A stretch of 64,000 nucleotides of DNA from an uncultured Clostridium sp. (GCA_946499885.1 CAMMTN010000006.1:8375-72374), one strand, 5' to 3'. Shown: positions 1-64,000, counted from the first letter of the stretch. Numbers and translations: made by a program. Notes: a model not told the origin generated them from the letters alone.

Positions 1-869
1 CAAAATCATTTGTAGGAAAAAAAGCTGTAGATAACATTTCTTTTAGTTTAAAAGAACCTGGTGTATATGGACTTTTAGGTACAAATGGAGCAGGAAAAAC
101 AACGACTATAAGAATGTTACTTGGAATCATTAAAAAAGATAGTGGAGAAATTACTTGGAAAGGAAAAGCAGTAGATAGAAAAAGTGTAAACTTTGGATAT
201 TTACCAGAAGAAAGAGGATTGTATCCTAAAACAAAAATATTTGACCAACTAATGTATTTTGCAGAATTAAAAGGAATGCAAAAAGAAGAATCAATTGAGT
301 CAATTAATAAATGGGCAAAAGAATTAAAAGTGGAAGAATATTTACAAATGCCGGTAGAAAAGCTATCAAAAGGAAATCAACAAAAAATACAATTTATGAT
401 AGCAATAATACATAATCCAGAATTAGTAGTATTGGATGAGCCATTTAGTGGGTTAGATCCAGTAAATACTGAAATACTAAAAAACATTATTATAAACTTA
501 ATAAGACAAGGAAAGTATGTAATAATGTCAGCACATCAAATGGCTACAATAGAAGAATTTTGTAGTGATATTTTAATATTAAATAAAGGAAAAACAGTTT
601 TACAAGGAAATTTAAAAAAGATAAAAGAAACATATCCAGCAAATAGAGTAGAAATAAATGTAAATCAAGATATTAGAAATTACATAAAAGAATTTGAGTT
701 TGAAGTAGAAACAGAGGCAAATAATAATTATGTTATAAAAATATCAAGCGAAGAAAAAGCACATAAGTTATTAAATAGATTAGTTTCAGAAAATATAGTT
801 ATTGATAAATTTGAAATTAAGAAACCTACATTAAATGATATTTTTATAGAAAAGGTAGGTGAAGAATAA
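1..869 (+). CDS. ABC transporter ATP-binding protein (5' end cut by window edge)
   Basis: Frame is open from the window start. Walker A GTNGAGKTTT is encoded at about nt 80-110. ABC signature LSKGNQQK and Walker B VVLDEP are present. Confidence 0.9.
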   Translation, partial: KSFVGKKAVDNISFSLKEPGVYGLLGTNGAGKTTTIRMLLGIIKKDSGEITWKGKAVDRKSVNFGYLPEERGLYPKTKIFDQLMYFAELKGMQKEESIESINKWAKELKVEEYLQMPVEKLSKGNQQKIQFMIAIIHNPELVVLDEPFSGLDPVNTEILKNIIINLIRQGKYVIMSAHQMATIEEFCSDILILNKGKTVLQGNLKKIKETYPANRVEINVNQDIRNYIKEFEFEVETEANNNYVIKISSEEKAHKLLNRLVSENIVIDKFEIKKPTLNDIFIEKVGEE

Positions 870-2095
870 TGAAAGATTTATTTATAGTAGCTAAATTTAC
901 AATGAAAGATATGCTAAAAAGAAAATCATTTTTAATATCAACACTTATAATTTTAATAATAATAGTAATTGGATTTAATGTACCAAATATTATAAAAAGC
1001 TTTAATGGGGAAGATACTGGAGCTAAACTTTTAATAGTAGATAATGATAATATATTTGAAGGTAATTTAGAAATGCTAAAAAATGCAAATCTAGGTTATG
1101 AAATAGAAGTAGGAGAAGCTACTTTTGACGAAATTAAATCAAAAATAAATAATGATGAAATTGTGGAAGCCATAGTAATAGAAAGAAAAGATAATAATGT
1201 GAATATAAGATACATTGTAAAAAACATGGCAATGATGGAATCAGTTCCAGAAAATATAGTAAATGCAATTAATTCATTATATACAAATATGCAAATTGGA
1301 AAATTAGGATTAACTGATAAGCAAATTCAATCCATAACTCCAAATTTTCAGTTTAATATAGAGCAAACAGAAGAAGAACACGTAAATGGAAATATATTTG
1401 CAATGATGATGATGTCTTTAGTATTATTCTATGCAATATACTTCTGTGCATACCAAGTATCAAGTTCAATAACTACAGAAAAAACTTCAAAAATAATGGA
1501 AACATTAGTAACATCTACAAGTCCAAGAACTATAGTATTAGGAAAAACAATAGGAATAGGACTAGTAGGATTATTACAAATGATTTTAATAGTAGGAACA
1601 GCTCTAATAAGTGCTAAAATGTTCTTAGATCCAGAATTATTAAACTCATTATTAGATATGTCTAGCTTTACACCATATCTAGCTATAATTACAATTATAT
1701 ATTTTATATTAGGATATTTTGCTTATGCATTAATGTATGCTTTAACAGGTTCAACAGTAAGCAAACCAGAAGATATACAATCAGCAAATGGTCCTGTTGC
1801 AATAATTACAGTAATTGGCTTTTACCTATCATACTTTACAATGATGAATCCAACAAGTGAGCTTAATACATTTGCATCTTTATTTCCAATATCATCACCA
1901 TTCTGTATGCCATTTAGAATAATGATGGGACTAGCAAGTGGAGTAGATGTGGCAATTTCTATTGCAATTTTAGTAATTACAATATTGGTTATTGCAAAAG
2001 TAGCTATAAAAATTTATTCAAATGCTATATTAAATTATGGAACTAAAATGAGCTTTAAAGATATTGTGAAAATGTATAAGGAGAAGGAAAATTAG
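869..2095 (+). CDS. ABC-2 family transporter permease (NatB/YhaP-like)
   Basis: ATGA start/stop overlap with the upstream ATPase gene. One N-terminal TM helix, a large soluble loop, then a C-terminal cluster of hydrophobic helices. Confidence 0.8.
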   Translation: MKDLFIVAKFTMKDMLKRKSFLISTLIILIIIVIGFNVPNIIKSFNGEDTGAKLLIVDNDNIFEGNLEMLKNANLGYEIEVGEATFDEIKSKINNDEIVEAIVIERKDNNVNIRYIVKNMAMMESVPENIVNAINSLYTNMQIGKLGLTDKQIQSITPNFQFNIEQTEEEHVNGNIFAMMMMSLVLFYAIYFCAYQVSSSITTEKTSKIMETLVTSTSPRTIVLGKTIGIGLVGLLQMILIVGTALISAKMFLDPELLNSLLDMSSFTPYLAIITIIYFILGYFAYALMYALTGSTVSKPEDIQSANGPVAIITVIGFYLSYFTMMNPTSELNTFASLFPISSPFCMPFRIMMGLASGVDVAISIAILVITILVIAKVAIKIYSNAILNYGTKMSFKDIVKMYKEKEN

Positions 2096-2101
2096 AATAA
2101 C

Positions 2102-2134
2102 AAAAAACTCGGAAGTATAAATTTCCGAGTTTTG
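2102..2134. terminator. Bidirectional intrinsic terminator between the ABC permease gene and rpsI
   Basis: 9-bp stem aactcggaa / ttccgagtt flanked by an A-run and a T-run, between convergent genes. Confidence 0.75.
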
Positions 2135-2139
2135 TTTGA

Positions 2140-2547
2140 TTATCTCTTTGAGAATTGTGGAGCACGTCTTGCTTTTTTAAGACCATATTTCTTTCTTTCT
2201 TTCATACGTGGATCTCTTGTTAAGAATCCAGCAGATTTTAAAGTAGGTCTGTATTCGCTATTTGCTTCTAATAATGCTCTTGCAATACCTAAACGAATTG
2301 CACCAGCTTGACCTGTAAATCCTCCACCTTGTACTGAACAAATTACATCATATTTATCAACTGTATTAGTTGCAGTTAATGGTTGTCTAACTATAACTTT
2401 TAAAGTATCTGTTCCTAAATATTCATCTATATTTTTACCATTTATAGTAATTGTTCCTTTGCCTTCTAATAATCTAACTCTAGCAATAGAACTTTTTCTT
2501 CTTCCTGTACCATAAAACATTATTTTATCTGTTTTTGCTTTAGGCAT
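2140..2547 (-). CDS. rpsI: 30S ribosomal protein S9
   Basis: 135 aa, typical S9 C-terminus [12 protein letters not shown], located downstream of rplM. Confidence 0.95.
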
Positions 2548-2566
2548 TTTAAATATCCTCCTTTAA

Positions 2567-3001
2567 TTAAAATTTCCAAACTTCTGGTTTTTGAGCTGCA
2601 TTTTCATGTTCACTACCAGCATATACTCTTAATTTTTTAAGCATTTGTCTTCCTAAACTATTGTGTGGAAGCATACCTTTTACAGCAAGCATCATCATTT
2701 TTTCAGGACTTTTATTTAATAAATCTCTTGCTTTAATTTCTTTTAAACCACCAATATATCCAGAATGATGTCTGTATATTTTTTGATCCAATTTTTTTCC
2801 TGTTAAAACAACTTTGTTACAATTTAATATAATAACATGATCTCCAGTATCTAAATTTGGAGTGTAAGTTGGTTTATGTTTTCCTCTTAAAATTAATGCA
2901 GCTTGTGCAGCAACTCTTCCTAGAGGTCTTTCAGCAGCATCAATTATGTACCATTTTCTTTCTATTTCACTTTTTTTAATACTATATGTTGTATTATTCA
3001 T
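2567..3001 (-). CDS. rplM: 50S ribosomal protein L13
   Basis: 144 aa L13-like sequence in the conserved rplM-rpsI gene pair. Confidence 0.95.
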
Positions 3002-3370
3002 GGTAATTTAAATCCTCCATTTCATAAATAAATTTTAAATATATATGAAACCATAGTAATAAGCTACCGGGGAGAAGCTATAAACTTGGTCATATTCAAT
3101 ATAATGCTATAATATTTTATAATAAAATATTGAAAAAGTCAAGGAAAAATGAAAAAAATACTAGAGTTGTTGTGTTTTGAAGTTACAATTAATAGATTAA
3201 CTGACATATTAAAAAAATTTTTTTCTATTGATGACTTTTATAATATGATTTTAAATTTAGCTATGAATTATAACTATTAAAAGAAAAACAAAAACTTGTT
3301 TGTAAATCTATTGATTTTTTATAAGATTGTGATAAAATAAATGTACAAAAAAGGAAAGGAAAGAATAAAA

Positions 3371-3967
3371 ATGATTTCATATATAAAAGGTAATTTAGAA
3401 AATAAAAATATAGATAGCGTAGTTTTAGATGTAGGAGGTATAGGATATAAAATATATATGTCTTCTAATTCTATAAAAAAAATAGGAGAAGTTGGAAATG
3501 CAGTAAAAGTGCATACATATATGCGAGTAAGAGAAGATGATATAAGTTTATATGGATTTTGCACAAATGAAGAATTAAGAATGTTTGAACAACTTATAGG
3601 AGTAAGTGGAGTCGGGGCGAAATCTGCTTTAACAATTTTAGCTAATATTTCTCCTTCAAGTTTTGCATTAGCAATAATTTCAGGAGATGTAAATTCATTA
3701 AAAAGCTTACCAGGAATAGGAGCAAAATCTGCACAAAGAATGATTTTAGAATTAAAAGATAAACTTAAGACACAAGATGCAATTGAAACGGAATATGTTC
3801 CAATAAAAAATGTTGTAAAAAATGATAAGGCAAGAGATGCTATAGAAGCTTTACAAGTATTAGGATATGCAAGAAAAGATATAGAACAAATAATTTCAAA
3901 AATAGATACAAATGAATTAACAGTTGAAGAAATTATTAAGCAAGGTTTAAAATTTTTAGGAATGTAA
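3371..3967 (+). CDS. ruvA: Holliday junction DNA helicase subunit RuvA
   Basis: Begins MISYIKGNL. HhH motifs GVSGVGAKSAL and LPGIGAKSAQR. The start was moved to the internal ATG at 3371, which matches the usual RuvA N-terminus. Confidence 0.9.
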   Translation: MISYIKGNLENKNIDSVVLDVGGIGYKIYMSSNSIKKIGEVGNAVKVHTYMRVREDDISLYGFCTNEELRMFEQLIGVSGVGAKSALTILANISPSSFALAIISGDVNSLKSLPGIGAKSAQRMILELKDKLKTQDAIETEYVPIKNVVKNDKARDAIEALQVLGYARKDIEQIISKIDTNELTVEEIIKQGLKFLGM

Positions 3968-3982
3968 AAAAGGAGTGAAAAT

Positions 3983-5218
3983 ATGGACTTAAGTCAGCCG
4001 CTGGCATTTAGAATGAAGCCAAAAACGTTAGAAGAATATGTAGGACAAGAACATATTCTTGGCAGGGATAAAATTTTATATAGAACAATAAAAGCAGATA
4101 GATTATCTAGTATAATCCTTTGGGGACCTCCTGGATGCGGAAAAACTTCTCTAGCAAGAGTAATAAGTAATACAACAAAATATAAATTTACAAGAATAAA
4201 TGCTGTAACAGCTGGAATTGGAGATATAAAAAAAGCAATAGAAGAAGCAAAAAATATGCTTTTAAATCCAAGTGGAAAATGTATTTTATTCATAGATGAA
4301 ATACATAGATTTAATAAGTTACAACAAGATGCGCTTCTTCCTTATGTAGAAAATGGAACAGTCATATTAATAGGAGCTACAACAGAAAATCCATATTTTG
4401 AAGTAAATAAAGCTCTAATTTCGAGATCAATGGTATGTAAATTAAATCCACTTACAGAAGAAGATATTTACAAAGTATTAAAAAGAGCTTTAATAGCAGA
4501 AGAAGGTCTAGCTAGTTATAACATAAAAATAGAGGATGAAACTTTAAGAAAAATTGCTAAAGTATCAAATGGAGATGTAAGAACGGCACTAAATGGATTG
4601 GAAGTAGCAGTACTTACAACAACAATGGATTCAGATGGGTATATACATATAACTAATGAAATTGCTAAAGAATGTGTGCAAAGAAGAAAAGCGGTGTTTG
4701 ATAAAAATGGAGATAGCCATTACGATAACATAAGTGCTTTTATAAAATCAATGAGAGGAAGCGACCCAGATGCAACAGTATTTTATTTAGCAAGAGCAAT
4801 AGATGGAGGGGAGGACCCTGTGTTTCTTGCAAGAAGAATAGTAATTGCAGCATCAGAAGACGTTGGACTTGCAGATACGAATGCGCTAGTATTAGCGACA
4901 TCTGCAATGCAGGCAGTTACAATGATAGGAATGCCAGAGGCAAGAATAATATTATCAGAAGCAGCAATTTATGTGGCTCTTGCAAAAAAATCTAATGCAT
5001 CATATATGGCCATAAATAAAGCATTAGAGGATGTATCAAGCAAAGATACAGGAGAAATACCAATGCATATAAGAAATGCACCAGTACAAGAAATGAGTGA
5101 ATTTGGTTATCATGAAGGATATAAATATCCACATGACTATCCTGGACATTGGGTGGAACAACAATATTTACCAGACAAAATGTTAGGAACAAAATATTTA
5201 GAACAAGAGGATGTGTAA
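3983..5218 (+). CDS. rarA: Replication-associated recombination protein A (AAA+ ATPase RarA/MgsA)
   Basis: N-terminus LAFRMKPKTLEEYVGQEHILG, Walker A GPPGCGKTS, Walker B FIDEIHRF, C-terminal MgsA-type domain. Confidence 0.9.
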   Translation: MDLSQPLAFRMKPKTLEEYVGQEHILGRDKILYRTIKADRLSSIILWGPPGCGKTSLARVISNTTKYKFTRINAVTAGIGDIKKAIEEAKNMLLNPSGKCILFIDEIHRFNKLQQDALLPYVENGTVILIGATTENPYFEVNKALISRSMVCKLNPLTEEDIYKVLKRALIAEEGLASYNIKIEDETLRKIAKVSNGDVRTALNGLEVAVLTTTMDSDGYIHITNEIAKECVQRRKAVFDKNGDSHYDNISAFIKSMRGSDPDATVFYLARAIDGGEDPVFLARRIVIAASEDVGLADTNALVLATSAMQAVTMIGMPEARIILSEAAIYVALAKKSNASYMAINKALEDVSSKDTGEIPMHIRNAPVQEMSEFGYHEGYKYPHDYPGHWVEQQYLPDKMLGTKYLEQEDV

Positions 5219-5256
5219 ATAATACAGGGTAAATAATTAAATTTTTATAAATTTAC

Positions 5257-5285
5257 TTGACAAACTATAAAAAAACATTTATAAT
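5257..5285 (+). promoter_or_regulatory. Consensus sigma-A promoter for tRNA-Met
   Basis: TTGACA (5257-5262), 17-nt spacer, TATAAT (5280-5285), about 27 nt upstream of the tRNA. Confidence 0.7.
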
Positions 5286-5312
5286 TTTAAATGCGTTAAA
5301 CAAAAAGCATTT

Positions 5313-5389
5313 GGCGAGATAGCTCAGTTGGCTAGAGCAACTGGTTCATACCCAGTGGGTCGAGAGTTCGAATCTCCCTCTCGCTACCA
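5313..5389 (+). tRNA. tRNA-Met (anticodon CAT; a lysidine-modified tRNA-Ile2 cannot be excluded), encoded CCA end
   Basis: Hand-folded cloverleaf: acceptor GGCGAGA/TCTCGCT, D arm GCTC..GAGC, anticodon arm ACTGG-TTCATAC-CCAGT, T arm GAGAG-TTCGAAT-CTCCC (one A.C mismatch), then ACCA. Confidence 0.85.
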
Positions 5390-5458
5390 AGAATAGCAAG
5401 TCTTTCGGGACTTGCTTATTTTTATGCTTATGCAAAAAAGTGACGAAAAAGTGACGAA
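5345..5458 (+). repeat. attL-side direct repeat (tRNA 3' half, terminator, GTGACGAAAA motifs)
   Basis: ttcatacccagtgggtcga and tctcgctaccaa are identical to the copy at 10930 onward. The downstream hairpin and gtgacgaaaa motif are also shared. Confidence 0.8.
5395..5424 (+). terminator. Intrinsic terminator after tRNA-Met
   Basis: Stem agcaagtc / gacttgct followed by tattttt. Confidence 0.7.
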
Positions 5459-5509
5459 TATAAAAAATACTTGTTAGAAAACAAAAAGAAGCGGTTAATT
5501 TTCCGCTTC

Positions 5510-6658
5510 TTAAACTGATTTCGTATGTAAAAAATTTTCCATTTTATCTGCAACTTCTTTAAAGCCATTGTCAAAGAAATGAGAATAAATATTATGAGTT
5601 ACTGATACACTAGAGTGACCAGCTCGTTTACTTATTATTTGTGCTTGTACTCCACTAGATATTTGAAGTGATATACTTGTATGTCTAAGACCGTGAAATG
5701 TAATTCTTTTTAAGTTGTATTTTTTTATTATTTTATCCAAAATCTTTGAAGGTGTATCTGGGTGCATATCTGCTCCATAATTAGTAGTAAATACTCTTTC
5801 AGAATTTTGCCATTTACTGCCAAGTAATAGTTTTTGTTTATCTTGTTCAGTTTTATATCTTTTTAAAATTTGCAGTGTAGTAGGTGCAATATATACAATT
5901 CTATTACTTGTATCAGATTTTGTGGATTTTTCGAAGCTCCCATAATGAGGAAGATATTGAGTAGCTTTATTTATATTAATAAAAGATTTATTAAAGTCAA
6001 TATCATTCCATGTAAGACCTGTTAATTCTCCACGTCTACAACCACTATCTAATGCTAATAATATAATTGCTTGATATTTTATAGGCTCATGACTTATTGC
6101 TTCAATTAATTGTTGCACTTCTTCTGGAGAATAACAAGCAATATCTTTTTTATGCACTTTTATAGGTGTAACACTTTGATTAGGGTTATTATGTAGGTAT
6201 TCCCATTTTATAGCAGTATTCAAAATTTCTGATACTAATGTATAGTGATGTTTTAATGTTTTCTCAGAATATCCATTTTTATTTTTTCCTATACCTTTGC
6301 AAGTCCTTAAAGTATTATAAAAATCTTCTAAAATCTTAACGTTTATGTCTTTTACTTTTATATGACCAATGTAATTTTTTATTGTGTTACAAATTCGCTC
6401 ATATTCTTGATATGTTTTTAAGCTTATATTAGGCTTTTTATATTTTAGCCATTCATCAACTAGAACTGCCATTGTTATATTATTTTTCTTTACATAGGTA
6501 TTATTTTTTAATTGTATTTTCAATTCATTTTCACGCAATATAGCGTCTTTTTTACCACCGAGAAAGGTTTCTATATGTCTTATTCTTTTACTACCGTTAT
6601 AACCTATTGGAATATCAATTTTGTATTTCTTATTTTTTATTATTTCTTGTACTGCCAT
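5510..6658 (-). CDS. int: Site-specific tyrosine recombinase (phage integrase family)
   Basis: 382 aa. C-terminal catalytic region with RRGEL, HGLRHT and GHSSVSVTHNIYSH (R..H-x-x-R..H..Y). GGAGG RBS. Confidence 0.9.
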   Translation of the reverse strand: MAVQEIIKNKKYKIDIPIGYNGSKRIRHIETFLGGKKDAILRENELKIQLKNNTYVKKNNITMAVLVDEWLKYKKPNISLKTYQEYERICNTIKNYIGHIKVKDINVKILEDFYNTLRTCKGIGKNKNGYSEKTLKHHYTLVSEILNTAIKWEYLHNNPNQSVTPIKVHKKDIACYSPEEVQQLIEAISHEPIKYQAIILLALDSGCRRGELTGLTWNDIDFNKSFININKATQYLPHYGSFEKSTKSDTSNRIVYIAPTTLQILKRYKTEQDKQKLLLGSKWQNSERVFTTNYGADMHPDTPSKILDKIIKKYNLKRITFHGLRHTSISLQISSGVQAQIISKRAGHSSVSVTHNIYSHFFDNGFKEVADKMENFLHTKSV

Positions 6659-7586
6659 TTTTTACACCTCCAGATAATGTTGATACATTTACATAGTTGG
6701 AATTTGTCTTTTTTAAAACTGTCCTAGCTTTTTTAATAACATCTTTACCAAAACCATAGTCACAATTAAGGTCTATTATATCATCATAATATTTGTCTAA
6801 ATCTTTATAATAAATATTATACACATCTTGTATTAATGGACTAATTTTATCTAGTATAATATCTAATGAATTGGTAAAGTTATATTTGTAGAAACTAAGA
6901 TATGTATTAAATTTATTAGAAATCTCAAGTATATTATCTACATATGTGATGTAATCAGAAGTTTTTGCCTTTTTATTTTTAATCAAATTTATAATTTTAC
7001 TTAATGCTTCATCTATTATAACAATATCATTTTTTATAGGAAACTCTATAATATCCTCTAAAGATGAAAGTATGCTAGAGTTCATAATAGAGTGAAGTTT
7101 ACTTTCATAAATTGATAACAAGTTGTTTATTAGCATTACATTATTGATATTACTTGTTATGTATTCACTTAGAGCATATAAAGTAATGAAAAAGTCTATA
7201 TATTCAGTTTTTATGGTGTATAATTTTTTTAAAATTTTTAAACTAGTTAGAGAATAATAATTCATATTTTCTATACAGTAATTAAATTCGCTAGATAAAT
7301 TCCACTCAATAGTTTCTTCTATTTTTTCTATAGACTTATCAGATAATTTTAACTTTTTACCAATATTAAGATTGGTATTAGTTAAGTTATTACAATCATC
7401 TTCAAGTAAATATTCATAGCTCACATCATAAAAATTTTTAATTTTTTTTAATTGATAAGTATCTGGAAGTCTACCATTTTCGTAGTTCCTTAATGAAGAT
7501 ATAGCAATATCTAATTCTTTGCAAACTTGCTCCTGTGTTAGTCCTTTTTCAGTTCTCAATTGTTTTATTTTTTCACTAAATTTCAT
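6630..7586 (-). CDS. XRE-family HTH protein with a long C-terminal domain (repressor-like)
   Basis: N-terminal KIKQLRTEKGLTQEQVCKELDIAISSLRNYENG HTH. Divergent from a small HTH gene. GGAGG RBS. Confidence 0.8.
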   Translation of the reverse strand: MKFSEKIKQLRTEKGLTQEQVCKELDIAISSLRNYENGRLPDTYQLKKIKNFYDVSYEYLLEDDCNNLTNTNLNIGKKLKLSDKSIEKIEETIEWNLSSEFNYCIENMNYYSLTSLKILKKLYTIKTEYIDFFITLYALSEYITSNINNVMLINNLLSIYESKLHSIMNSSILSSLEDIIEFPIKNDIVIIDEALSKIINLIKNKKAKTSDYITYVDNILEISNKFNTYLSFYKYNFTNSLDIILDKISPLIQDVYNIYYKDLDKYYDDIIDLNCDYGFGKDVIKKARTVLKKTNSNYVNVSTLSGGVKNGSTRNNKK

Positions 7587-7630
7587 AAATACCTCCTTAT
7601 TTTTTTTTACTTAATTTTATCTTAAACTAC

Positions 7631-7676
7631 AACATTGTGTATCTGTATTGACATATAAACACAATTTTGTTATATT
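7631..7676 (+). promoter_or_regulatory. Rightward promoter with a flanking inverted repeat (candidate operator of the element switch)
   Basis: TTGACA (7648-7653), 17 nt, TATATT (7671-7676). attgtgt and acacaat form an inverted repeat bracketing the -35/spacer. Confidence 0.5.
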
Positions 7677-7763
7677 TAAGCAAACATCATCATAATTATT
7701 ATTACAAACATTATATACAATCGTGGCGATGATGTCAATATGTTTATGAAAGAAGGTGAGAAT

Positions 7764-7934
7764 ATGGCTAACTTAGATATACGTAATGCTATAAAAAATG
7801 CTAACTTAAAGCATTGGCAGGTGGCAGATTTATTAAATATATCAGAGGCAACATTGGTTAGAAAGTTAAGAAAAGAATTATCTGTAGATGAAAAAGAGTA
7901 CATTTTAAGAATAATAAAATTTCATAATAGTTAG
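7764..7934 (+). CDS. Small HTH protein (Cro/antirepressor-like)
   Basis: 56 aa from the ATG at 7764, with an aaggtgag RBS. Contains WQVADLLNISEATLVRKLRK, which looks like an HTH. Confidence 0.65.
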   Translation: MANLDIRNAIKNANLKHWQVADLLNISEATLVRKLRKELSVDEKEYILRIIKFHNS

Positions 7935-7945
7935 GAGGAAAACAA

Positions 7946-8155
7946 ATGCAAATATTTACAGTAAAAGAAGTTTCAGACTATTTAAATTGTTCTGTATCTT
8001 GTATAAGAACATTAGTAAGAAATAAACAAATACCATTTTTTAGAATAGGTAGTAAGCTAAATTTTAATAAAGAAGCGGTAGACCAATGGATAAGAAATCA
8101 AGAAATACAGAATATGCAACAGGCAAACTATTCAAATAAGGTAAAGAGCCTTTGA
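7946..8155 (+). CDS. xis: Excisionase-family (MerR-like HTH) DNA-binding protein
   Basis: FTVKEVSDYLNCSVSCIRTLVRNKQIPFFRIGSKLNF is typical of the helix-turn-helix excisionase family. GGAGG RBS. Confidence 0.75.
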   Translation: MQIFTVKEVSDYLNCSVSCIRTLVRNKQIPFFRIGSKLNFNKEAVDQWIRNQEIQNMQQANYSNKVKSL

Positions 8156-8168
8156 ATGGAGGTAAGGA

Positions 8169-8315
8169 ATGAATATAAAAAAAGAGAAGCAAGATTTTTT
8201 TGACCTTCTAAAAGCAATTAAAATCCCGCTTCTATTAAATAACTTAGACAAGCTATTTATACTTATTTTACCATGTTTTAAGCTTAAAAGCAATAATAAG
8301 AAGGTGGTAATATGA
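8169..8315 (+). CDS. Small hypothetical protein (48 aa, absent from the ORF track)
   Basis: GGAGG lies 6 nt upstream of the ATG at 8169. No internal stop. Its stop overlaps the next start (ATGA coupling). Confidence 0.45.
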   Translation: MNIKKEKQDFFDLLKAIKIPLLLNNLDKLFILILPCFKLKSNNKKVVI

Positions 8316-8656
8316 GTAGAGGAACAAAAGCACCTTTCAAACAATATGAGGGCAAAAAAGAAAGAGACAAGCATATTAGACTAACCAAAGATATGCTAAA
8401 TAGTACTAGTTTTAAAAGCTTAAAACCAAATTCAAAAGTATTATATATGTATATGAAGTTATGGGCTTGTGGAAATGAGGAGTTTGATTATTCTATATCT
8501 TTGGGAAGCAATATTGTAAGCCAAGCAACTGTAATATCATCAACGAGAGAATTAATACAAAAAGGATTTATAGAAAGAATTTATTTTTCTAATGGAGGAG
8601 GACATAAACCTAATAGATATAAATTCTCAAATAAATGGCAATATTATAAAGAATAA
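8312..8656 (+). CDS. Hypothetical protein of the integrative element
   Basis: 114-aa ORF with an aaggtgg RBS, co-oriented with xis. No motif recognised. Confidence 0.6.
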   Translation: MSRGTKAPFKQYEGKKERDKHIRLTKDMLNSTSFKSLKPNSKVLYMYMKLWACGNEEFDYSISLGSNIVSQATVISSTRELIQKGFIERIYFSNGGGHKPNRYKFSNKWQYYKE

Positions 8657-9039
8657 ATGGAATTATAAAAAAGCTGGTATGGTAATATATAATATTGCCT
8701 ATAAAAAATATAGAACTAAAAAGTGAAGTAATTATCGTAAAAAAATAAACAGAAGTGTTTACAATGCAAATAAAATTGAAATTTTAGAAATCTATAAAAA
8801 TTAAATACCTAAGATTACATAAAATATCAAAATAACTTTGTAGATATATAAAAATTATAGACATAGATGTATAAAAGTTATTTACCAAAATTGTTTTTAC
8901 TTAAAAAAATATATATTGCAATGTAACTTTTATTAAAAAAATAATAAGCGAACCGTGAGTGAACCTAGAGAAAATTTAAAATTAAAATAAGTTCCGTTCA
9001 AGTTTGTTTTTTTAAATCAAATAAAGGAGAAAAAGGATT

Positions 9040-9294
9040 ATGGAAAAATTTTATAATACATTACCAGAAGAACAAGAAACAATAATTAATATAGATTATT
9101 TTGAAAGTAAGGTCATAGTATATACTTGTCAAAAGTCAGTATATGAAAGATTATTAACTAAGATAGGAAATCCAACAAAAATATATTATACAAAAAAGAA
9201 AATTAGTGGAGCAAAATGGGAAATACCTTTTAAGGATAAAAGGAGCATTACGCAAGTACTATCAAGACCAATCTTGATAGGGCAAAGAAAATAG
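9040..9294 (+). CDS. Hypothetical protein
   Basis: 84-aa ORF with an aaaggag RBS. Confidence 0.55.
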   Translation: MEKFYNTLPEEQETIINIDYFESKVIVYTCQKSVYERLLTKIGNPTKIYYTKKKISGAKWEIPFKDKRSITQVLSRPILIGQRK

Positions 9295-9571
9295 TATTTT
9301 TAATACAAAAATCATTAGAAAAACATATTATTTTAAAAATGATATAATAATTAAGATATAATTTACTATCAAGAAATAATGATTTTAAAATTCAAAGGTA
9401 AATATAATATTTTTTAATGAATAACTAAAAATAATTAAACATAATTAATAGGGGAAGGGAATATAAGAAGTATCTATATAGATAAATTATTATTTCCATC
9501 TCCTATTATTATCTATCATAAAATTTTATATATAGTAAAAAAATTTAAACATATTTAAAAATATACGAGTT

Positions 9572-9811
9572 TTATTTATGCACATATTCAATTATATCTT
9601 CAATTTTACAATTAAAGTAATCACATAATCTAGCAATTACAAAAATATCAATTCTAACTAATTCTCCAGTCATTAATCTTTTTAGAACTTTAAAATCTGT
9701 ATTTGTATCACGCATTAACTGATTAATACTTATATTATTGTCAGCTAATAACTTACCTAATTTAAATAAGTAGTAACCATTATCTACTTTTAATTTATAT
9801 ATCTTATTCAT
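9572..9811 (-). CDS. Small XRE-family HTH protein
   Basis: ISINQLMRDTNTDFKVLKRLMTGE HTH. The start was set to the internal ATG that follows GGAGGA. Confidence 0.65.
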   Translation of the reverse strand: MNKIYKLKVDNGYYLFKLGKLLADNNISINQLMRDTNTDFKVLKRLMTGELVRIDIFVIARLCDYFNCKIEDIIEYVHK

Positions 9812-9910
9812 AACTTCCTCCATTTTTTTATTATAAAAGTTTCGATGGATACTTGACTATTGGCTATATAACCAATATAATAATAACAAGATTATAAAAA
9901 GAGGTGGAAT

Positions 9911-10180
9911 ATGTATAAAGATAGAATTTTGTTAGAAAATGTGGAAGATTTTATTGAGGAAAGGCTAAACCAAAGTTATAGTGATTTAAAGGGTAATAGG
10001 GAATACATAAGATTAGAAAAAGATTACGAACTAATATTTAAAAAATTAACCGAAAATATTGAAGAAAAGAAAATAATTGAAGAATATGAAAAAATAAAAA
10101 TAGATATGTATGAAATTCAATTAAAACAAGCATATAGAAGCGGTTTCAAAGATAGCATATACTTATTATTTAATAAATGA
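9911..10180 (+). CDS. Hypothetical protein (divergent partner of the small HTH gene)
   Basis: 89-aa ORF with an agaggtgg RBS. Confidence 0.55.
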   Translation: MYKDRILLENVEDFIEERLNQSYSDLKGNREYIRLEKDYELIFKKLTENIEEKKIIEEYEKIKIDMYEIQLKQAYRSGFKDSIYLLFNK

Positions 10181-10582
10181 ACTTGTCAAAACTAGATAAA
10201 TAATAATCCCCCACATTGAAATGAGTTTTAAACATTTAATAGAACGGGGAGTAAGCCTTCAAAAAATTCACAGTTTTTTTACGTGAGGGGGGAGTATATT
10301 ATTTTTCATCTAAACCATGAAGAAACCATGAAAAGTATAGTTTTTCCATACTGTAAAAAGGAGTATAGAAAGTACATTTTTTAAATGAACAAAGAGAAAA
10401 ATAATAATTGAAGCCAGAACGAAGCAAGAGAAATTTATAAATTTAACGCGAGAAGAAATTGAGAAATGTATGAAAATATGTTTTTTCATATTTTCCGAAA
10501 CTATAAAAAACAATTTTTATAGACTTACTATGTTTAAAAATGTTTATAACATTTTTTAGTATTTACGAAAAGAGGAAATAGT

Positions 10583-10798
10583 ATGATAGAAAAAAATGTA
10601 ATTTTAGAAATTTTAAAAAGAGTACAAGTTCTATTAAGTAAAGAGGAAATATACTACGCAAAGGAATATATAAAACTAGAAATTGAAAATTTTGAAGGAA
10701 TTACACCCAGAAAATGTAAAAATACTATTTATAAATTTTATTATTGTGACAAATGTAGTAATATAAATTGTCCTGATAATAAGTGTATAAATAAGTGA
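10583..10798 (+). CDS. Hypothetical Cys-rich small protein
   Basis: 71-aa ORF with an aagagga RBS and a C-terminal CDKCSNINCPDNKC cluster. Confidence 0.5.
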   Translation: MIEKNVILEILKRVQVLLSKEEIYYAKEYIKLEIENFEGITPRKCKNTIYKFYYCDKCSNINCPDNKCINK

Positions 10799-10929
10799 CG
10801 AAAAGGTGACGAAAATAAAAAGAGACAAGATATTTTTAAAATATTTAAAGATAATCAAAATCAATAAAATGCATATTTTACAATACTTTGAAACAAATTA
10901 AGACATTTAAAAATAAACACTTAAACACA

Positions 10930-10974
10930 TTCATACCCAGTGGGTCGATGGTTCGAATCCATTTCTCGCTACCA
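10930..10974 (+). pseudogene. Displaced native 3' half of tRNA-Met (attR side)
   Basis: Runs from the anticodon loop to the ACCA end. Its T arm GATGG-TTCGAAT-CCATT pairs better than the one in the expressed copy. Confidence 0.8.
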
Positions 10975-11034
10975 AAAATAGCAAATCTCTCGGGATTTGC
11001 TTATTTTTATGCCTATGTGAAAAGTGACGAAAAG
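10930..11034 (+). repeat. attR-side direct repeat
   Basis: Imperfect copy of 5345-5458, including the terminator-like hairpin and a gtgacgaaaa motif. Confidence 0.8.
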
Positions 11035-11050
11035 AGTAATTGCTCAAAAT

Positions 11051-11290
11051 TTATTCTCTAGAATTTCTAGAACTTTCACCTTTTCCAGAACTATTGCAAA
11101 GTTTATCGTATTCTTTACATTTTATTTTATATTCCATCACTTGTGTCATATATCTATAATACATATATGCTTGTTCATACTGGGCTATAGGATTAAACAT
11201 AGGATTATCTCCAATATTTGCATCAAAATTTGTATCATAATTATATGGTGGCATTCCATAAAAATTATTCATATTATCATTTCTATCCAT
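11051..11290 (-). CDS. Hypothetical small N/Y/M-rich protein (possibly spore-associated)
   Basis: 79 aa from the ATG preceded by taggagtga. No motif recognised. Confidence 0.5.
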   Translation of the reverse strand: MDRNDNMNNFYGMPPYNYDTNFDANIGDNPMFNPIAQYEQAYMYYRYMTQVMEYKIKCKEYDKLCNSSGKGESSRNSRE

Positions 11291-11360
11291 ATAAAAATCA
11301 CTCCTAAAATAAATCATTTATAAAAATATATGCAGAAGCATATGAGATATATGCAAAATT

Positions 11361-12557
11361 TTAAGCAAATTTACTATATATTTTCTTAAAAATATTAAAT
11401 ATAATAAATAAAATAGAAATTGAAATTACAAATATTCCAAAATTATAAAAGTATGAATAAAGAAAGTTATATGATGTATTAAAAACTTCTAATTGAGTAG
11501 TATTTGTAGCTGAAGTTTCAACAATATCTAGATTAATAAAAGGAATGAATTTCAGTGCTAAAAAAGTATAAATGCTAGCGATAGAACCTTGTAATAATTT
11601 TCCAAAGAAATATTTTTTTATAGATAAATCAGTTTTAGCTACGATACTAAATACCTGAAATAAAACTGAAAAACCTCCAAATCCAAGTAAAAAAGCACAA
11701 AGTATTATATTTTGTGAGATGGCTTTTATATGAATATTGCTAACAGACTTAACTCCATTTGTAAGTTCTATAATTCCAGATAATAGTGGCTTAGAAAAAT
11801 CTAAATCAAAATTTAAAAAGCTAAGTATAGGATTTAGAAACTTACTTAAAAAATCCAAAGCATACGTGCTATTTAAAATAGAAATAATTACTGAAAAGAT
11901 AACCACAAATCCACCTATCAAAAGGATTGTAGAAATTGCACTATTTATACTAGTTCCAAGAACTTCACCAAGATTTTTTAATGTAACATTATTAGTCTTT
12001 AAAATGGTTTTACTAGAAGTATAGTTATCTTTTATTTTATAAGAAAATTTACCTAAAATAATTCCAACTGTAATGCAAGATAGAACATGTGTACATAATA
12101 ACAATAGACCAGTTTTTGTATCTCCAAATAAACTTATGCCAACACTACTTAATATAAACAAAGGTCCTGAATTATTAGTAAAAGCAAGAAGACGTTCACC
12201 TTCATCTTTACTAACTAATCCTTTTTCTCTAAAATCAGAAACTATTTTTGCACCTACTGGATAACCACTAATAAGTCCCATAATAAAAGCAAATCCACTA
12301 ATACCCGGAACATTAAAAAATGGTCTCATAAATTTATCTAATAACTTGCCAATAAATGAAACTACATTTGTATAAGAAAGCAGATTAGTAATAACAAAAA
12401 AAGGAAAAAGCGAGGGCACAACACAAGTAGCCCACAGGGAAAGTCCATTACTTGCAGCAGAAAGATTAGTCTTAGAAAACACAACTAAACAAATTGCAGT
12501 AATTACAAAGATGAAAGGTACAATATTTCGTTTAAAAGATAAAATAACAAACTTCAT
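11361..12557 (-). CDS. ylbJ: Sporulation integral membrane protein YlbJ (nucleoside-recognition domain family)
   Basis: About 398-aa polytopic membrane protein with YlbJ-like length and architecture. ATG at 12557 follows an AGGTGA RBS. Confidence 0.75.
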   Translation of the reverse strand: MKFVILSFKRNIVPFIFVITAICLVVFSKTNLSAASNGLSLWATCVVPSLFPFFVITNLLSYTNVVSFIGKLLDKFMRPFFNVPGISGFAFIMGLISGYPVGAKIVSDFREKGLVSKDEGERLLAFTNNSGPLFILSSVGISLFGDTKTGLLLLCTHVLSCITVGIILGKFSYKIKDNYTSSKTILKTNNVTLKNLGEVLGTSINSAISTILLIGGFVVIFSVIISILNSTYALDFLSKFLNPILSFLNFDLDFSKPLLSGIIELTNGVKSVSNIHIKAISQNIILCAFLLGFGGFSVLFQVFSIVAKTDLSIKKYFFGKLLQGSIASIYTFLALKFIPFINLDIVETSATNTTQLEVFNTSYNFLYSYFYNFGIFVISISILFIIFNIFKKIYSKFA

Positions 12558-12616
12558 AAACTTCACCTAATAATATAGATATGCACAAAAAAAAAGAAAA
12601 TGAGTTTGGCGCGTTT

Positions 12617-12631
12617 GGGACAGGCCTTTTT
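12617..12631. repeat. Left arm of the 15-bp perfect inverted repeat flanking splB
   Basis: gggacaggccttttt. Its reverse complement lies at 13836-13850. Confidence 0.8.
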
Positions 12632-12737
12632 GTGCCATTTTAAAAAAGTAAATTTAATAAGATGATAAAGACATGAATAAAAAGTACAAATATTTGCATA
12701 ATAAATTAATAAAATATATCTATTATGGAGAGATTAA

Positions 12738-13742
12738 ATGAGAAATTTTATTCCAGATGCAATATATTATGAAGAAAATATAACACAGTACGAGTTAGGA
12801 AAATATTTGCTTGAAAAGTATAAAAGTGTTCCAAAATTTATTATAGAGAATCATAATAATATAGAAGAAATGAGAAAGAAAGAGAATAAAGAATTTCCTA
12901 AAATGAAAAGAAACTTAATTATAGGAATTAGAAAAACTCATAAGTTTGTACCAAACAATAAAATATCTAATTATTTAGTACCATATACTTCATCAGGTTG
13001 TACAGCAATGTGTTTGTATTGTTATTTGGTTTGTAATTATAACAAATGTGCATATTTGAGATTGTTTGTAAATAGAGAAGAAATGTTAAACAAAATTCTA
13101 AAAACAGCTAACGAAAGTAAAGAAGAATTAGTATTTGAAATAGGAAGTAATAGTGATTTAATACTTGAAAATTTAATTACTGGAAATTTAAAATGGACTA
13201 TAGAAAATTTTAGTAAAGCAGAAAAGGGATATATTACTTTTCCAACGAAATTTGATATGGTAGAAGATATATTAGATGTAAAAGGAAAAGAACGAGTAAT
13301 AATAAGAATGAGTGTAAATCCAAAAGAGATTATTAGCAAGGTTGAAATGGGAACATCTCAGTTAGAAGAAAGAGTCAAAGCAATAAATAAGTTAAAAGAA
13401 GCTGGATATAAAGTGGGAATATTGATTGCGCCAGTAATTTTTGTGGAGAATTGGGAAAAATTATATGAGGAACTTATAATATATTTAAAAGAAAATTTGA
13501 GTGATGAAGTAAAAAAAGAAGTATTTTTTGAAGTGATACTTATGACATATAGTTACGTGCATAGAAAAATAAATGAAGAAGCTTTTCCAAGTGCAATAAA
13601 TTTGTATGATACAGATTTAATGACAGGCAGGGGCAAGGGAAAATATACGTACAAACAAGAACAGAGAAAAGTGGGAGAAGAGTATATAAGAAAACTTTTA
13701 AACAAATACTTTCCGGAAAATGAAATTAAATATTTTAGTTAA
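12738..13742 (+). CDS. splB: Spore photoproduct lyase (radical SAM)
   Basis: 334 aa. Radical-SAM cluster CTAMCLYCYL (CxxxCxxC). SplB-like length. Confidence 0.85.
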   Translation: MRNFIPDAIYYEENITQYELGKYLLEKYKSVPKFIIENHNNIEEMRKKENKEFPKMKRNLIIGIRKTHKFVPNNKISNYLVPYTSSGCTAMCLYCYLVCNYNKCAYLRLFVNREEMLNKILKTANESKEELVFEIGSNSDLILENLITGNLKWTIENFSKAEKGYITFPTKFDMVEDILDVKGKERVIIRMSVNPKEIISKVEMGTSQLEERVKAINKLKEAGYKVGILIAPVIFVENWEKLYEELIIYLKENLSDEVKKEVFFEVILMTYSYVHRKINEEAFPSAINLYDTDLMTGRGKGKYTYKQEQRKVGEEYIRKLLNKYFPENEIKYFS

Positions 13743-13835
13743 AAAATATTAACAAATAAAAAATATGTGATATAATTTCGAAGAATATAAAAAATATATT
13801 TTGAAGGGGTGTCCCTAATTTAGACAAAAGTACAG

Positions 13836-13850
13836 AAAAAGGCCTGTCCC
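13836..13850. repeat. Right arm of the inverted repeat flanking splB
   Basis: aaaaaggcctgtccc is the exact reverse complement of 12617-12631. Confidence 0.8.
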
Positions 13851-13881
13851 TTTTCTGACAAAACGAAAGAAGGTATGTGGT

Positions 13882-16455
13882 ATGTATGAAAAGGAATGTA
13901 TAAGTAGCGTAGAAGAGTTTGTTAAGGAGAATAATTTTAAGAAAAGAGGTTTAACAACAACTGAAGCAAGAAATAATTTGGCAAAGTATGGCAAAAATAT
14001 GATGAAACAGAAGAAACCAAAACAATGGTACAATTATTTGTTTGAAAGTTTGTTTAGTACTTTTAATTTAATTTTATTAGGAATTGTAGTGGTTTTATTT
14101 TATACAGATGTTATTTTGTCAGAGCCACCAAGTTATGCTAATATTATAGTAATATTAATTTTGATTTTGGCAAGTACAATGCTTGAATTTTTTGAAGTGT
14201 ATAGATCTAATAAAGCAGCGGAAAAGTTAAAAAATTTAGTTTCAGTTAAAACTGCTGTAATAAGAAATGGTAAGGTTACAAAAGTACAATCTTCTGAAGT
14301 AACAGTAGGCGATGTGGTAGTCTTATCTGCAGGGGATTTAATACCAGCAGATTTAAGAATAATTGAAGCTAAAGATTTGTATGTGGTGCAATCTTCACTA
14401 ACTGGCGAAAGTGATTCAGTAAAAAAGGTTGCTGAGTCTGAGCAGAACGGAAAGATAGAAGATATAACAGATTTAGATACAATTTGTTTTATGGGGACAA
14501 ATGTAATGAGTGGGTCTGCTAAGGGAATTGTTTTTAGAGTAGGTGATGACACTTATTTTGGAAAAATTGCAGACAATATTACAGATGAAAAACCTAAAAC
14601 TTCTTTTCAACAAGGAATAGAAAATGTTAGTAAATTGTTAATAAGATTTATGGCGGTTCTAATACCAATAACTTTTATAGCAAATGCTGCAAAACATGGA
14701 ACTATTACTGCATTTACTTTTGCAGTAGCTATTGCTATAGGTATAACACCACTTCTATTGCCAGTTATATTATCTTCTAGTTTGGCAAAAGGTGCAACTA
14801 GAATGTCTAAGAAAAAAACTATTGTAAAGAAGTTAGACAGCATTCAGAGTTTTGGTGCAATGAATATTTTATGTACAGATAAAACAGGAACTCTTACAGA
14901 GGATAAAATTGTTCTTGAAAAATATTTGGATATAAAAGGTGAGGAAGACACAAGAGTATTAAAACATGCATTTTTAAATTCATATTTCCAAACAGGACTA
15001 AAGGGAAATATAGATGAAGCGGTTATTGCAAGAACAGCTAAAACTGAACTAAATGGAATAGAAGAAAATTACGAAAAAATAGATGAGATACCGTTTGATT
15101 TCTCAAGGAGAAGATTATCTGTTGTAGTATCAGATGGAAAAAAGAAACAATTAATCACAAAAGGTGCAGTAGAAGAGATATTAAGTATTTGTACATTAGT
15201 TGACTATAAAGGCGAAGTTTCAGAAATAACAAGAGAAATTAAACAAAACATATTAAAAATAACAAAAGAACTAAACAAACAAGGATTAAGAGTTGTTGCA
15301 GTTTGTCAAAAGAATGATATAGAAGGAATAGAAAGTTTTTCTGTTAAAGATGAATGTAAAATGGTACTTATGGGATTCATAGGATTTTTAGATCCACCAA
15401 AAGAAAGTGCCAAAGATGCAATAGCAAGATTAAATAGAGATGGAATAAGAGTTATAGTTTTAACTGGGGATAATGAGTATGTAACAAAAGCAATATGCGA
15501 AAAGGTAAATATAAATACAGATAAAATTATATTAGGAAGCAAAATAGAAAAATTATCAGATACAGCATTAAAAAGGCATTTGAAAAAAACTAATGTTTAT
15601 GCAAAGCTATCTCCTATACAAAAAGCAAGAATTGTAAGAGTGCTAAAAGAAGCGGGAAATGTAGTAGGATATATGGGAGATGGAATTAATGATGCACCAT
15701 CAATGCATAATGCAGAAGTTGGAATTTCAGTAGATACAGCAGTTGATATAACAAAGGAAACAGCAGATATAATACTTCTTGAAAAGGATTTAGATGTTTT
15801 AACAGATGGAGTAATTGAAGGAAGAAAGACTTTTGGCAATCTTTTAAAATATATAAAAATGGCTGTAAGCTTTAACTTTGGAGAAGTTTTATCAGTATTA
15901 ATTGCAAGTGTGTTATTACCATTTTTTCCCATCACACCAATACAACTTTTGGTACAAAGTTTAATATATGATATTGGACAATTATCTATTCCATATGACA
16001 ATGTTGATAAGGAATATTTAGAAAAGCCAAGAGTATGGAATATAAAAAATTTAAAAAGGTTTATGCTATATATGGGACCTACAAGCTCAATATTTGACTT
16101 AATAGTATTTGCCTCATTATGGTTTGTTTTTGGATTAAGAATGCCAGATGCTGCATTATTTCAATCAATATGGTTTTCATATGGCGTTGTTTCAAATTTA
16201 GTTGGACTACACATAATAAGAACTGCAAAAACACCATTTGTACAAAGTAATGCATCAAAAGCAGTTTATGCTACTTCAATAATCTTAAGCATAGTTGCAA
16301 TAGTAATACCGTTTACTTTTATAGGAAGATATATAGGGTTAACAGCAATACCATTTAAATATTTTAGTGTAATTTTATGCGTGCCTATTTTATATTGTTT
16401 CTTAGCGAGTTTTGTAAAAAAAAGATATATTAAGAAATATGGTGAATGGGTATAA
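13882..16455 (+). CDS. mgtA: Magnesium-translocating P-type ATPase
   Basis: 857 aa. Phosphorylation site CTDKTGTLT and GDGINDAP. ITPLLLPVILSSSLAKGATRMSKKKTIVKKLDSIQSFGAMNILCTDKTGTLT closely resembles the MgtA signature region as I recall it. Confidence 0.9.
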   Translation: MYEKECISSVEEFVKENNFKKRGLTTTEARNNLAKYGKNMMKQKKPKQWYNYLFESLFSTFNLILLGIVVVLFYTDVILSEPPSYANIIVILILILASTMLEFFEVYRSNKAAEKLKNLVSVKTAVIRNGKVTKVQSSEVTVGDVVVLSAGDLIPADLRIIEAKDLYVVQSSLTGESDSVKKVAESEQNGKIEDITDLDTICFMGTNVMSGSAKGIVFRVGDDTYFGKIADNITDEKPKTSFQQGIENVSKLLIRFMAVLIPITFIANAAKHGTITAFTFAVAIAIGITPLLLPVILSSSLAKGATRMSKKKTIVKKLDSIQSFGAMNILCTDKTGTLTEDKIVLEKYLDIKGEEDTRVLKHAFLNSYFQTGLKGNIDEAVIARTAKTELNGIEENYEKIDEIPFDFSRRRLSVVVSDGKKKQLITKGAVEEILSICTLVDYKGEVSEITREIKQNILKITKELNKQGLRVVAVCQKNDIEGIESFSVKDECKMVLMGFIGFLDPPKESAKDAIARLNRDGIRVIVLTGDNEYVTKAICEKVNINTDKIILGSKIEKLSDTALKRHLKKTNVYAKLSPIQKARIVRVLKEAGNVVGYMGDGINDAPSMHNAEVGISVDTAVDITKETADIILLEKDLDVLTDGVIEGRKTFGNLLKYIKMAVSFNFGEVLSVLIASVLLPFFPITPIQLLVQSLIYDIGQLSIPYDNVDKEYLEKPRVWNIKNLKRFMLYMGPTSSIFDLIVFASLWFVFGLRMPDAALFQSIWFSYGVVSNLVGLHIIRTAKTPFVQSNASKAVYATSIILSIVAIVIPFTFIGRYIGLTAIPFKYFSVILCVPILYCFLASFVKKRYIKKYGEWV

Positions 16456-16458
16456 AAA

Positions 16459-16577
16459 GCCAATGGGGACAGACACATTTGGCATAAAATATCAAATATA
16501 AATCGCGATAAAAATTAATTTTATCGCGGTTTATTCGTATATTTATTTTTAAGCCAAATGTGTCTGTCCCCATTGGC
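16459..16577. repeat. 119-bp palindromic element with 25-bp perfect inverted arms around a 69-bp core holding an inner hairpin
   Basis: gccaatggggacagacacatttggc (16459-16483) pairs with its exact reverse complement (16553-16577). Inner hairpin atcgcgataaaa/ttttatcgcg. Lies between convergent mgtA and deoD. Confidence 0.85.
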
Positions 16578-16586
16578 TTATTTTAT

Positions 16587-17297
16587 TTATATACTTTCTA
16601 AAGCAAGCTCAATCATATCATTTAAAGAACGCTCTCTTTCTTCTGAAGTACTTTCTTGGTTTTTGTAATGAGAATCAACTATTGTTAGCAAACAAGCAGC
16701 TTTTCTATTAAAATATTTTGCTATATAGAATAAAGCAAAAGCTTCCATTTCGCAAGCAATGATATTTAAGTCTTTAGGAAATCTAGATATGAAAGCTTCA
16801 ATATCATCTAAATATCCATCAAAGCAGTCATTACATAGTGTATTTCCTTTAATATATGGAATACCAATTCTTTTTGCTGTCTCTTCTAATTTTGAATTTA
16901 ATTCGTTATCTGCTTCAACAATATGGCACTCTTTTTCGCTCCATTCATAAGCAAAATTTCCTTCTGTATAACTTTTATCAACTAAAATCGTATCAAATAA
17001 ATTTAAACTTTCATTATATGCTCCGCAAGAGCCAATTCTAATAATTTTTTCAACATCATAGAATTTGAATAATTCATAAGAATAAATTCCCATACTTGGC
17101 ATTCCCATTCCTGAAGAAAATACAGTAACATCTTTTCCTTTATATGTTCCAGTATATGCAAGCATATTTCTAACTGTATTTACAAGTTTTGCATTTTCTA
17201 AAAAATTTTCAGCAATGTATTTTGCCCTTAATGGATCACCAGGCATAAGCACAGTTTTTTTAATATCTTCTTTTTTTGCATTACAATGTATAGACAT
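16587..17297 (-). CDS. deoD: Purine nucleoside phosphorylase, DeoD type
   Basis: 236 aa, DeoD-like (LMPGDPLRAKYIAE, GMGMPS, EMEAFAL). GGAGG RBS. Confidence 0.9.
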   Translation of the reverse strand: MSIHCNAKKEDIKKTVLMPGDPLRAKYIAENFLENAKLVNTVRNMLAYTGTYKGKDVTVFSSGMGMPSMGIYSYELFKFYDVEKIIRIGSCGAYNESLNLFDTILVDKSYTEGNFAYEWSEKECHIVEADNELNSKLEETAKRIGIPYIKGNTLCNDCFDGYLDDIEAFISRFPKDLNIIACEMEAFALFYIAKYFNRKAACLLTIVDSHYKNQESTSEERERSLNDMIELALESI

Positions 17298-17503
17298 AAA
17301 TTACCTCCTTAGTTTATTATGATATTTATTTTATAATATATACTAAATAAAAGCAAGAGATTAATTTTATAGTACCTAAAAAGTTAACTAAATAAGCTTA
17401 AAATAATTAAGATAATTCCTTCAAATCTATTGACATTTACATAAAAAAACAATATTATATATATGTAATTTGTAGATTTTTGTAGAATGGAGAGAAAAAA
17501 TAA

Positions 17504-18379
17504 ATGTATACTAAAATGCTAACCTCAAAATTAGGTGGAGAATTAGTAAGTTTTAAACTAGATGGAGAAGAAAGAATCCACCAAGGACTAGATTGTGTAG
17601 ACGAAAATGGAAAAGTATATTGGAAAAGACATTGGCCTGTATTGTTTCCTGTAGTAGGTAAGCTAAAGAAAAATCAAACAATTATTAATGGAAGAATTTA
17701 TGAAATGCCACAACATGGCCTAGCAAGAGATTTGGAATTTGAACCTATAACCAAGCTAGATAATTTCCATTCATATGTGTTAAAGAGTAATAAAATATCT
17801 AAAAATAGATATCCATATGATTTTGAGTTATATACAACATATAGATTAGATGAAAATAAAATAACAACAATATATAAAGTAATAAATACAGGTGATATTA
17901 CCCTTCCTTTTGGAATAGGTGGTCATCCAGCATTTAAAATTGATCAAGAAGAATTAAAAAAAGGCAACTACTATCTAGAATTTGAAGAAGACGAAGATAA
18001 AATTCATTTTTTATATTTAGTAGATGGATTAGTTGGTACAGAATATGCAAGAAATACAATGCTTGATAAAAGAATAATAGCTATAGGGCCAGATACTTTT
18101 AATAATGATGCTTTGATAATGAAAGGAATTACATCAAATAAAATTAGTTTAAAAAATAAAGAAACTGGAAAAAAACTACTTACTCTTGATTTTACAGGAT
18201 TTCCTTATCTTGCATTATGGTCAAAACCTAATGCACCATTTATCTGTATAGAGCCATGGTATTCAACAGCAGATACTATAAAAAGTACAGGTGTATTTAT
18301 TCAAAAACAAGATATTATCTCCTTAAAACCTGGTGAAACTTTTGAATGTAAATATACAGTAGAATTTTTTAAAGAATAG
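17504..18379 (+). CDS. Aldose 1-epimerase family protein
   Basis: 291 aa with a mutarotase-like pattern (FPVVG, HGLARD, GGHPAF, EPW). Confidence 0.7.
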   Translation: MYTKMLTSKLGGELVSFKLDGEERIHQGLDCVDENGKVYWKRHWPVLFPVVGKLKKNQTIINGRIYEMPQHGLARDLEFEPITKLDNFHSYVLKSNKISKNRYPYDFELYTTYRLDENKITTIYKVINTGDITLPFGIGGHPAFKIDQEELKKGNYYLEFEEDEDKIHFLYLVDGLVGTEYARNTMLDKRIIAIGPDTFNNDALIMKGITSNKISLKNKETGKKLLTLDFTGFPYLALWSKPNAPFICIEPWYSTADTIKSTGVFIQKQDIISLKPGETFECKYTVEFFKE

Positions 18380-18432
18380 CAAAAAATAAGCCCATGTGTA
18401 CTTTCGAAACAAAGAAAGGAATGAAATTTAAA

Positions 18433-18615
18433 ATGGAATATATCATAAATTTTTTAGGAATAATTATGGCATTGCTAGGAGTAGTAATGGTCTATGATGC
18501 AAGAAAAATTACAAGAAAATTATTTGGATTTGGAGACCAAAATCAAGCAGCTTGGGGAATGAAAATATTAGGATTTATTATAGCAATAATAGGTGCACTA
18601 ATAGTTTATTTTTAA
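18433..18615 (+). CDS. Small two-TM membrane protein
   Basis: 60 aa with two hydrophobic helices. An alternative in-frame ATG lies at 18421. Confidence 0.55.
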   Translation: MEYIINFLGIIMALLGVVMVYDARKITRKLFGFGDQNQAAWGMKILGFIIAIIGALIVYF

Positions 18616-18682
18616 ATAAGATTTATTGTATTAATTACTTCTTTGTGATATAGTATTAAAAAAATAAAATCAGGAGATAAAT

Positions 18683-38382: not shown

Positions 38383-39525
38383 ATGAAGAAATCAGCTAAA
38401 ACAAATGGACCAGCAATTGATAGTAGTGAATTAATAATTGCAATGAATGAATTAGAAAAGGAACAAGGAATAAAAAAAGATATATTATTAGAAGCAATAG
38501 AAACAGCATTAGTTACAGCATATAAAAGAAACTTTGATTCAGCAGAAAATGTAAAGATAACTATGGATAGAGAAACTGGAGAAATACATGTTTATGCAGA
38601 AAAAGATGTAGTAGAAAAACCAGAAGAAGTAGAAAATGATAAAATTCAAATTTGTTTGGATGATGCAAGAAAAATAAATAAAAAATTAGAAGTTGGAGAT
38701 AAAGTAGAAATAGAGCAAGTACCTAAAAATTTTGGAAGAATTGCAGCTCAAACAGCAAAACAAGTAATTGTTCAAAAGATAAGGGAAGAATCAAGAAATT
38801 TCTTATTTGATGAATTTAATGAAAGAAAAGGAGAAATCGTATCTGGAATAGTTCAAAAAGCAGATAGAGGAATTGTTGTTATGGATCTAGGTAGAATAGA
38901 AGGAATTATGCCAGTAAAAGAACAAATTCCAACAGAAAAATATAAAGTAAATGATAAAATAAGAGGTTATATTTTAGATGTAGAAAGAGGAGCAAAAGGA
39001 GCTCCACAAGTAATTGTTTCGAGAGCACATGTGGACTTTGTAAGAAAGTTATTTGAATTAGAAATTCCTGAAATATATGAAGGAGTTATAGAAATAAAAA
39101 GTGTTTCAAGAGATCCAGGAAGTAGATGTAAAGTTGCGGTATATTCTCCAAATGAAAATATAGATCCAGTAGGTTCTTGTGTTGGACAAAAAGGTATACG
39201 TATACAAAATATAATAAATGAACTAAATGGAGAAAAAATTGATGTAATAGAATGGTCAAATGATCCTGCAACATATATTTCAGCGGCGTTACTTCCAGCA
39301 GAAGTTATGGCAGTAGATATAAAAGAAGAAGAAAAATTTGCTCAAGTAATTGTAAGAGATGACCAATTATCTTTAGCAATAGGAAAAGCAGGACAAAATG
39401 CGAGGTTAGCAGCAAAACTTACAAATTGGAAAATAGATATAAAGAGTGAATCTCAATTTAGAGAAATGCTTGCTAAATTACAAGAAGAAAGTTCACAAGA
39501 AGTAGAAGAATCAAGTGAAGAATAA
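38383..39525 (+). CDS. nusA: Transcription termination/antitermination factor NusA
   Basis: S1 domain (GEIVSGIVQK) and KH domains (GSCVGQKGIRIQ, AIGKAGQNARLA). Confidence 0.95.
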   Translation: MKKSAKTNGPAIDSSELIIAMNELEKEQGIKKDILLEAIETALVTAYKRNFDSAENVKITMDRETGEIHVYAEKDVVEKPEEVENDKIQICLDDARKINKKLEVGDKVEIEQVPKNFGRIAAQTAKQVIVQKIREESRNFLFDEFNERKGEIVSGIVQKADRGIVVMDLGRIEGIMPVKEQIPTEKYKVNDKIRGYILDVERGAKGAPQVIVSRAHVDFVRKLFELEIPEIYEGVIEIKSVSRDPGSRCKVAVYSPNENIDPVGSCVGQKGIRIQNIINELNGEKIDVIEWSNDPATYISAALLPAEVMAVDIKEEEKFAQVIVRDDQLSLAIGKAGQNARLAAKLTNWKIDIKSESQFREMLAKLQEESSQEVEESSEE

Positions 39526-39569
39526 TATAAAACAAGCTGAATAAAATGAGAAGGAGAGGAAATTTTAAG

Positions 39570-39830
39570 TTGAAAAAGTTACCACAAAGAACTTGCATAG
39601 GTTGTAATTCTCAAAAAAACAAAAATGAACTTATACGTATAGTAAAAAACAAAGATGGGGATATTAGTATAGATAGAACTGGCAAAGCTAATGGTAGAGG
39701 TGCTTACATTTGCGACAGTATAGATTGTTTAGAAAAAGCTATAAAATCAAAAAGGTTAAACAAAATATTTGAAACAACTATATCAAATGAAATTTATGAA
39801 AATCTAAGAGGTGTAATTATTGATAAATAA
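39570..39830 (+). CDS. ylxR: YlxR/RnpM-family RNA-binding protein
   Basis: KKLPQRTCIGCNSQKNKNELIRIV...GRGAYIC is the family signature. TTG at 39570 follows aaggagagga. The track ORF starts further upstream at 39546. Confidence 0.8.
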   Translation: MKKLPQRTCIGCNSQKNKNELIRIVKNKDGDISIDRTGKANGRGAYICDSIDCLEKAIKSKRLNKIFETTISNEIYENLRGVIIDK

Positions 39831-40140
39831 CAAAGTGTGTGGACTAATAGGATTAGCTACAAGAGCAGGCAAAGTAGTATTTGGAACAGAAGCTGTGCTT
39901 AAAGAAATTGAAAAAAATAAAGTAAAACTTATAATAATTGCAACAGATGCATCAGAAAGGACGAAAATGAAATTTAAGAATATTTGTAATGACAAAAATG
40001 TACCTATAATAGAGTATTTAAAAATTGATGAAATTAGTAAAGCTATTGGAAAAAGTAACAAAGCAATAATAGGTATAAAAGATATAAATTTTTCAAACGA
40101 AATTATCAAAATTATTAATGGGGGTGAAGCTATTGGGTAA
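39820..40140 (+). CDS. ylxQ: L7Ae-family ribosomal-protein-like protein YlxQ
   Basis: [33 protein letters not shown] is typical. Conserved position before infB. Confidence 0.8.
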
Positions 40141-43099
40141 GATAAAAATACATGAAATAGCAAAAGAAGTAGGTTTAACAAGTAAAGAAATATTAAATAT
40201 AGCAAATAGCTTAGGAATAGGAGTAACAAGTCATCTAAGTGCTGTTGATGATGAACAAGCTAGCAAAATAAGAGAAAACATTGGAAATAATAAACAGCCT
40301 AAGAAAGAAGAAAAAACATCTAGTAAAGAAACTACTTCTAATTCAAAGAAAAACGAAACTCCTGTTATAATAAGAAGAGAAGTTATAATTTCAGAAGATG
40401 AAACAAAAAAAGAAGAAAAGAAGCAAGAAAATAAAGAATCTAGAAACAAAGTTGGATTTGTAGAAAGAAATAACAATAAAAACTATAATATTGTATATAG
40501 AAACAAACAAACAAAACCATTAACTGTTAGCGAATTATTTGGACTTAAGCCTAAGGAAGAAGAAACTAGCCAAAAAGGAGAAGTTCAAAATAAAGAAAAA
40601 GAAGAAATAAAGCAAGAGACTGTAAAAGAAGATGTAGATGTAGAAGTAAATCAAGAAGAAAAAAATATTAAAGAAGATTTACAGAATAAAAATTTAGATA
40701 ACAGAAATAATAATAGAGATTTTAACCAAAAAAATAATAATTTTAGAAATAACGACAACAGAAATAATAATTTTAGGAATAATGACAATAGAAATGGTGA
40801 CAGAAATAATAACTTTAGAAATAACGATAATAGAAATGGTCAAAGAAACAATAATTTCAGGAATAATGATAACAGAAATGGTGATAGAAACAATAATTAT
40901 AGGAATAATCAAAACGGTGACAGAAATAATAGAAATGGACAAAATAGTTATAGAAATAATAACCAAAATGGAAGATTTAATAATAGAAGACCATTAGATG
41001 AAAAAGGAATAGATAAAAACATTAAGAATATAATGACAGATAGCATTCCAGAAAAGGAAAATCAAAGAGATTATAGTTCTAGAGCTATTGATAAACAAAA
41101 GGCAAATAATAGATATGAGGAAAATAAAACAAATAAAAAAGCAAATAAGTCAAGAAGAAATAGTCAGTTTGACGAGTTTGATAGTGGTAAATTGAAGGAT
41201 TTAAAACAAGTTGATAAATTATCAAATATGTTTACAGAGCAAGATGGTGGAATGCTTGAATATTATGATTTAACAACAGCTCGTGGAAAGAAAAATAAAA
41301 GGAAACTTCAAAAAGATGAAGAAGAAAGAAATAAGCAAAAAATATTTGAACTTAAAGAAATTACTATACCAGAGAATATTACTGTAAAAGATTTAGCTCA
41401 AGAAATGAAAAAGACAACAGCAGAAGTTATAAAAAAATTATTTAGCTTAGGAATAATGGCAACAATAAATAATACTGTAGATTTTGATACAGCATATTTG
41501 GTTGCAAGTGAATTTGGAATTACAGCTAATAAGAAAAATGAAGTAAAAGAAGAAGATATTTTATTTGACGATACAGAAGATTCACCTGACGAATTAGAGC
41601 CAAGACCACCAGTAGTTGTTGTTATGGGACACGTTGACCATGGTAAAACATCATTATTAGATGCTGTAAGAAGCACAAATGTAATTGAAGGAGAAGCTGG
41701 AGGAATTACACAACATATAGGTGCATACAAAGTAAATGTTAATGGAAGAGAAATTACATTCTTAGATACACCAGGACATGAAGCATTTACAAGTATGAGA
41801 GCAAGAGGTGCTCAAATTACAGATATAGCTATTTTAGTTGTTGCAGCTGATGATGGTGTTATGCCACAAACAGTAGAAGCTATAAATCATGCTAAAGCTG
41901 CAGAGATACCAATTATAGTAGCAGTAAATAAAATAGATTTACCAGGTGCTAATGTAGATAAAATAAAACAAGAATTAATGGAATATGAATTAGTACCAGA
42001 AGAATGGGGTGGAGATACTATCTTTGTTCCAATTTCAGCTAAAAAACATATAAATATAGAAAATCTATTGGAAATGGTACTTTTAGTTGCAGATATGAAA
42101 GAACTTAAGGCAAATCCAAGAAAACAAGCAAAAGGAACTGTAATAGAGGCAAGATTAGACAAATCAAAAGGACCTATTGCATCAATGTTAGTTCAAAGAG
42201 GAACTTTAGATGTAGGTGATACTATTGTTGTTGGAACTTCAATTGGTAGAATAAGAGCTATGAAAAATGATAAAGGACAAAAAATTAAAAAAGCAGGACC
42301 TTCTACACCAGTTGAAATTATGGGACTTACAAATGTACCACAAGCAGGAGATACTTTCTATGAAGTAAAAGATGAAAAAATGGCAAAACATTTAATAGAA
42401 AGAAGAAAACGTCAAGAAAGAGAAAAAGAATTAGCAGAACAAAGTAAAGTTACATTAAGCAATTTATTTGAAAAAATGGAAAGCGAAAATCTAAAACAAT
42501 TAGATATAATTGTAAAAGCAGATGTTCAAGGTACAGCACAAGCATTAAAACAATCATTAGAAAAATTATCTAATGAAGAAGTTAAAGTAAGAGCAATACA
42601 TTCTGCAGTAGGAGCTGTAACAGAATCAGATGTGCAACTTGCAAAAGCAGCAAAGGCAATAATTATAGCATTTAATGTAAGACCAAGTATATCTGCAAAA
42701 GATATGGCAGAAAAAGACGGAGTAGAAATAAAACAATATTCAGTAATATACAATGCAATAGAAGATGTTGAAGCTGCTATGAAAGGAATGCTAGATCCAG
42801 TATATGAAGAAAAAGTAATAGGAAATGTTGAAGTAAGACAAACATTTAAAGTATCAAGCATAGGAACAATAGCAGGTGCTTACGTATTAGATGGAAAAGT
42901 TGAAAGAAATGCAGGGGTAAGAGTAATACGTGAAAATGTTGTAATACATGAGGGTAAACTTGCTTCATTAAAACGTTTCAAAGATGATGTAAAAGAAGTT
43001 ACAAAGGGCTTTGAATGTGGCATTCAAATTGAAAAATACAATGACATCAAAGAAGGAGACATAATAGAGGTATATGTTATGGAAGAAGTAAAAAGATAG
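40118..43099 (+). CDS. infB: Translation initiation factor IF-2
   Basis: GTPase G1 [24 protein letters not shown]. The N-terminal region is very long and low-complexity. The exact start is uncertain (ATG 40118, GTG 40124 or TTG 40133). Confidence 0.95.
40694..40990 (+). repeat. Imperfect ~42-bp tandem repeats inside infB encoding ([15 protein letters not shown])n
   Basis: Peptide [50 protein letters not shown]. Confidence 0.85.
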
Positions 43100-43103
43100 T
43101 TAG

Positions 43104-43223
43104 TTTTGAAGATAATTGTTTTTGGCGTCGTTGCACTTCATTTGAAATTTAATCAATGTACAAGGAGTACACCTCATAAATTTCAAACTTGTGCGCCTAG
43201 CCAAAAATCAATTCTTTTCAAAA
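43104..43223 (+). repeat. Family-A intergenic repeat, copy 5 (full-length hairpin)
   Basis: ttttgaagataattgtttttggc pairs with gccaaaaatcaattcttttcaaaa. The inner part is nearly identical to copy 4 (cttcatttgaaatttaatcaa.gtac....gtac.cctcataaatttcaaa). Confidence 0.85.
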
Positions 43224-43245
43224 CTAAATGAAGAAAAAGTAAAAA

Positions 43246-43345
43246 GCAGCATCTTGCGTCATCAAGCTTCATAAAAATTTTTTTAGGTGTACACATATAA
43301 TATCTCAAAAATTTTTACTTGCTTTCCTAGCAATATACTACTTTA
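43246..43345 (+). repeat. Family-A intergenic repeat, copy 6 (tandem to copy 5)
   Basis: gcagcatcttgcgtcatcaagcttcataaaaattt...gtgtacac...tctcaaaaattt...ttcctagcaatatacta. Its ends resemble copies 1 and 3. Confidence 0.7.
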
Positions 43346-43375
43346 AATTCGTTTTTGAAAAAAGGAGGAAAAAGC

Positions 43376-43750
43376 ATGCCAAAGAACGAAGCTAGATTAA
43401 ATAGAATAAATGAGGAGTTAAAAAAAGAACTTAGTCAGGTTATAAATTATGAGCTTAAGAATTCAAATGTTACAGGAATGCTTAGTGTAACAAGAGTAAA
43501 AATAACTCCAGATTTCAAATATGCTAAAGTATATGTAAGTATATTAAATTCAAAAAATATTAAAAAGACTATGGAAGGACTTAAAGAATCATCTGGTTTT
43601 ATAAGGTCAAGAATTGCTAAAACAATTAATTTAAGAATAACACCTGAATTAGTTTTTGAGATAGATGATTCATTAGAATATGGTGCAAGAATTGATTCTA
43701 TATTAAAAGATTTAAATATAAGTAAAGATAACTCTAGTGAAGAAAACTAA
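43376..43750 (+). CDS. rbfA: Ribosome-binding factor A
   Basis: RLNRINEELKKELSQVI...VTRVKITPDFKYAKVYVS is typical of RbfA. GGAGG RBS before the ATG at 43376. Confidence 0.9.
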   Translation: MPKNEARLNRINEELKKELSQVINYELKNSNVTGMLSVTRVKITPDFKYAKVYVSILNSKNIKKTMEGLKESSGFIRSRIAKTINLRITPELVFEIDDSLEYGARIDSILKDLNISKDNSSEEN

Positions 43751-43797
43751 AAAAGAGCTAGAAAATAAATATTAAGTAAAATGAAAGAGGAAGATAG

Positions 43798-44748
43798 ATG
43801 AGTACTTTAGATAGTATTTTAGAAGAAATAAATAAAGCAGAATCAATAGTTATACTAACACATGAAAATCCAGATGGTGATGCTATAGGTACTGGGCTTG
43901 CTTTATATAATGCATTAAAACAAATTGGAAAAAATCCAGACATAATTATTCCAGAATATCCAAGAATATTTGAATTTTTACCAGGAACTGCGGAAATAAA
44001 GAAGGAATCAGATATAAAAAAATATGATTTAGCAATATCAGTAGACTGTGCAACAATAAAAATGTTAAATGGTTTTGCAAATTATTTTGAAGATGCAAAA
44101 GTAAAAGTTTCAATAGATCATCATAGTACAAATACTATGTTTGGAGATTTTAATTATATAAGCCCAGATGCACCAGCATGTGCACAAATTCTTTTAGTAG
44201 TATTAGAATATTTTAAAGTGGAAATAACAAAAGATATAGGAACATGTATATTAACAGGAATAATTACAGATACAGGTGGTTTTAAATATTCAGGTGTAAC
44301 AGCAGAAACTTTTAAATTTGTTGCAGAATTGTTAGAAAAAGGAATTAATGTTTCAAAAATTTATAGAAGAGTACTTCAAACAAAAACAAAAGCTAATTTT
44401 GAATTAAATAGAATAGCAACCAATAGATTAGAATTTTTTGAAGATGGAAAAGTAGCATTTACATATATTACTAAAGAAGATGAAGAAAAAGTAAATTCTG
44501 AAAGTGGTGACCACGAAGGAATTGTAGAAAATGGAAGAGATATAGAAGGAGTAGAGGTATCTATATTTATTCGCCAGACAGAAAAAGGATGCAAAGTTTC
44601 TATGAGATCGAATGAATATGTTAATGTATCAGATGTTTGTCTTTTACTAGGCGGTGGCGGACATGTGCATGCAGCAGGAGCAACACTCCAATGCACAATA
44701 GAACAAGCTAAGGAAAAAATATTAAGGCAATTAAAAAGTGTAATGTAG
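43798..44748 (+). CDS. nrnA: DHH-family bifunctional oligoribonuclease / pAp phosphatase NrnA
   Basis: DHH motifs THENPDGDAIG, DCA and SIDHH. DHHA1 motif GGGGH. Confidence 0.85.
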   Translation: MSTLDSILEEINKAESIVILTHENPDGDAIGTGLALYNALKQIGKNPDIIIPEYPRIFEFLPGTAEIKKESDIKKYDLAISVDCATIKMLNGFANYFEDAKVKVSIDHHSTNTMFGDFNYISPDAPACAQILLVVLEYFKVEITKDIGTCILTGIITDTGGFKYSGVTAETFKFVAELLEKGINVSKIYRRVLQTKTKANFELNRIATNRLEFFEDGKVAFTYITKEDEEKVNSESGDHEGIVENGRDIEGVEVSIFIRQTEKGCKVSMRSNEYVNVSDVCLLLGGGGHVHAAGATLQCTIEQAKEKILRQLKSVM

Positions 44749-44846
44749 TTTTTTAGAATAAGTATGTCAAACTTATATGAGAGGAAAAATAAATATTTTT
44801 AATATTATAATTTGTTTCAATTGTGTGAAGGTATAAACTTAAAAAT

Positions 44847-44875
44847 TTGACATATAATAAAAAATAAGCTATAAT
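44847..44875 (+). promoter_or_regulatory. Consensus promoter of the candidate antitoxin sRNA
   Basis: TTGACA (44847-44852), 17 nt, TATAAT (44870-44875). Confidence 0.6.
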
Positions 44876-44881
44876 AATAAT

Positions 44882-44950
44882 AGCTTAAGCAAAATGTTCA
44901 AGTAAGAAACAAAAAAAGACTAGGTAACACCAATACCTAGTCTTTTAATT
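44882..44950 (+). ncRNA. Candidate ~70-nt antisense sRNA (type I antitoxin, par RNA II-like)
   Basis: Starts about 7 nt after the -10 box. Contains GUUCAAGUAAGAAAC, complementary to the RBS/start region of the convergent small ORF. Ends at the shared bidirectional terminator (10-bp stem 44917-44943 plus U tract). Confidence 0.5.
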
Positions 44951-45022
44951 TTAGTCTTTATCAAGTTTATCTAGTATAGAATAAATTAATATAAGAACTA
45001 AAATTTTTATGATATTGTTCAA
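44951..45022 (-). CDS. Candidate 23-aa hydrophobic peptide MNNIIKILVLILIYSILDKLDKD (type I toxin-like)
   Basis: GGAGG lies 8 nt upstream of a TTG start. Hydrophobic helix with a charged tail. Own consensus promoter and terminator. Too short for the ORF track. Confidence 0.5.
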   Translation of the reverse strand: MNNIIKILVLILIYSILDKLDKD

Positions 45023-45064
45023 GTAAGAAACCTCCTTCCTGCCACTAAGCAAGTAGGCGTAATT

Positions 45065-45093
45065 ATAATAAACTATATTATGTAATTTGTCAA
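45065..45093 (-). promoter_or_regulatory. Consensus promoter of the small-peptide mRNA
   Basis: On the minus strand: TTGACA (45093-45088), 17 nt, TATTAT (45070-45065). Confidence 0.6.
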
Positions 45094-45164
45094 CTTATGG
45101 ATTATTAAAAATAATGAATTAAAATATAAAATAACAATCTCGAATAAAGAAAGTAGTGTGAAAA

Positions 45165-46064
45165 ATGGATGGAATAATATTAATAAATAAAACAAAAGGT
45201 TGTACATCACATGATGTAGTAAACAAAATAAAACATTTGTTAAATGAAAAAGTTGGTCATACAGGAACATTGGATCCAAATGCAACAGGTTTGCTTCCAA
45301 TTTTAATTGGACAAGGAACAAAATTATCATACTATTTAATTAATCATGATAAAGAATATGAAGTTACTTTAAAATTAGGAATAAAAACAGATACCGCTGA
45401 TTCAGAAGGAAATATAATAGAAGAGCAAAATGTGGATAACAGTATTATAAATGTAGGAAATATTGAAAATACATTAAAGTCTTTTATAGGAAAACAAGAG
45501 CAAGTTCCTCCAATGTATTCAGCAATTAAAGTTAATGGAAAAAAACTATATGAGTATGCAAGAAAAAATATTAAAGTGGAAATAAAACCAAGAAAAATAG
45601 AAATATATAATATTAGTCTCAAAGAAATTAATCAAAATGAAAAAACGATTAACTTTACTGTACATTGTTCTAAAGGAACATACATCAGGAGTTTATGTGA
45701 AGATATAGCAAAAAAGATGGGAACAATAGGTTATATGAAGGAGTTAAATAGAACCAAAGTAGGTATATTTAATATAGAAGATAGTATAAGAATAGAGGAA
45801 TTAGAGAATAATATAAATGATAAACAGTATTTAGAAAAACATATAATATCAGTTGAAGATTTGTTTATAAAACTAAATGAAGAGAATAATAAAATTATTT
45901 TAAATACAAAAAAATTAACATTATTCTTAAATGGTGTAAAATTATCATATAGTTTAAAAGATGGAGAATATAGAATATATAATGATAAAAATGAATTTAT
46001 AGGAATAGGAAGTATAAAAAATAATTTATTAAAAAGAGAAATAATAGTTGAAAAAATAATATAA
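45165..46064 (+). CDS. truB: tRNA pseudouridine(55) synthase TruB
   Basis: GHTGTLDPNATGLLPI catalytic motif, 299 aa. Confidence 0.9.
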   Translation: MDGIILINKTKGCTSHDVVNKIKHLLNEKVGHTGTLDPNATGLLPILIGQGTKLSYYLINHDKEYEVTLKLGIKTDTADSEGNIIEEQNVDNSIINVGNIENTLKSFIGKQEQVPPMYSAIKVNGKKLYEYARKNIKVEIKPRKIEIYNISLKEINQNEKTINFTVHCSKGTYIRSLCEDIAKKMGTIGYMKELNRTKVGIFNIEDSIRIEELENNINDKQYLEKHIISVEDLFIKLNEENNKIILNTKKLTLFLNGVKLSYSLKDGEYRIYNDKNEFIGIGSIKNNLLKREIIVEKII

Positions 46065-46317
46065 TATAAACTTAAACACTCTTAAAAAGTAAAATTCTCC
46101 GACGTGTTAAGTAGCAACACTTTGAAGAGTTAATAGATTAATAAAAAATGTGTACAGTATTATTTTTATGTTTGATTAAAAATTTTTTCAAAAAAGTATT
46201 GTAAAAATAAAAAAAATAGTATCGTCAAGTGAAAAGTTAAATGCAATTGTTTTAAAAAGTGTTTAAAATCAGAAATAATAGTTGAAAAAAAATAATATAT
46301 ATGATATTATATAAGTA

Positions 46318-46528
46318 CATTAAGAAAATAAATAAAAACATTCCCTGCGTAGTGCGTGTAGACTGGAATTTTAGAACCAACAATAGATTAAAGGGAGTCC
46401 GCCTTTGGATGTGGCGTGTAGGCTTGCATTTATGTAAGAAACCCAGAAGCATTCAACAAGACACCCACCTGTGAAAGCAGGCTCTTAAAATTTCATTCAA
46501 CTTACGGCTAATGTGGGGTTTTATTGTT
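46318..46528 (+). ncRNA. Candidate structured RNA (rod-like, 6S-like sRNA or cis-leader of prmC); class unknown
   Basis: Its GC content is clearly above the flanking AT-rich spacers. Promoter TTGAAA (46282-46287), 17 nt, TATTAT (46305-46310). The 5' end ccctgcgtag can pair with the 3' end cttacgg..gtgggg. Internal helices ggaattttaga/tcttaaaatttc, ttggatg/cattcaa and cctg-tgaaag-cagg. Ends in a U tract. Confidence 0.4.
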
Positions 46529-46543
46529 TAAGGAGAGACCTTT

Positions 46544-47404
46544 TTGAAAATACAAGAACTTAGAAATATTGGAAGAAATAAATTAGTGGAAAAGAATATA
46601 GAAGATGTATTTATTAAAATAGATATTTTATTACAGTATTTACTTAAAATGAACAAAACAGAATTAATCGTAAATCAAGAAAAAGAAATAAGTAGAGTAA
46701 TTGAAAATAAATATTTAAAATGTATAGAAGAAATTATTAATGGAAAGCCAATTCAATATATTACAAAAACTCAAGAATTTATGAATTTGAAATTTTATGT
46801 AGATGAAAATGTATTAATTCCACAACCTGATACAGAAATATTAGTAGAAGAAGCAATAAAAAAGATAAATGAAATAAAAAAAGAAAAAACTATAAAAGTA
46901 TTAGACATGTGTACTGGAAGTGGAGCAATTGCAATTGCTATAAAAAAATATGCAAATGAAATTAATAAAGAGGTAGAAGTATATGCTACAGATATAAGTG
47001 AAGCGGCAATAAAAATAGCTAAGAAAAATGCTAAAAAAAATGGTGCAAAAGTAAATTTTATCTTATCCGATATGTTTGAAAATATAAAAGAAAGTGAGTT
47101 TGATATTATAGTTTCAAATCCTCCATATATAGAAAGCAAAACTATTTCCACTTTATCTAAGGAAGTTCAAAATGAACCACATATAGCATTAGACGGAGGA
47201 GAAGATGGGCTAAAGTTTTACAAAATAATAGCTCAAAATGCAAATAAATTTCTAAAAGAAAAAGGACAGTTATTATTAGAAATAGGGTATAATCAAAAAG
47301 AAAGTGTAATGAAAGTATTTGAATATACAAAAAAGTATTTTTGTATTAGCTGTATAAAAGATTTATCAAATAATGATAGAGTTCTAAAATTTATACTAAT
47401 ATAG
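46544..47404 (+). CDS. prmC: Peptide chain release factor N5-glutamine methyltransferase
   Basis: SAM motif LDMCTGSGAIA and catalytic NPPY. TTG start after AGGAGA. Confidence 0.9.
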   Translation: MKIQELRNIGRNKLVEKNIEDVFIKIDILLQYLLKMNKTELIVNQEKEISRVIENKYLKCIEEIINGKPIQYITKTQEFMNLKFYVDENVLIPQPDTEILVEEAIKKINEIKKEKTIKVLDMCTGSGAIAIAIKKYANEINKEVEVYATDISEAAIKIAKKNAKKNGAKVNFILSDMFENIKESEFDIIVSNPPYIESKTISTLSKEVQNEPHIALDGGEDGLKFYKIIAQNANKFLKEKGQLLLEIGYNQKESVMKVFEYTKKYFCISCIKDLSNNDRVLKFILI

Positions 47405-47448
47405 AAAGTTAATTTTAAAATAGTATTAATCAGAAAAGAGTGGGTTAG

Positions 47449-64000: not shown

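What the first reader, a model, noticed from the sequence alone, without database searches (positions are those of the whole stretch)
44847..45093. Candidate par/Fst-like type I toxin-antitoxin module between nrnA and truB
Two perfect TTGACA-17-TATAAT/TATTAT promoters face each other across a single bidirectional terminator with a 10-bp stem. The minus-strand transcript has GGAGG, then 8 nt, then a TTG start. It encodes a 23-aa peptide with a hydrophobic helix and acidic/basic tail (MNNIIKILVLILIYSILDKLDKD). The ~70-nt plus-strand transcript carries a 15-nt direct-repeat copy (gttcaagtaagaaac, at 44896-44910 and 45017-45031). That copy is exactly complementary to the mRNA from just after the SD through codon 2. 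Convergent transcripts that share a terminator and have 5' direct-repeat complementarity define the architecture of the enterococcal par (RNA I/RNA II, Fst) system. Here the module sits inside a core translation-factor operon.
Basis: partly seen in the sequence, partly recalled or inferred. Interest (0 to 1): 0.7.

Follow-up and report, generated by a model that had tools for sequence, protein, structure and literature searches.

The report
Candidate sRNA-controlled toxic peptide gene
Between two housekeeping genes of an uncultured gut Clostridia bacterium lies a small RNA gene facing a strain-specific gene for a 23-residue greasy peptide, laid out like a known RNA-controlled toxin–antitoxin pair; the RNA is older than the peptide gene and is conserved in relatives that lack it.

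Summary
These are two near-consensus convergent promoters, one bidirectional terminator, a GGAGG-8 nt-TTG 23-codon hydrophobic ORF, and a direct repeat. The exact repeat is 16 nt, not 15, so the ~65-nt plus-strand RNA is complementary to the ORF's translation start.

The layout matches enterococcal par. The peptide is not an Fst/Ldr member: it has no Trp, no P/D/S/TxxxG motif and no Pfam or NCBIfam hit. There is one repeat, not two.

Comparative data are the main new result.
- The plus-strand RNA gene (-35 to terminator) is conserved almost base for base in 12 toxin-less contigs from at least three diverged lineages.
- The 195-bp peptide half (44950-45144) is seen only in the window's lineage.
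- Five near-identical conspecific contigs keep only the hairpin.
- The peptide gene is never seen without the RNA gene.
- No homolog of the peptide was found anywhere.

Best reading, at moderate confidence: a lineage-specific type I toxin-antitoxin-like module. The small-ORF cassette sits beside an older conserved sRNA, or truB leader, that masks its start codon. Toxicity and transcription are untested. I rate it a new member of a known kind, of moderate interest.

The parts
44847..44875 (+). Promoter of the short plus-strand RNA (TTGACA-17-TATAAT). The palindrome AAGCTATAAT-A-ATAATAGCTT spans the -10 box.
   Evidence: scores it 12/12. It is conserved from about 5 nt upstream of the -35 in all sRNA-bearing alleles, while sequence further upstream is unalignable in L104 and L113. 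The palindrome is (I11).
44882..44950 (+). Predicted ~65-70-nt plus-strand RNA, the candidate antitoxin. It has a 5' single-stranded region carrying the repeat, an A-tract and a terminator hairpin. The transcription start is inferred from the -10 box, not mapped.
   Evidence: Fold: -19.9 kcal/mol, z = -5.9. The covariance model finds it only in this clade. It is 93% mean column identity across 5 allele types, with the hairpin invariant.
44895..44910 (+). Direct-repeat copy 1 (TGTTCAAGTAAGAAAC), inside the short RNA. It is complementary to the peptide mRNA's translation start.
   Evidence: It is invariant in the L001, L100 and L104 types and has 2 substitutions in L113.
44914..44946 (.). Bidirectional intrinsic terminator hairpin (core GACTAGGTA-ACACCAA-TACCTAGTC). 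The minus-strand tail UUUUUUUGUUU is strong; the plus-strand tail UCUUUUAAUUUU is weaker. The loop on the mRNA strand, UUGGUGU, contains a YUNR match (UUGG).
   Evidence: scores it on both strands. The core is identical in 21 loci, including the hairpin-only alleles.
44951..45022 (-). 23-codon ORF (TTG start) encoding MNNIIKILVLILIYSILDKLDKD. It has a hydrophobic core and an acidic/basic tail. This is the candidate type I toxin.
   Evidence: Best Kyte-Doolittle mean over 14 residues is 2.89, in the range of Fst, TisB, ShoB and IbsC (sequences recalled from memory). It is the only strongly hydrophobic short ORF among 27 GGAGG+start sites in the window.
45016..45031 (+). Direct-repeat copy 2. 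On the minus strand it is the last SD base, the spacer, the UUG start codon, codon 2 and the first base of codon 3 of the peptide mRNA.
45031..45040 (-). Shine-Dalgarno region AGGAAGGAGG, 8 nt upstream of the TTG. It is partly paired in a predicted 5' stem-loop of the mRNA.
   Evidence: The 5' stem-loop alone is not significant (z = -1.3).
45065..45093 (-). Promoter of the peptide mRNA (TTGACA-17-TATTAT).
   Evidence: scores it 11/12.
44950..45144 (.). 195-bp 'peptide half': ORF, SD, 5' UTR, promoter and about 50 nt beyond. It is present only in the window lineage and absent in all other alleles.
   Evidence: It has no similarity elsewhere in the window or in 114 loci.
44757..44912 (.). 156-bp 'RNA half': upstream sequence, plus-strand promoter and repeat. 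It is absent from the hairpin-only conspecific strains.
   Evidence: L082, L083, L084, L087; L086.

Best explanation
This is a lineage-specific type I toxin-antitoxin-like pair with par-type geometry.

A strong sigma-70-type promoter at 45093-45065 drives a ~150-nt minus-strand mRNA. Its GGAGG-8 nt-UUG start opens a 23-codon ORF for a membrane-type peptide with a hydrophobic core and charged tail. The mRNA ends at the shared hairpin.

A consensus promoter at 44847-44875 drives a convergent ~65-nt RNA that ends at the same hairpin. The two RNAs are complementary in two places. One is the ~40-nt 3' overlap through the terminator. The other is a 16-nt repeat that covers the last SD base, the spacer, the start codon and codon 2. 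Pairing at the repeat would block ribosome binding, and therefore peptide synthesis, as RNA II does for fst.

Any plus-strand read-through toward truB would be fully antisense to the peptide gene and would reinforce repression.

Evolution: the RNA gene is the older, conserved element of the nrnA-truB spacer. The peptide cassette is a 195-bp add-on found in one lineage.

Shown here: the sequence signals, the complementarity, the duplex energy, and the conservation and polymorphism pattern. Inferred: that both RNAs are made, that the peptide is translated and toxic, and that the RNA represses it.
For: - Signals and geometry.
- The same consensus promoter form precedes genuine RNA genes in this genome, a tRNA and the lysine riboswitch.
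- The 16-nt repeat is rare by chance.
- The repeat/start-site duplex is -23.2 kcal/mol against -9.1 +/- 2.6 for shuffles, 0 of 1000 reaching it. The 3' overlap duplex is -65.8 kcal/mol.
- The mRNA is unusually structured: z = -4.6 for the whole mRNA and -3.0 without the terminator.
- The peptide meets the generic type I toxin description: under 60 aa, a hydrophobic membrane-type segment and a charged C-terminus (PMC6563280).
- The A-tract that supplies the mRNA's terminator U-tail lies in the RNA half, so the two halves fit together around the hairpin.
- A phylogenetic footprint shows the plus-strand promoter and RNA are a real gene.
- The allele states seen are RNA+ORF, RNA only, and neither. 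ORF without RNA is never seen. This is what a toxin dependent on its antitoxin predicts.
Against: - There is no expression or toxicity data.
- The peptide has no homolog anywhere searched, so selection on the coding sequence cannot be assessed. Searches covered 1.84 billion representative proteins, plasmids, phages, viral contigs, one metagenome scan, Pfam, NCBIfam, PHROGs and PADLOC.
- An ORF staying open for 23 codons is unremarkable in 27% G+C DNA (about 0.14 by my estimate).
- The hydrophobic stretch is only about 14 residues and is interrupted by K6.
- The RNA is conserved in 12 contigs without the ORF, so its main role may be unrelated to the peptide.
- The ORF-bearing allele rests on few assemblies, possibly from one or two samples.
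- The predicted SD-sequestering 5' stem-loop is not statistically supported.
Confidence: 0.5

Rival explanations
1. The plus-strand element is mainly a toxin-independent gene. It is either a stand-alone regulatory sRNA, or the truB promoter plus a short leader with an attenuator hairpin that sits 20 nt before the truB RBS. The minus-strand cassette is then a harmless small membrane-protein gene, or a non-coding antisense or sponge RNA, that came under the RNA's control. It modulates the RNA or truB rather than acting as a toxin.
For: - The segment from the promoter to the hairpin is conserved base for base in 12 ORF-less contigs from at least 3 lineages (TruB 81-94% identical), while upstream DNA is unalignable.
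- The hairpin, loop included, is invariant with no compensatory changes.
- The plus-strand U-tract varies from strong to weak between alleles, which is compatible with regulated read-through into truB.
- Hairpin-only strains have no room for a separate truB promoter.
- Parsimony makes the ORF half one recent insertion. No ORF remnant is detectable in the L104 type (p = 0.11).
Against: - The 16-nt perfect match sits exactly on the ORF's start site. The strong SD, strong promoter and strong minus-strand terminator tail are what a repressed, potentially harmful peptide gene looks like.
- A leader of about 30 nt is too short for a known riboswitch, and Rfam has no match.
- The RNA gene itself is dispensable, because it is deleted in 5 conspecific contigs.
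Confidence: 0.3
2. The right half is non-functional DNA, an insertion or local partial duplication of the RNA gene region. Its repeat, promoter-like and SD-like strings are by-products, and no peptide is made.
For: - It is seen in a single lineage with no sequence variation to test selection.
- This intergenic region is a hotspot for unrelated insertions and palindromic elements in related species.
- Similarity beyond the 16-mer (59 nt at 73%) hints at duplication.
Against: - An 11/12 promoter, AGGAAGGAGG at optimal spacing, a start codon, an ORF ending 4 nt before the hairpin and a 7-U tail on the correct strand occurring together is unlikely for junk.
- The flank similarity is only marginal (p about 0.04).
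Confidence: 0.15
3. It is a true, homologous member of the Fst/Ldr (par) family.
For: Its organisation matches that of par, and there is a YUNR-type UUGG in the mRNA terminator loop.
Against: - No Trp or Val junction residue and no P/D/S/TxxxG motif. The peptide has no proline and no glycine at all.
- It is 23 aa against 33 aa for Fst-pAD1.
- No hit to Pfam or NCBIfam even at E <= 10.
- One repeat, not two.
Confidence: 0.03

Closest known systems
par of Enterococcus faecalis pAD1 (RNA I/fst - RNA II) and chromosomal par-like loci (par_EF0409, Fst-Sm/srSm, SprA1/SprA1AS)
   Same: Convergent promoters. Both RNAs end at, and overlap across, one bidirectional intrinsic terminator. A direct repeat transcribed in opposite directions makes the short RNA complementary to the toxin's start site, so repression is by blocking translation rather than by overlap with the coding region. 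The start codon is non-AUG. The peptide has a hydrophobic helix and a charged tail. The locus is chromosomal and intergenic (PMC7472228, PMC4147584).
   Different: One 16-nt repeat instead of DRa plus DRb. The peptide is shorter (23 aa) and lacks the Trp and PxxxG signature and any detectable homology. The antitoxin-like RNA is conserved on its own in many genomes without the toxin, and the peptide half is a recent 195-bp add-on. The SD-sequestering 5' stem-loop is only weakly predicted.
Clostridioides difficile type I TA modules (CD2517.1-RCd8, CD0956.2-RCd10, prophage-borne toxins)
   Same: The host is also in class Clostridia. The toxin and RNA genes converge, and the small hydrophobic toxin has a charged C-terminus and no homology to other families (PMC6563280).
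   Different: The C. difficile toxins are 34-59 aa with lysine-rich tails. They have long antisense overlaps that suggest a degradation mechanism, and they sit in prophages or next to CRISPR arrays. Here the peptide is 23 aa, the repeat targets the start site, and the locus is between nrnA and truB. I did not align this peptide directly with those toxins.
Very short enterobacterial type I toxins (Ibs/Sib, ShoB/OhsC)
   Same: The peptide length class (about 19-26 aa) and hydrophobicity are comparable. The sequences were recalled from memory.
   Different: Different gene arrangement (fully overlapping or divergent antisense), a different phylum and no sequence similarity.

Membership tests
par / Fst-Ldr family (Weaver 2020, PMC7472228) | Convergent promoters producing a toxin mRNA (RNA I) and a short regulatory RNA (RNA II) | tested here: met
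   12/12 and 11/12 consensus promoters face each other 246 bp apart. This is a sequence-level prediction only; transcripts have not been observed.
par / Fst-Ldr family (Weaver 2020, PMC7472228) | A shared bidirectional intrinsic terminator giving 3' complementarity | tested here: met
   The hairpin at 44914-44946 scores as a terminator on both strands. The overlap duplex is -65.8 kcal/mol.
par / Fst-Ldr family (Weaver 2020, PMC7472228) | Two direct repeats (DRa, DRb) transcribed in opposite directions that sequester the SD and the initiation codon | tested here: inconclusive
   There is one 16-nt exact repeat, covering the last SD base, the spacer, the start codon and codon 2. No second repeat was found, and the extended similarity is marginal.
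par / Fst-Ldr family (Weaver 2020, PMC7472228) | A YUNR U-turn motif in the terminator loop of the toxin mRNA, which starts the interaction | tested here: met
   The loop UUGGUGU contains UUGG. This is weak evidence: by my estimate a 7-nt loop has about a 25% chance of a YUNR match. The same loop is present in alleles without the ORF.
par / Fst-Ldr family (Weaver 2020, PMC7472228) | A 5' stem-loop in the toxin mRNA that sequesters the ribosome-binding site | tested here: inconclusive
   The minimum-energy fold pairs part of the GGAGG, but the 5' segment is not more stable than shuffles (z = -1.3).
par / Fst-Ldr family (Weaver 2020, PMC7472228) | [quoted passage not shown] | tested here: not met
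   MNNIIKILVLILIYSILDKLDKD has no W, P or G. S15 is followed by ILDK, so there is no SxxxG. There are no Pfam or NCBIfam hits at E <= 10.
Type I toxin-antitoxin systems (generic) | A small (<60 aa) hydrophobic protein with a potential membrane-spanning segment and a charged C-terminus | tested here: met
   23 aa, with a best 14-residue Kyte-Doolittle mean of 2.89 and the tail DKLDKD. The definition is from PMC6563280. The hydrophobic run is short, about 14 residues.
Type I toxin-antitoxin systems (generic) | [quoted passage not shown] | tested here: met
   There are two complementary regions. The RNA gene is supported by a phylogenetic footprint.
Type I toxin-antitoxin systems (generic) | The toxin arrests growth or kills on overexpression, and the RNA counteracts it | not testable with these tools
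   This needs an expression experiment. The only indirect hint is that the ORF is never seen without the RNA gene among about 20 contigs.

The most novel reading that the evidence does not exclude
This may be a type I TA caught at its origin. An older, conserved sRNA (or truB leader RNA) of the nrnA-truB spacer has been co-opted as the antitoxin of a newly arrived, or locally born, 23-codon peptide gene.

The peptide's translation start is a copy of the sRNA's own sequence read on the opposite strand. Marginal similarity extending 59 nt, and a truncated MNILLKLLLL reading frame opposite the sRNA gene, would fit a partial local duplication.

The natural allele series within near-identical strains (hairpin only, RNA only, RNA plus peptide) would then record how a par-type module is assembled or dismantled.
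Probability: 0.2. Interest if true: 0.7.

Novelty: new member of a known kind. Interest (0 to 1): 0.45.

Why it matters
If the peptide is toxic and the RNA represses it, two things follow. First, par-type type I TA design would be found in an uncultured, small-genome, low-G+C gut Clostridia lineage. Homology searches find almost no type I toxins in that class (PMC6563280). Second, it would add one of the shorter Gram-positive type I toxins.

The locus also offers a natural allele series in near-isogenic strains, together with an antitoxin-like RNA that is conserved without its toxin. That makes the origin and decay of type I TA modules testable, and also the question of whether antitoxin RNAs have housekeeping roles. 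If the peptide is not toxic, the conserved ~65-nt RNA upstream of truB is still an undescribed RNA gene with no Rfam match.

Tried and rejected
**Searches that found nothing**
- Rfam at the gathering threshold and at E <= 10: no par/Fst RNA or other family at the locus.
- Pfam, NCBIfam, PHROGs and PADLOC on the 23-aa and 33-aa forms: no hits.
- Exact look-up of the 33-aa extended ORF: not on record.
- phmmer against 1.84 billion representative proteins: nothing.
- Plasmid and phage BLAST, DNA and protein modes: nothing.
- Four viral-contig pattern scans, including back-translated peptide patterns: nothing.
- The single metagenome scan used a pattern matching either repeat context. It gave one true relative, which is RNA-only, and four chance hits.

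**Ideas tested and dropped**
- Paralogs in the window or in 114 loci: none.
- Tandem-duplication origin of the right half: flank similarity is marginal (p about 0.04).
- A remnant of the ORF in the L104-type allele: not significant (p = 0.11).
- High window-versus-L001 identity as proof of selection on the RNA: rejected as sole evidence, because a 98.4%-identical tract also runs into truB and may be a recombination tract. The L104 and L113 footprints are the better evidence.
- A T-arm mimic for TruB in the repeat (UUCAAGU fits UUCRANY): no stem can be drawn, so I treat it as probable coincidence.
- The mini-ORF ATG-TTC-AAG-TAA in the sRNA as a leader peptide: it has no SD and is not conserved in L104 or L113.

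Full report
**1. The observation**

Window 44749-45164 is the 416-nt spacer between a DHH/DHHA1 (NrnA-type) gene (43798-44748) and truB (45165-46064). It lies in an infB-rbfA-nrnA-truB block that is followed by 6S RNA. The DNA is 26.8% G+C. The closest public relatives are uncultured gut Clostridia MAGs.

- Plus-strand promoter: TTGACA-17-TATAAT at 44847-44875, 12/12.
- Minus-strand promoter: TTGACA-17-TATTAT at 45093-45065, 11/12.
- A hairpin at 44914-44946 that scores as terminator-like on both strands.
- On the minus strand: AGGAAGGAGG, 8 nt, then TTG opening MNNIIKILVLILIYSILDKLDKD. The stop codon is 4 nt before the hairpin.
- A direct repeat that is exact over 16 nt, not 15 (44895-44910 = 45016-45031).

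These features are not chance.
- Promoter matches of >=11/12 number 14 in 64 kb, against 6.6 +/- 2.3 simulated. The other 12/12 sites include those before a tRNA and the lysine riboswitch.
- A 16-nt exact repeat in such a spacer was reached in 2 of 300 simulations.
- The repeat occurs nowhere else in the window.

**2. RNA-level anatomy**

The predicted ~69-nt plus-strand RNA folds as a weak 5' hairpin, a single-stranded repeat and A-tract, and a 13-bp terminator stem (-19.9 kcal/mol, z = -5.9).

The predicted ~150-nt mRNA is strongly structured. The z-score is -4.6 for the whole mRNA and -3.0 without the terminator. Its 5' stem-loop pairs part of the SD, but on its own it is not better than shuffles (z = -1.3).

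The two RNAs can pair in two places.
- The 3' overlap through the terminator gives -65.8 kcal/mol.
- The repeat gives -23.2 kcal/mol, against -9.1 +/- 2.6 for 1000 shuffles, none of which reached it. This duplex covers the last SD base, the spacer, the UUG start codon, codon 2 and the first base of codon 3.

The mRNA-strand terminator loop UUGGUGU contains a YUNR match (UUGG).

**3. Comparative evidence (the main new result)**

I collected the nrnA-truB spacer from three sources:
- 80 GTDB species representatives;
- contigs encoding identical NrnA, RbfA or TruB;
- contigs for eight close TruB variants.

Four allele states exist.

| Allele state | Spacer length | Where seen |
|---|---|---|
| (a) Full module | 416 nt | The window and ERZ2641648 NODE_1704. 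L085 is identical as far as its contig reaches. |
| (b) RNA gene only | 221, 245 or 321 nt | 12 contigs: L001, L096, L100-L103 and L107; L104-L106; L113 and L114. Three diverged allele types; TruB 81-94% identical to the window's. |
| (c) Hairpin only | 66 nt | 5 contigs: L082 (same contig as L090), L083, L084, L086, L087. They are 99.8% identical to the window upstream of the spacer, so they are the same species. |
| (d) Unrelated | variable | All more distant species. Their spacers are very short or carry other hairpins or palindromic elements. |

A covariance model of the RNA found no further copies in 549 kb of related loci.

Three conclusions follow.

*The plus-strand RNA gene is real.* In the L104 and L113 alleles, sequence 5' of the -35 cannot be aligned. 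From about 5 nt before the -35 to the end of the hairpin, identity is about 93-100%, and the hairpin (loop included) is invariant. The high identity between the window and L001 alone would not prove this. A 98.4%-identical tract also runs 220 nt into truB and may reflect recombination.

*This RNA gene exists without the peptide gene.* It does so in most genomes that have it. It therefore predates the peptide gene, has another role, or has targets elsewhere.

*The peptide half is specific to one lineage.* It is the 195 bp at 44950-45144, holding the ORF, SD, 5' UTR and promoter. The short spacers after the terminator in the other alleles look orthologous to one another. I found no significant ORF remnant in them (p = 0.11). 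Parsimony therefore favours one insertion over three or four independent losses.

The A-tract that gives the mRNA its 7-U terminator tail belongs to the RNA half, so the two halves are functionally fitted around the hairpin. The state 'ORF without RNA gene' was never seen.

**4. Homology of the peptide**

None was found. See the list of searches that led nowhere for the individual calls. The peptide cassette is therefore an orphan, and selection on its coding sequence cannot be assessed.

On composition, the best 14-residue Kyte-Doolittle mean (2.89) equals that of known short type I toxins (sequences recalled from memory). It is the only strongly hydrophobic short ORF among the 27 GGAGG+start sites in the window. 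Two cautions apply: an ORF open for 23 codons is not unusual in AT-rich DNA, and the hydrophobic run is only about 14 residues.

**5. Mechanism proposed**

The best-supported reading is a type I TA-like pair with par geometry. The minus-strand mRNA encodes a small membrane-active peptide. The convergent short RNA masks its start site through the repeat. The terminator overlap, and possibly loop contacts, provide a second interaction site, as described for RNA I and RNA II (PMC7472228, PMC4147584). Plus-strand read-through toward truB would add full-length antisense repression.

Shown here: the signals, the complementarity, the energies, and the conservation and polymorphism pattern. Inferred: transcription, translation, toxicity and repression.

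Confidence is about 0.5. The rivals are:
- a toxin-independent sRNA or truB leader with a harmless or non-coding antisense partner (0.3);
- a non-functional insertion (0.15);
- true Fst/Ldr membership (0.03).

**6. Comparison with known systems**

It works like par. It is not an Fst/Ldr member, because the defining toxin signature was tested and not met. That signature is a Trp or Val at the junction between the membrane helix and the tail, plus a P/D/S/TxxxG motif. Only one repeat is present, not two.

It meets the generic type I criteria that can be read from sequence (PMC6563280).

It differs from the C. difficile modules in three ways: peptide length, the mode of complementarity (start-site masking rather than long overlap), and genomic context.

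**7. Verdict**

- Novelty: a new member of a known kind, namely a candidate type I TA of par design with an orphan 23-aa peptide.
- The unexpected feature is that the antitoxin-like RNA is an independently conserved gene.
- Interest is moderate (0.45). Another candidate type I TA would not surprise a specialist. The natural allele series and the toxin-independent conservation of the RNA make the origin of such modules testable.

Noticed in passing
window 46037-46300: A ~234-nt segment between the truB stop and the 6S RNA promoter is absent from sister-species locus L001. It is bracketed by a ~28-nt direct repeat, agaaataatagttgaaaaaa(a)ataatata, at 46037-46065 and 46272-46300. This is another indel hotspot next to truB.
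   Followed up: partly
window 43118-43210; related copies at 37721-37835 and 28142-28202; L001 880-1240: A long palindromic REP/MITE-like intergenic element (ttttggcg..gttgcacttc..tttgaaatttaatcaatgtacaaggagtacacctcataaatttcaaacttgtgcgcctagccaaaaa) lies in the infB-rbfA spacer. There are diverged copies elsewhere in the window, and the element is tandemly duplicated (257 nt extra) in L001.
   Followed up: partly
window 44756 / 45147: A recombination breakpoint sits at the spacer. Conspecific contigs L082-L084 are 99.8-99.9% identical to the window up to 8 nt past the nrnA stop, but only 95.7% identical across truB. L087 is 99.6% identical on both sides yet lacks both halves of the module.
   Followed up: partly
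window 44865-44887: The palindrome AAGCTATAAT-A-ATAATAGCTT spans the -10 box of the plus-strand promoter. The arms AAGCTA/TAGCTT are kept in the distant L113 allele despite a changed centre. It may be an operator for a repressor.
   Followed up: no
window 44896-44903: The repeat core reads GUUCAAGU (GUUCAAAU in L113). It therefore fits the tRNA T-loop consensus UUCRANY, the substrate motif of TruB, directly upstream of truB. No T-stem can be drawn, so this is probably coincidence (post hoc chance about 0.04 by my estimate).
   Followed up: partly
window 7640-7745: Two near-consensus promoters face each other: plus strand at 7648 (11/12) and minus strand at 7738 (12/12). They lie between a minus-strand 318-aa gene (6630-7586) and short plus-strand ORFs (7740-7934, 7946-8155). 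This looks like a prophage or mobile-element repressor/cro-type switch.
   Followed up: no
L013, L014, L015, L017, L022 (nrnA-truB spacers): Related species carry one or two copies of a GTGGACAAAAGGGAC...GTCCCTTTTGTCCAC palindromic element at the same spacer. Other species carry different hairpins. The nrnA-truB junction is therefore a recurrent landing site for small structured elements.
   Followed up: no
window 45087-45115: A plus-strand promoter-like site, TTGTCA-17-AATAAT (10/12), lies back-to-back with the peptide promoter inside the inserted half, about 45 nt before the truB start. It could restore truB transcription downstream of the insertion.
   Followed up: no
window 44868-44900 (minus strand): Opposite the sRNA gene, repeat copy 1 opens a truncated frame, TTG AAC ATT TTG CTT AAG CTA TTA TTA TTA TAG (MNILLKLLLL*). 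It resembles the N-terminus of the 23-aa peptide (MNNIIKILVL) but has no SD. It is possibly a trace of common origin of the two halves.
   Followed up: partly
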